From the NCBI GenBank assembly GCA_043798995.1, contig JAZDOD010000011.1:4737-68736 (forward strand): a stretch of DNA of 64,000 nucleotides, read 5' to 3'. Made by a program: the position numbers and the translations under genes. Positions within the stretch are counted from its first letter, which is position 1; every line of letters starts with the position of its first letter. The DNA is from a bacterium. GTDB taxonomy: Bacteria > Patescibacteriota > Patescibacteriia > JAACEG01 > JAGUWE01. Under the pieces are notes generated by a model. It made no database searches, was not told the origin of the DNA, and worked only from the letters and a program-made list of their open reading frames with translations. Positions 1-64,000 of this stretch are shown here, piece after piece.

Positions 1-342
1 GGCGTGATTCGGGAATGCCTTAATCAGGTTTTTGATAAAAAAATTAAACTGCGTTTTCGGCCTGGTTATTTTCCTTTTACTGAGCCGAGCTTGGAAATGG
101 ACTTGGATTGTTTGGTTTGCGGCGGCAAGGGTTGCCGGGTTTGTAAACATTCCGGCTGGCTGGAATTTATGGGCGCAGGGTTGGTTCATCCCAATGTTTT
201 GCGTTACGGCGGCATTGATAGCGAAGTTTATCAGGGTTTTGCTTTCGGTTTTGGTTTGACCCGCTTAGTTATGCTTAAATATCGCCTTGATGACATTCGG
301 CTTCTTCACGGCGGCGATTTAAGATTTTTAAAGCAATTTTAA
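1..342 (+). CDS. pheS: Phenylalanine--tRNA ligase alpha subunit, C-terminal fragment (open at window start)
   Basis: Class II aaRS core with [39 protein letters not shown]; frame open to position 1. Confidence 0.9.
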
Positions 343-347
343 CTTTT

Positions 348-1220
348 ATGGCAAAGAAATTTTATCCCTTTTTATTTTTACTGATTATATTTTTATTTCC
401 CGTCTTATCTTTAGCCCAAAATCAAAATGGCTTTTCTTACGACAAAAGCAAAGTTGAAATTTGGCTTAATCAAGATTCAACTGTTGATATTGAGGAACAG
501 GATTATTTTGTTTTAAATGGTGACTTAGAGAGATTAAGCCGTAAATTTAGCGGTAAAAAGTTTGATTATTTTGCTAAATTAGAAATTCTAAATCCGGCTG
601 ACAAACCCTTAGAAAGAAAAGATTATACTTTTGCCAATAAAGCCGAAAGCTCAATTGACTGGCTGATCCCTCAAGATACTTATGTCGGCCAGGGCGTAAA
701 ATATACTTTAAAATACAAAATTTACGGAGCAATTTCTTTTTTGGCTGACAAAGATGAGCTGGTTTGGAATTTGATTCCGGCTGGAAACCGTCTTAAAAAG
801 ACCGAGGCGGTTATTCATCTGCCTAACATTAATATCAAAAAAGAAGATATAAAGATTGATCTTTCGACCGATGCGATTAATGTTGCCAAAGATATTTATC
901 GCAACGACAAATCAGTTTATGAGATTGTCAATGGCAGTGAATTTACTCGGCCAGTGGCAGCTTATTATTTAGCCGATGACAACACGATCCACTTTATTGG
1001 CCAGAATTTAGAAAAAGGCACTAAATTTGATATTCAGGTTTCTTTGCCCAAGGGTATTATTCTTGAACCAAAAGTAACTTATGGCAAAATGATTAACTGG
1101 TTAATCGGCCTGGGTGTTCTAATAGTTTTCCTTGGTTATTTGATTTACTATCGTTTTTTTGGCAAAAAGAAATTGCAAAAAGTTGAGGAAGAAGAGGAGG
1201 GCAATAGGTTTAGAAATTAG
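348..1220 (+). CDS. Hypothetical secreted/membrane-anchored protein
   Basis: N-terminal signal peptide (FLFLLIIFLFPVLSLAQ), C-terminal TM helix and charged tail; no family recognised. Confidence 0.55.
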   Translation: MAKKFYPFLFLLIIFLFPVLSLAQNQNGFSYDKSKVEIWLNQDSTVDIEEQDYFVLNGDLERLSRKFSGKKFDYFAKLEILNPADKPLERKDYTFANKAESSIDWLIPQDTYVGQGVKYTLKYKIYGAISFLADKDELVWNLIPAGNRLKKTEAVIHLPNINIKKEDIKIDLSTDAINVAKDIYRNDKSVYEIVNGSEFTRPVAAYYLADDNTIHFIGQNLEKGTKFDIQVSLPKGIILEPKVTYGKMINWLIGLGVLIVFLGYLIYYRFFGKKKLQKVEEEEEGNRFRN

Positions 1221-1232
1221 TAATTTAATTTT

Positions 1233-3725
1233 ATGTTTCTTTCCTACAATTGGCTTAAAGAATTTATTGAAATAAAATTACCGGCGGAAAAATTGGCGGA
1301 GCTTTTGACAATGCACTCGTTTGAAATTGATAAGATAAGAAAAACCGAGACGCAGATAGAAGGCGTTATTGTCGGGCAGATTAAAAAAACAAGAAAACAC
1401 CCGGAGCTTTCTAAACTTCAAATAGTTTTAGTTAATGTAGGTAAAAAGAATTTGGAAATCGTTTGTGGAGCTGCCAATATCAAAGTTGGCCAAAAAGTGC
1501 CGGTGGCTCAAGCGGGGACAAAATTACCAAACAATATAGTTATCAGTGATAGAGTAATCGGTGGTGTTAAATCAGCCGGTACGCTTTGTACGGCTCGGGA
1601 ATTAAAATTAGGCGAAGATCATAGCGGTATTATGATTTTGAGCAATTCTCTTAAAGTCGGCGAGTCGCTTGGTCTGGTTTTAGGTTTGGAAGACGTAATT
1701 TTTGAAGTTGATAATAAATCTTTAACTCATAGGCCTGATCTTTGGGGCCATTATGGCGTGGCGCGAGAAATTGCCGCTCTGACTAAAGCTAAATTAAAGC
1801 CCTTAACTTTCAAAGCGAGAATCCCGACTAAAATTAAAATTGAGCCGGATAATCATAAGGATGTTTTGGATGTCGTGGTTGAGGATTTTAAACTTTGTCC
1901 GCGTTATTTAGGAGTTGCCCTGGATAACATCCGCGTTGAGCTTTCACCGCTTTGGCTTAGCCAACGTTTAGAATCACTCGGAGTCAGGCCGGTCAACAAT
2001 ATTGTTGATTTAACTAATTATGTGATGCTGGAGGTGGGTCAGCCGATGCATGCTTTTGATTTGAACAAAGTTCTTAATAAAAAATTATTTGAGTCAATTG
2101 CTAAAATTGTCGCGAGAAAGGCAAGGAGAGGGGAAAGAATCGTGACCTTGGATAAAAAAACCAGGATTTTGGAAAGCGAGATGTTAGTTATTGCTGACAG
2201 TGAATCACCAATTGCTCTAGCCGGTATTATGGGCGGAATTAATTCCGAAATTGATGAAAATTCCAAGGTGATTATTTTAGAATCGGCTAATTTTAATCCC
2301 CTAAATATCAGACAAACCTCGGCTAAACTGGGACTACGCACCGAGGCCTCGATGCGTTTTGAAAAAGGTTTGGATCCGAACTTAGCCGAAATTGCTTTGA
2401 AACGCGCTCTGATACTTCTTTTTAAACTTTTACCTCAAGCCAGAATTGTCAGTAAAATTAGGGACAAGTCCCGTAAGTTTAAAAACTTACGGGACAAGAA
2501 AAAATTTAGTTTAAATGTCAAACCGATTAAAATTGAGTCCCGAATAATCAATCAGAAAATCGGAGTTGAATTGAAAGAAAAAGAAATTAAAGAAAGCTTA
2601 GCGCGGCTTGGTTTTAAAGTCAGCCGCCGCGGCCGGCAATTAGCCGTGACACCGCCGACCTGGCGCGCTACCGGCGATATTGTTATTGCCGAAGATGTTA
2701 TAGAAGAAGTTGCCAGAATCTATGGTTATAATAAAATAAATAGTTTTTTGCCCGCCATTAAACTTGAGGTTCCTAAAATTAGTTCCAGTTTGCGATTTGA
2801 AAGGGAGGTCAAGGATATTTTATTTGAACGCTTGGGTATGAGTGAAGTTTCAAATTATTCTTTCTTCAGCGCCGAACAGATTGTTAAATTGGGTTATCGG
2901 CCCACGAAATTTTTGCGACTTGCCAATCCAGTTTCCAAAGAAGCTGAATATCTGCGATTCAATTTACTGGGTAATCTGCTTCTTAATATTAATTCAAATC
3001 TCAGATTTTCCAGTGAATTTAGAATTTTTGAAATCGGCTCAATTTTTAAAAAAGAAACAAGCAACTATTTGAGAAGCAAAACCAGCAAAAAAAGATTGCC
3101 CAAACAGATAAAAACGGTGGTGGCCGCGATAGTTGATGAAGCCTTAAACTCCAAAGGCGCGCCGCATTTTTATCAGGTCAAAGGCATGGCGGAATATCTT
3201 CTTAAACATTTTGGCATTAATGATTATCAATTGGATGAAAAAAAGGTAAATAAAGAATTTTGGCATCCCAGCCGCGCTCTTACGGTAATTATTAATAATG
3301 AAAAAGTCGGCACTTTTGGCGAAATTCATCCGAAAATTCTAGAGCGTTTTGATATTTATACCCGGGTCGGCGCTTTTGAATTAAATTTAGAAAAACTGAT
3401 TAAATTCCACCAAGAAGAAAAAAAATACGAGCCGTTTTCCCGTTTTCCGGCGATTGTCCGCGATTTGTCATTTATCATTGATAAGAAAATTTTGTATAAT
3501 GATATTATGGCAAGTATCCAGAAAAATAATCCTTTAATTAAAAAATTAATTCTTTTTGATGTCTACCAGAGCGCTAAGATTGGCGCTAACAAAAAGAGTT
3601 TAACTTTTCATTTTATTTACCAATCAAATGAGCGCACCCTCAAAGCCGAGGAAGTGGAAGAGATTCAACTCAAAGTAATTAAAATGCTCCGAGAAAAATT
3701 CGGTGCGGAAGTGAGAGTAAAATAG
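1233..3725 (+). CDS. pheT: Phenylalanine--tRNA ligase beta subunit
   Basis: Canonical PheT N-terminus MFLSYNWLKEFIEI, 830 aa, directly downstream of pheS. Confidence 0.9.
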   Translation: MFLSYNWLKEFIEIKLPAEKLAELLTMHSFEIDKIRKTETQIEGVIVGQIKKTRKHPELSKLQIVLVNVGKKNLEIVCGAANIKVGQKVPVAQAGTKLPNNIVISDRVIGGVKSAGTLCTARELKLGEDHSGIMILSNSLKVGESLGLVLGLEDVIFEVDNKSLTHRPDLWGHYGVAREIAALTKAKLKPLTFKARIPTKIKIEPDNHKDVLDVVVEDFKLCPRYLGVALDNIRVELSPLWLSQRLESLGVRPVNNIVDLTNYVMLEVGQPMHAFDLNKVLNKKLFESIAKIVARKARRGERIVTLDKKTRILESEMLVIADSESPIALAGIMGGINSEIDENSKVIILESANFNPLNIRQTSAKLGLRTEASMRFEKGLDPNLAEIALKRALILLFKLLPQARIVSKIRDKSRKFKNLRDKKKFSLNVKPIKIESRIINQKIGVELKEKEIKESLARLGFKVSRRGRQLAVTPPTWRATGDIVIAEDVIEEVARIYGYNKINSFLPAIKLEVPKISSSLRFEREVKDILFERLGMSEVSNYSFFSAEQIVKLGYRPTKFLRLANPVSKEAEYLRFNLLGNLLLNINSNLRFSSEFRIFEIGSIFKKETSNYLRSKTSKKRLPKQIKTVVAAIVDEALNSKGAPHFYQVKGMAEYLLKHFGINDYQLDEKKVNKEFWHPSRALTVIINNEKVGTFGEIHPKILERFDIYTRVGAFELNLEKLIKFHQEEKKYEPFSRFPAIVRDLSFIIDKKILYNDIMASIQKNNPLIKKLILFDVYQSAKIGANKKSLTFHFIYQSNERTLKAEEVEEIQLKVIKMLREKFGAEVRVK

Positions 3726-3802
3726 TTACAAATAACTTTTTATATTTTCCCGCCCTAGGCGGGATCCCGCTTTAGCGGTGATAATTTTTAACTTAATAAT
3801 TT

Positions 3803-4093
3803 ATGATCTACACTAGCAAGGACATTTTTTTTGTCGTTTTGTCTTTTTGCATTTTGCTTTTGACTTTTTTTACCTGCTGGATACTGTTTTATGTGGTTTC
3901 TATGTTTCGTCAGCTTAATCACGTTTTCGATGGCGTCAAAAGAAAAATGGATGCGGTTGATGATATTCTCAAAACCATTAAGGAAAAAATTGAACATTCT
4001 GCCTCGGCGGTTTTGCTTTTAGTCAAGGGTATTGAAGAGCTTATTTTCTTTTTAAAAGAAAGAAAAAGTAAGGGTAAAAAAGAAAAATCTTAA
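3803..4093 (+). CDS. Hypothetical small membrane protein (N-terminal TM helix, C-terminal coiled coil)
   Basis: Hydrophobic N-terminus FFVVLSFCILLLTFFTCWILFYVV then charged helical tail. Confidence 0.45.
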   Translation: MIYTSKDIFFVVLSFCILLLTFFTCWILFYVVSMFRQLNHVFDGVKRKMDAVDDILKTIKEKIEHSASAVLLLVKGIEELIFFLKERKSKGKKEKS

Positions 4094-4341
4094 TTTTTTA
4101 TATATTTTTTAAAAAGAACTATTCTTCTAATTTTCCAAGTGAATGGTTCTTTTTTAATTTACCCCCACACCCAAAAAGCCCCATCTTTTAAAACAGACGA
4201 CACAGGACATGAGAAAAATTAATTATTTAGAAAATCCTAGCTATTTATGGCTGGGTGTGGGGGTGTACTAATTATTGCCAAAGTGTTATACTATACTAAT
4301 ATTAAATTAAATAAAGGCGAAAAGTGAAAAAATAAAAGATT

Positions 4342-7300
4342 ATGAAATTTGTTCACCTGCATACCCATTCACATTATTCTTTACTTGATGGCTTAGCCAA
4401 GATTGATGAATTAATCAATAAGGCCAAGGAAGACTGTGCAGAAGCCTTGGCCTTGACTGATCACGGCGTAATGTATGGCGTGATTGAATTTTATCAGAAA
4501 GCTAAAGCCGCCGGTATTAAACCAATCATCGGCTGCGAGTCCTATATTGTGCCGCATTCCCGCCATCAGAAAGGGCCATTAGCCAACGAAGAGAGGCATC
4601 ATTTGATTTTATTGGCTAAAAATCAAGTAGGGTATCATAATCTGATTAGATTAACCACTTACGCTCATCTTGAAGGTTTTTATTACAAACCGCGGATTGA
4701 CTGGGAGCTTTTGGAAAAATATCACCAAGGGCTAATTGGTTTATCGGCTTGTCTTCAGGGTGAAATTCCCACTGCTATTTTAAGCGGTAATCTTAAAAAA
4801 ACAGAAGATGTTTTGGCTAAATATTTAAATCTTTTCGGCAGGGAAGATTTTTATTTAGAACTTCAGCATCACCCGACAATGCCGGAGCAAGCTCGGGTCA
4901 ATAAAGCGCTTTTGGATTTGGCAAAAAAATTCAAAGTCCAGGTAGTGGCAACTAATGACGTTCATTATTTAAACAAAGAAGACGCCGAAGCTCAGGATAT
5001 TTTACTTTGTTTACAGACCAAGAAAAAAAGAGAGGATAAGGATCGGATGAGTTTCTTGGGCGAGGATTTTTCTTTTAAATCACAGGAAGAAATGATTGCC
5101 AGTTTTCATGATTGCCCTGAAGCCATTCAAAATACCGTCAAAATTGCTGAAAGTTGCGATTTAGAAATAGAATTGGGCAAAGTAACTTTGCCGCACTTTG
5201 AGGTGCCAAGCGGTAAAACTGCCGATGAATTTTTACACGAGCTTTGTCTTGAGGGTTTGGCTTTGCGTTATGGCAAACGCTCCGGAGATGCGGAATATCT
5301 CGAGCGCCTTGATTATGAACTGAAAATTATTAAGAAAACCGGTTTTGCCTCATTTTTTTTGATTGTTCAGGATTTTGTCAATTGGGCAAAAAAACAAAAT
5401 ATTGTGGTGGGGCCGGGTCGCGGCAGTGCCGCCGGTAGTTTAGTTTCTTACGTTTTAAATATTACTGACATTGATCCTTTAATTTATGATTTGCTTTTTG
5501 AAAGATTTTTAAATCCAGAAAGAGTTTCCATGCCGGATTTTGATTTAGATTTTGCTGACATTAGGCGCGAGGAAGTTATTCGTTATGTTGAAGAAAAATA
5601 TGGCCGTGATCGGGTGGCGCAAATTATTACCTTTGGCACTATGGCTGCCCGAGCGGCAATCAGAGATGTCGGCCGGGTAATGGCGCTTTCTTACAGTTAT
5701 TGTGATAAAATTGCCAAAATGATTCCTTTTTTTTCCAGTTTATCTCAGGCACTTAACACCAATGTTGAATTAAGAGAATTGTATCTTAAAGATCCAAACG
5801 CCAAAGAATTACTTGAAACAGCGAAAAAATTGGAAGGTGTGGCTCGGCACGCTTCAACTCATGCCTGCGGCGTTTTAATCACGCGCGAGCCGCTTTATAA
5901 TTATGTACCTTTGCAATTTGCTTCAAGCGGCGACAAAACCATAGTTTCTCAATATTCTTTGCATCCGATTGAAGATTTGGGACTTTTAAAAATGGATTTT
6001 TTGGGCCTTAAAAATTTGACTTTAATTGAAAATGTGCACGAAATTGTCCAAAAAACCCGCGGAGAAGATATTAAAATAGAGAAAATTCCTTTGGATGATA
6101 AAAAAACTTATCGCTTGCTTCAGCGCGGCGAAACAACCGGCGTCTTCCAACTGGAATCAAGCGGCATGAGGAGATATCTTAAAATGCTCAAACCAACTGA
6201 ATTTGAAGACATTATCGCTATGGTTGCGCTTTATCGGCCGGGCCCGATGGAATGGATTCCTGATTTTATTGACCGAAAACACGGCCAAAAGAAAATTGTT
6301 TATCTTCATTCAAAACTGGAGCCGATTCTTAAAAAAACTTATGGCGTGGCTATTTATCAGGAGCAGGTGATGAAGATCGCTCGGGAGCTGGCCGGTTTTA
6401 CTTTAGGCGAGGCCGATATTTTAAGAAAAGCCGTTGGCAAAAAAATTCCTCATCTTTTGACCAAGCAAAAGAAAAAATTTATTGAAGGTTGTGTTAAAAA
6501 TAATGTTTCAGCCAAGTTAGCCGAGCAGGTTTTTTCTTTTATTGAGCCATTTGCCGGCTACGGCTTTAATAGGAGTCACGCGGCCTGCTATGCCATGATT
6601 GGTTATCAAACCGCTTATCTTAAAGCCAATTTTCCGGTTGAATTTGTGGCCGCGCTTCTGACTTCCGAAGAAGGCAGCACTGAAAAAATCAATCTTATTG
6701 TCCAGGAATGCCTGGCAATGGGTATTGAAGTTTTGCCTCCGGACATCAATGAGAGTTTTAAGCATTTTACAGTTTTGCCAAAAAGCGAAAAGCCTACCAT
6801 TCGCTTTGGCCTTTTGGCTATTAAAAATGTCGGTGAAAATGTCATCAATGTCATTGTTCATGAGCGAAAACAAAATGGTTCTTACCAAAATTTGGAAGAT
6901 TTTCTTAGCCGGATTAAATGCAAAGACCTAAATAAGAAATCATTGGAAAGTTTAATTAAAAGCGGAGCTTTGGATCGGTTTGGCGAACGGGCGCAAATGT
7001 TGTATAATATAGAAAAAATTTTATCCTTTATCAAAGAAATTCAGAAAAACAGCCAAGACAAACAAGCCAATTTATTTGGCGCTACTTCTTCTGGCCAGTT
7101 TGCCAAACTAAATTTGGAAAAATTTGAAACAGCTTCAGAAAAACAAAAATTGACCTGGGAAAAAGAACTTCTCGGCCTTTATATTTCAGCCCATCCTTTT
7201 AAAAGTTTTGAGCCATATTTAAAGGAAATAATGGTTAATTGTTACGAGATTAATAAATTAGCCCAAAAAGAGAATGATATTGAGTACGTTCCTGATGGCG

Positions 7301-7632
7301 AACAAAATCCGCCAAATTTAAACGGCCATAATCTAAAAGGTCTGATTAAGATGGCTGGGGTAATTACCAAAATTCAAAAAGTTTTTACTCGAAGCGGCGA
7401 GCCAATGATTTTTGCCAATCTGGAAGATACAACCGGCAAAATTGAGATTTTAGTTTTTCCGAGCACTTTGAACCAAACCAGCCACATTTGGCAGGAAGAA
7501 AAAATTGTTATTGTTTTGGGCAAACTTTCAGATAAAGAAGGAGTGCCGAAATTGCTTTGTCAGGGAGTTTGCGAAGTGACCCCGCTTAATGTGAAGGAAA
7601 TAGCGCAAAGATTAAAAAGAGAAAATCGCTAA
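4342..7632 (+). CDS. dnaE: DNA polymerase III alpha subunit
   Basis: PHP domain MKFVHLHTHSHYSLLDG, 1096 aa pol III alpha architecture. Confidence 0.95.
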   Translation: MKFVHLHTHSHYSLLDGLAKIDELINKAKEDCAEALALTDHGVMYGVIEFYQKAKAAGIKPIIGCESYIVPHSRHQKGPLANEERHHLILLAKNQVGYHNLIRLTTYAHLEGFYYKPRIDWELLEKYHQGLIGLSACLQGEIPTAILSGNLKKTEDVLAKYLNLFGREDFYLELQHHPTMPEQARVNKALLDLAKKFKVQVVATNDVHYLNKEDAEAQDILLCLQTKKKREDKDRMSFLGEDFSFKSQEEMIASFHDCPEAIQNTVKIAESCDLEIELGKVTLPHFEVPSGKTADEFLHELCLEGLALRYGKRSGDAEYLERLDYELKIIKKTGFASFFLIVQDFVNWAKKQNIVVGPGRGSAAGSLVSYVLNITDIDPLIYDLLFERFLNPERVSMPDFDLDFADIRREEVIRYVEEKYGRDRVAQIITFGTMAARAAIRDVGRVMALSYSYCDKIAKMIPFFSSLSQALNTNVELRELYLKDPNAKELLETAKKLEGVARHASTHACGVLITREPLYNYVPLQFASSGDKTIVSQYSLHPIEDLGLLKMDFLGLKNLTLIENVHEIVQKTRGEDIKIEKIPLDDKKTYRLLQRGETTGVFQLESSGMRRYLKMLKPTEFEDIIAMVALYRPGPMEWIPDFIDRKHGQKKIVYLHSKLEPILKKTYGVAIYQEQVMKIARELAGFTLGEADILRKAVGKKIPHLLTKQKKKFIEGCVKNNVSAKLAEQVFSFIEPFAGYGFNRSHAACYAMIGYQTAYLKANFPVEFVAALLTSEEGSTEKINLIVQECLAMGIEVLPPDINESFKHFTVLPKSEKPTIRFGLLAIKNVGENVINVIVHERKQNGSYQNLEDFLSRIKCKDLNKKSLESLIKSGALDRFGERAQMLYNIEKILSFIKEIQKNSQDKQANLFGATSSGQFAKLNLEKFETASEKQKLTWEKELLGLYISAHPFKSFEPYLKEIMVNCYEINKLAQKENDIEYVPDGEQNPPNLNGHNLKGLIKMAGVITKIQKVFTRSGEPMIFANLEDTTGKIEILVFPSTLNQTSHIWQEEKIVIVLGKLSDKEGVPKLLCQGVCEVTPLNVKEIAQRLKRENR

Positions 7633-7680
7633 AATAAAATTAAAATTTTAAAGATAGTTTTGCCTTTTTCGTTGTTATTT

Positions 7681-7745
7681 TTCCGCCCGAGGCGTGCGCC
7701 CGAGGCCCATCCGCCTCTGGCGGAGATCCGCCTTTGGCGGAAACT
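7681..7745. repeat. 64-bp palindromic MITE-like repeat (family B: TTCCGCC...CCGCCTTTGGCGGAA), intergenic copy
   Basis: Near-identical to copies at 13117-13180 and (reverse-complement) 46184-46245; terminal inverted repeat TTCCGCC/GGCGGAA. Confidence 0.7.
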
Positions 7746-7759
7746 TTTAAGTTTATTTT

Positions 7760-8920
7760 ATGTTTGATTACAAAAAAATCGCTTTTATTTATCTTGGTTT
7801 GTCAATTTTGATTTTAGGCGCGGTTTTATATTTTACTTTATATAAAGCAACGATTATTATTACTCCGGCGGTGGAAAAAATGAGTTTAAATTTTGATTTA
7901 GTTGTTAAGGAAGTGCCTTTTGTTTCGCCTGACGACACAACCACCATTCCTGGTAAAATTTTTTCCGAGGAAAAATCTCTAAACGAAACTTTTTCAGCTA
8001 CGGCCAGCCAGAAAGTTGAAGTTACAACCTCGCCTAAAGTCACTTTGATTAATACTACCAATCAGAATCAGACTTTAATCGCCACCACGCGGCTGCTGAC
8101 GCCGGAAAATCATCTTTTTCGGCTAAAAAACAGGGTGATAGTGCCGGCCCAAGGGCAGATAGAGGCTGAAGTTTATCCCGATGATTCTAAATTAGAGGTT
8201 AATTTAAATAAAACCCGCTTGACGATTCCGGGCTTAAACAAGGAACTTCAGCAAAGAATTTATGGGCAAGCTCAAGATCTTGTTACCGGCAAATCGCGCG
8301 AAGTAAAAGTGATAAATCAGGTTGATCTGGACCAAGCCAAAGGAGCTCTTACTCAGAAATTATATGAAGAAATTGTCTCCGGTTTTAAAAATCAGTTAGT
8401 TGAAGCCAGTAACGACAAATTAGCCGCTAACATTTATGCCGCCGATACTTTAAAGATAGTCGGCAGCCGTGAAGTTTTAGAATCTCAAACTGATAAAACC
8501 GCCGGTGATATTTCCGACTCATTTGAACAAAAATTAAAATTAAAAGTAGTGGCCGCTGTTTTTGACGAGGCGCGACTCTTGGATTTAGCCAAACGCAAAT
8601 TAAATTCCTCCATCCCCAGCGATAAACAATTAATTGATATTGATAAGAAAAGTTTTAACTACTCGGTTGAAAGCTACGATCTGGCAGCAAAATCCATTAA
8701 TTTAAAGGTTTATGTTGATGGCAAAATAGTTATATCAGAAAAAAGCGGTTTTTTGGATAAGAGTAAACTTACAGGCCTGACCAAAGAAGAAGTGAATAAA
8801 TATTTTACTCAGTCACCGGCCATTAAATCAGTGGAAATTAAATTTTTACCCTTTTGGCTAAAACGAGTGCCTGCTTCTGTTGAAAGAATCACGGTTATTA
8901 TCAATCAACCAGCCATTTAG
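7760..8920 (+). CDS. Hypothetical membrane-anchored protein
   Basis: N-terminal TM helix (IAFIYLGLSILILGAVLYFTLY), 386 aa, no family recognised. Confidence 0.55.
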   Translation: MFDYKKIAFIYLGLSILILGAVLYFTLYKATIIITPAVEKMSLNFDLVVKEVPFVSPDDTTTIPGKIFSEEKSLNETFSATASQKVEVTTSPKVTLINTTNQNQTLIATTRLLTPENHLFRLKNRVIVPAQGQIEAEVYPDDSKLEVNLNKTRLTIPGLNKELQQRIYGQAQDLVTGKSREVKVINQVDLDQAKGALTQKLYEEIVSGFKNQLVEASNDKLAANIYAADTLKIVGSREVLESQTDKTAGDISDSFEQKLKLKVVAAVFDEARLLDLAKRKLNSSIPSDKQLIDIDKKSFNYSVESYDLAAKSINLKVYVDGKIVISEKSGFLDKSKLTGLTKEEVNKYFTQSPAIKSVEIKFLPFWLKRVPASVERITVIINQPAI

Positions 8921-8923
8921 GAT

Positions 8924-8951
8924 TTGACAAGGAATTTGAAAATGCTATAAT
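8924..8951 (+). promoter_or_regulatory. Near-consensus sigma70 promoter with extended -10 (TTGACA-16-TGcTATAAT)
   Basis: TTGACA 8924-8929, TATAAT 8946-8951, TG at 8943-8944; no protein-coding ORF downstream. Confidence 0.5.
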
Positions 8952-8957
8952 TTTATT

Positions 8958-9141
8958 GTTTAAAGGTAATTGCTGTGGCTACCGACCATAGTGCTCCGTT
9001 AAGGGGTAGAGAGTTAGCTCTCCTAAGCCAATTATAAATCAAGCGCCTTGCCGACCTTAAAATTGGTAGGGAATTTGGGTGGAACCGCCCCACTAAGAAT
9101 GGGTCCCAAAAGTCATTTCGATTTTTGGGTTTTTATTTTTT
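8958..9141 (+). ncRNA. Candidate ~185-nt small RNA (unclassified)
   Basis: Runs from the strong promoter to a stem CCCAAAA/TTTTGGG plus U-run (9105-9141); only a non-protein-like 68-aa ORF overlaps. Confidence 0.25.
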
Positions 9142-9239
9142 GTATATTTTGTTCCGGCTTCCGAACCAGAATCCAGAACCTTAAAAAAATTGATTCCCGT
9201 TTCCGCGAGAATGACACATATTTTTTAACAAAAGAAAAA

Positions 9240-9288
9240 CCGTCTAAAATTTAAGTCACTTGACTTTATTTTAGACGGCTAGATTTTT
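9240..9288. terminator. Bidirectional intrinsic terminator
   Basis: Stem CCGTCTAAAAT/ATTTTAGACGG with T-runs on both strands; ends the convergent minus-strand Zn-ribbon genes. Confidence 0.5.
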
Positions 9289-9302
9289 GAGACAGGATTT
9301 GG

Positions 9303-9716
9303 CTATAAGTAGATTGGTTTTTCTTTTTTTCGCCTGGGATAATCCCATGGAGCGATTGACTGGAAGCCTTTGAAGCTTAAAATAGTGCCGCAACTTGAGC
9401 ATTTCGTTTCTCTGGCAATCTTTTCAATAAATTGGGTGCCGGCAATCTGTTCAAGCGATAATTGGACTTCAATTCTTTCAAGCTTTCTGCAACTTGGGCA
9501 GTGGATTTTAAGAACCTGGGACGATAAGGGAGTCAACGCGGTTTGGCAACCTCTGAAACTTATTTCCTGGCTGCAGTGAATACACCTCTTTTCCCTGATG
9601 ATCTTTTCAATATAAAGGGTTTTAGCGTCGCTTGAGGCCGAGACCTCAATCTCAAAATTGATTACCCGTTTACATTTGGTTCTGGTGCACCTGATGTTAA
9701 GAAATTCTATCGGCAT
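9303..9716 (-). CDS. Hypothetical double zinc-ribbon protein (internally repeated CxxC pairs)
   Basis: Four CxxC pairs in two repeated halves; strong SD AAGGAGGTGG upstream. Confidence 0.5.
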   Translation of the reverse strand: MPIEFLNIRCTRTKCKRVINFEIEVSASSDAKTLYIEKIIREKRCIHCSQEISFRGCQTALTPLSSQVLKIHCPSCRKLERIEVQLSLEQIAGTQFIEKIARETKCSSCGTILSFKGFQSIAPWDYPRRKKEKPIYL

Positions 9717-9732
9717 CTTCCACCTCCTTTAT

Positions 9733-9975
9733 TCATTTTATCCCTGCTTTTTGGCCAAAATAACCGCATTTTTTACATTCAACGCAAAGTTCCGCAACCG
9801 AGCCGGTCTTGGACTGGCCTTTTGTTTTCTTTAATTCTACATAACATTCCCCGCCGTTAAGAGCTGTTTCGCCGCATATAGGGCAACAGAAAGTGACCCC
9901 GCTCGGTAAAAATAATACCCGGGCAAAAGACGCGGTACCCATCAACGAACCAATACCTAATCTCGCTGTTTTCAT
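9733..9975 (-). CDS. Hypothetical zinc-ribbon protein
   Basis: CPICGE...CVECKKCG motifs; SD AAGGAGGG 7 nt upstream of ATG. Confidence 0.5.
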   Translation of the reverse strand: MKTARLGIGSLMGTASFARVLFLPSGVTFCCPICGETALNGGECYVELKKTKGQSKTGSVAELCVECKKCGYFGQKAGIK

Positions 9976-10047
9976 TAATCCCTCCTTTTTTGTTAAAGTT
10001 CAATTTATATTTATTTAATCATTATATTATTAATTATTTTTAAAATT

Positions 10048-11907
10048 ATGTCAAGCCAATCCACCTTCGCTAAAACTTCAGCCGACGTCAAAGCTTTGTC
10101 GGAAAAATCGGCGAACAAGAAAGATAAAAATCAATCTAAAGATAAACTTGAGATTATGCGCCATTCTTTGGCTCATCTTTTGGCCGCTGCGGTTTTAGAA
10201 ATTATTCCCGAGGCGAAATTTGCTATTGGTCCGGCGATTGAGAATGGCTTTTATTATGATTTTGATTTACCCGCCGAAGCCTTGGCGAAGGCGGGTCTGT
10301 CCAAAACTCTTACCCCCGAAGATTTGCCCAAAATTGAAAAAATAATGAGCCAGCTGATTAAAAAGAATCTAAAGTTTGAAAAAAAAGTTCTGCCAATCAA
10401 GGAAGCAATCGCGACTTTTAAGGAGTTGGGCCAGGATTATAAAGCGGAATTGTTGGCAGATTTAAAAAAAGAGGGAGAGAAAGAAGTCTCGGTTTATCAA
10501 ACCGGTAATTTTCTTGATCTTTGCCGCGGGCCGCACATTGACTTAAGCGGCAAAGTTGGCGCTTTTAAATTAACTCATCTGGCCGGCGCTTACTGGAAAG
10601 CTTCGGAGAAAAATAAGATGCTCACCCGGATTTATGGCCTGGCTTTTGCCACGCAAAAAGAATTAGACGATTATTTAAAAATGTTAGTTGAAGCTGAAAA
10701 ACGAGACCATCGCAAATTAGGGCAAGAATTGGATTTATTTAGTTTTGACGAGGAATTCGGCCAGGGCTTGCCGCTTTGGCATCCCAAGGGCGCTATTCTT
10801 CGTCAAGTAATGGAGGATTTTGTTTTGAAAGAATATTTAAAGCGCGGTTATCAGTTAGTCAGAACCCCGCATATTGCTAGTTTGGAAATTTTTAAAACTT
10901 CGGGTCACTGGAATTTTTACCGCGAGAGTATGTATAGCCCGATGAAGATTGAAAATGAAGATTATATTATTAAGCCGATGAATTGTCCGGGCCACATTAA
11001 AATTTACAAAACGCAACTGCGAAGTTACAGGGATCTCCCGATTCGTTATACCGAACTGGGCGCGGTTTATCGCTATGAAAAATCAGGCACTTTGCATGGC
11101 CTGACGCGCGTGCGCGGTTTTACCCAGGACGACGCGCACATTATCTGCGCCCCAGGCCAACTCAAACAGGAATTAATAGAAGTTATTAAATTAGCCAAAT
11201 ATATTTTAAAAACTTTTGGCTTTTCCAATTTTGAAGTTAATTTAAGCATCCGCGACCCGGAAAATAAAAATAAATATTTAGGCGATGACAAACATTGGCA
11301 ACTGGCAGAAAAATCTTTAGCCGAAGCGATGAAAGAGGAAGGATGGCAGTTTAAGATTGATGAAGGCGAAGCTGTGTTTTACGGACCAAAAATGGATATT
11401 AAAGTCAAAGATGCTATTGGTCGGCCTTGGCAGATTTCCACGCTTCAAGTTGACTTCAATCTGCCCGAGCGTTTTGATTTAACCTATATTGATGAAAAAG
11501 GTAAAAAGCAGCGCCCCATTATGCTTCACCAGGCGATTTTAGGGTCGCTTGAAAGATTTACCGGTCTTTTGATTGAACATTATGCCGGCGCTTTTCCAAC
11601 TTGGCTTTCGCCCGTGCAAATTAAAATTATTCCGGTTGGCAAAGACCATTTTAAATATTCAGAAAAATTAGCCGAGGAGTTTTTGGCTAATGATTTTCGT
11701 GTAGAAGTCGATAATTTAAATGAAACCGTGGGCTATAAAATCAGAAAAGCCGAAAAGCAAAAAGTGCCTTATATGTTAGTGATCGGCGACAAAGAAACAA
11801 AAGGCAAAACTCTGAATGTGCGCCACCGCGATGAAAAAGACATGGTCCGAATGACGATTAAGAAGTTTATTGAGAGGATTAAAAGAGAGGTTGAAGAGAA
11901 GAAATAA
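10048..11907 (+). CDS. thrS: Threonine--tRNA ligase
   Basis: Class II motifs HRKLGQELDLF and TPHIASLEIFKTSGHWNFYRESMY; N-terminal editing-domain HxxxH (MRHSLAHLL). Confidence 0.95.
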   Translation: MSSQSTFAKTSADVKALSEKSANKKDKNQSKDKLEIMRHSLAHLLAAAVLEIIPEAKFAIGPAIENGFYYDFDLPAEALAKAGLSKTLTPEDLPKIEKIMSQLIKKNLKFEKKVLPIKEAIATFKELGQDYKAELLADLKKEGEKEVSVYQTGNFLDLCRGPHIDLSGKVGAFKLTHLAGAYWKASEKNKMLTRIYGLAFATQKELDDYLKMLVEAEKRDHRKLGQELDLFSFDEEFGQGLPLWHPKGAILRQVMEDFVLKEYLKRGYQLVRTPHIASLEIFKTSGHWNFYRESMYSPMKIENEDYIIKPMNCPGHIKIYKTQLRSYRDLPIRYTELGAVYRYEKSGTLHGLTRVRGFTQDDAHIICAPGQLKQELIEVIKLAKYILKTFGFSNFEVNLSIRDPENKNKYLGDDKHWQLAEKSLAEAMKEEGWQFKIDEGEAVFYGPKMDIKVKDAIGRPWQISTLQVDFNLPERFDLTYIDEKGKKQRPIMLHQAILGSLERFTGLLIEHYAGAFPTWLSPVQIKIIPVGKDHFKYSEKLAEEFLANDFRVEVDNLNETVGYKIRKAEKQKVPYMLVIGDKETKGKTLNVRHRDEKDMVRMTIKKFIERIKREVEEKK

Positions 11908-11908
11908 T

Positions 11909-12075
11909 GTCATTGCGAGTCATGCCTTTGACAGGGTGTGGCAATCTCATACTTTTTTTGTCATCCTGAACGGAGTGAAGGATCTCACGGGAGGCCATAA
12001 GCCGACCCGTGTTTTTTTCGCGGGTCGCAAGCTCCCGCGAGATTCCTCGGGCTACACCCTCGGAATGACATTTAA
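11909..12075. repeat. Two adjacent MITE-like elements (TGTCATTGCGAG...GCAATCTC end, then a TGTCATCCTGA...GAATGACAT element with nested hairpins)
   Basis: First matches the left end of the GIY-YIG unit at 28841; second is paralogous to 17881-18025. Confidence 0.6.
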
Positions 12076-12123
12076 TCAAAATAAAAAAAAGGAGCTTTTA
12101 GCTCCTTTTAAGATCGTTTGATT

Positions 12124-12468
12124 TTAATAATAAGTTGCCTGCAGGATTCTGCTGATGTCGTTTAAGGTTTTTGAGATCTCATAGAGTGAACCGCCCCTGT
12201 TTCTGCAGTCAGCAATATTAATATCAATAGCCAGTAACTTTTTCTTAAGATCTCGCGGCGAGCAATATTCAATTGATTCAATACTTGAAAAGTCAATAAA
12301 TTGCGTGCCGCCGCTGACTTTGAGGCCTAGACCATTGACCTTATTGATCTCAGAAAATCTGCCGTAAAAAGAACCATCCTTTTTGGTATTAACCTTAAGA
12401 AAAGGTTTTTTAATTTTTCTTTCTTGGCAAATTTCAGCTATTTTCTCCGCCACTTTTTGTTTAGTCAT
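12124..12468 (-). CDS. Hypothetical protein
   Basis: 114 aa, SD AAGGAGGG upstream, likely co-transcribed with 12470-12700. Confidence 0.5.
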   Translation of the reverse strand: MTKQKVAEKIAEICQERKIKKPFLKVNTKKDGSFYGRFSEINKVNGLGLKVSGGTQFIDFSSIESIEYCSPRDLKKKLLAIDINIADCRNRGGSLYEISKTLNDISRILQATYY

Positions 12469-12469
12469 T

Positions 12470-12700
12470 TTATCCCTCCTTATAGTTTTTATAGAATTTC
12501 AATACTTGCCAAAGTGCCGCCAACCATACAAGAATAAGTAGAATAATTAATAAAATCATTACTAATAGTTCCAATAATGAGGTTGACCCTTTTATTATCA
12601 TTGATACCCACTTCGTTCCGGCAGTTCCAAACCAAAAGGGTATTACTATTAATGTCAATAACTCCACCCAATTTGATTTTATAATTTTTTTAATCCTCAT
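12470..12700 (-). CDS. Hypothetical small membrane protein (2 TM)
   Basis: Two hydrophobic helices; SD AAGGAGGG upstream. Confidence 0.45.
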   Translation of the reverse strand: MRIKKIIKSNWVELLTLIVIPFWFGTAGTKWVSMIIKGSTSLLELLVMILLIILLILVWLAALWQVLKFYKNYKEG

Positions 12701-12756
12701 TTTTCCCTCCTTGATTTTAGATTGTTTTTAAGGTATCCTGATTAAGACATATATTC

Positions 12757-12852
12757 TGTCATTCCTGCGGAAGCAGGAATCCAGAGAAGTTATTTTATCA
12801 ACCAATCCTGACAAATTAAAATCTAGATTCCGCATCAAGTGCGGAATGACAT
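12757..12852. repeat. MITE-like element, family A (TIR GTCATTCC/GGAATGAC enclosing two palindromic hairpins)
   Basis: TGTCATTCCTGCGGAAGCAGGAATCCAGA ... GATTCCGCATCAAGTGCGGAATGACAT; same ends as the GIY-YIG unit at 19161-19542. Confidence 0.65.
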
Positions 12853-12878
12853 CAATTTTCAATTTTCAATGAGCATTT

Positions 12879-14021
12879 ATGAAAAGTAACACAAAAAAGA
12901 ACTTAAGTCAAGGCACAAACAATCGATATCATATTATCACCCATGGTTGTCAGATGAATGTTTCTGACAGCGAAAAAATCGTCGGTCTTTTGGAAAGGCA
13001 GGGTTATCAGAAAGCTAAAGATGCTAAATCGGCCAATTTAGTAGTAATTAATGTTTGTTCGGTGCGCCAGTCGGCGATGGACCGCGTTTATAGTAAAATA
13101 AAAGAATTACGAATTTCCGCCCGAGGCGTGCGCCAGAGGTCCATCCGCCTTTGGCGGAGATCCGCCTTTGGCGGAAAGAATTTAAAATTATTCCCTGAGC
13201 AAAGTCGAAGGGTAAGAATAATTTTAGCGGGATGCCTTTTAGAGACAGATAAAAAGAAATTAAAAGATAAAGTTGATGAGATTTGGTATCCTGACAAATA
13301 TTTTAGCATGGCTTCTTGCCGTGAAAATAAAAATTTAGCTTACGTGCCGATTATGACGGGGTGTAATAATTTTTGCGCCTATTGCGTCGTGCCGTATACC
13401 AGAGGTAGGGAAAAATCAAGATCAGCGTTAGAGATTATTAAGGAAGTAAAAAGATTAATTAAAAGTGGCTATAAAGAAATTGTGTTGATAGGGCAGAATG
13501 TTAATAGCTATTCATGTAACATGGAACATGAAACCTGTAACACAATTAATTTTCCAAAATTATTGAAAATTATCAATGATTTGCCGGGTGATTTTTGGTT
13601 GCGATTTATGACGAGTCATCCTAAGGATATGTCGGATGAACTGATTGAGGCGGTGGCAAAATGCGGGAAAGTCAAAAAAGAAATTCACCTGCCAATCCAA
13701 AGCGGCGATGACGAAATTTTAAAAAAAATGAATCGTGGCTACACTGTGAAAAAATATAAAAATTTAATTAAAAAAATCCGTCAAAAAATACCCGGCGTTA
13801 AAATTTCTACTGACGTGATTGTCGGTTTTCCCGGCGAAACAAAAAAACAATTTCAAAATACAGCCAAGCTTTTCCGCCAAATTAAATTTAACAAGGCCTA
13901 CATTGCCAAATATTCTCCTCGTCATGGCACGGCTGCGGCTAAGCTCAAAGATGATGTTTCACCGCAGGAAAAGAAAAGACGCTGGCAGATTTTAGAAAAA
14001 ATAGCTAATCAAAAGAAATAA
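12879..14021 (+). CDS. miaB: tRNA methylthiotransferase (MiaB/RimO radical-SAM MTTase family) carrying an in-frame repeat insertion
   Basis: MTTase N-domain HGCQMNVSDSE, radical SAM CNNFCAYCVVPYTRG, TRAM region; in-frame foreign peptide from the repeat at 13117-13180. Confidence 0.85.
   Translation: MKSNTKKNLSQGTNNRYHIITHGCQMNVSDSEKIVGLLERQGYQKAKDAKSANLVVINVCSVRQSAMDRVYSKIKELRISARGVRQRSIRLWRRSAFGGKNLKLFPEQSRRVRIILAGCLLETDKKKLKDKVDEIWYPDKYFSMASCRENKNLAYVPIMTGCNNFCAYCVVPYTRGREKSRSALEIIKEVKRLIKSGYKEIVLIGQNVNSYSCNMEHETCNTINFPKLLKIINDLPGDFWLRFMTSHPKDMSDELIEAVAKCGKVKKEIHLPIQSGDDEILKKMNRGYTVKKYKNLIKKIRQKIPGVKISTDVIVGFPGETKKQFQNTAKLFRQIKFNKAYIAKYSPRHGTAAAKLKDDVSPQEKKRRWQILEKIANQKK
13117..13180. repeat. 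Family-B 64-bp palindromic repeat inserted in frame within miaB
   Basis: Near-identical to 7681-7745; encodes SARGVRQRSIRLWRRSAFGGK without stop codons. Confidence 0.7.
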
Positions 14022-14029
14022 ATAAAAAT

Positions 14030-15058
14030 ATGTCAACTCTTTCACTTAAACCACCAAAAATTATCGCTGTTTTAGGAACAACCGCTTCGGGCAAAACCAA
14101 GCTGGCAGTTAGATTAGCTTATCTGTTTAATGGTGAGATTGTCTCAGCTGACAGCCGACAGGTTTATCAAGGTATGGATATCGGGACAGGGAAAGATCTT
14201 GACGATTATATCATCAAAGTCAAAAGTCCCATGCCTACCGGCCCGCTTCGCCGTAGCTTCAGCGAGGCGAGCAGGCAGGAAAAGTCAAAAGTCAAAATTT
14301 TTGAAATTCCATATTATTTAATTGATGTGGTAAGCCCCAAAAAGCAGTTTAATCTGGCGGATTATCAACGTTTGGCTTATCAGGCAATTGATAAAATTTT
14401 AAAAAAAGGCAAACTGCCAATCTTAGCCGGCGGCAGCGGACTCTACCTTCAGGCCGCGGTTGATGGCTGGCTTTTATCAAAAGCAAGACCAGACAGAAAA
14501 TTACGCCAAGAATTAGAAAAGAAGAAAACGAGCTGGCTTTTTTCTTTTTTAAAGAAACTGGATAAAGATTTTGCTAAAAAAGTCAGTCAAAGTGATCAAA
14601 AAAATAAAAGGCGACTGATTAGATATATTGAAATAAAATTAGTCGAGACAAAGAGATTGCCACACTCCTTTCAATCGCTCGCAATGACAGGAGGTGGATA
14701 TGATACCTTACTTCTCGGCCTTACTTATCCCAAAGAAACTTTAAACCAAAGAATTGATAAAAGACTGGAGGAGCGGCTTGAACAAGGTCTGATTGAAGAA
14801 GTTAAAAGATTGCGTCAACAAGGTTTAAACTGGCAGCGTTTAGAGCAATTCGGCCTGGAGTATAAATTTGTGGCTTATTATCTGCAGGGCAAATTAGATT
14901 ATGAAGAAATGGCAGAAAAATTAAAAACAGCAATTCAGCAATTTGCTAAAAGGCAACTTACTTGGTTTCGGCGCTGGCAGAAAATGGGGGCTAAAATTCA
15001 TTGGATAAAAAGTGAAAATGAGGCCAAAAAATTGATTAAAAAATTTTTAAAAAGATAA
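14030..15058 (+). CDS. miaA: tRNA dimethylallyltransferase
   Basis: P-loop GTTASGKT, SADSRQVYQGMDIGT, LAGGSGLY; ~25 extra residues from repeat at 14226-14285. Confidence 0.9.
   Translation: MSTLSLKPPKIIAVLGTTASGKTKLAVRLAYLFNGEIVSADSRQVYQGMDIGTGKDLDDYIIKVKSPMPTGPLRRSFSEASRQEKSKVKIFEIPYYLIDVVSPKKQFNLADYQRLAYQAIDKILKKGKLPILAGGSGLYLQAAVDGWLLSKARPDRKLRQELEKKKTSWLFSFLKKLDKDFAKKVSQSDQKNKRRLIRYIEIKLVETKRLPHSFQSLAMTGGGYDTLLLGLTYPKETLNQRIDKRLEERLEQGLIEEVKRLRQQGLNWQRLEQFGLEYKFVAYYLQGKLDYEEMAEKLKTAIQQFAKRQLTWFRRWQKMGAKIHWIKSENEAKKLIKKFLKR
14226..14285. repeat. Palindromic repeat (family E) inserted in frame in miaA
   Basis: GGCCCGCTTCGCCGTAGCTTCAGCGAGGCGAGCAGGCAGG is the reverse complement of the repeat at 39950-40010; flanked by AAAGTCAAAAGTC direct repeats. 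Confidence 0.5.
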
Positions 15059-15081
15059 GGATAAAATAAGCAAAAAAAGAA

Positions 15082-15108
15082 GGAGAGGGATTTATCCTCT
15101 CCTTTTGA
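15082..15108. terminator. Bidirectional intrinsic terminator between convergent miaA and pyrB
   Basis: Stem GGAGAGGGAT/ATCCTCTCC followed by TTTT. Confidence 0.6.
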
Positions 15109-15116
15109 ATTGAAAG

Positions 15117-15236
15117 TTAAAATTGAAGGACCCACACTATATAGCCTTGTTTTACCCAATGATTAAGACATTCTGTTTTTACATAGTCGTAAATATGTTC
15201 TTGACCATTCCAAGCAAGGACTCTTGCCATTCCCAT
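15117..15236 (-). CDS. Possible 39-aa W-rich small ORF just downstream of pyrB (speculative)
   Basis: ATG with SD AAGGAAGTG 7 nt upstream; peptide MGMARVLAWNGQEHIYDYVKTECLNHWVKQGYIVWVLQF. Confidence 0.15.
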   Translation of the reverse strand: MGMARVLAWNGQEHIYDYVKTECLNHWVKQGYIVWVLQF

Positions 15237-15252
15237 CTTTGTTCACTTCCTT

Positions 15253-16233
15253 TTAATAACCGACGAGAATCATTTTAAGGAGAGCTGCACGGATAAACAA
15301 GCCATTTTGAGCTTGAATAAAATAAAAAGCTCTTCCATCCCGGTCAACTATAGTTGGCAATTCTCCATCTTTCGGATCACGCGGTAAAGGGTGCATAATA
15401 ATGGCATCTCGGGGAAGTTTTGCTAAGACCACATTACTGATGGAACATTTTTCTCTGATTTCTTCGTAAAAGAAAACTTTGTCGCCTAAACTTTCTTTCT
15501 GAATTCGAGTTTGATAAATAACATTGACTTTATTAGCAATTTCTCTTAGATCATCATTTTCAAAAAATTTAATGCCATGTCGTCTTAGATAGTCTTTGAT
15601 ATCTTTGCCTATTTCTAAGGTTGGCGGTGAGACAAAGTAAACGGTTATACCTTTGTATTTTCCTAAAAGGTAAGCTAATGACCTGATGGTTCGGCCCTTA
15701 GCTAAATCTCCAACCATAGCTATGGAAAGACCATCAATTTTTTTGAATCTTTTCCAAATGGTGTAGAGATCTAACAAAGCCTGAGTTGGGTGTTGACCCG
15801 TGCCGTCACCGGCATTGATAATTGGAACCCCTGATATGGTCGCTGCTCTTTTAGCCGCTCCGGTTTCAAAATGTCTCAAGACAATTACATCCGGAAAATA
15901 CAAATTTAAAACCCTGATTGTGTCTTCTAACGTTTCTCCTTTGGCCGCCGAAGAAAACTCGCTGGCGTTTTCTGTAGAAAAAATTACCTTGCCACCTAAA
16001 GTTCTCATAGCGATTTCAAAAGAAGCACGGGTACGAGTACTTGGCTGATAAAAGAAAGAAACCATCTTTTTACCCTTTAAGTAAGTTCTCATTTTTTCTT
16101 TTTCCACTCGAGAAAGTTTGTTTAGTCTTTCACTGACCAGTAACTCTTCGATTTCTTCAGCTAAACAGAAAAGATCAGCTAAAAATTCCAAATCAAACTG
16201 CTGTGTTTCTAAAATATGGTGTAATTTTTTCAT
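15253..16233 (-). CDS. pyrB: Aspartate carbamoyltransferase catalytic subunit
   Basis: STRTRASFE, HPTQALLD and C-terminal HPLPR motifs; 326 aa; SD AAAGGAGGAGGG. Confidence 0.85.
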   Translation of the reverse strand: MKKLHHILETQQFDLEFLADLFCLAEEIEELLVSERLNKLSRVEKEKMRTYLKGKKMVSFFYQPSTRTRASFEIAMRTLGGKVIFSTENASEFSSAAKGETLEDTIRVLNLYFPDVIVLRHFETGAAKRAATISGVPIINAGDGTGQHPTQALLDLYTIWKRFKKIDGLSIAMVGDLAKGRTIRSLAYLLGKYKGITVYFVSPPTLEIGKDIKDYLRRHGIKFFENDDLREIANKVNVIYQTRIQKESLGDKVFFYEEIREKCSISNVVLAKLPRDAIIMHPLPRDPKDGELPTIVDRDGRAFYFIQAQNGLFIRAALLKMILVGY

Positions 16234-16331
16234 CCCTCCTCCTTTTCAAAGTTCGTTTTTAAAAGTATTTCCTAAAAATACCTTTTTGTTTTATATTTTA
16301 GAGAACGATTTATTATAAAGTAAAATTTTTT

Positions 16332-17855
16332 TTATGTCAAGAGTTCAAGCAAGATTTTTTTCACTATTTCTGGATTGGCTTTGCCGCGACTTTCTTTCAT
16401 TACCTGTCCGATTAAAAATTGCAAAGCATTAACTTTGCCGGCTTTATATTGAGCAATCGGTTCGGGATTATTAGCGATTATTTTTTCAACAATATCAATT
16501 AATTCTTTTTCGTCGCTGACTTGCTCTAAGCCGCTTTCTTCCAAAAGAGACGAAGGATCGGCGCCTGTTTTAAGCATTTTTTCTAAAATAACCCGCGCCG
16601 TGGTGGTATTAATTTTATTCTGGTAAATTAAAGTAATAAATTCAGCAAAATTTTCCGGTGTGATTTTAAGAGTTGAGACGCTGATATTTTTAGCTTTCAT
16701 TAGCCCGCCTAATTTATTAATTAGCCAGCCGGAAACAAAATTAATTAATTTCTTTTTATTTTTTTTCCAAATTTTTTTTTCAGCACCCTCAACTTCCTGG
16801 AGAGAAACTAACCAGGCCTTGAGTTCAGAAACCACCTGTTCGGCATAATTAGCTAAAAGTTTGTCATTGGTTAAAATTATAGCGTCTTCCGCTGAAAATT
16901 CATATTGGCTGATAAATCTTTGGAATCTCGCTTGCGGCAACTCGCCAAGATCTGCTTTCATTTTTTCTTTTAATTCAACCAGATTAAGAGGCGGAATATC
17001 CGGCTCGGGAAAATAGCGATAATCATGAGCGAATTCCTTGCTGCGCTGATGATAGGTTACGCCTTGGACCTCGTCCCAGCCGCGGGTCTCCTGATGAAGT
17101 TTGCCGGCCTCTTTTAGAGCTTTTTCCTGCCGGCGAATTTCATAAACAATCGCTCGCTCTACAGCGCGAAAAGAGTTGATATTTTTAAGTTCAATTTTAG
17201 GATTTAATTTGTAATTGCCAACGGGTTTGATTTCGCCGTTTTCATAACGCCACTTGTCCGCTTCCTGGATTGAGACATTAGCTTCGCAGCGCATTTGCCC
17301 CTTTTCCATATCGGCGTCGGAAACTTCCAAATAACGAAGTATTTTTTGGTATTCCTGGCAGAATTTTTTAGCTTCTTGGGCAGATCCGATAACCGGTTCG
17401 GTGACCAATTCCATAAGTGGCGTTCCCGCTCGGTTATAATCAACCAAACTGTATTTAGCGCCAGTTGGATGAAGTAGCTTTCCCGTATCTTCTTCTAAAT
17501 GGATGCGGGTGATTTCAATTTTAGCGCCGTTAATTTCGAGCCATCCATCATGAGCAATTGGCAGGTCATATTGGGAAATTTGATAACCCTTGGGCAAATC
17601 AGGATAAAAATAGTTTTTGCGGTCAAATTTAGAGTAATCAGCAATTTGGCAATTTAAAGCCAGGCCTGTCAAAATTGTCCAGCGGATAGCTTGTTCATTA
17701 GGTACGGGCAAAGTCCCGGGCTGGCCGGTGCAAATAGGGCAAATCGTAGTATTTGGTGATTGGAGTTCGCCGGTATTATCGCAATTACAAAACATTTTAG
17801 CTTTGGTTTTTAGCTGAACATGTATTTCCAAGCCGATAATGGCGTCGTAGGACAT
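16332..17855 (-). CDS. gatB: Asp/Glu-tRNA amidotransferase subunit B
   Basis: MSYDAIIGLEIHVQLKT start, GatB catalytic domain and C-terminal YqeY-like domain; upstream 12 codons of the ORF overlap a MITE and are unlikely coding. Confidence 0.9.
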   Translation of the reverse strand: MSYDAIIGLEIHVQLKTKAKMFCNCDNTGELQSPNTTICPICTGQPGTLPVPNEQAIRWTILTGLALNCQIADYSKFDRKNYFYPDLPKGYQISQYDLPIAHDGWLEINGAKIEITRIHLEEDTGKLLHPTGAKYSLVDYNRAGTPLMELVTEPVIGSAQEAKKFCQEYQKILRYLEVSDADMEKGQMRCEANVSIQEADKWRYENGEIKPVGNYKLNPKIELKNINSFRAVERAIVYEIRRQEKALKEAGKLHQETRGWDEVQGVTYHQRSKEFAHDYRYFPEPDIPPLNLVELKEKMKADLGELPQARFQRFISQYEFSAEDAIILTNDKLLANYAEQVVSELKAWLVSLQEVEGAEKKIWKKNKKKLINFVSGWLINKLGGLMKAKNISVSTLKITPENFAEFITLIYQNKINTTTARVILEKMLKTGADPSSLLEESGLEQVSDEKELIDIVEKIIANNPEPIAQYKAGKVNALQFLIGQVMKESRGKANPEIVKKILLELLT

Positions 17856-17880
17856 AATTTTAAAAGTCAAAAGTAACAAT

Positions 17881-18025
17881 AGTGCTGTCATCCTGAGGAC
17901 GCCTTTGGCGGCCGAAGGATCTCACGGGAGGAGCGAAGCGACGACCCGTGTTCGCGGGTCGCTCATTCCGCTACACTTTATTCGCTCCCGCGAGATTCTT
18001 CACTTCGTTCAGAATGACATAATAA
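17881..18025. repeat. MITE-like element with nested hairpins (TGTCATCCTGA ... TTCAGAATGACAT), family D
   Basis: Paralogous to 11960-12075 (shared GAAGGATCTCACGGGAGG, CGCGGGTCGC, CTCCCGCGAGATTC). Confidence 0.6.
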
Positions 18026-18039
18026 CATTAAGTAAATTT

Positions 18040-18651
18040 TTATAAAACTTTCTTTACCTCTTGCCAGATTAATTCATGGATAGTATTTATTTTTTGATTA
18101 GCATTAATTATGCTCCAATTATATTTTTTGGCCAGATTAAGATGAATTTGTCTGACGCGAGCGGTTAAACTTTCATTTTCCTCGTGAATATGATTAATTT
18201 CAATCGCATCTTTAAAACGTTCTCCGTCTAAAAGTATAGCCAAGTCCTCTTTTAAAAGATGGGAGTTGATAAATTCTAAAAATTCTTCCGAGATACCAGC
18301 ACCAATTCCCCAAGCCAGGCCTGTGCCAACATAATCTTCAGCTATAATATTAATTTCAGAGTTCAATTTTTCTTTTAAAGTTAATTCAAATTGAGTTTTG
18401 TTTAAGACCTGTATTATTTGAAATTCTCTGGCTGATAAATCGTGGGGATTGCCCTTTCTTAAGTATTCTTCAAGTAAAATTCCCGAAGGGCTAATTTCAT
18501 AACGGCCGTATTTGAGATATTCAGCCTGACATCCTTTTTTGATTAGTTTTTCTGCCAAAAGCTTGGCTTGGGTGGTTTTACCCAAATTATTAATACCATA
18601 CAAAACAATAAACTTTCCCTTTCCATTTTTTTTATTAATAGTTTTCATCAT
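18040..18651 (-). CDS. tmk: Thymidylate kinase-like P-loop kinase
   Basis: P-loop YGINNLGKTTQ; operon context with folA and thyA. Confidence 0.6.
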   Translation of the reverse strand: MMKTINKKNGKGKFIVLYGINNLGKTTQAKLLAEKLIKKGCQAEYLKYGRYEISPSGILLEEYLRKGNPHDLSAREFQIIQVLNKTQFELTLKEKLNSEINIIAEDYVGTGLAWGIGAGISEEFLEFINSHLLKEDLAILLDGERFKDAIEINHIHEENESLTARVRQIHLNLAKKYNWSIINANQKINTIHELIWQEVKKVL

Positions 18652-18653
18652 AT

Positions 18654-19139
18654 TTATCGCGTTAGTTCTAAATAAGTAAATTCATATTTACCATTAGAAC
18701 TTTTTTCTTCACTCACAATATTTTTAAATTCAGAATAATCCGGAAAGAAAGTGTCGGCGTCGTAATCGCCCTCAACAACGGTTAAATAAAGTTTATCAGT
18801 CATTGGCAAAAATTGGCGGTAAATTGAGCCGCCGCCGATAATGAAAATTTCTTCTTTTTCAATTTCACGGGCTTTGTTCAATCCTTCCTCAAAGGAGCGG
18901 GTGACAACAACACCTCTGGGATTAAAAGAATAATCATCCGAAATTACCACATTAGTTCTATTGGGTAAGGGTTTGCCGATTGATTCGTAAGTTTTTTGCC
19001 CCATCAAAACCACATGGCCCGAGGTTATTTTTTTAAAATGTTTCAAATCTTCTGGAATTTGCCAAAGTAACTGGTTGTCTTTGCCAATGGCCCGGTTTTT
19101 GGCAATAGAAACAATGATGCTGATAATTGGTTTTTGCAT
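18654..19139 (-). CDS. folA: Dihydrofolate reductase
   Basis: ISIIVSIAKNRAIGKDNQLLWQIPEDLKHFKKITSGHVVLMGQKTYESIG; 161 aa. Confidence 0.9.
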   Translation of the reverse strand: MQKPIISIIVSIAKNRAIGKDNQLLWQIPEDLKHFKKITSGHVVLMGQKTYESIGKPLPNRTNVVISDDYSFNPRGVVVTRSFEEGLNKAREIEKEEIFIIGGGSIYRQFLPMTDKLYLTVVEGDYDADTFFPDYSEFKNIVSEEKSSNGKYEFTYLELTR

Positions 19140-19160
19140 AATAATTTAATTATTTTTTCT

Positions 19161-19542
19161 TGTCATTCCTGCGGAAGCAGGAATCCAGACGATTAAAGAT
19201 CATAATACAGATCTTGCCAGTTAGGATTTGATTTTTCAATTAATTCTAATTTCCATTTTCTCTTCCATTTTTTTAATCTTTTTTCACCCTCGATAGCACT
19301 TTCTATACTAGCCGTTTCTTCGTAATAAACTAAATTATGGATTTTATACTTTTTCGTAAAACCGGAAATTAAATCGTTTTTATGTTCGTAAATCCTCTTT
19401 TTTAAATTTGATGTCACTCCGATATATAGAGTACCATTTCTTTTACTTGCCAAGATATAAACGTAATAAGATTTCATTGTTTTCTGGATCCCGCATCCCG
19501 CCTGCATTAAAATTACGGCGGGCAGGCAAGTGCGGGATGACA
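19161..19542. mobile_element. ~382-bp GIY-YIG-encoding unit bounded by inverted hairpin ends (TGTCATTCCTGCGGAAGCAGGAATCCAGA ... TCTGGATCCCGCAT...GTGCGGGATGACAT)
   Basis: Both ends occur fused, without the gene, as the 61-bp MITE at 55868-55928. Confidence 0.6.
19193..19477 (-). CDS. GIY-YIG nuclease family small protein
   Basis: MKSYYVYILASKRNGTLYIGVTSNLKKRIYEH...; the first 22 codons of the listed ORF lie in the right hairpin end, so start moved to M23. Confidence 0.8.
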   Translation of the reverse strand: MKSYYVYILASKRNGTLYIGVTSNLKKRIYEHKNDLISGFTKKYKIHNLVYYEETASIESAIEGEKRLKKWKRKWKLELIEKSNPNWQDLYYDL

Positions 19543-19596
19543 TAGGGAGAATTAGTGTGGAATGACAAAATAAATATTGTTAGGATGACAGAAAAT

Positions 19597-20409
19597 TTAC
19601 ACCGCTACCGGCGCTTTGATGGCCGGATGAGGATCATAATTTTCTAAAGTAAAATCTTCGTAGTGGAAACCGAAAATATCTTTGACTTCGGGATTAATTT
19701 TCATAATGGGTAGAGCTCGCGGCTCGCGGCTGAGCTGGAGTTTGACTTGCTCAAAATGATTATTGTAAATATGGACATCTCCGAAAGTATGAACAAAATC
19801 GCCAGGTTCCGTGCCCGTAGTTTGCGCCATCATCATGGTAAGCAGCGCGTAAGAAGCAATGTTAAAAGGCACGCCTAAAAAAACATCGGCGCTTCGCTGG
19901 TAAAGCTGGCAGGAAAGTTTATTATTGGCGACATAAAACTGAAAAATCATATGGCAGGGCGGGGGAGCAGTTTTTTTGCCGGAAATAAGTTGCCGCAAAT
20001 CCCCGACATTCCAGCCGCTGACAATAATGCGGCGGCAGTCAGGATTTTTTCTTATCATCTCCTGCGCCTCGGCGATTTGATTTATTTTTGTGCCGTCAGT
20101 CGCTTCCCAGCGCGTCCATTGTTTGCCATAAATTGGGCCAAGTTCGCCATTCTCATCAGCCCAAGCGTCCCAGATAGTCACGCCATTGTCATTTAAATAT
20201 TTAACATTAGTATCACCGCGCAAAAACCATAAAAGTTCATAAATAATTGATTTAAGGTGCAATTTTTTAGTTGTGACCAGCGGAAATCCTTCGGCTAGAT
20301 TAAAGCGCATTTGATAGCCAAAAATACTTTTTGTGCCGGTTCCGGTGCGGTCAGATTTATCAACGCCTTTATCTAAAATAGTTTGGAGAAGCTCTAGATA
20401 TTGCTTCAT
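19597..20409 (-). CDS. thyA: Thymidylate synthase
   Basis: [11 protein letters not shown] with catalytic Cys, [20 protein letters not shown]. Confidence 0.95.
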
Positions 20410-20421
20410 AAATTATTTAAT

Positions 20422-20982
20422 TTATATTTTTATTATATTGCCTATTATTGCATCAACTTGATTGAACAAACTTTCAAAGGTGCCGGTGTTATCAATGTTA
20501 TAATCAGCCATAACAATCGGCCCGGCCTGGAAAAGATTTTCAATCTGGGCATAGTCTCGGCCTTGCGCTTCTTGGGGAGTTAATGGCCTTAAAAGGCGTT
20601 TGCCCAAGCGTTCATATCTTAACTTGGGCGAAGCATAAATGGCAATGGTAATAAAATCATCACCAAATTTTTCCCGAAAAAGAAGATATTCCTGCCAGTC
20701 ATAAAGACTTTCAACCAAGATCGGCGAATCGCCAGGCAGTTCCTCTATTTTTTTAATTATTTGGCTGGCGTAATAAAGCCGACCGTATTTATCCCGTAAG
20801 CCTTCACGGACCATTCGTTCATTTTTTTCATTTATTTCCAAACCTTGTTTTTTTGTTTCGTCAAAGGTTACATCGCCAAAATAAACTTTGGGCCAATTGT
20901 ATTTTCCTATCAAATAATTGATAACCTCGGTTTTACCGGAGCCGGGCAGTCCCAAAATGGCGACGATTTTTCTTTTGGTCAT
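20422..20982 (-). CDS. P-loop nucleotide kinase (dNMP-kinase-like; exact substrate unknown)
   Basis: Walker A GLPGSGKT; first gene of the thyA-folA-tmk operon. Confidence 0.45.
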   Translation of the reverse strand: MTKRKIVAILGLPGSGKTEVINYLIGKYNWPKVYFGDVTFDETKKQGLEINEKNERMVREGLRDKYGRLYYASQIIKKIEELPGDSPILVESLYDWQEYLLFREKFGDDFITIAIYASPKLRYERLGKRLLRPLTPQEAQGRDYAQIENLFQAGPIVMADYNIDNTGTFESLFNQVDAIIGNIIKI

Positions 20983-21040
20983 AATTATCTCTGATTAATA
21001 AGTTATTAAATTTTGTCTAATCCCTTTTGGTTGTTATCAA

Positions 21041-21117
21041 GAGAAAAAAGCAGGGGATGAGCCCCTCTTTTGTGGATAAATCGTTTTCATTATATCAAAT
21101 GATTTTTGATTTGGCAA
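21041..21117 (-). promoter_or_regulatory. Minus-strand consensus promoter (TTGCCA-17-TATAAT) followed by a DnaA box and a terminator-like hairpin, upstream of the thymidylate operon
   Basis: Plus-strand ATTATA 21089-21094, TGGCAA 21112-21117; TGTGGATAA 21071-21079; hairpin AGGGGATGAGCCCCT plus T-run. Confidence 0.35.
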
Positions 21118-21120
21118 AAA

Positions 21121-21154
21121 ACAAAAAATCCGCCTCTTCGGCGGATTTTTTGTT
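21121..21154. terminator. Bidirectional intrinsic terminator downstream of rplA
   Basis: AAAAAATCCGCC-TCTT-CGGCGGATTTTTT. Confidence 0.6.
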
Positions 21155-21207
21155 ATTAGAATCCCAATCATCTCAATTATCCTAACAATCCCAATAATCC
21201 CATTATT

Positions 21208-21888
21208 TTATACCTGCACTTTGATCCCCGGGCCCATAGTAGAACAGATAACAACATTTTTAAGAAAAATACCCTTGGAAGAAGTGGGCTTGGCTTTGCG
21301 AAGGGCCGCAGTAAAGGCCTCAAAATTTTCCAATAATTTTTTTGTTTCAAGCGAAACCTTGCCGATAGCCTGATGAATATTGCCGGTCTCATCGTTTTTA
21401 AAGTTGATTTTACCCTTTTTAATTTCCAAAATTGTTTTGGCAATATTGGTAGTGACAGTTTCGTTTTTTGGCGAAGGCATGAGTCCTTTAGGGCCTAAAA
21501 TTTTAGCAATTTGGGCTAAATTTTTCATCATCTCCGGCGTGGCAATGGCTACATCAAAATTAACTTTACTGCTTTTTTTGATTTCTTTAATTAAATCATC
21601 ACTGCCGACTAAATCAGCTCCGGCTTCTTTGGCCGTTTTAGCGTCTTTATCAGCCACAAAAGCGGCGATTTTTTTAGTTTTGCCGATCGGGTGAGGAAGT
21701 GTGGCTACCGTTCTGACTTGCTGATCGCTTTTTTTGGTATCAATGCCCAAACGGCAGTGGACTTCAACTGAAGCATCAAAGTGAGTGGTTGAAATTTTTT
21801 TTACCAACTCTATAGCTTCCTCCGGAGAGTAAGTTTTGTTTTTGTCAATAAGTTTTGTGATTTCCTGATAACGTTTGCTTCTTGGCAT
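21208..21888 (-). CDS. rplA: 50S ribosomal protein L1
   Basis: MPRSKRYQEITKLIDKNKTYSPEEAIELVK..., 226 aa. Confidence 0.95.
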   Translation of the reverse strand: MPRSKRYQEITKLIDKNKTYSPEEAIELVKKISTTHFDASVEVHCRLGIDTKKSDQQVRTVATLPHPIGKTKKIAAFVADKDAKTAKEAGADLVGSDDLIKEIKKSSKVNFDVAIATPEMMKNLAQIAKILGPKGLMPSPKNETVTTNIAKTILEIKKGKINFKNDETGNIHQAIGKVSLETKKLLENFEAFTAALRKAKPTSSKGIFLKNVVICSTMGPGIKVQV

Positions 21889-21913
21889 ACCTTAAAAATT
21901 TTAAATTTTAAAT

Positions 21914-22339
21914 TTAGTCTTTAACTTCTATCCCCATTTGTCGAGCCGTGCCTTCAATAATTTTCATTGCCGCTTCAACTGAATTAGCGTTTAAATCGGG
22001 TAGTTTTTTTTCGGCGATTTCTCTGATTTGCGCCTTGGTGACTTTGCCGACTTTTTCGGTCAGGGGTTTGCCAGAACCTTTTTGAATACTGGCTGCTTTT
22101 TTCAGAAGTTCGGCGGCCGGCGGAGTTTTAGTGATAAAAGCATAGGTTCTGTCTTCGTAAACGGTAATTTCCACCGGTGTAATTTCACCTAATTGTTTTT
22201 GAGTTAAGGCATTGAACTTAGAACAGAATTCAGCAATATTTAAGCCATGTTGGCCCAAGGCCGGACCAACCGGAGGAGCGGGCGTTGCTTGTCCGGCCGG
22301 AATTTGTAATTTGATAATTGTTTTAATCTTTTTAGCCAT
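21914..22339 (-). CDS. rplK: 50S ribosomal protein L11
   Basis: [34 protein letters not shown]; start trimmed from listed ORF. Confidence 0.95.
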
Positions 22340-22384
22340 ACTTTTCCAAAAAATTCGAAATTCGAAGCACGAAATTCGAAACAA

Positions 22385-22517
22385 TATTTAATTTTTTAAA
22401 TTCCAAACAATTTTGAATTTTGGAATTTATAATTTGTGATTTGTTTAGTATTTCGCCCCTATCATTCGATGGGGCGACCCGTCGGATGACTGGGTCGGAT
22501 TTGGGGTTTCGGATTTG
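22385..22517 (-). promoter_or_regulatory. Structured rplK-rplA leader (candidate L1 autoregulatory site)
   Basis: Hairpins GACCCAGTCATCCGACGGGTC and GCCCCATCGAATGATAGGGGC on the mRNA strand, tandem TTCGAA-containing repeats; not U-rich. Confidence 0.3.
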
Positions 22518-23063
22518 TTAGATTTTTTTCACCTGAAGGAAATCCAATTCCACCGGAGTTTCGCGGCCAAAGACAGAAACTAAAATCTTAACTTTGCCGC
22601 GCTCTTCATCAATTTCGGCGACCTTGCCTTCATAATTCTTAAACGGGCCGTCAATTATTCTGACCGGCATTCCCTCGGTAATATCAATCTTGAATTTTGG
22701 TTCTTCCACGCCCATTCGTTTTTGCAAGGCCTCAACTTCTTCTTTGGAAATCGGAATAGGAGTAGTGCCGGAGCCGATAAAACCCGTGACGTTGGGAGTG
22801 TTGCGAACCACATACCAAGAATCGTCGGTCACCAGCATTTCCACCAAAACATAACCAGGGAAAATTTTTTCGGTGACGACTTTCCTTTTGCTATTTTTAA
22901 TTTTAATCTTTTTCTCGGTGGGAATCAGAATATTGAAGATTTTGTCTTCCATACCCATTGATTCCACGCGCTGGCGCAAATTGTGAGCAACATTTTCTTC
23001 ATAGCCGGAGTAAGTGTGAATGACATACCATTGCCGCCCTCGGTCTATAATTTGCTTAGGCAT
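22518..23063 (-). CDS. nusG: Transcription termination/antitermination factor NusG
   Basis: NGN domain WYVIHTYSGYE, KOW motif GMPVRIIDGPFKNYEGKV. Confidence 0.9.
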   Translation of the reverse strand: MPKQIIDRGRQWYVIHTYSGYEENVAHNLRQRVESMGMEDKIFNILIPTEKKIKIKNSKRKVVTEKIFPGYVLVEMLVTDDSWYVVRNTPNVTGFIGSGTTPIPISKEEVEALQKRMGVEEPKFKIDITEGMPVRIIDGPFKNYEGKVAEIDEERGKVKILVSVFGRETPVELDFLQVKKI

Positions 23064-23072
23064 ATCTAGAGA

Positions 23073-23267
23073 TTATTTATTAATTACTAAATTGACAAGC
23101 AAGGTAAAACCATAGTCAAGAGTTCCTAAAAAAATCGCTAGTCCCAAACTAATGCCAATAACCAAAAAGGAGTGGTTAATAGTTTCCTGGCGAGAAGGCC
23201 AACTTACTTTTTTAAGCTCTTGACGCGAAGCCTTGACATAATTAATTAATTGATTAAAAAGTTTCAT
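23073..23267 (-). CDS. secE: Preprotein translocase subunit SecE
   Basis: 64 aa, single C-terminal TM; conserved secE-nusG-rplK-rplA order. Confidence 0.8.
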   Translation of the reverse strand: MKLFNQLINYVKASRQELKKVSWPSRQETINHSFLVIGISLGLAIFLGTLDYGFTLLVNLVINK

Positions 23268-23304
23268 AAATTAAGAAATAAAATCATTTAATTAAAACTC
23301 TATC

Positions 23305-23335
23305 TTAAAAAGACCCCCGGGGTCTTTGATTATTT
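23305..23335. terminator. Intrinsic terminator after gyrB
   Basis: Palindrome AAAGACCCCCGGGGTCTTT with flanking T/A runs. Confidence 0.5.
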
Positions 23336-23374
23336 TATAGTATAGCATAATTAAAAAATTTGGCAAGAGGAGGT

Positions 23375-25465
<2,091 letters not shown>

Positions 25466-25656
25466 TTACTTTCCTCGTTATTTTAGATAGTTTTATAATC
25501 AATATTTAAATTAAAAATTGGCTTCAATCAGCCAAAATTTGGCGTCTTTTTTTTATTCTTTTAACTATAATTATTTTAGCATATCGGGAAAAAAATGGCA
25601 AGGCCATTTTTTTTATTTTTTTTAAATTTATGGTATAATTCTAAATAATAAATCTT

Positions 25657-26502
25657 ATGCCTGTATCAAACAAACAAAAAACCAACGGACAGTTGAGTTT
25701 TGGTTATTGGTGGGTCAGTAACCACCTGCTTATCAAGAAAATATTGCTTTGGCTTTTCGTTGTTTTTGATGCTTTTCTAATTGGTTTGTCGGTTTATTTT
25801 ATTGTCAGTTTTTCCCTGGAAAAGCCGTTGACCTGGGTTTTTACGCCGATTCGTTATGCCCAGCCGCCTCAAGCGCTTGAAGTTTTGGAAACTCAAGTTT
25901 TATCCACTGGCATTAACCGCTATGATTTAATAGCCAGAGTTAAAAATCCTAACGCTGCTATTGCCGTGGCTTCATTTGATTATCGTTTTAAAAGCGGAAC
26001 TTTTGTCGGCGAATTTCGCCGCAGTTTTATTTTACCCAATGAGGAAAAATTTTTAGTTGAACTGGGAGTTGAAAGCCAAACCGCGCCTAATTTAGCCGAA
26101 ATTGAAATTGCCACTAATATCCACTGGCTGCGTCTTGGCAAAATTCTGCCACCAGGTGGGTATGATGATTTTCGGGAAAATCACCTTAATTTTGAAATCA
26201 AAAACAAGGCTTTTACTTCGGCCGCTGAGCTGAAAGTGAGCGAGAAAATACCGATTAATAAATCCAGCTTTACCATTACTAATCAAACCGCTTACAGTTA
26301 TTATGAAGTCGGGCTTTTTATCGGTCTTTATAATTATGAAAAGTTAGTAGCCATTAATTATCTAAAACTTAATAATTTTTTAGCCGGCGAAAGCCGCCAA
26401 GTAGATTTGAACTGGCTGCAGAATCTGCCGCGCGTTAGCGAAATCAAAGTTGAGCCGGAAGTTAATATTCTTGACGAAGAAGCGTATATTAGACCTTTGT
26501 AA
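25657..26502 (+). CDS. Hypothetical membrane protein
   Basis: N-terminal TM helix, 281 aa; extended -10 TGgTATAAT upstream. Confidence 0.5.
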   Translation: MPVSNKQKTNGQLSFGYWWVSNHLLIKKILLWLFVVFDAFLIGLSVYFIVSFSLEKPLTWVFTPIRYAQPPQALEVLETQVLSTGINRYDLIARVKNPNAAIAVASFDYRFKSGTFVGEFRRSFILPNEEKFLVELGVESQTAPNLAEIEIATNIHWLRLGKILPPGGYDDFRENHLNFEIKNKAFTSAAELKVSEKIPINKSSFTITNQTAYSYYEVGLFIGLYNYEKLVAINYLKLNNFLAGESRQVDLNWLQNLPRVSEIKVEPEVNILDEEAYIRPL

Positions 26503-26520
26503 TTTATAAAATTAGGTTAT

Positions 26521-27630
26521 ATGAAATTAAAATTAAGTTATGTCAAACAATTTGACCTGATTTTACTAGCTTGCGTCGGGCTCTTGGTTTCAATCAGTTT
26601 AGCTACTATTTACAGTCTGGATTTGGCCAAAGATAATCCAGATTTTTTAAATTTTAATAAGCAACTGGTTTTTGCGGTTTTGGGCCTGGCTTTTCTTCTT
26701 TTTTTTAGTTTTTTGGATTACCGGTTGCTGCGCAATTACAGCTTTCTAATTTACACTTCAGCGGTTATTTTTTTAATTTCAGTTCTGTTTTTAGGCAGTG
26801 AAATTCACGGCACCAAAGGATGGTTTTATATCCGAGGTTTTGGCATTCAGCCGGTGGAGTTGGCCAAGATTGCCCTGATTATTTATTTAGCCAGTTTTTT
26901 TGCCCGGCATTCGCGCGAATCGCGGCGTTTTAGTTTCATTGGCATTACCGGTGTTATCACTTTTGGTTTAATCGCTTTAGTTTTGCTTCAGCCGGATCTT
27001 GGCTCGGCCACCATTTTAGCTTTGATCTGGCTGGGGATTTTGCTGATTTCCGGCATCAAACGCAAACATCTTCTGATTCTTGTCAGCATTTTTTTAATCA
27101 TTTTTATTTTTGCCTGGTTTTTTTTGCTTAAAGATTATCAGAAAGCGAGAATTCAGACTTTTTTTAATCCTTCGCTTAATCCGCGCGGCAGCGGTTACAA
27201 TGTTACCCAATCAATCGTGGCTGTCGGTTCCGGTAAAACCATTGGCCGCGGTTTGGAATCAGGCAGTCAAAGCCAGCTTAAATTTTTACCGGCCGCTGAA
27301 ACCGATTTTATTTTTGCCGTCATCGCCGAAAAACTGGGGATGGCCGGCGCCGGTTTGGTTTTGATAATCTGGTTTGTCCTTTTTTACCGGGGCTATAATT
27401 TATTGCGTCGCGTTCATGATGAGTTTGCCTTGTTTTTAATTATCGGCGCGATGATTTATTTTTTTGCCCAGGTTTTTCTTAATGTCGGCATGAATATCGG
27501 CATTGCGCCGGTGATGGGTTTGCCCTTGCCATTTTTGTCCGCCGGCGGGAGCTCACTCCTCACCAGCTTGGCCATTATCGGGATTTTGGAAAGTATTAAT
27601 ATCCGTAATCCAAAATTCAGGTCAGCGTAG
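26521..27630 (+). CDS. SEDS family peptidoglycan glycosyltransferase (FtsW/RodA)
   Basis: ~10 TM helices, GSGKTIGRGL, FLPAAETDFIFAVIAEKLG, PFLSAGGSSLL. Confidence 0.85.
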   Translation: MKLKLSYVKQFDLILLACVGLLVSISLATIYSLDLAKDNPDFLNFNKQLVFAVLGLAFLLFFSFLDYRLLRNYSFLIYTSAVIFLISVLFLGSEIHGTKGWFYIRGFGIQPVELAKIALIIYLASFFARHSRESRRFSFIGITGVITFGLIALVLLQPDLGSATILALIWLGILLISGIKRKHLLILVSIFLIIFIFAWFFLLKDYQKARIQTFFNPSLNPRGSGYNVTQSIVAVGSGKTIGRGLESGSQSQLKFLPAAETDFIFAVIAEKLGMAGAGLVLIIWFVLFYRGYNLLRRVHDEFALFLIIGAMIYFFAQVFLNVGMNIGIAPVMGLPLPFLSAGGSSLLTSLAIIGILESINIRNPKFRSA

Positions 27631-27708
27631 AGATAAGTTAAAAGTTAAAATTCAAAAGTTTTCCCTCCTTTAAGAAAGGAGGGTTAGGGTGGATTTAAAA
27701 ATAAAAAC

Positions 27709-27740
27709 AAGGTCGGTTTTTAAGCCGACCTTTTGAGGTT
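27709..27740 (+). terminator. Intrinsic terminator after the SEDS gene
   Basis: Stem AAGGTCGG/CCGACCTT then U-rich; preceded by SD/anti-SD hairpin CCCTCCTTTAAGAAAGGAGGG. Confidence 0.5.
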
Positions 27741-27832
27741 TCTCAAAAAGTCAAGGTTTTTCTTTTTAAGGAAGTTGTGGTAAAATATAATTAGTTAGAT
27801 TTAGGATTTATGATTTAAGAATTAAGGAATTT

Positions 27833-28432
27833 ATGGTGAACCCAAGCGTTAAAATTTCAAACATTATAACTAAAGACAATTATTTCAACAAACGAACTGG
27901 TCTTACTCTTATTGAGTTATTGGTAGTGATTGCTATCGTTGGTATTTTGTCTACCTTAACTATCATCACAATTAACTCCGCTAAAGCCAAAGCCCGAGAT
28001 GCCAAAAGAATGCATGACACCCGTCAAATCATTATTGCCTTGTCAATGTATTATCAAGATTATGGCTATTATCCCAAATATACTTTTAATTGCGGTTTTT
28101 TGATGAACTTTGGTGCAGAATGCTCAGGGGCAGATCCTTCTAATTTTTTAAAGCCGTTGCAAGACGCTGGTTATTTTGCCCAGACACCCGTTGATCCACT
28201 TAATAACGGGGGCTATTTTTATTATTATTTAAGTTACGCATGTGAGTTAACATTGGGTGGTAGTAGTCCAAATTATAATTCCAATACCCCAACAAATTAC
28301 GTACTTTGGTGGCAATACGAAAAAGCAAACAGAACCTGTGATAGCATCATTTATAATTTATGCAAAGTACCTCCTAATCAAGTGGATATTACCGGGTGGA
28401 TGAGTCACGCTGCTTGCAATTATAGTCAATAA
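27833..28432 (+). CDS. Type IV pilin-like protein (class III signal peptide)
   Basis: Prepilin motif KRTG-LTLIELLVVIAIVGIL with Glu at +5. Confidence 0.75.
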   Translation: MVNPSVKISNIITKDNYFNKRTGLTLIELLVVIAIVGILSTLTIITINSAKAKARDAKRMHDTRQIIIALSMYYQDYGYYPKYTFNCGFLMNFGAECSGADPSNFLKPLQDAGYFAQTPVDPLNNGGYFYYYLSYACELTLGGSSPNYNSNTPTNYVLWWQYEKANRTCDSIIYNLCKVPPNQVDITGWMSHAACNYSQ

Positions 28433-28459
28433 TATTTGGTTTAAACATATAATTTTATT

Positions 28460-28828
28460 ATGTCTCAAAACCCCGCCACTCAAGCGCTAAAATTTGTCCT
28501 GGTTGATTTAATCGGGGATGTTTTGTATTTTCCAATTTGGTGGTATAACGAGGGGTTGAAGAAAACCACCAATTTTTGCTTAAACCAAATTCGCGATATG
28601 GAAAAGAGTTTGGCTCTTAGAGTATGGCTCGTTAATTTTTTTGTGCCGATGTACGGCCAATATGATTGGCAGGGCCGGCTCATCAGTGTTTTTATGCGTT
28701 TTGCCCAGATTATTTATCGGATAATTGTGATTATTTTCTGGTCAATTTTAATTGCTTTACTTTTTTTAATTTATTTGATTCTGCCGTTTTTTGTTTTGAT
28801 TCAGATTTTATTGGTGATTGTTTCGTAA
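28460..28828 (+). CDS. Hypothetical membrane protein
   Basis: Hydrophobic C-terminal half (IIFWSILIALLFLIYLILPFFVLIQILLVIV). Confidence 0.45.
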   Translation: MSQNPATQALKFVLVDLIGDVLYFPIWWYNEGLKKTTNFCLNQIRDMEKSLALRVWLVNFFVPMYGQYDWQGRLISVFMRFAQIIYRIIVIIFWSILIALLFLIYLILPFFVLIQILLVIVS

Positions 28829-28840
28829 GGAATTTTTTTC

Positions 28841-29230
28841 TGTCATTGCGATCCGCCAGCTGGCGGAGAAGCAATCTCTTCCTTAATTTATGAAACACAA
28901 AAAATACTATGTCTATATAATGACTAATAAAACTAACTCCACGCTTTATAGCGGTGTAACAAATAATCTTAAAGAGAGAGTCTATCAACATAAAGGCAAA
29001 TTAATCGAAGGATTTACTAAAAAGTATAACATTAATAAATTAGTTTATTATGAGGAGTTTAACAATGCTTACGATGCAATCGCTCGAGAGAAACAAATTA
29101 AAGCGGGTTCAAGGAAAAAGAAAATTGAACTAATTGAGAAAGAAAATAAAAATTGGAAGAATTTAAGCGAAGATTGGTAAAGTGAGATTGCCGCGTCGTC
29201 CTGCCTGCGGCGGGACTCCTCGCAATGACA
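28841..29230. mobile_element. ~390-bp GIY-YIG-encoding unit with symmetric ends (TGTCATTGCGA-hairpin-GCAATCTC ... GAGATTGC-hairpin-TCGCAATGACA)
   Basis: 11-bp TIR TGTCATTGCGA/TCGCAATGACA plus inner inverted pair GCAATCTC/GAGATTGC; isolated ends at 11909 and 50748. Confidence 0.6.
28890..29180 (+). CDS. GIY-YIG nuclease family small protein
   Basis: YYVYIMTNKTNSTLYSGVTNNLKERVYQHK; paralog of 19193-19477. Confidence 0.8.
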   Translation: MKHKKYYVYIMTNKTNSTLYSGVTNNLKERVYQHKGKLIEGFTKKYNINKLVYYEEFNNAYDAIAREKQIKAGSRKKKIELIEKENKNWKNLSEDW

Positions 29231-29244
29231 AAAACACAAACTCC

Positions 29245-32013
29245 ATGCCGGAAAATAAAAAAATAGAATCAACCCCGCAACTTATCAATTGCCCGACTTG
29301 TGCCGGCAGAGGCAAGGTTGAAGGAAAAACCTGTCCTTTTTGTTTAGGTTTGGGCCAGATGGCTTTCTTGGACGGCCAGTTTTTATATTGGGATAAAAAA
29401 ATCAGCTTTTTAGCTATTCTTCAGCGAAAAACCGAACAGACGGTCAAAAATATTTTGGAGTTTAGTTTGTTTTTCTTTGGCATTTTGGGTTTGACCGTCT
29501 TGGCTTGGGAAATTTGGCAAGTTGGCGCCGCCAATTTTTTTAACTGGGAATATTTTTTCCATCAGGAAAAAATCATGCTTATCTTCTGGTTGAGTATTCT
29601 GACCGATATGTATTTTTTTTATCGTAAAGACCGAGAATTTACCGCCAAAGAAAAAGTCAGAAAAAGAAAATATGGCGCAATAGAAATACCCTTGGTTTTA
29701 GAAGAAAATTACTGGCCGGATTTAGCTAAAATTGCCAAAGACAATAAAATTGAAGTTTCACAGGTGATGTCGCAGGAAGCATTGATTGCCGTTGAACAAT
29801 CCTGGCAGATGGCCCAGCGCCTAAAACTTAAAGAAGTTTTACCAATTCATCTTTTAGCTCATTTATTTTTTTCTGATAAAGTAAGAATTATTTTTGCCCG
29901 ATTAGGCATTAATGTTGAGGAAGTGCTGACTAAAATCAGGCATTTAATTGAAGGGGGGAATCACCCTCCGGAAGAAGCGCCCGGCATTTCTCCCGAGCTT
30001 AAGCAGATTTTTTTCTGGGCTTATCAACATGCCTTCCTCAGCCAGCGGAAGGAAGTTGATGTGGTGGAATTGCTTTTGGCCTTAAGCCAGAAAAATCCGA
30101 GTATCCAGGATTTATTTTTGGACTTGGAAATTGATCAGGATAAAATTAGAAATGTAGTTGAGTGGGTCAAGATTCAGGAAAGCTTAAGGCAGCGCTGGCT
30201 GCGCTTCAGGCATCGGGCTGCCTGGAAGCCCAAGGGCTCAATGGATCGGGCTATGACAGCTGTGGCCACGCCCTTTTTGGATTATTTCAGCCAGGACTTG
30301 ACATTATTAGCCAAAATGGGTTATTTAGATTTATGCGTTGGCCGGGAAAAAGAAATAGAAGAAATTTTTCGGGTCATTGAAGCCAATCGGCAGAGCGTGA
30401 TTCTGGTCGGCAATCCCGGCGTGGGCAAAACCACCATTATTGAAGGCATTGCCGGATTGATGGTTTCGGAAGATGTGCCGAATCTCATTCAGGACAAAAG
30501 GTTTGTCAGTTTAAGCGCGGCCAAATTAATTAGCGGCGCTTCTCCCTCCGAGGCCCAAGGCCGGCTTTTAAGCGTTATTGAAGAAATCCGACGCGCCGGC
30601 AATATTGTTTTGTTTATCAGCGATATCCAGGAAATGGTTGGCATTACCCCCGGCGGCGAAGAAAGTTTAGATTTGGCCGGAGTGCTTTTCCAAGCGCTGG
30701 CTAAAAATTATTTTTTCTGTTTTGCTACCACCACGCCGTCTGATTACACCCGTTATTTGGAAGCAGCTTCGGGTTTAAGTCAGGTTTTTCAGAAAATTGA
30801 GGTTGCCGAGCCGGATGTTAATCAGACGATTCAGATTTTGGAAGCTAAAAGCGCCCGCATTGAAGCGCAAAACCAAGTTTATTTTTCCTATAATGCCATA
30901 GAAAGAACGGTTCAGCTGGCTATCCGCTATATTCACGATAGATTCCTGCCGGAAAAAGCCATTCGCATTTTGGAACAGGTGGCAATTTATGCGCAAAAGA
31001 AAAAAGGCGCTAATACCATTGTTGGAGCTGAAGATGTGGCGGAAATAATTTCTCAAAAAACCAACATTCCGGTAACCAAAGTGACCGAAGAAGAATCGGA
31101 AAAACTTTTGACTCTGGAAGACAAAATTCACGAGAGAATAGTTGATCAAGAAGAAGCTGTTAAAATAGTGGCCTCGGCCTTGCGCCGGGCCAGAGCAGAA
31201 CTCAGAGACATTAAGCGGCCGATTGTTAATCTGCTTTTCTTGGGTCCGACCGGCGTTGGTAAAACCGAAGTTTCCAAAACCGTGGCTGAAGTCTACTTCG
31301 GCTCCGAAGAAAATATGATTCGTTTGGATATGAGCGAATATCAGGAGCAGACCAGCGTCTATCGGATGATTGGCTCGCCTCTGGGCAGGCAGCGAGAGCC
31401 CGGCTACTTAACCGAAGCGGTCAGAAATAATCCTTTTTCTTTGGTACTCCTAGATGAAGTTGAAAAAGCTCATCCGGATATTTTAAATTTATTTTTACAA
31501 GTAATGGATGATGGTCGTCTGACTGATAATTTAGGCCGGACTATTGATTTTACCAATGTCATTTTAATCGCCACTTCCAATGCCGGCACCGGTTTTATTC
31601 AGGAAAAAATGAAAGAAGGTTGGTCGGTTGAAAAAATTAAACAAGGATTAATTGAGATGGAAATTAAGCAATATTTTCGGCCGGAATTTCTCAACCGTTT
31701 TGACGGCATTGTGGTTTTTAAACCTTTGAGTATGACCGAAGTGGTAGAAATCGCTAAATTACTTTTAAAGAAAGTTGCCCAAAGATTAGTTGACAAAGGA
31801 ATTAATTTAGAAGTCAGTGATGAAGCCGTTTCAGAATTAGCCCAGGCCGGTTTTGACCCGCAATTTGGCGCGAGACCCTTGCGGCGTGTCATCCAAGAGC
31901 GAATTGACGACAGTTTAGCCCATTATTTACTGACTCAAAAACTTAGCCGTCGCGACACCATTGTTTTTCAAGCCGGGGGAGTGATTGAAGTGAAAAAAGC
32001 CAGGAAGTTGTAA
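29245..32013 (+). CDS. Membrane-anchored ClpA/ClpC-like double AAA+ ATPase with N-terminal DnaJ-type zinc finger
   Basis: CPTCAGRGKVEGKTCPFCLGLG, two TM helices, Clp-N repeats, Walker A GNPGVGKT and GPTGVGKT, TGF loop; start moved to M22 of listed ORF. Confidence 0.85.
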   Translation: MPENKKIESTPQLINCPTCAGRGKVEGKTCPFCLGLGQMAFLDGQFLYWDKKISFLAILQRKTEQTVKNILEFSLFFFGILGLTVLAWEIWQVGAANFFNWEYFFHQEKIMLIFWLSILTDMYFFYRKDREFTAKEKVRKRKYGAIEIPLVLEENYWPDLAKIAKDNKIEVSQVMSQEALIAVEQSWQMAQRLKLKEVLPIHLLAHLFFSDKVRIIFARLGINVEEVLTKIRHLIEGGNHPPEEAPGISPELKQIFFWAYQHAFLSQRKEVDVVELLLALSQKNPSIQDLFLDLEIDQDKIRNVVEWVKIQESLRQRWLRFRHRAAWKPKGSMDRAMTAVATPFLDYFSQDLTLLAKMGYLDLCVGREKEIEEIFRVIEANRQSVILVGNPGVGKTTIIEGIAGLMVSEDVPNLIQDKRFVSLSAAKLISGASPSEAQGRLLSVIEEIRRAGNIVLFISDIQEMVGITPGGEESLDLAGVLFQALAKNYFFCFATTTPSDYTRYLEAASGLSQVFQKIEVAEPDVNQTIQILEAKSARIEAQNQVYFSYNAIERTVQLAIRYIHDRFLPEKAIRILEQVAIYAQKKKGANTIVGAEDVAEIISQKTNIPVTKVTEEESEKLLTLEDKIHERIVDQEEAVKIVASALRRARAELRDIKRPIVNLLFLGPTGVGKTEVSKTVAEVYFGSEENMIRLDMSEYQEQTSVYRMIGSPLGRQREPGYLTEAVRNNPFSLVLLDEVEKAHPDILNLFLQVMDDGRLTDNLGRTIDFTNVILIATSNAGTGFIQEKMKEGWSVEKIKQGLIEMEIKQYFRPEFLNRFDGIVVFKPLSMTEVVEIAKLLLKKVAQRLVDKGINLEVSDEAVSELAQAGFDPQFGARPLRRVIQERIDDSLAHYLLTQKLSRRDTIVFQAGGVIEVKKARKL

Positions 32014-32023
32014 GAGATTTTTA

Positions 32024-32058
32024 AAATAAAAAAAAAGGGTTCTTTTAAAAAGGAACCC
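32024..32058. terminator. Bidirectional terminator between convergent Clp ATPase and purD
   Basis: AAGGGTTCTTTTAAAAAGGAACCCTTTT. Confidence 0.6.
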
Positions 32059-32073
32059 TTTTGATTTTGGTAA

Positions 32074-33366
32074 TTATTTTTTTTGGTATTTGAGAGATTT
32101 ATGGGCAATATCGGTTCGAAAATGTACTCCGGGCCAGGAAATTTTATAAACGGCGCTGTAAGTTTTAACAATAGCTTCCGCAATATTTTTACCCAAGCCG
32201 GTGACGCCCAGGACTCTGCCGCCGTTAGTAAGAAAAAAATTATTTGCCAGTTTTGTACCGGCATGAAAAATCATAATGTCGGGCAGTTTAAGCGCTTTTT
32301 CTATCCCCTGGATAGTCATTCCGGTTTGATATTTTTCCGGATACCCCGAAGAGGCCATTACCACGCAGACCGAGGATCTTTTGTCCCATTCAATTGGACA
32401 AGAGAGAATGTCCTGATCATGGCCCTCGGTACAAGCTAAAAGTATGGGTACAATATCGCTTTTCAGGCGAGCTAAAATTGGCTGGGTTTCGGGATCTCCT
32501 AAGCGAACATTAATCTCGAGCACATGTGGCTCGCCATCGCAGATCATCAGCCCTGCATAAAGTACGCCGCGGTAAGGAATGCCTTCCTTGCGCAAGCCAT
32601 TAACAATCGGCATGGTAATCTTTCCCAAAATTTTTTGCTGGAGTTTTTCAGTAATAAGAGGTACGGGTGAATAAGCGCCCATTCCGCCGGTATTGGAGCC
32701 TTGGTCATTGTCAAAGATCGTTTTATGATCTTGAGAGGTTGGCATGGGCAAAATATTTTTGCCGTCGCTAAAAACCATAAACGAGGCCTCCTCGCCGTCT
32801 AGAAATTGTTCAATCAGTATTCTTTTCCCGGCTTGATTCAAACTTTTTTCTATCATCAGTGTCTTAATGAAATTAAGCGCTTCTTTTTTTTCGTGGCATA
32901 CTTTAACGCCCTTGCCTCCGGCTAATCCATCGGCTTTAATGACAAAAGGAAATTCTTGCTTTTTCACAAAATTAATTGCGCGGCTTGGCTCGTGAAAGAT
33001 CGCATAAGAAGCAGTTGGTACATGGTATTTTTTCATTAATTTTTTGGCAAAGATTTTGCTTTTTTCAAGTTTAGCCGCCCTTTTTGTTGGTCCGAAAATC
33101 TTCAGTCCGATCTTGTTAAAAAAATCGACGATGCCTAAAGCCAGTGGTTTTTCTGGTCCAACTACAGTTAGGCCAATTTTTTCTTCTTTCGCAAATTTAG
33201 CCAGTTGTTTAATATCGCTTGATCCTATCGGGATTCTTATTGCTTCTTTCATGCCGTCGTTTCCCGGAGCGCAAAAAATTTCATCCACCAAGGAACTTTG
33301 CCTGATTTTCCAAACCAGGGCATGTTCTCGGCCGCCCTTGCCAATAACTAAAACCTTCATTCCCAT
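32074..33366 (-). CDS. purD: Phosphoribosylamine--glycine ligase
   Basis: MKVLVIGKGGREHALVWKI start, ATP-grasp; SD AAGGAGGT. Confidence 0.9.
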   Translation of the reverse strand: MGMKVLVIGKGGREHALVWKIRQSSLVDEIFCAPGNDGMKEAIRIPIGSSDIKQLAKFAKEEKIGLTVVGPEKPLALGIVDFFNKIGLKIFGPTKRAAKLEKSKIFAKKLMKKYHVPTASYAIFHEPSRAINFVKKQEFPFVIKADGLAGGKGVKVCHEKKEALNFIKTLMIEKSLNQAGKRILIEQFLDGEEASFMVFSDGKNILPMPTSQDHKTIFDNDQGSNTGGMGAYSPVPLITEKLQQKILGKITMPIVNGLRKEGIPYRGVLYAGLMICDGEPHVLEINVRLGDPETQPILARLKSDIVPILLACTEGHDQDILSCPIEWDKRSSVCVVMASSGYPEKYQTGMTIQGIEKALKLPDIMIFHAGTKLANNFFLTNGGRVLGVTGLGKNIAEAIVKTYSAVYKISWPGVHFRTDIAHKSLKYQKK

Positions 33367-33499
33367 TTGTTACCTCCTTTAATTGATTTTGTTAGGATCT
33401 ACTTTTAATTTTAAAGATCAGATTTTTCAATATCACTTATAAAGTAATATTATTTTATTTTAATATTAAATTTGCCAAAAGTCAACCCTTAGGTTAAAA

Positions 33500-33534
33500 T
33501 TGAAAAGCGCAAAAATTTTTGCTAAAGTAAAGCC
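33500..33534 (+). promoter_or_regulatory. cutA promoter (TTGAAA-17-TAAAGT) with a perfect 14-bp palindrome in the spacer; probably leaderless
   Basis: GCAAAAATTTTTGC at 33509-33522; -10 ends 7 nt before ATG at 33535. Confidence 0.4.
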
Positions 33535-33843
33535 ATGAACTTAATCCTTGTTTATATTACAAATCCTTCTAAGGCCGAAGCTAAAAAAATCGCTGAATAT
33601 TTACTTAAAAAGCGATTGGCGGCTTGCGTTAATATTTTTCCAATTGAAAGTATGTATCGCTGGCAGGGAAAAATTGTCGACGAAAAAGAATTTGTTTTAA
33701 TTGCTAAAACCAAAAAAGAAAATTTTAACAAGGTTAAAAAAGAAGTGGAAAAAATCCACTCTTATTCCATACCTTGTCTAATTCAAATTCCGGCCAAAGC
33801 TAATGAAAAATATTTTAAGTGGCTAAAAAGGGAAGTGAGTTAA
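33535..33843 (+). CDS. cutA: Divalent-cation tolerance protein CutA
   Basis: 102 aa, MNLILVYITNPSKAEAKKIAEYLLKKRLAACVNIFP...YRWQGKI. Confidence 0.8.
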   Translation: MNLILVYITNPSKAEAKKIAEYLLKKRLAACVNIFPIESMYRWQGKIVDEKEFVLIAKTKKENFNKVKKEVEKIHSYSIPCLIQIPAKANEKYFKWLKREVS

Positions 33844-33866
33844 TTTATTTAATTAAAATAAGCACT

Positions 33867-34364
33867 ATGATTACAGAACAATTTGAGTTGCGCGAAGAAG
33901 AATCAAGAGAAGAAAAAGAAATTGATACGGATGAAATTGTCAAAGAGTCCATTGAAAATTTACGAAAAGATCTGCAACAAGAAAAAGAAAAGGGAGCTGA
34001 TTCTCACTGGAAAGGCATAAACGTTCCGGAATTAACCATGGAAGATTTAATGATTTATGACAAATGGAAAAAGGGGACTCTGGTCCCCCAGGAATTTAAT
34101 AGCTATTCGGAAAGATTGAGGCAATATTTCAAAGAGCAAAAGCAACAGAAAGCCGAGGAAACAATTAATAATTTGAGGAAAAAATTAAAAGAAAAAGAAA
34201 TTACCTCTGAGGAATTTGATCAACAAGTAAGAGAAATGCTAAAAAAAGAAGATGTCAAAAGGTCTCTTAAGGGATTGGGATATATAAGCGATTCTTTCAA
34301 AGATTCCCGAGCTAATCTTCAAGCAATGATCCGTAACCAAATGATAAATCAAGGTCTATTATAA
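33867..34364 (+). CDS. Hypothetical highly charged coiled-coil protein
   Basis: E/K-rich 165 aa; start moved to first M after cutA stop. Confidence 0.45.
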   Translation: MITEQFELREEESREEKEIDTDEIVKESIENLRKDLQQEKEKGADSHWKGINVPELTMEDLMIYDKWKKGTLVPQEFNSYSERLRQYFKEQKQQKAEETINNLRKKLKEKEITSEEFDQQVREMLKKEDVKRSLKGLGYISDSFKDSRANLQAMIRNQMINQGLL

Positions 34365-34449
34365 ATTTTGGAAGGGTCGCATTGCGCCTCTTCGGCGCAT
34401 TTATGCGCCAAGTTGGCGCATCCGCCGTTGAGGCGGAAGTGGAAAATAT

Positions 34450-34710
34450 ATGTATTATTTTTATGTTTTACAATTTAAGAATAATAAAAAATTATATAAA
34501 GGAATTACAAATAATTTAAGAAAAAGAATAACAGATCATCGTTCTGGTCAGTCAAAATTTACTTCACGAAACGGCGATTTTAATTTAATTTTTTATGAAG
34601 CGTATTTAGATAAAAGAGATGCCATAGAGGCGGAAAGATATTTTAAGAGCGGTCACGGCAGAGAAGTATTGAGGCAAAAATTAAAATATTATTTTGGAAG
34701 GGTCGCATAG
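34450..34710 (+). CDS. GIY-YIG nuclease family small protein; C-terminus overlaps tRNA-Ser
   Basis: MYYFYVLQFKNNKKLYKGITNNLRKRITDH; stop codon TAG at 34708-34710 inside the tRNA. Confidence 0.8.
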   Translation: MYYFYVLQFKNNKKLYKGITNNLRKRITDHRSGQSKFTSRNGDFNLIFYEAYLDKRDAIEAERYFKSGHGREVLRQKLKYYFGRVA

Positions 34711-34780
34711 TGGTCTAGTGCGCCTGCTTGGAGAGCAGGTATGCCGCAAGGCATCGCGAGTTCAAATCTCGCCCCTTCCG
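34696..34780 (+). tRNA. tRNA-Ser (anticodon GGA)
   Basis: Hand-folded: acceptor GGAAGGG/CCCTTCC, 3-bp D stem, anticodon stem CCTGC/GCAGG loop TTGGAGA, long variable arm ATGCC-GCAA-GGCAT, T-loop TTCAAAT, discriminator G. Confidence 0.85.
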
Positions 34781-34848
34781 TTTGAGTTTTTTGCGGCAAA
34801 AATTATCAAAGCACTTGGCGTTTCTATTGAGGAGTTAATAAAATAACT

Positions 34849-35400
34849 ATGAACGAACATCTTTTGGTAGTTAATGAAAATGATGAAATAGTCAGATTGG
34901 ATACCAAAAAAAATTGTCATTCCGGCAATGGTATTTTACATCGTGCAATCACAATTTTTATTTTTAACGAAAAAAATGAAATCTTGCTGACAAAAAGAAG
35001 CTCTCTTAAAAAACTATGGCCTGAATTTTGGGACACATCTTGCTCTACCCATGTCCGGCCAGATGAAACATATGAACAGGCCGGCGAAAGACGATTATCA
35101 GAAGAGCTCGGTTTTTCGTGCAAGTTAAAATTTATTTTTAAATTTCAATATCAGGCCAATTTTCAAAATATCGGTTCCGAAAATGAAATTTGCGCTTTAC
35201 TGATTGGAAATTATGTAGGAGATATAAATCCGAATCTTAATGAAGTTTCAGAATATAAATGGATTGATTTTATAGAATTGAAAAGAGAAATCAATAGTCA
35301 AAATAATTATTCTCCATGGTTAAAAATTGCTGTTGAAAAATATTTAAAATCCGGCTCCGAATGTATGGGGAAAATAGCAGAAATTCTACCCCGGACTTGA
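34849..35400 (+). CDS. idi: NUDIX hydrolase, isopentenyl-diphosphate delta-isomerase type 1-like
   Basis: WDTSCSTHVRPDETYEQAGERRLSEELGF matches the Idi/NUDIX core. Confidence 0.7.
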   Translation: MNEHLLVVNENDEIVRLDTKKNCHSGNGILHRAITIFIFNEKNEILLTKRSSLKKLWPEFWDTSCSTHVRPDETYEQAGERRLSEELGFSCKLKFIFKFQYQANFQNIGSENEICALLIGNYVGDINPNLNEVSEYKWIDFIELKREINSQNNYSPWLKIAVEKYLKSGSECMGKIAEILPRT

Positions 35401-35471
35401 CATTTTTTATTTCTTGTGCTAAAATAATTTATCTGTTTTAAATCGCTCTTTCTAAAAATAAGGAGGATAAA

Positions 35472-35696
35472 ATGGTAGACATAAAAAAAATTATGCTAAT
35501 TACTTTTAGTTGTCAGAATTGTGGTTATATGATTGAACACTCGATAAGGAAAGATGCTGATTCAGTCAGAGAAGGTTTTCCCGTTCATTTTGTTAACAAT
35601 AAAGAACCGGAGGACGTAGTTATCTGTAAAAATTGTAAAGAAGAGTGGACGTTCCAACTCAGTATGCTTTTAGGCAAAAAGAACAATAAACGTTAA
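35472..35696 (+). CDS. Hypothetical zinc-ribbon small protein
   Basis: CQNCG...CKNCK; SD AAGGAGG; 5-prime UTR motif AATCGCTCTTT shared with the two cassettes downstream. Confidence 0.45.
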   Translation: MVDIKKIMLITFSCQNCGYMIEHSIRKDADSVREGFPVHFVNNKEPEDVVICKNCKEEWTFQLSMLLGKKNNKR

Positions 35697-35841
35697 AACC
35701 CTCAAATCCAATAGAAATATTCAGCGGCGGTTCGTAAGGGCCCCGCTTTTTTATTCCAAACCCAACCGCGCCGTAAGCCCGAGAAAAACTTTCCCTTGAC
35801 AAAAAAATTTCATTATGTTATTTTAATAAAAAGATAATAAT

Positions 35842-35988
35842 ATGAATAATTTTTCATTAAAGAAAATTAATTTATCAAATCTCTTAACCAATTTTTCTTT
35901 TGGTTGGTTTTTCTTTTTCTTTGCTTTTTTAAATTTGGTTAGGAGACCGTTAAAATATCAAATATTAAAAATAAAAAATCAAATATAA
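35842..35988 (+). CDS. Candidate 48-aa hydrophobic small peptide (cassette copy 1)
   Basis: MNNFSLKKINLSNLLTNFSFGWFFFFFAFLNLVRRPLKYQILKIKNQI; paralog at 36520-36663; followed by hairpin AAAGGCCTCC-TAATCAC-GGAGGCCTTT. Confidence 0.3.
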   Translation: MNNFSLKKINLSNLLTNFSFGWFFFFFAFLNLVRRPLKYQILKIKNQI

Positions 35989-36087
35989 GATAATTAGAAA
36001 TAAAAATAATAATATAAAGGCCTCCTAATCACGGAGGCCTTTAAAATTAGTTAATCGTTCTTTAATAAATTTTAAAAAGGAGGGGAG

Positions 36088-36399
36088 ATGACAAAAAAAT
36101 ATTTTACGTTTAGTGATGCCACTAAGGCAAATCAATCTTTGGAAGTAAAAAAGGTGGTGACTGCCTATCTTCAGGTTGAAAAAGGAGAGCCGGATCTCAT
36201 TCAACACATTTTAGAAAAAATGCGTGGGGACAGGTTAATAATTCATTTTCGCAAAAACGGATTTAAAGTAGAGGATGTCTTGAAAGATGTTACAGCAGAG
36301 TCGCTTTTTTTAGAAGGAGGAAAAGAAATACCAATTCAGAAGATAGCCAGGATTGAACGAGTTGAATTATTAGCCAAAGTGGAACTTTGGCTTTACTAA
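36088..36399 (+). CDS. Hypothetical protein (103 aa)
   Basis: Strong SD AAAGGAGGGGAG; downstream gene of cassette copy 1. Confidence 0.5.
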   Translation: MTKKYFTFSDATKANQSLEVKKVVTAYLQVEKGEPDLIQHILEKMRGDRLIIHFRKNGFKVEDVLKDVTAESLFLEGGKEIPIQKIARIERVELLAKVELWLY

Positions 36400-36519
36400 G
36401 AATTAAGAAGTCAAGAGGGCTTTTAGCCCTCTTTTTTCTTTTAAGTAATCACTAACTATTTTATTGGCTCTTGACTAATTTTTAAAAATAGCTATAATCA
36501 AAGAAATAATCAAAAAACA

Positions 36520-36663
36520 ATGAATAATCTTTTTTTAATCAAAGTTAATTTATTAAATCTCTTAACCAATCTTTCATTGGTTTTATTGCTCTTGCTTTTG
36601 AGCCGTTTTTTGGTTGGGAGACCATTAGAATGTCAAATATCAAATATCAAAAATAAAAAATAA
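36520..36663 (+). CDS. Candidate 47-aa hydrophobic small peptide (cassette copy 2)
   Basis: MNNLFLIKVNLLNLLTNLSLVLLLLLLSRFLVGRPLECQISNIKNKK; TTGACT-16-TATAAT promoter upstream; followed by hairpin AAAGCCTCCC-AACCAAAA-GGGGGGCTTT. Confidence 0.3.
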   Translation: MNNLFLIKVNLLNLLTNLSLVLLLLLLSRFLVGRPLECQISNIKNKK

Positions 36664-36779
36664 TTTAAGATAAATAACTAAAATTAGATAAAAGCCTCCC
36701 AACCAAAAGGGGGGCTTTAAATTTTATTTGAATCGTTCTTTTTAACAATTTTAAATCCAAAAAACCAAAGGAGGGTAAA

Positions 36780-36986
36780 ATGGAAATTATTTTAACAGAC
36801 GAACGAGACGATGAAGTTAAGAAAAAAATTTGGTTCTGCGACAAATGCGGAAAAATATTTAGAAACGGCGGTGATGAATTAACCAAGGCCGAAATAGCTA
36901 TCCTTAAAAAAGAGTTTTGCCAGGCAGGTGGTTGTCATTCAATAATTTATCGCGAGGTTTCGGTTAACCAAAAAATCGCACTTTAG
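36780..36986 (+). CDS. Hypothetical zinc-ribbon small protein (68 aa)
   Basis: CDKCG...CQAGGCH; SD AAAGGAGGG; downstream gene of cassette copy 2. Confidence 0.45.
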   Translation: MEIILTDERDDEVKKKIWFCDKCGKIFRNGGDELTKAEIAILKKEFCQAGGCHSIIYREVSVNQKIAL

Positions 36987-37099
36987 CATTTTGCTTAAAG
37001 GGTAGGCCAAGGCGTCTACCCTTATTTTTTATTTTGATTTATAATGAAAGTTAGCTAATCTCGGCCGTTTTTAGCAAAATAGCCAGATTTAATTTTATT

Positions 37100-37993
37100 T
37101 TGAATATGAAGATTTCAATTGGCATCATCGGCTTGCCCAATGTGGGCAAATCAACCTTATTTAAGCTCTTAACCAAGCAGGAAGCCAAAATTGCCAATTA
37201 TCCTTTTGTCACCATTGATCCCAATGTGGGCGTGGTCGCCATGCCTGATGAGCGCTTGGCGCAGGTGGCCAAAGCCATTGGTTCAAAAGCAATTTTTCCG
37301 GCGGTTTTTGAATTTGTTGATATCGCCGGTTTGGTCAAAGGCGCCCACGAGGGAGCGGGTTTGGGCAATCAATTTTTATCGCATATCCGCGAAGTTGACG
37401 CTATTGTCCATTTAGTCAGAATTTTTAAAGACAGCGATATTATCCAATTTGATGCCGCCAGTAATTCCGTTAGCGATTTTGAAACAATTTTAGAAGAATT
37501 AAAACTAAAAGATGAAGAGTCGCGCGAAAAAATCAATCTTTTAAGCGCCAAGCCGCAATTAGTGGTTTTAAACGGCCAAGCCGAGGAAATACCGCCCGAA
37601 TTAATTAATAAATTTAAATCATTAAATCAGCCCTATCTTCTGATTAATCTTAAGAATGAACTGGGCGAAGAAGATTTAAAAAAAATATTTGGCGAATTTC
37701 TTAAATTTCTTAAATTGATCACTTTTTTTACAGCCAATGAAAATGAAGCGCGCAGCTGGTTTGTCAAAGTTGGGACTAAAGCCCCGCTAGCAGCCGGCGT
37801 GATTCACACTGATTTTGAACAAAAGTTCATTAAAGCAGAAGTGATTAATTGGCAAATATTGATTGATATTGCCCGTTCGGCAAGCTCAGGGCAGGGCAAC
37901 TGGCAACAGGCCAAGCAAAAAGGTTTGGTCCGCCTGGAAGGTAAGGAATATATTGTTCAAGAAGGAGACGTGGTTTTAATAAAGCATGGTTAA
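37100..37993 (+). CDS. ychF: Ribosome-binding ATPase YchF (Obg-family GTPase fold)
   Basis: GIIGLPNVGKSTLF, ANYPFVTIDPNVG, FVDIAGLVKGAHEGAGLGNQFL; short C-terminal domain. Confidence 0.85.
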   Translation: MNMKISIGIIGLPNVGKSTLFKLLTKQEAKIANYPFVTIDPNVGVVAMPDERLAQVAKAIGSKAIFPAVFEFVDIAGLVKGAHEGAGLGNQFLSHIREVDAIVHLVRIFKDSDIIQFDAASNSVSDFETILEELKLKDEESREKINLLSAKPQLVVLNGQAEEIPPELINKFKSLNQPYLLINLKNELGEEDLKKIFGEFLKFLKLITFFTANENEARSWFVKVGTKAPLAAGVIHTDFEQKFIKAEVINWQILIDIARSASSGQGNWQQAKQKGLVRLEGKEYIVQEGDVVLIKHG

Positions 37994-38019
37994 AAATTTC
38001 TAATTTCTAATTTTTATTT

Positions 38020-39177
38020 ATGTATCGCGGAATCGCTACTTTTACTTTGGACTATGGCAAGTGCCCGCGTTGGCTTTTTGAGCGGATGGTTAAACTTGGC
38101 CGGGAAATGACAAGGGTTTTAATTGACGAGTATGGCCCGGATGAATTTATTAAAAGAATTGCCGATCCGGTTTGGTTTCAGTCCTTGGGCACGGTTTTGG
38201 CTTTTGACTGGAATGCCAGTGGCCTCACCACTATTTTAACCGCCGCGCTTAAAGAAGCCATTCGTGGCCAGGAAAAAGATTTAGGAATTTTTATCTGCGG
38301 CGGCAAAGGCAAAACTTCGCGCAAAACACCGGATGAGATTGCTCTTTGGGGCCAGAAATTATCGCTGCCCGAAGATAAAATCAATTCCTTAATTTATAAT
38401 TCCAAAATGGCGGCTAAAGTTGACAGCTCCCTGGTTCAGGACGGATTTCAAATTTATCATCACACCTTTTTCTTTAGTAAAAATGGAGGGTGGGCTGTGG
38501 TTCAGCAGGGGATGAATGCCCAAAATCAGACCGCCCGGCGTTATCATTGGTTTTCGGAAAATATCCAAGATTTAGTGGTGGAGCCGCATAGCGGCGTGGT
38601 TTCTGACAGCCGCGGTATAGTTTTAAACTTGGTGGCTAAAGAAAGCGATAAGACCCGAGAATTGTCCACCGAATTAGTCCAAAGCGGTTATAAAACATTA
38701 ATGAAAGATATTGAGCTTTTGCGCCGCCACAGTTCAAGTTTAAGCCGGATGCTGGCGCTTAAATTTAAAGGCGAAAAATTAACCTTTCTGGAATTAGCCA
38801 ATACCGAATTTAAAACTCATCCGGTTTTAGCTGAGGATTTTTCCAAGAGTTGTTATCTGGAAAAAATTTTAGCCAAAGTAACAGATGAAAAGCCAAAAAC
38901 CTACGAAGAACTTTTAGCCACTTCTGGCGTTGGTCCGAAAACTATGCGGGCTTTAGCATTGGTCGGCGAAGTAATTTACGGCGCCGAGCCGTCTTACGAG
39001 GATCCGGCACGCTATAGTTTTGCTCACGGCGGCAAAGATTGGACACCCTATCCGGTTGACCGCCCGACTTATGATTTTACCATCCAGACCATGCAGCGAT
39101 TGGTTGCCAAAACTAAAATCTCGCTTTTTGAAAAAAAGCGAATTGAAAAAAGATTATTAATTGAACATCCTTTTTAA
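38020..39177 (+). CDS. Conserved hypothetical protein with C-terminal helix-hairpin-helix-like motif (possibly DUF763-like; family from memory only)
   Basis: 385 aa; GVGPKTMRALALVGEVIYG resembles HhH. Confidence 0.5.
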   Translation: MYRGIATFTLDYGKCPRWLFERMVKLGREMTRVLIDEYGPDEFIKRIADPVWFQSLGTVLAFDWNASGLTTILTAALKEAIRGQEKDLGIFICGGKGKTSRKTPDEIALWGQKLSLPEDKINSLIYNSKMAAKVDSSLVQDGFQIYHHTFFFSKNGGWAVVQQGMNAQNQTARRYHWFSENIQDLVVEPHSGVVSDSRGIVLNLVAKESDKTRELSTELVQSGYKTLMKDIELLRRHSSSLSRMLALKFKGEKLTFLELANTEFKTHPVLAEDFSKSCYLEKILAKVTDEKPKTYEELLATSGVGPKTMRALALVGEVIYGAEPSYEDPARYSFAHGGKDWTPYPVDRPTYDFTIQTMQRLVAKTKISLFEKKRIEKRLLIEHPF

Positions 39178-39217
39178 ATAAATTTTCAATTTTTTAATTA
39201 AATAAAATAAGAATTTT

Positions 39218-39547
39218 ATGAATTTTGAAGAGTATCAAAAACTTTCGCGGCGGACTGCGTTTTATCCTAACAAAGACAATAATTTTGTTTATCCGACTCT
39301 GGGCTTAAGCGGGGAAACCGGGGAAGTGGCGGAAAAAATCAAAAAAGTTTTGCGTGACAAAAATGGGGTAGTTGACGAAGCCACCAAAGCCGATTTAGCC
39401 AAAGAATTGGGTGATGTTTTGTGGTATATGGCGCAAATTGCCACTGAACTCGGACTTTCACTTGATGAGATTGCTAAGAATAACATTGTCAAATTAGCCG
39501 ATAGGCAGAAGCGAGATATGCTTAAAGGCAATGGTGATAACAGATGA
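39218..39547 (+). CDS. MazG-like nucleoside triphosphate pyrophosphohydrolase
   Basis: YPTLGLSGETGEVAEKIKK...ELGDVLWYMAQIA...NNIVKLADRQKR. Confidence 0.75.
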   Translation: MNFEEYQKLSRRTAFYPNKDNNFVYPTLGLSGETGEVAEKIKKVLRDKNGVVDEATKADLAKELGDVLWYMAQIATELGLSLDEIAKNNIVKLADRQKRDMLKGNGDNR

Positions 39548-39680
39548 CCCCACTTAGTGGGGTCATCCCGAGTGCAGCTCCGTCTAACGGAGCGAAGTCG
39601 AGGGATCCCGTTTAATGAAATAAGAGATCCTCGCGTCGTCCCGCCTTTGGCGGGACTCCTCAGGATGACAAGAAAGTAAT

Positions 39681-39865
39681 CCCCCCTGTGGATAACTTTT
39701 AACAAAAGGACTTGACAAGTTTTTTTTAAAATAGTAAAGTAAAGGCACAATCAACAAACACCACACTCTATATCTATCAGCCATCGACGGCACCAAAAAC
39801 CCAAACAACCAACCCAACCCCACAAACAATCAAACCAAAACACATACTTTTTTTATTGGTAAAAA
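39681..39865 (+). repeat. 185-bp repeat copy 1: DnaA box + TTGACA promoter + CA-rich unstructured segment + U7 (candidate sRNA)
   Basis: TGTGGATAA at 39687-39695; ~95% identical to 40279-40463; (CAA/AAC)n-rich stretch ending CATACTTTTTTTATTGG. Confidence 0.5.
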
Positions 39866-40045
39866 ATTTTCCTTTGTCTTTCAGGGCTTATTAAAATGTC
39901 ATACTGAACTCGTTTCAGTATCTCACAGAGAATTCAAAAAGAGATCCCAAAACCCGCCTGCTCGCCTCGCTGAAGCTTATGACGAAGCGGGCCAACGAGG
40001 CAGGCAAATTCGGGACGACAACTTAAGAATAAGGAATAATAAGCC

Positions 40046-40135
40046 ATGAAAGGCGGGGGATTTTTTCCTTTAGTGTTGGCGGTAGCGCTCAATTCCTTAA
40101 AGTATGTGTTTTCCGGATGGTTAATTAAAATTTGA
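40046..40135 (+). CDS. Possible 29-aa small membrane peptide between the two CA-rich repeats (speculative)
   Basis: MKGGGFFPLVLAVALNSLKYVFSGWLIKI with AAGGA 10 nt upstream. Confidence 0.2.
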   Translation: MKGGGFFPLVLAVALNSLKYVFSGWLIKI

Positions 40136-40223
40136 CTGTCCGGCGCTTGTGGGAAAAAAATATATATAGTGTGGTGCTATATCAAAAATGATGCGCTACT
40201 GCCAGCACTAAAGGAAGAAATAA

Positions 40224-40256
40224 AGAGCGACTAAAAAACGCTCTTTTTATTTTTTA
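40224..40256 (+). terminator. Intrinsic terminator
   Basis: Stem AGAGCG/CGCTCT followed by TTTTTATTTTTT. Confidence 0.6.
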
Positions 40257-40278
40257 AGATCAATAAATGACGAAATCT

Positions 40279-40463
40279 CCCCTTGTGGATAACTTTTAGC
40301 AAAAGGACTTGACAGGCCTTTTTTAAAATAGTAAAGTAAAGGCACAATCAACAAACACCACACTCTATATCTATCAGCCATCGACGGCACCAAAAACCCA
40401 AACAACCAACCCAACCCCACAACCCAATCAAACCAAAACACATACTTTTTTTATTGGTAAAAA
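40279..40463 (+). repeat. 185-bp repeat copy 2 (DnaA box + promoter + CA-rich segment), followed by a terminator hairpin
   Basis: TGTGGATAA at 40285-40293; downstream GAACTCC-TCATC-GGAGTTTTTTT. Confidence 0.5.
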
Positions 40464-40701
40464 CAGAACTCCTCATCGGAGTTTTTTTATTCTCCTTCGC
40501 CAGAATACCTCACCGCTTGCGGCGAGGATGAATGGCGAGGAGAACCCTTCCGAAGCTCGAAGAGCGAAGGAGGGTTGGCTTCGGAAGAATTCCGATACCG
40601 CACCGCTTGCGGTGCGGTTCTTTATTTGGCTTTGTTACTAAAAATTGTTATTATGATATTAACTTAATCGCGTTTAATTTTTATTAGTAGAGTTAATTTT
40701 T

Positions 40702-42861
40702 ATGAGCAAAAGCGAAGATCATCACCATAAAAAAGAAATTAACAATCAAGAATTTAGCTGTCCCATGCATCCAGAGGTGAGACAATCGCAAGAGGGGATT
40801 TGTCCTCTTTGCGGTATGAAGCTTGTGCCAATCAAGAAAAAAACCGAAATTGAGGAAAAAGAATCTTCTGACAAGCATGCCGGCCACGCTTTAAGGAGTT
40901 TCGCCCGAAAATTTTGGCTAAGTTTAATTTTAACCATTCCGGTTATTTTCTTTTCCGAAATCGCCTATAAACTTTTTGGCCTACCCATCTCAATTTCGCC
41001 GGGTTCGCCATATCTGCGATTCATTTTTGGTTCTATTATCTTTTTTTACGGCGGCTGGGTTTTTATTCGGGGCGCCAAAAGAGAACTCCAGGCCAAATTG
41101 CCCGGCATGATGACGCTCATTGCTTTAGCAATTTCAGTTGCTTATTCTTACAGCGTAATCGTTACTTTTATAATTTCCGGCGAGGATCTTTTTTGGGAGT
41201 TAACAACTTTGATTACGATTATGCTTTTGGGGCATTGGTTGGAAATGAGAGCTGTTCAGGGAGCTCAACGCGCCTTACAGGAGCTTTCTAAACTTTTGCC
41301 AGAAACCGCTGAAATAATTGAAGGGACCGAAACAAAAATCATTTCTTTGAAAGAACTTAAAATCGGCGATTTAGTTTTAGTCAGACCCGGAGCTAAAATT
41401 CCGGCCGATGGGCAGGTTCGCGAGGGAGAATCGGAAGTTAATGAAGCCGTCATTACCGGCGAATCAAAGCCGGTTCGCAAACTTTCCGGCAGTGAAGTTA
41501 TCGCCGGCTCAATTAATGGCGACGGAGGGCTCAAAGTTGAAATTACTAAAATTGGGGAGAACACTTTTTTAGCCGGCGTGATGCGCTTGGTGGCCGAAGC
41601 TCAGGCCTCAAAATCCCGCCTGCAAACACTCTCGGATAAAGCAGCTTTTTATTTAACCATTATTGCTGTTTTGAGCGGTGCCTTAACTTTTTTGATTTGG
41701 CTTTTGGCCAGCGCAGGATTTAATTTTGCGCTTGAACGATTGGTGGCGGTTTTAGTGATCGCTTGCCCCCATGCTTTGGGCTTAGCCATTCCTTTAGTTG
41801 CTTCCATTTCCACTGCCTTAGCGGCTCGCAGCGGCTTTTTAGTCAGAGATCGTCTCTCTTTGGAAGCCGCGCGGAATGTCAATATTGTTCTCTTTGATAA
41901 GACCGGCACCTTGACCAAGGGCGAATTTGGCGTTCAGGAAATTATAATTAATAAAGAAGCAAAACTTCCCCGGGAAAATTTTGAAATTAATGAAAATACA
42001 ATTTTACAATGGGCCGCCTCGGCCGACAATCAGGCCGAACATTTTTTAGCCCAAGCCATTGTCAAGGAGGCGCAAAAAAGAAATTTAGAACTTTGGCCGG
42101 CCCAAAATTTTCAGGCCTTAAAAGGCAGAGGAGTAATTGCCAATGTTCAAGCTCAAGAAGTTTTAGTTGGAGGCGATATTTTATTCCGCGAAAAAAATCT
42201 GATTTTTTCCGGCCAATTTAAAGAAACGGCTGAATCCTTAGCCCAACAAGGCAAAACCATTATTTATCTTATTGTAAATAATGAAATTTTAGGCGCCATC
42301 GCTTTGGTTGATCTTATTCGGGATGAATCGCGAGAAGCGATTAAAGAGCTTAAAGAGATGGAAGTGAAAGTGGCTATGATTACCGGCGATTCAGAAGAAG
42401 TAGCCGAGTGGGTGGCAAAGGAATTAGAAATAGATGAGTATTTTGCCAGAGTCCTTCCTCAAGAAAAAGCAGAAAAAGTAAAATTGCTTCAAGGGAATGG
42501 TTATCGCGTCGCGATGGTCGGCGACGGCATTAATGATGCGCCGGCTTTGGTTGGGGCCGATGTGGGCATTGCCATTGGCGCCGGCACTAACGTCGCCATT
42601 GAATCAGCCGGCATTGTTTTAGTCCGAAATGATCCGCGAGACATTGCTAAAATCATCAAACTTTCGCGTCGCACTTACCGAAAAATGATTCAAAATCTTT
42701 TCTGGGCAACCGGCTATAATATTGTAGCTTTGCCTTTGGCGGCCGGTGTTTTAGCTTCGCACGGAATTTTGCTTCAGCCGGCTTTGGCAGCTGTTTTTAT
42801 GTCGCTAAGCACGGTGATTGTGGCAATTAATGCTATGGCACTAAGAAGAGTTCAGTTATAA
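40702..42861 (+). CDS. copA: Heavy-metal (copper-type) translocating P1B-type ATPase
   Basis: His-rich N-terminus, CPMHPE...CPLCGM metal-binding, CPH in TM6, DKTGTLT, GDGINDAP. Confidence 0.9.
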   Translation: MSKSEDHHHKKEINNQEFSCPMHPEVRQSQEGICPLCGMKLVPIKKKTEIEEKESSDKHAGHALRSFARKFWLSLILTIPVIFFSEIAYKLFGLPISISPGSPYLRFIFGSIIFFYGGWVFIRGAKRELQAKLPGMMTLIALAISVAYSYSVIVTFIISGEDLFWELTTLITIMLLGHWLEMRAVQGAQRALQELSKLLPETAEIIEGTETKIISLKELKIGDLVLVRPGAKIPADGQVREGESEVNEAVITGESKPVRKLSGSEVIAGSINGDGGLKVEITKIGENTFLAGVMRLVAEAQASKSRLQTLSDKAAFYLTIIAVLSGALTFLIWLLASAGFNFALERLVAVLVIACPHALGLAIPLVASISTALAARSGFLVRDRLSLEAARNVNIVLFDKTGTLTKGEFGVQEIIINKEAKLPRENFEINENTILQWAASADNQAEHFLAQAIVKEAQKRNLELWPAQNFQALKGRGVIANVQAQEVLVGGDILFREKNLIFSGQFKETAESLAQQGKTIIYLIVNNEILGAIALVDLIRDESREAIKELKEMEVKVAMITGDSEEVAEWVAKELEIDEYFARVLPQEKAEKVKLLQGNGYRVAMVGDGINDAPALVGADVGIAIGAGTNVAIESAGIVLVRNDPRDIAKIIKLSRRTYRKMIQNLFWATGYNIVALPLAAGVLASHGILLQPALAAVFMSLSTVIVAINAMALRRVQL

Positions 42862-42915
42862 TTTTTTTAATTTTCGCTTTTTGAAAACTAAATAATTCAA
42901 AGAAAGGAAAAAACA

Positions 42916-43146
42916 ATGGTTGAACAAGGAAGAAAACGAATAATTATCACCCATTATTGTGTGCCCGATGATTTTGAAGGAATTTTTAAATGTGAGAGGT
43001 GCGGCAAAGAAGCACCCTGGAAAAATGAAAATTATAAAACACGGCGTCGCGACGACCCTAAATGCAATGGCCGGATGCATTTGCAATTATTCAGAAAGAT
43101 AAAAAAGGAGGTAAAAACAAATAAAATTTTAGGATTAACCTCTTGA
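42916..43146 (+). CDS. Hypothetical Cys-rich small protein (76 aa)
   Basis: YCVPDD...CERCGKE...CNGRMH; SD AAAGGAAAAAACA. Confidence 0.45.
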   Translation: MVEQGRKRIIITHYCVPDDFEGIFKCERCGKEAPWKNENYKTRRRDDPKCNGRMHLQLFRKIKKEVKTNKILGLTS

Positions 43147-43168
43147 TTGCTCAAGAGGTTTTTTTTTA
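43138..43168 (+). terminator. Intrinsic terminator
   Basis: AACCTCTTGA-TTGC-TCAAGAGGTT followed by T8. Confidence 0.7.
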
Positions 43169-43181
43169 TTCTATTTAATCC

Positions 43182-43210
43182 TTGACAAAATCGGCTAAAT
43201 CTGTTATAAT
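43182..43210 (+). promoter_or_regulatory. Consensus sigma70 promoter (TTGACA-17-TATAAT)
   Basis: TTGACA 43182-43187, TATAAT 43205-43210. Confidence 0.55.
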
Positions 43211-43211
43211 A

Positions 43212-43350
43212 AAAGATCAAAAAGTAAATAAAATTTTGATAATGTTCTTTTCAAAAATTCAGAGGTCTAAGCGGCGGTTAGCTGGTGATCCAGATAATTG
43301 CCACCTAGCTCTTTGAGTAAACATCTTTTAAAAAAGAAGGAGGAAAGAAG
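43212..43350 (+). promoter_or_regulatory. ~140-nt structured leader (candidate cis-regulatory RNA, unclassified)
   Basis: Possible 3-way junction: P1 UCAGAGG/CUCUUUGA enclosing hairpins CUAA-GCGGCGG-UUAG and GCUGGUG...CACCUAGC, ending at SD AAGGAGG. Confidence 0.25.
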
Positions 43351-43539
43351 ATGTATTATATTGACGGTGATATTGTAGATGTAGAAACTTATGTAGAATT
43401 TTTGGAAAGAATAATAATTTATGCAAAAGAGGTAATAGAAGGTAAATATGATAACATTAAAGAACACAAGATTTTACCAATTGAAGCGGTTGTAAAAGAT
43501 ATTGAAAGAAATAGAGAAAGGAGGAAAATGCTAAAATAA
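43351..43539 (+). CDS. Hypothetical small protein (62 aa)
   Basis: Strong SD AAGGAGGAAAGAAG; two downstream hairpins plus T-run. Confidence 0.45.
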   Translation: MYYIDGDIVDVETYVEFLERIIIYAKEVIEGKYDNIKEHKILPIEAVVKDIERNRERRKMLK

Positions 43540-43673
43540 ATTAAGCAAAACATAGGTTGGTGGCAAAACCCTTAAAACTTAAGCCACCGGGAGAGGAATG
43601 TTGCAAAATTTTCTCTCCTTTTGTTTTTTAAAATATTTTGTTAAGATAAGGAAATATCTATTTAATTTAAAAT

Positions 43674-44561
43674 ATGAAAAAATATTTTTTAATCGTTCTA
43701 ATAATTATTATTAGTTTTTTTGTTTTTCTGCCTAAGATTTTGCCGGCTAAAAATGAAAATCAGACAAAAGAAAACTATCAGCCGACAAAGAAAGAAGAGG
43801 CCGTGTTTGCTATCCAAGTAGAATCAAAAACTGTTTTTAACCAAAGAGCCGAGGCGCCGATCTTTCTTTTTCATCATATCAGGCCGTTTGATAAAAATTT
43901 AAGCCCGGCCGAGTTTGATTTAACCGTTTGGCAGAACATTTTTGAAGAGCAGCTTAAGTTTTTTAACCAGCAGGATTTTCATTCAATTAGTTTGCAAGAA
44001 CTCAATAATTATTTCTATCAAGGAAAATCATTGCCAGCCAAACCCTATATTTTAACTTTTGATGACGGCTATGAAGATTTTTATAAATCTGTCTGGCCGC
44101 TTCTTGAGAAATATCAAACTAAAGCCACAATTTTTGTTATTACCGGTTTGGTCAATCAACCCGGCTATTTGACCTGGCCGCAGATTGAAGAGCTGGCTAA
44201 AAGCGATTTGATTGAGTTTGGCGCTCACACCATTGATCATAAATATTTATCATTAGCGCCGCCTTCGCTTACTTTTTATCGTTTAAGCCAAGAAATTTTT
44301 GGACCAAAAACAGAGCTCGAAAAAAGGACCGGCCGCCGCGTTGAATTTTTTTCCTATCCCTATGGTTTTTATAATCAGCAGATTTTAGACCTAGTCAAAG
44401 AAGCTAAATACGCCGGAGCAGTGACAACCGATGGGGGAGTTTGGCAAGAAGCGGAAAAAATTTATGAATTAAAGCGGCTCCGGCTTTCCAATAGCGACAC
44501 GGCCGGTAATTTAGATTATAGATTAAAAGGTTTGCTTTCAAAAAATTATTTTTCAAACTGA
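43674..44561 (+). CDS. Polysaccharide deacetylase (NodB-homology domain), membrane-anchored
   Basis: N-terminal TM; YILTFDDGYEDFY, GAHTIDHKYL, FFSYPYGFYN. Confidence 0.85.
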   Translation: MKKYFLIVLIIIISFFVFLPKILPAKNENQTKENYQPTKKEEAVFAIQVESKTVFNQRAEAPIFLFHHIRPFDKNLSPAEFDLTVWQNIFEEQLKFFNQQDFHSISLQELNNYFYQGKSLPAKPYILTFDDGYEDFYKSVWPLLEKYQTKATIFVITGLVNQPGYLTWPQIEELAKSDLIEFGAHTIDHKYLSLAPPSLTFYRLSQEIFGPKTELEKRTGRRVEFFSYPYGFYNQQILDLVKEAKYAGAVTTDGGVWQEAEKIYELKRLRLSNSDTAGNLDYRLKGLLSKNYFSN

Positions 44562-44626
44562 AGCGTTGACATTTTTTAAAAATTAACTTAAAATTTAAAT
44601 GTAAAAATTCAAGTCAAGGAGGAGAA

Positions 44627-44893
44627 ATGAGAGATTTAAAACTCTCGCAATTGGGCATTGATGGTTTGATAAATTTTATTCAACAAAATCCTCGACCCGG
44701 GGAGATTGAGGGGGTTAAAACCGGTTCAAAAATAAGACACTGGATGATAGTAGAAATTTTATGCAGGCTAAAAGATTTAACTAAAGAGAACAAAGAATTA
44801 AAAAAGAGAATTAAGATTTTAGAAGAAAGTGTTAAAGTTTGCAAGAAAATTTCTGAAAAGATTTCTAAATTTGATCGCAAGCAAGGAAGGTAA
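44627..44893 (+). CDS. Hypothetical small coiled-coil protein
   Basis: Promoter TTGACA-17-TAAAAT at 44566; SD AAGGAGGAG; terminator GGAAGG/CCTTCC plus T-run. Confidence 0.4.
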   Translation: MRDLKLSQLGIDGLINFIQQNPRPGEIEGVKTGSKIRHWMIVEILCRLKDLTKENKELKKRIKILEESVKVCKKISEKISKFDRKQGR

Positions 44894-44940
44894 TACCCTT
44901 CCTTTTTTCTTGCCCATACATTAATATAATAATTACATTT

Positions 44941-46050
44941 ATGATAAAAACCAAAAAAATTTGTCCTGAGCACTTCGATTTCACTCAGTGTAAACTTCGT
45001 CAAAGGGTTTTAGTGGCCATGTCCGGCGGAGTTGATTCGTCGGTGGCGGCTTGGCTTTTAAAAAAACAAGGATTTGAGGTTAGGGGAGTTTTTTTGAATT
45101 TAGGGCAAGTTAAATATAAAGAATCAGTTGTGGCAACTAAAAGAGTAGCTAAAAAGATAGGCATTCCCTTTCGAGTTATTGATATAAGAAAAGAATTTGA
45201 AAAGGAAGTGGTTGATTATTTCTTGCAAAGTTATTTCCATGGCCTGACACCTAATCCTTGTGTAGTTTGCAACCAGAAAATTAAGTTTGAGACCCTTCTT
45301 AAATTGGCTAAAAAATATAGGGCCGATTTTGTGGCAACGGGTCATTATGCCCGGCTCCGCCGTAGCCGACAGCCGACAGCCGACAGCCGACATCTCTTAA
45401 TCCTTTGGCAAGCCAAAGACGAAAAAAAGGATCAGTCGTATTTTTTATATACTTTGAAGCAAAAACAATTGGCCAAAATATTATTCCCCCTGGGCAATTT
45501 AACCAAAGAGGAAGTAAAAAAAATAGCGGACAAAAATTATTTACCTTATTTCAAAAAAGAAAGTCAGGATATTTGTTTTTTATTTTGTGAAACTTCTGAA
45601 TTTTTAAAACAAAATCTTAAACTAAAGCCCGGGCCGATTGTCACAACAGCGGGCAAACTCATTGGCCGACACGAGGGCTTGCCGCTTTATACTTTAGGCC
45701 AGCGCCGAGCAGTTAAAATCGGCGGCATCGGGCCTTTTTATGTGGTCGGCCGCGATTTTAAAAAAAATCAATTAATTGTCACGGGCAAATTTGACGATTC
45801 GGTTTTGTATTCAGATAAACTTTTAGCCGGTCAAGTTAACTGGCTTGCTGGCGAAAGCCCAAAATTGCCTTTGAAATGTCGGGCGCGAGTCCGTTACCAA
45901 CAGCCATTGGTTGATTGCTTGGTCAGCAAAAAAGGCAAAAACTATCTGGTTAAATTCAAGCAAAAACTGCGCGCTATCACACCGGGACAGTCGGTGGTTT
46001 TCTATAAAAATAAAGAGATATTAGGCGGGGGAGTTATCGTTGACGAATAG
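44941..46050 (+). CDS. mnmA: tRNA-specific 2-thiouridylase
   Basis: PP-loop VAMSGGVDSSVAA, ATGHYARL, DQSYFLY; contains heptanucleotide repeat. Confidence 0.9.
   Translation: MIKTKKICPEHFDFTQCKLRQRVLVAMSGGVDSSVAAWLLKKQGFEVRGVFLNLGQVKYKESVVATKRVAKKIGIPFRVIDIRKEFEKEVVDYFLQSYFHGLTPNPCVVCNQKIKFETLLKLAKKYRADFVATGHYARLRRSRQPTADSRHLLILWQAKDEKKDQSYFLYTLKQKQLAKILFPLGNLTKEEVKKIADKNYLPYFKKESQDICFLFCETSEFLKQNLKLKPGPIVTTAGKLIGRHEGLPLYTLGQRRAVKIGGIGPFYVVGRDFKKNQLIVTGKFDDSVLYSDKLLAGQVNWLAGESPKLPLKCRARVRYQQPLVDCLVSKKGKNYLVKFKQKLRAITPGQSVVFYKNKEILGGGVIVDE
45364..45391 (+). repeat. Tandem heptanucleotide repeat (AGCCGAC)x4 inside mnmA
   Basis: Four perfect tandem 7-nt units translated as SRQPTADSR. Confidence 0.8.
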
Positions 46051-46142
46051 GCCAAAATCTTGTAATCTTTAACTTGTAACCCGCAACTTATTTTTTTGGT
46101 ATTTATGTTATAAGTTACAAGTTTTAAGTTTCAATAATTTAT

Positions 46143-48095
46143 ATGACAGCTAAAGAAGTCCGCGAAAAATTTTTAGATTTTTTTTCCGCCAAAGGCGGAT
46201 CTCCGCCAAAGGCGGATGGACCTCTGGCGCACGCCTCGGGCGGAAAAGGTCATACCATTATCCCTTCGGCGCCGCTTGTTCCAGAAAACGATCCAACGGT
46301 GCTTTTTACTACGGCCGGTATGCATCCTTTGGTGCCTTATCTTCTGGGCGAAGACCATCCGGGTGGGAAAAGGGTGGCCAATGTTCAGATTTGCCTAAGA
46401 ACCGATGATATTGAAGAAATCGGCGACAATCGGCATTTGACTTTTTTTGAAATGCTGGGCAATTGGAGTTTCGGAGACTATTTTAAGCGCGAGGCGATTG
46501 AGTGGAGTTTTGAATTATTAACCTCTAAGGATAAAGGTTTTGCTTTGGATCCGAAACGATTATACGTCACAGTTTTTGGCGGCGTTAAAGAATTAGGTTT
46601 AGAGCGAGACGAAAAGTCAATTAAAATCTGGCAAGAAGTTTTTGCCAAAGCTGGTTTAAAAGCTGAAGTTGCCGACGAAGGTAATATTTGGAAAAATAAA
46701 AATATAAGAATTTTTCCTTTGGGCATGAAAGATAATTTTTGGGGACCGGTTGGAGAGATTGGTCCTTGCGGTCCTTGCACCGAAATGTATTATGATCTCC
46801 ACCCAAAAAAAAAACACAGCAAAGTATCATTTGATGATTTGATTGATCAGTTTAGATTTTTGGAAATTTGGAATGATGTTTTTATGGAATTTAATAAACT
46901 GTCCGATGATAAATATGAATTGTTAAAGCAAAAAAACGTTGATACGGGTATGGGCGTGGAACGAATGTTAGCCGTCTTAAATAATAAAGAGAATATTTTT
47001 GACATAGAACTTTTTAGCGCAGTTTTTGAAAGTATAAAAAAATTGTCGGATAAAAATTATAATAATTGTCAAAAGGAATTTAGAATTATAGCCGACCACT
47101 TAAAAGCCGCGGTTTTTATCTTGGCGGAAAACATTGAACCGTCTAACGTTGATCGCGGCTATGTGCTTCGCCGTCTTATTCGCCGGGCCATTCGTTGCGG
47201 CAAACAAATCGGCATTAAAACTCCTTTCACCCATAAAATCGCCGAAGTTATCATTAATCTTTATCAAGATCCGTATTTGCATCTAAAGAAAAATCAGGAT
47301 TTTATTATTGAGCAACTGGTCAGAGAAGAAGAAAAGTTTGGCGAAACCCTGGAAAAAGGTTTAAAACAATTTAAATTTTTAATCAGGCGTAAATTAATAA
47401 TTACTCCCGTTGAACCGGGATCGCCAACCACCGATATAAAAGATAAAATGAAAATTACTGGCAGAGAAGCGTTTGATTTATATCAGACCTACGGTTTCCC
47501 CTTAGAGTTAATAAAAGAATTGGCAAGAGAAAATAGATTTACAGTTGATGAAGATGGTTTTAATGAGGAAATGAAACACCATCAAGAGCTTTCGCGCACT
47601 GCCGCGGCCGGTATGTTCAAGGGCGGTCTTTCAGACCATTCGGAAATTGCTACCCGCTATCATACGGCCACGCATTTGCTTTTGGCGAGCTTACGGAAAG
47701 TTTTGGGCGAACACGTTTTTCAGCGCGGCTCAAATATTACGGCCGAAAGATTGCGTTTTGATTTTTCCCATTCGGAAAAGTTGACGCCCGAGCAGATTAA
47801 ACAGGTTGAAGATTTGGTTAATCAAAAAATTCAAGAAGGTCTGCCGGTCAAGGTTGAAGAAATGACGGTTAACGAAGCCAAAGCCCAAGGCGCTATCGGC
47901 GTTTTTGAGCAAAAATACGGCGAGCGAGTTAAGGTTTATACGATTGGCCTCTCGACAAGCTCGGGGTCTATTTTCAGTCAGGAAATTTGCGGCGGACCGC
48001 ATATTAAAAATACCCGACAGCTTGGTAAATTTAAGATTATTAGAGAAGAGGCTAGCTCTGCTGGTGTAAGGAGAATAAAAGCGGTATTGGAGTGA
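46143..48095 (+). CDS. alaS: Alanine--tRNA ligase (short form lacking C-terminal domain) with in-frame repeat insertion
   Basis: FLDFFSAKG...HTIIPSAPLVPENDPTVLFTTAGM, editing-domain HTATHLL, CGGPH; 650 aa. Confidence 0.9.
   Translation: MTAKEVREKFLDFFSAKGGSPPKADGPLAHASGGKGHTIIPSAPLVPENDPTVLFTTAGMHPLVPYLLGEDHPGGKRVANVQICLRTDDIEEIGDNRHLTFFEMLGNWSFGDYFKREAIEWSFELLTSKDKGFALDPKRLYVTVFGGVKELGLERDEKSIKIWQEVFAKAGLKAEVADEGNIWKNKNIRIFPLGMKDNFWGPVGEIGPCGPCTEMYYDLHPKKKHSKVSFDDLIDQFRFLEIWNDVFMEFNKLSDDKYELLKQKNVDTGMGVERMLAVLNNKENIFDIELFSAVFESIKKLSDKNYNNCQKEFRIIADHLKAAVFILAENIEPSNVDRGYVLRRLIRRAIRCGKQIGIKTPFTHKIAEVIINLYQDPYLHLKKNQDFIIEQLVREEEKFGETLEKGLKQFKFLIRRKLIITPVEPGSPTTDIKDKMKITGREAFDLYQTYGFPLELIKELARENRFTVDEDGFNEEMKHHQELSRTAAAGMFKGGLSDHSEIATRYHTATHLLLASLRKVLGEHVFQRGSNITAERLRFDFSHSEKLTPEQIKQVEDLVNQKIQEGLPVKVEEMTVNEAKAQGAIGVFEQKYGERVKVYTIGLSTSSGSIFSQEICGGPHIKNTRQLGKFKIIREEASSAGVRRIKAVLE
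46184..46245. repeat. Family-B 64-bp palindromic repeat (reverse orientation) in frame within alaS codons ~15-35
   Basis: Reverse complement matches 13117-13180; encodes GSPPKADGPLAHASGGKG between conserved FFSAKG and HTII. Confidence 0.7.
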
Positions 48096-48122
48096 ATAGA
48101 AATTAGTGATTAGAATTTTTCT

Positions 48123-48191
48123 TGCGGGATCGTTTCTAACGGCCCGCCAAAGGCGGGTAAATAAGACAGCGGCCGGCGCTTGTCCCGCACA
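48123..48191 (+). other. tRNA-Gln-like remnant (acceptor arms retained, interior replaced by hairpins)
   Basis: Begins TGCGGGATCGT and ends GTCCCGCA like tRNA-Gln at 48549; interior CCCGCCAAAGGCGGG. Confidence 0.35.
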
Positions 48192-48196
48192 AAACT

Positions 48197-48230
48197 GGGG
48201 GGTCGTCTAATGGTAGGACACCAGCCTTTT
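48197..48230 (+). other. Diverged duplicate of tRNA-Gln 5-prime half, ending in the anticodon loop
   Basis: GGGGGGTCGTCTAATGGTAGGACACCAGCCTTTT vs TGCGGGATCGTCTAATGGTAGGACCGCGGCCTTTG. Confidence 0.45.
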
Positions 48231-48306
48231 CCGCCGGAGGCGGACTCGCCTTTTCCGCCAAAGGCGGATCTGCCTTGGGCATGAGGCGAGGAAGCCGAAA
48301 ATAAAA

Positions 48307-48645
48307 ATGTATTACACTTATATATTAAAAAGCAAAAAAGACGGAATTCGTTATGTTGGTAGCGGTGAAGATGTATTAGAAAGATTACGTCGGCATAATA
48401 AAGGTGACCATCAATTTACAAAAGGGCACCGACCTTGGGAATTAATTTATCAAGAAAAATATAGCACAAGATCAGAAGCTATGAGGCGTGAAAAATTTTT
48501 AAAATCAGGTCAAGGAAGAAAAATTTTAGATGAGGTTCTCGGCAAGGCTGCGGGATCGTCTAATGGTAGGACCGCGGCCTTTGAAGCCGTTAATCATGGT
48601 TCGAATCCATGTCCCGCAGCCTTGCCGAGAAATAGTAAAGAGTAG
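48307..48645 (+). CDS. GIY-YIG nuclease family small protein; reading frame runs through tRNA-Gln
   Basis: MYYTYILKSKKDGIRYVGSGEDVLERLRRHNKG; last ~30 codons overlap the tRNA, true C-terminus uncertain. Confidence 0.7.
   Translation: MYYTYILKSKKDGIRYVGSGEDVLERLRRHNKGDHQFTKGHRPWELIYQEKYSTRSEAMRREKFLKSGQGRKILDEVLGKAAGSSNGRTAAFEAVNHGSNPCPAALPRNSKE
48549..48619 (+). tRNA. tRNA-Gln (anticodon TTG)
   Basis: Hand-folded: acceptor TGCGGGA/TCCCGCA with U1-A72, D stem GTCT/GGAC, anticodon stem GCGGC/GCCGT loop CTTTGAA, T stem CATGG/CCATG loop TTCGAAT, discriminator G. Confidence 0.85.
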
Positions 48646-48720
48646 GAGAGACGGCCTTTTCCACTGGGGGCGGACTTGCTTGTCCCGCCTTGGCGGGGCG
48701 GCCTCCTTGCCCCGCTATAG

Positions 48721-48760
48721 GCGGGGTGAAGAGCCGTTAATCATGGCCCGCCCCGCACCA
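48721..48760 (+). other. tRNA-Gln 3-prime-half-like fragment ending in CCA
   Basis: TGAAGAGCCGTTAATCATGG matches the tRNA from anticodon loop through T stem, then CCCGCCCCGCACCA. Confidence 0.35.
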
Positions 48761-48840
48761 ATCCTAAGTAAAATTTTCCTAATTTTTCCATTTGTGCTAA
48801 AATTAAGTTAAAAGATATTTAACATTAATTTTTTAATTTT

Positions 48841-49869
48841 ATGGAAGAAGTTAACCCCGCAAAAAAAGACGAAGTTTTAGACAAAACCATCCTTCAGCCG
48901 CCCCAAAAGATGGAAAATTCTTACGGGGCAAGAAAAACCGGGCCGCGAGATGTTTTTTTGCACCTTCTGGCCATTATCACGCTTTATTTCAGCGCCGTTA
49001 ATGTGGGAATCTTGCTTTTTCAGTATATTAATCTGGCTTGGCCCGATCCTTTGTGGGATCCTTTTTTTCGGCTTGACGCCGCTCGGCGCTTGATTCGTTG
49101 GGCCATCTCCGCTTTGGTAGTAGTTTTCCCTGTTTATGTCTGGGTCAATTATTTTTTAAACAAGGAATTAATCCGGCTTCCGGAAAAGAAAGAACTGCGC
49201 ACCCGCAAGTGGCTGCTTAATTTCACTTTATTTGTGGCGGCTTTGGTTATTATCGGCGGTTTGGTTTCTTTAATTTATAATTATCTTGGCGGTGAAATTT
49301 CACTTCGTTTTATTCTTAAAATTTTAGTTGTGTTTTTGATTGCCGTCGCAGTTTTTGCCTATTATCTTTGGCAGTTAAGACGCGAGCAACTGGCTAAATG
49401 GGATAAAATAATGAAATTTTTTCCCCGGTCAATCGTTGCTCTAGTGGCGCTTATTATTATCAGCGGTTTTTTTATGGCCGGCTCGCCGCAAGCGGAGCGC
49501 CTGCGCCGTTTTGACGACAGGCGAGTGGGAGATCTTCAGGGGATCCAACGTCAAATCGTCTTTTTTTGGCAGCAAAAAAATAATCTGCCGCAAAATCTTG
49601 ATGAATTGATAGACAATATTTCCGGCTATCTGCCGCCCGTTGATCCGGAAACCAACCAGCCGTATGAATACCGCGCCACCGGTGATTTAGGGTTTGAGCT
49701 TTGCGCCAATTTTAAAACCAAAGGCACGGGGATAGAAGGACAATCTATGCCACAACCGGTTGAAGGGCCGAAAATTTACTCCGATACTTTTAACAATTGG
49801 CAGCACGAAACCGGCCGAGTTTGTTTCCAGAGAAAAATTGATCCGGAGCTGTATAAGAAATTAAAATAA
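48841..49869 (+). CDS. Hypothetical polytopic membrane protein
   Basis: At least 5 TM helices, 342 aa. Confidence 0.55.
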   Translation: MEEVNPAKKDEVLDKTILQPPQKMENSYGARKTGPRDVFLHLLAIITLYFSAVNVGILLFQYINLAWPDPLWDPFFRLDAARRLIRWAISALVVVFPVYVWVNYFLNKELIRLPEKKELRTRKWLLNFTLFVAALVIIGGLVSLIYNYLGGEISLRFILKILVVFLIAVAVFAYYLWQLRREQLAKWDKIMKFFPRSIVALVALIIISGFFMAGSPQAERLRRFDDRRVGDLQGIQRQIVFFWQQKNNLPQNLDELIDNISGYLPPVDPETNQPYEYRATGDLGFELCANFKTKGTGIEGQSMPQPVEGPKIYSDTFNNWQHETGRVCFQRKIDPELYKKLK

Positions 49870-49888
49870 TTAAATTAAAACAAAGCTT

Positions 49889-50140
49889 ATGAAAAAGTTT
49901 TTTGCCATTTTTTGTGTTTTGTCGCTTATGCTTTTCGTAAGCGGCTGTGTCATGCAGCAGCCAAGCAAAGGTCCGGCAGCAACTCCCAAAACCCCGGCTT
50001 TAAATCAGAATCAAGCCGAACCCTATCCCGATTCTGATGAGTTAGTACCCGAAGAGGAGGAAATGGACGAGAGTAGTTCAACGGAAGAGGAGGTAGACGA
50101 AAATTTTTTAAACGGTGATTCTTCAGACGAAGAAGAATAA
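49889..50140 (+). CDS. Putative small lipoprotein with acidic C-terminus
   Basis: Lipobox LFVSGC after hydrophobic signal; D/E-rich tail. Confidence 0.5.
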   Translation: MKKFFAIFCVLSLMLFVSGCVMQQPSKGPAATPKTPALNQNQAEPYPDSDELVPEEEEMDESSSTEEEVDENFLNGDSSDEEE

Positions 50141-50324
50141 TTTTCAGACGACGAGGATTTTTAAAATAAGGTTTTTTTTAAGCCTTTTTGTCGAAAGCTA
50201 AAAAAACTTTGCGGTAATGAGACATACCGACAAGTATTTTGTTTGGTGATTAACTGTTTTTCGCAAAGGATAATATTGTTCTGGGCTTACGCAGTGGCCA
50301 TCTACAGATGACCAATGCCAGCCG

Positions 50325-50429
50325 ATGTTGGATGTGGCAATTTGTATAAATTGTCCCGATGGTCAATGCGGACCCGGTGAAAATAAATGCAATTGTCCGA
50401 ATGATTGCCAAGAAAAAACTGTAGAATAA
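50325..50429 (+). CDS. Possible 34-aa cysteine-rich peptide (speculative)
   Basis: MLDVAICINCPDGQCGPGENKCNCPNDCQEKTVE; six Cys; immediately before a strong terminator. Confidence 0.2.
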   Translation: MLDVAICINCPDGQCGPGENKCNCPNDCQEKTVE

Positions 50430-50454
50430 ATTAATATAGTGATAAATTAGATTG

Positions 50455-50490
50455 AAGCCCCCCGCTTTTAAAAGCGGGGGGCTTTTTGTT
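50455..50490 (+). terminator. Strong intrinsic terminator
   Basis: GCCCCCCGCTTTT/AAAAGCGGGGGGC then TTTTTG. Confidence 0.7.
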
Positions 50491-50674
50491 TATTTGTCTA
50501 AATTTTAAGTTCAATAATATATGTTATTCCTGTGAAAACAGGAATCCAGACCATTGAACCGGAATCTAGAGCTCGGATCAAGTCCGAGGTGACAATAAGG
50601 AATTTTGGTGGCGGGGTAAATACAGTCTAAATTTTCAATCCTGCCAAGGCGGGAGAAAAAATTTAGACAAATAA
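50489..50674. repeat. ~186-bp element bounded by perfect 18-bp inverted repeats TTTATTTGTCTAAATTTT, containing MITE hairpins
   Basis: Left IR 50489-50506, right IR 50657-50674; same end sequence after T-runs at 59758 and 60150. Confidence 0.5.
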
Positions 50675-50771
50675 ATAATCCGCCGTCTCCGCCATCCACC
50701 AACTGGCGGAGGCGGAAACAGCGGATCAAACTTCGGCAGATTGCCTATAATGTCATTGCGAGATTAAACAT

Positions 50772-50800
50772 TGTGGAAACCTTGACAATTTTTCCAACCT
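50772..50800 (+). promoter_or_regulatory. Sigma70 promoter TTGACA-17-TATACT
   Basis: TTGACA 50772-50777, TATACT 50795-50800. Confidence 0.5.
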
Positions 50801-50846
50801 TTGCTATACTACTATATTAGTTGAAAAAGAAAAAAGGAGGTGAAAA

Positions 50847-50981
50847 ATGGAAGCACTGCTCAAAATAAAGCAACAGATACAAAAATGCAATTCTCTCGGT
50901 CCGAGTCATTTTTGCAAATATTGCGAGGGGAGGCTCCTTTGCTGGAAATTGGCCATTGATAAAATCATCAATGCCACTTAG
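50847..50981 (+). CDS. Hypothetical 44-aa Cys-containing small protein
   Basis: SD AAAAGGAGGTG; MEALLKIKQQIQKCNSLGPSHFCKYCEGRLLCWKLAIDKIINAT; own promoter and terminator. Confidence 0.3.
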   Translation: MEALLKIKQQIQKCNSLGPSHFCKYCEGRLLCWKLAIDKIINAT

Positions 50982-50995
50982 TTAAAAAAACACAT

Positions 50996-51031
50996 AAAGC
51001 AGTAAGATTTACTTACTGCTTTCTTTTTTTA
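50996..51031 (+). terminator. Intrinsic terminator
   Basis: AAAGCAGTAAG-ATTT-CTTACTGCTTT plus T-run. Confidence 0.7.
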
Positions 51032-51040
51032 TCCTTTAAT

Positions 51041-51074
51041 AAAAAAAACTCATTTTGGCGCCAAAATGAGTTTT
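51041..51074 (-). terminator. Intrinsic terminator for minus-strand gene 51080-51469
   Basis: AACTCATTTTGGCG/CGCCAAAATGAGTT with U-run on minus strand. Confidence 0.6.
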
Positions 51075-51079
51075 GATGC

Positions 51080-51469
51080 TTAGCGGTTGAATTCCGCTTC
51101 GCTTATGGACTGGGTGTCATAATTTCCGCCAACGATCGGGTGAAGAGTGATATTGGCAACTGCATAGTAAGGATCAAAGGCCTTTAGTTCAAAGTACTCG
51201 CCTTTGATGTAGCGGCAATGGCCCGGGGTGCCATAGCGGACTTTGACGTGGTAGGTGTCGTTGCCAAGGTTATAGATAGTTTCTTTTGAGCCGTTGGGAA
51301 CGGTAATTTTTTGCGCTTCGCCCGCCGAAGAAATTAATTTAACCAAAGCGTCTTCGCCTGATTGATTGTCAAAAGTTACGCTGTTGTCCTGGGCCAAAGC
51401 CAGGATCGGATTGATCAGGAAAAGAATTAAAAATAAGAAAAACAAAGACCAAAGAACTCCTCTTCTCAT
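51080..51469 (-). CDS. Hypothetical secreted protein
   Basis: Signal peptide LWSLFFLFLILFLINPILALAQD; 129 aa. Confidence 0.55.
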   Translation of the reverse strand: MRRGVLWSLFFLFLILFLINPILALAQDNSVTFDNQSGEDALVKLISSAGEAQKITVPNGSKETIYNLGNDTYHVKVRYGTPGHCRYIKGEYFELKAFDPYYAVANITLHPIVGGNYDTQSISEAEFNR

Positions 51470-51654
51470 CTCGTCCTCCTTTTTAAAAGATTTAGTTTAA
51501 ATTTTAATTGCAAAACAAAAATTTGTCAAGATTTTTACGGCATTTATTAAATTCATTAGGTTAAAATAAGCCGGCTTGAATCCGGCGTCTTGTTACGCGA
51601 CTTGACAAATCATATGATTTTATAGTAACTTTAATTATCTATTAATATAAAAAT

Positions 51655-53409
51655 TTGTTTATGATTAGCTTTTTTACTAAAAGTAGAAATCATGCCGAAC
51701 TCGGCGAAATACTCAAAAAAGAAGGCCTCTTAACCAAAGAGCAGTTTGAAACAATTGTCCGCCAGGCCGAAAAGGCAGGCCGCCATTTGACAGAGATTAT
51801 TTTTGAGGACAGCTCATTGCCCGAGGAAAAAACTTTGGCGCTACTTTGCCAGTTTTATGATTTACCGCCTGTTTTTCTAAGAAAGAAAGTAATTTCTCCG
51901 TTGGTGATCAATCTTATTCCCAAAGAAGTTGCCGAACAGCACAATGTTATAATTTTTAAAAAAATCAAAGATGTAATTCATGTTGCCATCACCAACCCGG
52001 AGAATTATCAAATTTTGGAATTTATTAAAAAGAAAACCGAATTGGAACCGATACCCCATCTGACCACGCCCAAGGATATCAATGTCGCTTTAAGAAAATA
52101 TAATACCCAGATCGGCGAAGATCTGGCCCAAATCATTGATTATAGCGTTAAGGAAGCGGCAGCTTTGAATGTTTCTCCGGAACAGGCCGCTCGCTTTCTT
52201 CCTGTTATAAAAATGGTTAATGGAATTATTGAAAAAGCCCTTGGCAAAGGAGCATCCGATATTCACGTGGAGCCGACTTTAGACAAAATTATTATCCGTT
52301 ACCGAATCGACGGCATGTTGAATAGGGTAGCGGAATTGCCGAAAGAAGCTTTGCCCCTTTTTATAACCAGAATTAAGATCTTGGCCAATCTTAAAATTGA
52401 TGAACACATGATACCTCAGGACGGTCGTTTTCATTTTAAATATCAGGATCAGGAAATTGCTATCAGAGTTTCAATTATTCCAACACTCCACGGCCCCAAA
52501 GCAGCCCTGCGGCTTTTGGAAATGCAACAGAAAGTTTTTACCCTGAGGAAGCTCGGCCTGAATCAAAATCACTATGGTTTGCTCAAAAATGAAATCAAAG
52601 CCAATCAGGGCATGATTTTGGTTACCGGCCCTACCGGCAGCGGCAAAACTACCACTCTTTATACGCTTATGCGCATGCTCAACCGAGAAGATGTTAATAT
52701 CTGCACCATTGAAGATCCGATTGAATATAGCATTGACAATATTAATCAAATGCAAGTTAAGCCCCAAGTCGGCCTGACCTTTGCTTCGGGGCTGCGGTCG
52801 CTTCTCCGCCAGGACCCCAATATCATAATGGTTGGAGAAATAAGAGACGAGGAAACGGCCAGTATGGCGGCCAATTCTGCCATGACCGGCCATTTAGTTT
52901 TATCAACTTTGCATACCAATAACGCCTTTTTTGTTGTTCAAAGGTTATATGAAATGGGCATTCAGCCCTATCTTTTGGCTTCGGTTATCAATTTGGTTAT
53001 CGGCCAACGCTTAGTCAGAAGAATTTGTTCTAATTGCCGCGGTCGGGGACGTTTTCCGGAAAAAATTATCGCCAATTACCAGCCATTTTTAAAAATTAAA
53101 GAAACAATAACAAAATTAAAAAAACAGGATCTTTTGCCCAAGGACATTAAAGTCCAAGAATTTCGGCTACTTCACGGGAGAGGTTGCGCCAAATGCAATT
53201 ACACCGGCTATCAGGGCAGAGTAGGAATTTACGAAATATTAAAAATAGACAGAAAAATGCGAAAATTAATTCTGAGCGACAACAGCGAAGAGGCAATTAG
53301 AAGATATGCCGCCTCACAAAATATTTTGACCATGGCCGAAGACGGCATTCTAAAAGTTCTAAACGGCGTCACTACTTTTGACGAAGTTTTAAGGGTAACC
53401 AAAGAATAA
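51655..53409 (+). CDS. pilB: Type IV pilus assembly ATPase (GspE/PilB family)
   Basis: T2SSE_N-like N-domain, Walker A LVTGPTGSGKTTTLY, Asp box, GEIRDEETA, tetracysteine motif. Confidence 0.9.
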   Translation: MFMISFFTKSRNHAELGEILKKEGLLTKEQFETIVRQAEKAGRHLTEIIFEDSSLPEEKTLALLCQFYDLPPVFLRKKVISPLVINLIPKEVAEQHNVIIFKKIKDVIHVAITNPENYQILEFIKKKTELEPIPHLTTPKDINVALRKYNTQIGEDLAQIIDYSVKEAAALNVSPEQAARFLPVIKMVNGIIEKALGKGASDIHVEPTLDKIIIRYRIDGMLNRVAELPKEALPLFITRIKILANLKIDEHMIPQDGRFHFKYQDQEIAIRVSIIPTLHGPKAALRLLEMQQKVFTLRKLGLNQNHYGLLKNEIKANQGMILVTGPTGSGKTTTLYTLMRMLNREDVNICTIEDPIEYSIDNINQMQVKPQVGLTFASGLRSLLRQDPNIIMVGEIRDEETASMAANSAMTGHLVLSTLHTNNAFFVVQRLYEMGIQPYLLASVINLVIGQRLVRRICSNCRGRGRFPEKIIANYQPFLKIKETITKLKKQDLLPKDIKVQEFRLLHGRGCAKCNYTGYQGRVGIYEILKIDRKMRKLILSDNSEEAIRRYAASQNILTMAEDGILKVLNGVTTFDEVLRVTKE

Positions 53410-53415
53410 AATAAT

Positions 53416-54624
53416 ATGCCAATCTATACTTTTAGCGCGCTCAAAGAAGACAATTCTTATATAAAAGGAAAGGTAAAGGCGCGCAGTCAGAAAAAAGCTA
53501 TAAAGATATTAGAAAAAGAGAAATTGTTGACGGTAAATATAAAAAAGGAAAAAAAGTTTGTCTGGGATAAAGTTTTAGCTTTTTCCACCGTCAGCCGGAT
53601 TGATAAGATTAATTTTACCAGGCATTTGGAGGCTTATCTTGAAGCAGGGGTTAATTTGGGCGAAGCGGTTAAAATCGCCGCCGAGCAAACCACCAATAAA
53701 AAATTGCAAGGAATTCTTGATGATATACACAAGAAAATTATGGGCGGCCAGAGTTTAAATGGCGCGCTTTCCCAGCACAGTAAATATTTTTCAAAATATT
53801 TTATTCGCCTGATAAGGGTAGGGGAAGAAAGCGGCTCCTTGGATAAAATACTGCGGCAGCTTTTAGAGCAGCAGGAAAAAGAATACGAATTAATAGGGAC
53901 CGTTCGCCGCTCTTTAACCTATCCGATTATCATAATCTTGGCTGCGATCGCGGTGGTAGTTTTTATGATGACTTTTGTCATCCCGACCGTTGCCAAAGTT
54001 TTGATTGATTACGGCGGCAAGCTGCCTTTGGCCACCAAAATCCTCATTACCGTAAGTAATTTTTTGGTTAATTTTGGCCTCTTGATGGCGCTGCTGATAA
54101 TTGTTATCGTTGTTTTTCTGCGGATTATAATCAAAAGAACTCCTTGGGGCAAATGGTATTTTGAATCTTTTCTCTTTTCCGTACCTATTCTCAAGAGAAT
54201 TATCATTGAATACAACATTGCTCATTTCACCACTTCAATGAGCGCGCCTCTTATGAGCGGCATACCCATAGACAAAGCTCTTGAATTAGCGGCAGAATCC
54301 TATCCTAACAGCCATTACCGGAAAACCATCAAAGAAAGCATAATTTTTATCCATCGCGGAGTTTCGCTTTCCGAGGTTTTGCGGGCGCACCCCAAGCTTT
54401 ATCCGCCGAATGTAATCCGCATAATCGAGATCGGCGAGCGAACCGGCCGGATTGACAATATGTTTTCCCACCTGGCTAATTTTTATCAAAAGTCGGTGAC
54501 CAACACCCTTAGCAATCTATCAACCGTTATTGAGCCGTTTTTATTAATTGCCATCGGTTTGACGGTTTGCTTTATTGCCGTTTCAATCCTCACGCCGATT
54601 TGGAGTTTTGCCGAAACCGTTTAA
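53416..54624 (+). CDS. pilC: Type IV pilus inner-membrane platform protein (GspF/PilC family)
   Basis: Two GspF repeats with 3 TM helices, 402 aa, follows pilB. Confidence 0.9.
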   Translation: MPIYTFSALKEDNSYIKGKVKARSQKKAIKILEKEKLLTVNIKKEKKFVWDKVLAFSTVSRIDKINFTRHLEAYLEAGVNLGEAVKIAAEQTTNKKLQGILDDIHKKIMGGQSLNGALSQHSKYFSKYFIRLIRVGEESGSLDKILRQLLEQQEKEYELIGTVRRSLTYPIIIILAAIAVVVFMMTFVIPTVAKVLIDYGGKLPLATKILITVSNFLVNFGLLMALLIIVIVVFLRIIIKRTPWGKWYFESFLFSVPILKRIIIEYNIAHFTTSMSAPLMSGIPIDKALELAAESYPNSHYRKTIKESIIFIHRGVSLSEVLRAHPKLYPPNVIRIIEIGERTGRIDNMFSHLANFYQKSVTNTLSNLSTVIEPFLLIAIGLTVCFIAVSILTPIWSFAETV

Positions 54625-54667
54625 CTTGATAATTCATTGTTGTCTTGCCGCAGAGTTGCCTTCGTCT

Positions 54668-54790
54668 GTCATTCCCGCGGAAGCGGGAATCCAGACGCCG
54701 TTCCTGCGAAAGCAGGGAGCCAGGGGATGTGGATTCCCGTTTTCACGGGAATGACAAAAAAAGAAAAAGTGCGGGATGACAAATAGAACG
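54668..54790. repeat. Compound MITE-like hairpin repeats (family A variants)
   Basis: TGTCATTCCCGCGGAAGCGGGAATCCAGA ... GGATTCCCGTTTTCACGGGAATGACA ... GTGCGGGATGACA. Confidence 0.6.
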
Positions 54791-54807
54791 CAAAAACTTC
54801 AACTTTT

Positions 54808-55257
54808 ATGAAAAATAAATTTAAAAGCAAGGGAGGTTTTACCTTAATTGAGATGCTTGTAGTAATGGCGGCTTTCGGTTTTATTTTAGCCATTACTGTT
54901 TTGTCTTACAATAATATCAGAAACAACATTGTCTTAAACAATAACGGTTTTGAGATAGCAAACGCCCTAAGAGAAGCGCAAAGCCGGTCCATCGTTTCTA
55001 AAAATAACCAAGTGCACGGCGTTCATTTTAATTCTGCCGATTATATTTTATATGACGGTCATTGGCCGGACATTACTTCTCAAACTGCTTATTCTTTTTC
55101 CCAAGGCATAAATATTTATAGCGGCGAAGGCATTAGCGTGGAATTTATGCGTCTCACCGGAGGAGCCGTCCAAGCAGAAGAAATTGTCATTGGCACAACC
55201 TCGGGCAACCAGAAGACAATCAGAATTGCCGCTAGCGGAAGAATTTCCATTGAATAA
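54808..55257 (+). CDS. Type IV pilin / pseudopilin
   Basis: Class III signal KSKGG-FTLIEMLVVMAAFGFIL, Glu+5. Confidence 0.8.
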   Translation: MKNKFKSKGGFTLIEMLVVMAAFGFILAITVLSYNNIRNNIVLNNNGFEIANALREAQSRSIVSKNNQVHGVHFNSADYILYDGHWPDITSQTAYSFSQGINIYSGEGISVEFMRLTGGAVQAEEIVIGTTSGNQKTIRIAASGRISIE

Positions 55258-55261
55258 ATAT

Positions 55262-55855
55262 ATGAAAAAACATCCTAAGGGATATATTATATTGGAAGTC
55301 ATTTTAGTTATCGGTATGGTATCATTGATTGTTCTTAGCGTCGGTAAAATTTTAGACACGCTTATAAGGTTAAATAAAATCAGCGAATCGCAAAGCAAAG
55401 CCCTAAGCTTTGCCCAAGAATCTTTGGAGATAATGAATGCCATAGGGCCGGCGAACTTTGTCTGCAGCTGCAACTTGGGCGATAGTTGCTCTTCTGGTAC
55501 CTGCACCAGGGCAAGCGATAGCCAACCTTGCAGTTTGTTTGCCGGCTACACCAGTTGCTGGACAGCTTATCCAAAAGATTTTGTCGGGCAAACAAATTTT
55601 TATTTGGAAAAAGTTGGCACAGAGTGGCAACTGCGCGTCTTAAGCACTCCGAGTGAAACCATTGCCGCGGATACTCATTTTACCAGAAAGTTAACCATTG
55701 AAAATGCCTTGCGTGATGCCGATGGCAACATTGCTTCAGCCGGCACGCCTGACTCCAATACCAAAAAAATAACGGTTAAGGTTTGGTACAGTGAGCGCAG
55801 CGTAGTCCATGAAGTTGCTTTGAAAACAATTCTGACTGCTTGGAAGAATTATTAA
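55262..55855 (+). CDS. Minor pilin-like protein (Cys-rich)
   Basis: MKKHPKG-YIILEVILVIGMVSLIVL with Glu+5; start trimmed to ATG 55262. Confidence 0.6.
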   Translation: MKKHPKGYIILEVILVIGMVSLIVLSVGKILDTLIRLNKISESQSKALSFAQESLEIMNAIGPANFVCSCNLGDSCSSGTCTRASDSQPCSLFAGYTSCWTAYPKDFVGQTNFYLEKVGTEWQLRVLSTPSETIAADTHFTRKLTIENALRDADGNIASAGTPDSNTKKITVKVWYSERSVVHEVALKTILTAWKNY

Positions 55856-55867
55856 AACAAATCTGTC

Positions 55868-55960
55868 ATTTTGACTTCTTCTCTTTGTCATTCCTGCGGA
55901 AGCAGGAATCCAGAGCTGGATCCCGCATCAAGTGCGGGATGACATAGATGAGGCACAGGA
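55868..55960. repeat. MITE: fused left and right ends of the GIY-YIG unit (gene deleted) plus extra hairpin
   Basis: TGTCATTCCTGCGGAAGCAGGAATCCAGAGCTGGATCCCGCATCAAGTGCGGGATGACAT. Confidence 0.7.
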
Positions 55961-55992
55961 ATGACAAAGAGAATATAAAATAAATTATAGAT

Positions 55993-56535
55993 ATGAAAAA
56001 TAATTTTAAAAATCAAGCCGGGCCTGCCCTCACACAAAAATTTGTTGTGACCCTGCGAAACAGGGGAGGGTTTACCATGATCGAGTTGCTTATTTATCTT
56101 GCCTTGACTACCGTGATTATTACGATTTTTACCGCTTTTATGGCCGAGGCCCTAAAAAGCCAGAGAAAAACAATTAACTCTCAAGCGGTTCAGCAGGAAA
56201 GCCGTTTTATTATTTCCCGCATCACCCAAGAGGTAAAAACTGCCCGGGAAGTTACCAGCGTTGAGCCCCAAAGATTAACCCTGAAAAATCCGGACAATCA
56301 AACAATCCAACTTTATCTAAATAGCATCGATGGCCTGGTTTATTTTGACAACAGCGTCCAAACCTCGCCTCTTTCCAGCCAAGACATTAAAATAACCCAA
56401 CTTAATTTTTCCCAAGAAGGTGATATTATTTATATCAATCTTACGGCCGAGAAAGATGAAACGCCCGACCAGCCAGGAGGCATATACTCACTTAGCTCGT
56501 CTTCGCTGGTGGTTCCCCGGGAGAAAATATATTAA
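55993..56535 (+). CDS. Pilin-like protein with long leader
   Basis: RNRGG-FTMIELLIYLALTTVIITIF with Glu+5. Confidence 0.65.
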   Translation: MKNNFKNQAGPALTQKFVVTLRNRGGFTMIELLIYLALTTVIITIFTAFMAEALKSQRKTINSQAVQQESRFIISRITQEVKTAREVTSVEPQRLTLKNPDNQTIQLYLNSIDGLVYFDNSVQTSPLSSQDIKITQLNFSQEGDIIYINLTAEKDETPDQPGGIYSLSSSSLVVPREKIY

Positions 56536-56550
56536 GAGAAAAACCTTATT

Positions 56551-56700
56551 TTTTTACCCTGTCATTCCGGACTCCCTTCTGTCATTCCTGCGAAACTTGT
56601 CCTCGAGAAATCGGGGAGCAGGAATCCAGGAGAATTGATATGGTTCCCCGTTTTCACGGGGACGGAGTCTGGATCCCGTATCTAGTACGGGATGACAAAG
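56551..56700. repeat. Cluster of MITE-like hairpin repeats (family A variants)
   Basis: GTCATTCCGG..., TGTCATTCCTGCGAAAC...GCAGGAATCCAGG, GGTTCCCCGTTTTCACGGGGACGG, GGATCCCGTATCTAGTACGGGATGACA. Confidence 0.6.
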
Positions 56701-56713
56701 AAAGAAGCGCAGG

Positions 56714-58096
56714 ATGGTATTCAATAATTCTATAATTATGAATTTTAAATATCAAAAACCAGAAGGGATGATTGCAGTGCTTACTTTGTTCGGCGTTACG
56801 GCCGTGACCTTGGCTATTGCCTCAACTTTGGTTTCGCTTTCAATCGGCGATCTTAAAATGAGCCGGGCAGGAGGATCTTTAGAACAGGCCTTTTATTCGG
56901 CCGAGTCAGGTCTTAACGAAGCGCTTTATCGGCTGATTAAAAATCCCGTTCCGGGAAATTATTCAATTAATCTTGACGGCACCAGTATTGCCATTTCCGT
57001 TTCAACTAATCCCGCCGATCATTACCAGCGAATCATTCAGTCGCAAGCTACAGACCCAACAGGTAAAATCCGCACCGTTAGAATTATTGCCAATACTTCT
57101 TCTTTCGCCGGCGGTTTTGATTATGCCGTTCAGGGCGGCAATGGCGGCATTCATATGGATAATAACAGCGAGGTAGCAGGCGGTGTTTATTCCAACAGCA
57201 GCATTTTACCAGCCGGCGCTTGTCCCGGGGGCGAATCAGCCAAGCCCCTTATTAACGGTAATGTCTGGGTGGCTAATAGTAATCTTTTAGATTGCGTTAA
57301 AGTAGGCGGCGAGGTCCGCTCCAATACTATTCATCGTTCAATTATCAGCAGCAATGCTTATTATCAGACAATTGACGGGTCAACAAAAGTTGGCGGCACG
57401 CCTTGTCCTAACGGCCATTGCTTTCCCTCATCACCCGATCCTTTGCCTAAGCCCATGCCGATTAATGATGACGATGTTAATACTTGGAAAACCGAGATTA
57501 TAAATGCAGGCAATCCTGTTTTACTGCCCAACACAGCTGATTGCCCGATTGATGCCCTCGGCAATCATCTTCCCAATACTTATTGTATAATGGCAGATAC
57601 AACCTTGGGTTTGCAAAAAATAGAAGCCGATATTTATATTGACAATGGCGTTACCCTTACTTTACTTGGCAATATTTGGGCAACGGGGAAAATTATTTTA
57701 CAGAATAACGGTCTTATCAAAATTGATCCGTCTTTGGGCTGGGGCAGCGCGGTGATTATTACCGATGACATTGTTGATGTTGGTGAAAATTTCAGTATTT
57801 CCGGCTCGGGCGATCCGCGCAGTTTTGTTTTGATTCTTTCAACCAGCACCAGCGTTGATCCGGCTCTGCCTGCAGTTTATGCTTCCAATAATTCGGCTTC
57901 CATCGTCTTTGCCGCTATCCACGGCCTGCTAAAGGTTAAAAATAATGGCGCGCTTAATGCCGCAGCCGCAGAAGAGCTTTGGCTTGAGCCCAACAGTCGG
58001 GTAACCTACAATCCGCTTTTGGCAGCTTTTTCCGTGCCCGGCGGCGGTGGCGGCGACGAAGTCGGTACTGCCCTGGGAACTTGGGAAGAGAAATAA
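56714..58096 (+). CDS. Type IV pilus-associated protein with PilX_N-like N-terminus
   Basis: MIAVLTLFGVTAVTLAIASTLVSLSIGDLKMSRAGGSLEQAFYSAESGLNEAL; 460 aa. Confidence 0.6.
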   Translation: MVFNNSIIMNFKYQKPEGMIAVLTLFGVTAVTLAIASTLVSLSIGDLKMSRAGGSLEQAFYSAESGLNEALYRLIKNPVPGNYSINLDGTSIAISVSTNPADHYQRIIQSQATDPTGKIRTVRIIANTSSFAGGFDYAVQGGNGGIHMDNNSEVAGGVYSNSSILPAGACPGGESAKPLINGNVWVANSNLLDCVKVGGEVRSNTIHRSIISSNAYYQTIDGSTKVGGTPCPNGHCFPSSPDPLPKPMPINDDDVNTWKTEIINAGNPVLLPNTADCPIDALGNHLPNTYCIMADTTLGLQKIEADIYIDNGVTLTLLGNIWATGKIILQNNGLIKIDPSLGWGSAVIITDDIVDVGENFSISGSGDPRSFVLILSTSTSVDPALPAVYASNNSASIVFAAIHGLLKVKNNGALNAAAAEELWLEPNSRVTYNPLLAAFSVPGGGGGDEVGTALGTWEEK

Positions 58097-58118
58097 TTAT
58101 AACTGCAAATTCGGTAAA

Positions 58119-58150
58119 AATAAAAAAGTCCTGTTTCAGACTTTTTTATT
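58119..58150. terminator. Bidirectional intrinsic terminator
   Basis: AAAAAAGTC-CTGTTTCA-GACTTTTTT. Confidence 0.6.
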
Positions 58151-58166
58151 AATTTTTTAAAACAAT

Positions 58167-58466
58167 TTAATATTCTAATTTGACGCCAAGTTTTTCAGCT
58201 AATAGCTGAATCCATTTTTCATGGCGATCTAATTTAGAATTTATAAATACATATTCTTGGCTAAGATTTTCAACGGTTTTGGTTAATTTATCAACAGAAA
58301 TAATTAAGTTCTCAATAGCCATCCTGAGACTATCAAACTTTTCGTCTGCATCTTCTCTGAATTCAGCAAATTCTTTTTGGGTAACTAACTGAGTAACCAA
58401 GTTAGTTACATCATCTTTGGTCGCGACTATTTCACTAAGTTTTTGAATATCCTCATTAGTCAACAT
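58167..58466 (-). CDS. Hypothetical coiled-coil protein (99 aa; start MLTNEDIQ)
   Basis: Start trimmed to sit downstream of the consensus minus-strand promoter; likely leaderless. Confidence 0.45.
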   Translation of the reverse strand: MLTNEDIQKLSEIVATKDDVTNLVTQLVTQKEFAEFREDADEKFDSLRMAIENLIISVDKLTKTVENLSQEYVFINSKLDRHEKWIQLLAEKLGVKLEY

Positions 58467-58496
58467 ATTTGGAAAATTATTTAATTTATTAGCTAT

Positions 58497-58525
58497 ATTA
58501 TAACTTGTTGCCAGAAGGGTGTCAA
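58497..58525 (-). promoter_or_regulatory. Perfect-consensus sigma70 promoter on minus strand (TTGACA-17-TATAAT), with DnaA box 58563-58571 just upstream
   Basis: Plus-strand ATTATA 58497-58502 and TGTCAA 58520-58525; TTATCCACA at 58563. Confidence 0.5.
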
Positions 58526-58795
58526 ATTTTGCTTTTCCCCGTTTTTTGAATAGGTGGGGGATTATCCACAAACCCTTCCCCAATTTATCAACTATTTATC
58601 AACTTTTAACCCTTGACAAAACTGGCCAAAGATTTAAGATGACAAAACCATTAAAAATAATAAAACAAAATTGTCAAGCTGAATTTGCCTGCTTGCTTGC
58701 TGCGCCAAGATTCGGGTTTCAGGATTTTTTAGTTCTGGGGTCCGTCTATCAAGGCGACTGGAAGGCAGGTGAATTCAGTTTGAGAATTTAAAAAT

Positions 58796-59029
58796 TTATT
58801 TCTTTAAAAATTTAATGAGTTCGTCGGGTGAAATTTCTATTTCTCTTAAAATTTGTCTTAGGAGTCCCCGGCCAATATCTTCTCCGCAGTGAAAGGGAAC
58901 TAAAGTTGTTCTTCCGTCTTGATGCTTAAAAAAAATATGCGATCCTTTTTGTCGCACTGAATAAAAGCCAAGTTCTTTTAAAATTTTTATTAATTCTTGA
59001 GCTTTGAGAGTTGGCAGTTTTGGACTCAT
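58796..59029 (-). CDS. hicA: HicA-family mRNA interferase toxin
   Basis: KGSHIFFKH...TLVPFHCGEDIGRGLLRQILREIEI; 77 aa; overlaps hicB by 4 nt. Confidence 0.8.
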   Translation of the reverse strand: MSPKLPTLKAQELIKILKELGFYSVRQKGSHIFFKHQDGRTTLVPFHCGEDIGRGLLRQILREIEISPDELIKFLKK

Positions 59030-59274
59030 ACATTGACAGTTTGAAGACCGATAAAGGTGGGCTCATAGCTTAGGTGTTTAATCTTTTTTCTGTATTGAGG
59101 GTCTTCTTTTGCCACTTCAAGACAAAGCAGAATTGCTTCTCTAATTCTTTTATTAAGTTCATTAAGGGTTTTGGCTTGAGTACAGCAGCCCGGTAAAGCC
59201 GGCACAGAAGCAACAAAAAAACCATCCTCATCTTGCTCAATAATGACTCTAAATTGTCTTTGAACTTTCGCCAT
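59026..59274 (-). CDS. hicB: HicB-family antitoxin
   Basis: EQDEDGFFVASVPALPGCCTQAKTLNELNKRIREAI (UPF0150 fold). Confidence 0.8.
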   Translation of the reverse strand: MAKVQRQFRVIIEQDEDGFFVASVPALPGCCTQAKTLNELNKRIREAILLCLEVAKEDPQYRKKIKHLSYEPTFIGLQTVNV

Positions 59275-59391
59275 ATTTTTAGATAGATAGATTTTAAAAC
59301 TATTTTTAGTTTATATTTAATCAAAACGAATGTCAAGGTAAGGTTTAAAAAGGAGATTGTCGCGCCAAAGGCGGGACGTGGCAATCTCTTT

Positions 59392-59460
59392 TTCTCTTTG
59401 TCATCCCGCACTTGATGCGGGATCCAGCTCTGGATTCCTGGTCAAGCCAGGAATGACAGA
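59392..59460. repeat. MITE (reverse orientation of the fused-end element, variant hairpin)
   Basis: TGTCATCCCGCACTTGATGCGGGATCCAGCTCTGGATTCCTGGTCAAGCCAGGAATGACAGA. Confidence 0.65.
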
Positions 59461-59534
59461 AAGGAGCCAGGCAATGATGGAAAAGCGAGTGGGGGGAGTT
59501 TCCCCCACCTATTAGAGTTATCCCCAGCTTAAAA

Positions 59535-59563
59535 AAAATCGGCTTGACACGAATTTTTAAAAA
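59535..59563 (+). promoter_or_regulatory. Sigma70 promoter TTGACA-17-TAAGAT
   Basis: TTGACA 59535-59540, TAAGAT 59558-59563. Confidence 0.4.
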
Positions 59564-59569
59564 TCATAA

Positions 59570-59755
59570 GATGATTTAATGTCTAATTGATATTGTAGAT
59601 AAACGACCCCGTGCCTCGATATGGGGCAAGTCTCGTACTTTGCGGGGTAAACCAATAAACTAAATCCGAAACTTTTTAAAAATAAGGAAGGCACCCCGAA
59701 AATTAAACTTCGTTTAATAACGGGGCAAAGGGAGGAAAAAGTTATTGGTTTTTTT
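59570..59755 (+). ncRNA. Candidate ~185-nt structured small RNA (unclassified)
   Basis: No ORF; hairpins CCCC.../GGGG, CACCCCG...CGGGG with nested CGAA/TTCG; closing stem CCAATAAAC/GTTATTGG then U7. Confidence 0.25.
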
Positions 59756-59757
59756 GT

Positions 59758-59900
59758 TTATTTGTTTAAATTTTCGATTCCATTAATATATGTCATTCCT
59801 GTGAAAACAGGAATCCAGAGCTGGATCCCGCATCTACCGCCTTTGGCGGGACAAGCAAGTGCGGGATGACAATAAGAGAAATTCAGGATGACATTGAAAA
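59758..59900. repeat. Compound repeat: TTTGTTTATTTGTTTAAATTTT end plus family-A MITE hairpins
   Basis: Shares terminus with 50489 and 60150; contains ATTCCTGTGAAAACAGGAAT and CCGCCTTTGGCGGG. Confidence 0.55.
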
Positions 59901-60149
59901 ATAATCCCGCATAGATTTTTGGACTAGGCCTATTTGCTGTCACGAGATTAAAAGTGGTTAAAACAGCTTAGGTTGTTTCTTAACTGCCTTCCTCGAGATG
60001 CCCTTAGGTGCGTCCAAAAATTTGTGCAGGATATATATTAAGTAATTAAAAAAGTATGACCTACACAGCAAGAGAAATTCATTTCCCAAACTTTTGTTTT
60101 TGTTGGAAAAAAATAAATTTAAATATTATAAAATCTCAAGTTTAGCTTG

Positions 60150-60270
60150 AGATTTTTTGTTTATTTGTTTAAATTTTCAATCACGCCAAAGTCGAGAGCA
60201 GGAAATTTAGCAACAAATAAACATCCTGCCGTATCCGCCTACTGGCGGAGAAGGCGGATAAAAGGTTAGT
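60150..60270. repeat. Repeat with TTTGTTTATTTGTTTAAATTTT end and CCGCC...GGCGG hairpin
   Basis: Inserted after the T-run of hairpin CTCAAGTTTAGCTTGAG. Confidence 0.5.
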
Positions 60271-60300
60271 CAATTTAAGAACTAATAAATAATAAATAAT

Positions 60301-63300
60301 CAAAACCATATGGACAACAAAACATTCAAAGTCAAAATGCTGGTTGTTTTTGCCATCACGGCAATTACTTTGCAACTTGGCATTTTTAGTATTCAAGCTT
60401 TTGCTCAAGAAGCAGATGCGCCAACCGAAGCGGTTGAGGCCGCAACGGAACCGGCTGTAGAGCCAGCACCCGCCACCGAAGGTGTCGAGGCGATGCCCGC
60501 CACCGAAGGTGTCGAGGCAACGCCGGCTATAGAAGAAACTGCCTTGGCAGCCGAAGAGGCTGCTCCGACAGAAGAACCCGCCTCCGATGGAGTCGAGGCA
60601 GGGCTTAATTATTGTCCGGTAAATCCTGAAATCACTACTGCCGCTGCCAGCGAACCAGCTCCCGCTCCGGTTTTAACAACTGACAAAGCTGATTACGCTC
60701 CTACAGAAAAAGTCACCATTTTCGGCAGACTATTTCAAGCTTTGCAAAATTTAATTTTAAGAATTGTCGGCGGCTTTCCAGATGGGAGCCAGCAAGTGAC
60801 CCATGAAGACACGGTTACTACCGACGACCAAGGCGCTTTTACTTATGAATACCAACTGGACGGCACCTACCGCCCGGATTATACCGTTACCGCCAGCAGC
60901 GAAGCCGGCGAAGAATTGGCGAGAACGACCTTTACGGATCCTCCCGCCGGATTTAATCCTTCAGTTTCAATTGATCAATGTGCAAACGGTGGTATCGGTA
61001 ATACTCCCGAAAGCTGTGCAACCAAACCGCCTCTTTCAAATGCCACTTATCAATCAGGTAATGTTAATGGGCAAAAAGCTCATTGGCAAGAAGGAGATGT
61101 ATTGCCGTATAGAGCTGTTTTAAAAGATTTAGCCGCTGGGATTAACAGAGTAACTTTTAGTTTTGATACTGCTAAAGGTAGCGAAATGAAACATGCAATA
61201 GATTATCTTGCTAGTTTTGATTATACCGAAACAACAGGCCCAGCAACGCCAAATCATGCAAATCAGAATAATCCTTGTGCCGATACAATCGTCGGATGCA
61301 ATCCGGCAGCTCCGACCGCGACAGCAAATATAAATGTTCCAAGTTATTTTACAACAGGATATCCAATAGCATGTGCTAATGGAGCTTGGGCTGGTGGTAA
61401 TCCAATTGCTAATCAGCAAATCAAAGCCTGGGGTAATATAGATTCTTCAATGATTCTCACTTATCCTGATGGCGGGATTCCAACTTCCGGTGATTGTTCT
61501 CCAAGATTCACAATTGAGTTTAATGTAACAGTCGCGCATTCAGATGTAGTTATCGCTTGGGGCGGACACGTAGCGGCAAATCAAGATCCCGGAGCCGGAG
61601 GTTATTGGGGTACAGGAAATGCCGTACCAACTGGATCACCTTATCATATGCATGCAGGGTTTCCCCAGGAAAGTCCTAGCGGGACATTTTATCAAGTAGG
61701 CAATCAAGATTTACAGCTTGCCTCTTCTGCCATATCCGCACCTGGTTCAATCGTCATTATTAAAAATACTGTAGGCGGTGATAATACATTTAATTATACG
61801 GCAACTGGTGGAGGAATAACTTCGCCTTTTTCTATCACGACTAGCGGCGGAGCTAATAGCGTAACTTTTGGCAGTTTAGCAACCGGAGCCGCTGGCGGAA
61901 GTCGTAGCATTACAGAAAATACTCAACCAAGCGGTTGGGGATTTACAAGTCTTTCATGCCAGGTTACGGTCGCAGGTGATGGAACAACAGCATATTCTAT
62001 AACAGGACCGACCGTTAACGTAACAAATTTAGGAGGCGGCGCTTCTTTAACCTGTACTTATACTAACACACTTCAAACAGGTCATGTTATTATCGTCAAA
62101 GATGCAATTCCTAATGATGCCCAAAATTTTGCATTCGCGAATAACTTCGGAAATGGAAATCCAGCATCATTTAATTTAGATGATGATGCCGACGGCACTT
62201 TGTCTAACTCCAGAGATTCCGAAGTCTTAGCTGGTACTTATGCCGTTTCCGAAACCGTTCCATCCGGCTGGGATCTTACTTCTGCCACTTGTGATCATGG
62301 CACAATTGGAGCTATACAAGTTTTAGCCGGACAGACAACTACCTGCACTTTTACCAACACCAAGCGTGGTTCAATTACTATTATCAAAAATACAATTGGT
62401 GGTGACGGAACATTTAATTACACCAGTAATTTTGGTGTAAGTTCGTTAACTACCAGTGGCGGCACTGCTTCGCAAACTGTTAATGATTTAGTTCCAGGAA
62501 GCGGTTATAGTATTTCAGAAACCGTTCCAGCTGGTTGGGATCTAACCAGCGCAACCTGCGATCACGGTACGATTGGCGCTATACAAGTTTTAGCCGGACA
62601 AACAACTACCTGTACCTTCACCAATACCAAACGCGGACATATTATTGTTGATAAAGTAACCGATCCGTCTGGCGATCCGCAAAGCTTTGCCTTTACCACA
62701 ACCGGTTCTGGCTATAACGGTTTTTCATTAACTGATGCCGCAGCCCCGAACAACCAAGAAGTTGCACCAGGCGCTTATTCGGTTGCCGAATCTGTTCCTG
62801 CCGGCTGGGATCTGACTTCTGCCACTTGCGATATGGGCGAGACGCCCGCGAGTTTAGATGTCGAGCCTGGCGAAACAGTAACTTGTACCTTTACCAACCA
62901 AAAAGACGCCATTATAATTATTGAAAAGCAGACCTTGCCAGATGGTGATTCACAAGTTTTTGACTTTGACTTAAGTTACGGGGATGGCGATGCTGACTTG
63001 TCTGACGGCCAAACTGATAACTCCGGTGATTTAGATCCGGGTACCTATTCGGCTTGGGAAAACGTTCCTGCCGGTTGGGACTTTACTTCCGCTGTTTGCA
63101 GCGATCAAAGCCCCGTAGGAGCTATATCTTTACAGGCCGGTGAAACAGTCACTTGTGTCTTCACCAACACCAAGCGCGGACATATTATCGTTGATAAAGT
63201 AACCATTGGCGGAGATGCCACTTTCTCGTTTGACGCCAGCGGCGGAACAGATCCAGCTTATGCTAATTTCACTCTTACCGGCGCACAAACGCCTAATAAT

Positions 63301-64000
63301 CAAGAATTAAAACCAGGATCTTATTCCGTATCCGAAGGCGCATTGGCCGGTTGGGATTTAACTAACACAGTTTGCGTCAGTTCAATTGGCGACACGGAAA
63401 CCGCCGGCAGCTTAGAATTAGACGCTGGCGAGACCGTTACCTATACCTTCACTAATACCAAGAAACCAACCTTAACAGTAAATAAAGTTTTAGTTCCCTC
63501 AAGTGATAATGGTTTATTCAATTTACAAATAGATAGTTCTACTGCCGGTACCGGCGCAAATGTCGGTGATGGTGGAACAACCGGAGCGGTAGAAGTGACA
63601 ATCGGCGCTCACACCGTTGGCGAAACCGCCGGCACCGGTACTGATTTATCACACTATGTAACCGTAATCAGTGGTGACTGTGCCGCTGACGGAACCGTAA
63701 GTTTAGCTGCCGGTGAAAACAAGACCTGCACTATTACCAATACTAGAAAAGGCAGCATCACAATTAAGAAGGTCACAGTTGGCGGTGATGCCAGCTTTAC
63801 CTTTACCGGTGATGTGGCCGGTTCATTAAGTAATAATCAAACAGCTACAGCTCAAGTTGTGCCCGGTACTTATCATTCAACTGAAACCGTACTTACTGGC
63901 TGGGATTTAACGAATATTACTTGCAACGATTCTGACAGTTCTGGCGTAATTAGTACTGGCGTTGCTACCTTTAATGTGGCAGCCGGTGAGGATGTCACGT
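60301..64000 (+). CDS. Giant cell-surface adhesin-like protein with tandem SpaA/CnaB-type (prealbumin-fold) domains; open at window end
   Basis: Signal peptide; A/P/E-rich linker; >=9 ~100-aa repeats with GxYxxxExxxAGWDLTxxxC ... TCTFTNTKRG; frame checked codon by codon, no stop through 64000. Confidence 0.8.

Follow-up and report, generated by a model that had tools for sequence, protein, structure and literature searches.

An open reading frame for the N-terminal part of a probable rod-shaped surface adhesin, with predicted isopeptide repeats, near type IV pilus genes of a Patescibacteria (CPR) bacterium

Analysis of a 64-kb stretch of DNA (64,000 nucleotides in all, hereafter the window) identified an open reading frame for which the best explanation as a whole, one considered probable, is the first 1230 aa of a secreted surface adhesin, rod-shaped and of fibrillar-adhesin architecture, from an ultrasmall Patescibacteria/CPR bacterium. 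As proposed, the protein would be exported by Sec with subsequent cleavage of its signal peptide, and the mature form would open with an acidic, disordered linker, followed by an Ig/MG2-like domain and then a beta-sandwich head of 265 aa, behind which at least 10 tandem CnaB-type domains (Pfam SpaA_4/SpaA_2) would form a stalk. Each stalk domain is predicted to join its first and last beta-strands autocatalytically through an isopeptide bond between Lys and Asn, with the Glu of an E-box as catalyst, and a disulfide is predicted in most of these domains as well; such bonds would protect the rod against force and against proteases. Together with the type IV pilus encoded nearby, the protein most likely serves in attachment to the surface of a partner or host cell.

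An origin of the window in CPR agrees with its GyrB, whose named relatives are all Patescibacteria, and with a DUF5671 protein encoded near the adhesin gene. CPR bacteria live on other cells, and the adhesins of their uncultivated majority lack annotation. Cultivated species are few, and for their attached life type IV pili and surface adhesins alike were found to be needed (PMC10633639, PMC11623550). Adhesins of the present type are already known, the new leads being the unnamed head and its recurrent siting by type IV pilus genes. Coordinates of the features identified are collected in Table 1.

Table 1. Features of the adhesin-like gene and of the DNA upstream of it in the window
Feature	Position	Strand	Evidence or remarks
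Type IV pilus gene cluster	51655..58096	+	Pfam T2SSE, T2SSF, N_methyl; N-termini
pilB/T2SSE	51655-53409	+	Pfam T2SSE E 2e-124
pilC/T2SSF	53416-54624	+	Pfam T2SSF E 1e-46
Two pilins (GFTLIE / GFTMIE)	54808-55257, 55993-56535	+	N_methyl, N-termini
Possible pilin-like ORF	55184-55855	+	
PilX-like protein, 460 aa	56714-58096	+	Last pilus gene
Coiled-coil ORF	58167-58583	-	
HicA/HicB toxin-antitoxin pair	58796..59274	-	Pfam
hicA	58796-59029	-	Pfam HicA_toxin E 8e-22
hicB	59026-59274	-	Pfam HicB_lk_antitox E 4.5e-09
Two inverted ~60-nt palindromic REP-like copies	59357..59881		27-nt cores 59414-59440, 59808-59834
Partial CDS, adhesin-like protein, aa 1-1230	60310..64000	+	Open frame; V1892_03755 identity; Pfam SpaA_4 E 4e-71
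Sec-type signal peptide, aa 1-32	60310..60405	+	MDNKTFKVKMLVVFAITAITLQLGIFSIQAFA, next residue Q; read from sequence
Acidic A/E/P/T-rich low-complexity linker, aa 33-117 (85 aa)	60406..60660	+	Composition, TRF
Ig-like/macroglobulin (MG2)-like beta-sandwich domain, aa 118-212	60661..60945	+	'TDKADYAP...TTFTD'
Beta-rich head, ~265 aa, aa 213-479	60946..61746	+	Conserved undescribed family; alignment A1, profile scans, Foldseek
Stalk repeat D1, aa 480-590	61747..62079	+	Triad K485/E536/N586; Cys550, Cys582
Stalk repeat D2, aa 592-687	62083..62370	+	Triad K597/E648/N683; Cys661, Cys679
Stalk repeat D3 (modelled), aa 688-776	62371..62637	+	Triad K693/E737/N772; Cys750, Cys768
Stalk repeat D4, aa 777-867	62638..62910	+	Triad K782/E827/N863; Cys840, Cys859
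Stalk repeat D5, aa 868-957	62911..63180	+	Triad K873/E917/N953; Cys930, Cys949
Stalk repeat D6, aa 958-1053	63181..63468	+	Triad K963/E1009/N1049; second Cys replaced by Tyr
Stalk repeat D7, aa 1054-1148	63469..63753	+	Triad K1059/E1105/N1144
Stalk repeat D8, aa 1149-1230	63754..64000	+	Window end falls 9 residues before Asn

Reading frame, export signal and head

The frame was found to run uninterrupted for 1230 codons, from an ATG at position 60310 to the last base of the window, and to continue past it, as an earlier, sequence-only reading of this DNA had stated. Its product is identical (100%) to V1892_03755, a 1372-aa NCBI MAG protein encoded on a 69161-nt contig and deposited as 'hypothetical protein, partial', meaning that the gene is truncated in the source too. 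The signal peptide proposed earlier was recognised on reading the N-terminus as a typical Sec signal, in which an n-region rich in Lys precedes a hydrophobic core of 18 aa and a cleavage site between AFA and Q; the prepilin motif G-F-T-L-I-E, present in the neighbouring pilins, was not found there. Composition of the linker (27% Ala, 21% Glu, 13% Pro, 11% Thr) and a 27-bp tandem repeat inside it (60469-60535; 2.5 copies with 85% matches by TRF) agree with the A/P/E-rich, tandemly repeated linker of that reading.

The non-repeat region that follows had been put at ~250 aa; it actually covers ~360 aa (aa 118-479) and comprises the Ig/MG2-like domain and the head. Ten residues of the head are invariant in alignment A1 (E261, R268, H295, D298, H420, W433, G434, Y445, H446 and D467). 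The head family comprises 1725 clusters at 50% identity (E <= 1e-30) and spans bacteria and archaea, including very distant phyla; the module of head and Ig domain was found to be N-terminal in nearly all of the first 120 matches and in the top 150 of the 1725 clusters. Pfam and NCBIfam scans of 26 head sequences identified no family for the head, with weak Ig-like matches only, and a family of this size lacking a model in either database could be curated. PDB sequence searches with the head profile and with the whole protein returned nothing significant, and Foldseek comparison of the head to the PDB gave TM <= 0.28.

The head occupies the N-terminal, non-stalk position expected of an adhesive domain and matches no known adhesive domain. 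As it has no detectable relative with known function, the term 'adhesive' is drawn from the architecture, and the head is considered a candidate ligand-binding module. The invariant cluster of Glu, Arg, His, Asp and Tyr points to a pocket for metal, glycan or substrate, and its conserved His/Asp/Glu set would fit an enzyme equally well. That the head is a stalk-borne enzyme (for instance a hydrolase or lyase that acts on glycans or peptidoglycan, or else a metalloenzyme) attacking or remodelling the envelope of the partner cell is favoured by the predominance of catalytic or metal-ligand residue types among the invariant ten (all except W433 and G434), by retention of the head across such distant phyla and archaea, and by small M10/zincin-like protease genes downstream of orthologues in genomic contexts L001 and L004. 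It is nonetheless deemed improbable, as similarity to enzyme families was absent in the sequence and fold searches, and binding domains are typically built as an all-beta sandwich carried on the end of a stalk. A thioester-domain (TED) adhesin, prompted by matches to CD109, TEP1 and C3, was rejected because these alignments do not extend beyond MG domains and the Cys in question varies among family members; a TED profile match with a conserved Cys-Gln pair was not found.

Tandem repeats of the stalk

The window encodes seven complete repeats of ~90 aa and one that is cut, instead of the 'at least nine' domains first counted; the 1372-aa deposited fragment holds nine complete repeats and one partial, and D8 is complete in protein P0001. 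Motifs pointed out earlier recur as TxTN(T/Q)(K/L/R) at five sites, plus variants, and as GW(D/G)(L/F)T at seven. Repeat D7 was identified as a divergent subtype, with 21-34% identity to the others. Pfam SpaA_4 matched the window protein in seven stretches at 237.1 bits (gathering cut-off 27.3; E 4e-71), the best stretch being D1 (aa 481-587 against profile positions 1-106 of 107), and SpaA_2 matched at 88.3 bits (cut-off 25). Top matches in structural comparison of the repeats were S. pyogenes pilins, PitA, RrgB and the Mobiluncus isopeptide adhesin. The prealbumin-like/CnaB fold of the sequence-only reading was thus upheld by the HMM search as well as by structural comparison. A PDB sequence search with the repeat profile found nothing significant and no SpaA_4 member.

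The SpaA_4 family was set up for CnaB-like domains predicted to form an intramolecular isopeptide bond by means of a Lys/Glu/Asn triad, and disulfides are prevalent in it (PMC12617251). With this family (PF24514) and SpaA_2 (PF19403), both of the Transthyretin clan, the window repeats share the profile match, the triad positions, a co-occurring disulfide and arrangement as tandem arrays in long secreted proteins, although SpaA_4 is itself a predicted family and the window repeats, at 89-96 aa, fall short of the 107 positions of its profile. Patescibacteria/CPR are absent from the main text of the survey concerned, 'A global survey of intramolecular isopeptide bonds' (PMC12617251).

Lys, Glu and Asn of the isopeptide triad, for which a check had been proposed, were found in 7/7 complete repeats. 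The triad is constant across 26 aligned repeats except for one N-to-D change, and among 1246 family repeats from 258 proteins the respective positions hold Glu in 99.1%, Lys in 98% of non-gap residues, and Asn (93.6%) or Asp (3.7%) in 97.3%, the remainder being gaps. The Lys and Asn of D1 lie at the same offsets from the ends of the SpaA_4 profile as K704 and N814 of the reference protein in PMC12617251. In an AF2 model of D3 (pLDDT 97.2), K6 is located on the first strand, E50 on a central strand and N85 on the last strand. From these residue patterns the repeats are described as predicted isopeptide domains with a Lys-Glu-Asn triad. Confidently modelled, triad-bearing repeats of 89 aa may be compact candidates for isopeptide protein-engineering tags.

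Two stretches of the array regarded as near-identical (62248-62370 and 62515-62637) share 40/41 residues in the protein, yet only 80% of their DNA, with 20/41 codons differing synonymously, and the longest exact DNA repeat within the whole adhesin gene is 23 nt. The suggestion of a hotspot for recombination and length variation is consequently not supported here, because the identity holds in the protein while the DNA copies have diverged.

C-terminal region and its presumed role in anchoring

The closest full-length orthologues (43-46% identical overall, 51-65% in the head region) were found to end in an unnamed ~150-aa 'TQGFW...FWD.P' domain, and by homology the missing C-terminus of the window protein would be the same domain. 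It had no match in a Pfam scan of the orthologues, and a search with it returned 23 mostly fragmentary proteins that gave no clue to function; it also occurs as small stand-alone proteins. Since other members of the family carry LPXTG or a membrane anchor at this position, the domain is probably a retention module near the cell. Approximately 35 of the first 120 head-family matches end in LPxTG (LPATG) with a hydrophobic segment and basic tail, which places the head at the distal end.

In Gram-positive surface proteins, Pro-rich low-complexity stretches near the anchor typically span the wall. In an opposite topology the hydrophobic segment at the N-terminus would stay uncleaved as a signal anchor, with the linker crossing the wall and the C-terminal domain exposed at the far end as the functional tip. 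This would suit the Pro-rich low-complexity segment adjoining that anchor and the lack of a recognisable C-terminal anchor in the closest orthologues. However, the signal peptide closes with a canonical AxA site, and LPATG-anchored members have equally long N-terminal linkers (the head starts at 185 in P0005 and 158 in P0006), making this arrangement very unlikely.

The window protein shares an E-box-like motif with catalytic Glu with Gram-positive CnaB domains (S. pyogenes Spy0128/T13; S. pneumoniae RrgB and PitB; S. oralis PitA; S. aureus Cna and the SdrD B repeats), and with the pilins and MSCRAMM B-repeats among them the position of a stalk behind an N-terminal functional region. It differs from Gram-positive pilins in being one giant polypeptide instead of a polymer of subunits, in lacking LPXTG, the pilin-motif Lys and a pilus sortase in the window, and in its organism, which is a CPR bacterium and not a Firmicute or Actinobacterium. 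The pilin likeness of the sequence-only reading therefore stands for the CnaB-type repeats and not for the protein, which has no LPXTG, YPK motif or prepilin signal and no sortase in the window.

The 'SpaA' label suggests a subunit of a Gram-positive-type pilus assembled by sortase, or else an MSCRAMM fixed to the wall through LPXTG. Either identity is highly unlikely, even though the fold of the protein and its E-box-like motif (Y...ET.P.GW) agree with those of pilin CnaB domains, LPATG ends of the kind described above occur in the family, and sortase genes flank orthologues in contexts L003 and L006. LPXTG is absent from the 1230-aa window fragment and the 1372-aa deposit, the true 3' end of the gene lying beyond both, and no sortase-type C-terminal signal is present in the complete closest orthologues P0002, P0003, P0004, P0007, P0008, P0013 and P0021. 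YPK was found neither in the window protein nor in P0001-P0004, tblastn with the L003 sortase against the 64-kb window gave no match at E <= 10, and neither the size (>1300 aa) nor the number of domains (at least 10) is that of a pilin. Identity as a pilin or sortase substrate was discarded on account of the missing motifs and the lack of a sortase in the window.

The preferred reading, a fibrillar adhesin, agrees with the signal peptide and tandem array of stalk domains that characterize this class. The Mobiluncus mulieris giant adhesin (PDB 5u6f; PMC10619420) and the fibrillar adhesins of Monzon & Bateman share with the window protein a long Ig-like stalk, isopeptide bonds (here predicted) with disulfides, and a presumed adhesive tip. 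The Mobiluncus protein, in contrast, is LPXTG-anchored and also has ester and thioester bonds, whereas the head and the presumptive C-terminal domain of the window protein belong to no described family. Stalk adhesins with predicted isopeptide locking, a Gram-positive hallmark, would thus be in use in CPR also, with a non-sortase C-terminal module in the closest orthologues.

Type IV pilus genes near the probable adhesin gene

The adhesin gene had been placed immediately downstream of the pilus cluster, but a gap of 2.2 kb lies between the end of the cluster (58096) and the adhesin start (60310). This gap contains three minus-strand ORFs and ~1 kb of non-coding sequence that includes REP-like elements, as well as a terminator-like hairpin at 60130-60156. 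Oppositely oriented genes separate the two loci, and the adhesin and pilus genes are not one operon in this window.

Comparison of genomic contexts showed a head-family gene within 10 kb of pilB/pilC in 6 of ~17 CPR contexts (the window, L001, L006, L011, L015 and L064, each with both genes) and in 0 of ~69 non-CPR contexts, the chance baseline of ~4% (1-Mb genome, two pilB loci) being an estimate and the contexts phylogenetically non-independent. The pilus operon precedes the adhesin gene in the window and L064 and follows it in L011 and L015, with divergent or convergent arrangements in L001 and L006; in L064 the adhesin gene begins ~600 nt beyond a PilX-like gene on the same strand. Adjacency is missing in 11 of the ~17 CPR contexts, including L003, L004, L005 and L007. 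Where it occurs, the head rather than the type of stalk is the feature conserved beside the pilus genes. The recurrence of head-family genes by pilB/pilC in CPR contexts only constitutes a testable genomic lead. Of the pilus-associated or attachment function first suggested, the association with pilus genes recurs in CPR, and attachment to cells is the most plausible role.

Physical coupling of the adhesin to the type IV pilus, either by docking through minor pilins (PilX-like, in a PilY1-like role) or by T2SS-like piston export, is possible though doubtful. The recurrent adjacency in three arrangements, the co-oriented PilX-like gene of L064 and the conservation of the head there speak for it, and there is a monoderm precedent in the T4P-dependent secretion of a large folded protein, C. 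perfringens BsaC (PMC11580942). Against this, the signal is an ordinary Sec signal that lacks a prepilin motif; vWA, PilY1 and beta-propeller domains were absent in a Pfam scan of the window protein; HicAB, a minus-strand ORF and the hairpin separate the two loci in the window; and the adjacency is not universal, its chance baseline being the estimate given above and its contexts phylogenetically non-independent. P. aeruginosa PilY1 and PilX2 of Nanosynbacter lyticus TM7x (PMC11623550) share the siting by pilB, pilC and pilin genes and a proposed role in host attachment in the epibiotic CPR lifestyle. These are beta-propeller proteins that act as pilus-tip components or modular pilins, unlike the window protein with its Sec signal, CnaB stalk and lack of a propeller or vWA domain.

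Epibiotic growth of Patescibacteria needs both adhesins and T4P (PMC10633639), and according to a published model the pili establish the initial contact before surface adhesins bond at close range (PMC11623550). A more speculative proposal, to which a low probability is given, is that the head domain marks out, in CPR, a family of adhesins that recognise hosts and are coupled in function to type IV pili, through docking of the C-terminal domain or export across the wall. If true, a retractile pilus and a covalently locked rod adhesin would make up a single attachment device for epibiotic life.

The two inverted REP-like copies upstream of the adhesin gene enclose 367 nt. An invertible promoter was judged unlikely here, because a third copy lies within the pilus cluster (55903-55929) and no recombinase gene adjoins the repeats. 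An Rfam scan of the non-coding DNA upstream of the gene gave sub-threshold chance matches only.

Gene structure and the repeat stalk

The frame beginning at the ATG of the adhesin gene was found to be open through the final base of the window (1230 codons). Its product was identical to the NCBI MAG protein V1892_03755 ("hypothetical protein, partial", 1372 aa, on a 69161-nt contig), so the gene also runs past the end of the source contig. The sequence-only reading had proposed such a frame of more than 1230 codons, with a signal peptide and an A/P/E-rich linker with 27-bp tandem repeats, and these features were recovered. The N-terminus (MDNKTFKVKMLVVFAITAITLQLGIFSIQAFA, followed by QEADAP after the putative cleavage point) shows, as read from the sequence, the n/h/c organisation and the AxA motif of a predicted Sec signal peptide, and the linker (aa 33-117) is rich in Ala (27%), Glu (21%), Pro (13%) and Thr (11%). 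The non-repeat N-terminal region that had been described does exist, but it spans ~360 aa and two domains, rather than ~250 aa, and in place of at least nine stalk domains the window holds seven complete repeats and one that is cut. Overall, the gene is real and its domain-level reading was largely right.

Seven stretches of the protein matched the Pfam family SpaA_4 (PF24514; E 4e-71, 237 bits against a cut-off of 27.3), with the related SpaA_2 also matching. SpaA_4 belongs to the ten families that came out of a 2025 survey on intramolecular isopeptide bonds, where it is classed as a predicted CnaB-like isopeptide domain (Lys704/Glu766/Asn814 of the reference protein) with disulfides likewise common (PMC12617251). 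The first repeat, D1, has Lys and Asn offsets equal to those of that reference protein, its Lys being the fifth residue of the Pfam match and its Asn lying at approximately profile position 105 of 107. When 26 repeats of the window protein and two orthologues were aligned, Lys6, Phe15, Glu50 and Gly76 were invariant and Asn85 was replaced once, by Asp. An Asp in place of this Asn is also competent for bond formation. Among 1246 repeats from 258 family proteins, the triad Glu was present in 99.1%, Asn and Asp together made up 97.3% (the rest being gaps), Lys accounted for 98% of non-gap residues, and the two Cys positions were conserved at 71% and 94%. An AlphaFold2 model of the third repeat, D3 (pLDDT 97.2), placed Lys6 on the first strand, Glu50 on a central strand and Asn85 on the last. 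Further structural matches were, in order, PitA, a Mobiluncus mulieris adhesin (which has a disulfide together with isopeptide and ester bonds), then PitB, RrgB, TIE and a CnaB2 domain. The SpaA_4 match, the triad conservation and the D3 model support the earlier proposal of a prealbumin-like (CnaB) fold with an isopeptide-type triad, with bond formation in the stalk repeats being a prediction.

Near-identical repeats had been thought to make the gene a hotspot for recombination and length variation, a view that was not upheld. The two repeat segments compared (Table) share 40 of 41 residues, with a DNA identity of 80% and synonymous differences at 20 of 41 codons. Exact repeats within the gene do not exceed 23 nt, a length also reached by the 27-bp linker repeat, and pairwise protein identity between repeats is 21-62%. 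The stalk array is old, diverged and under purifying selection, and is a poor substrate for homologous recombination. The 40/41-identical halves could be explained by an old duplication under strong purifying selection or, alternatively, by selection disfavouring identical DNA in the array. Repeat number does change over time in the family, with orthologues carrying 6 to 13 repeats; the orthologue P0002 contains a recent internal duplication (97% DNA identity, 110-nt exact repeat), a state absent from the window gene.

Head domain and C-terminal endings

The head (~265 aa) is beta-rich, and aa 118-480 were modelled with a pLDDT of 88.6. No Pfam or NCBIfam match was found for the head in any of 26 members, nor any PDB sequence match or meaningful Foldseek match (TM <= 0.28). 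Residues E261, R268, H295, D298, H420, W433, G434, Y445, H446 and D467 were invariant in the head alignment, and this polar cluster would be compatible with a binding pocket as well as with an active site. Among GTDB species representatives, 403 tblastn-confirmed loci were identified across CPR, Actinomycetota, Acidobacteriota, Chloroflexota, Planctomycetota, Bacteroidota, Alphaproteobacteria and archaea; cultured strains with the head include Intrasporangium oryzae NRRL B-24470, Gramella sp. KN1008 and Falsiroseomonas sp. HW251. A profile search of 1.84 billion representatives gave 1725 50%-identity clusters at E <= 1e-30, with the head close to the N-terminus of a long protein in almost every case. 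The same head is joined to SpaA-type, Big_3_5, DUF11 or SdrD_B stalks. Such conservation, spread and stalk swapping is the pattern to be expected of a functional tip module, and the head could be curated as a new family.

The closest full-length orthologues (P0002, P0003 and P0004) were 43-46% identical to the window protein overall and 51-65% in the head region. Their C-termini share a conserved domain of ~150 aa (PTRTQGFWKTH...LNCAAFG...NNSGDT...GKATPK.SQS...FWD.P) in which no LPXTG, membrane segment or Pfam match was found. Approximately 35 of the 120 best family members terminate in LPATG, a hydrophobic segment and a basic tail, with others among these 120 ending in a plain membrane anchor. 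As these endings share one position, we infer that the ~150-aa domain is probably an alternative retention module, with the head distal. A search with this domain returned only 23 proteins, some copies being small stand-alone proteins (in a WWE3 bacterium and an Aenigmatarchaeota (DPANN) archaeon). Small matrixin/zincin-like (Peptidase_M10) genes were observed shortly downstream of the orthologous adhesin genes of P0003 and P0004; the matching region falls beyond the contig end here.

No YPK pilin motif, LPxTG or prepilin motif was found in the window protein, a fragment, and no sortase homologue in the 64-kb window, which makes a pilin of either kind very unlikely. The pilus-associated function suggested earlier was not demonstrable, and the protein is best filed with a known class, the fibrillar adhesins with predicted isopeptide-locked CnaB-type stalks.

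Type IV pilus neighbourhood and upstream DNA

The window carries the housekeeping genes pheT, dnaE, thrS, miaB, miaA, gatB, gyrB, clp ATPase, alaS and mnmA. Every named relative of its GyrB (66-80% identity) belongs to the Patescibacteria, which identifies the host as a CPR bacterium. In the pilus cluster, pilB (whose product has an MshEN domain) and pilC are accompanied by genes for two pilins with GFT(L/M)IE motifs and for a 460-aa PilX-like protein. A further ORF in this cluster (Table) has no Pfam match, overlaps the preceding pilin gene and contains, after an internal Met, a hydrophobic segment (MKKHPKGYIILEVILVIGMVSLIVL) like a degenerate pilin-like N-terminus; its true start is probably downstream of the listed TTG. 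The cluster does lie upstream of the adhesin gene as had been stated, but not immediately: between the two lie ~1 kb of non-coding DNA, a coiled-coil ORF on the minus strand and the HicA/HicB genes.

Genes pilB and pilC occur less than 10 kb from the head-family gene in divergent (L001/L002, P0003) or convergent (L006, P0016) arrangement, with the adhesin directly upstream on the same strand (L011, L015), or in one shared gene order (the window and L064). This proximity was found in 6 of ~17 distinct CPR or CPR-like contexts against 0 of ~69 from other phyla, which looks like enrichment in CPR over an assumed few-percent baseline, this baseline being an estimate and the contexts not independent. 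The L064 PilB is 56% identical to that of the window, and its adhesin gene begins ~600 nt past the PilX-like gene. Its protein has the head, another stalk and no Ig-like domain, so it is the head that accompanies the pilus genes. Three results deserve further attention: the head family and the C-terminal domain that stands in for LPXTG in the closest orthologues, neither of which has a name, and the CPR-specific recurrence beside type IV pilus genes.

A published model for Saccharibacteria has first contact made by pili and followed by bonding through close-range adhesins (PMC11623550; PMC10633639), and in C. perfringens T4P genes are required for secreting a large folded protein (PMC11580942). 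Both would fit a functional adhesin-pilus link. No paper tying CPR to isopeptide domains or fibrillar adhesins was found in the literature searched. Contig CAYMZD010000001.1 (L007/L010) is titled "uncultured Gammaproteobacteria bacterium" in one record, yet its P0021 is assigned to Candidatus Daviesbacteria in NCBI; the "Gammaproteobacteria" labels of co-assembly MAG loci L014, L039 and L042 may be equally unreliable.

Coordinates of features (window positions unless a locus is named)
Feature	Position	Strand	Remark
Pilus-cluster ORF	55184-55855	+	
Gap, last pilus gene to adhesin gene	58096-60310		
HicA/HicB	58796-59274	-	
AbiEii + small ORF	L001 8622-9507	-	
REP/MITE-like core	55903-55929	-	
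REP/MITE-like core	59414-59440	+	extended ~59357-59460
REP/MITE-like core	59808-59834	-	extended ~59790-59881
Promoter-like site	59544-59572		
29-nt AT-rich repeat	59750-59778; 60153-60181		diverged copy 50482-50507
Terminator-like hairpin	60130-60156		12 bp
Adhesin gene	60310-64000	+	ATG at 60310
27-bp linker repeat	60469-60535		2.5 copies
Head	60946-61746		aa 213-479
Compared repeat segments	62248-62370; 62515-62637		
D3	62371-62637		aa 688-776
Peptidase_M10 genes	L001 16463-17278; L004 13112-13846		

A ~60-nt palindromic REP/MITE-like element (TGTCATCCCGCACTT-GATGCGGGATCCAGCTCTGGATTCCTG-N5-CAGGAATGACA) is present in three copies that share the same 27-nt core. Just ahead of the adhesin gene, two of them in inverted orientation enclose a 367-nt segment that contains a promoter-like site. 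An invertible switch seems unlikely, judging from the third copy elsewhere and the lack of a recombinase nearby. In two related genomes, toxin-antitoxin modules of different types (HicA/HicB in the window, AbiEii with a small ORF in L001) separate the pilus cluster from the adhesin gene, and no insert is present at this junction in L064. This pattern suggests a site at which small mobile modules land. The DNA upstream of the adhesin gene also contains two copies of an AT-rich 29-nt direct repeat (TTTTTTGTTTATTTGTTTAAATTTTC...), the second of which comes right after a terminator-like hairpin.
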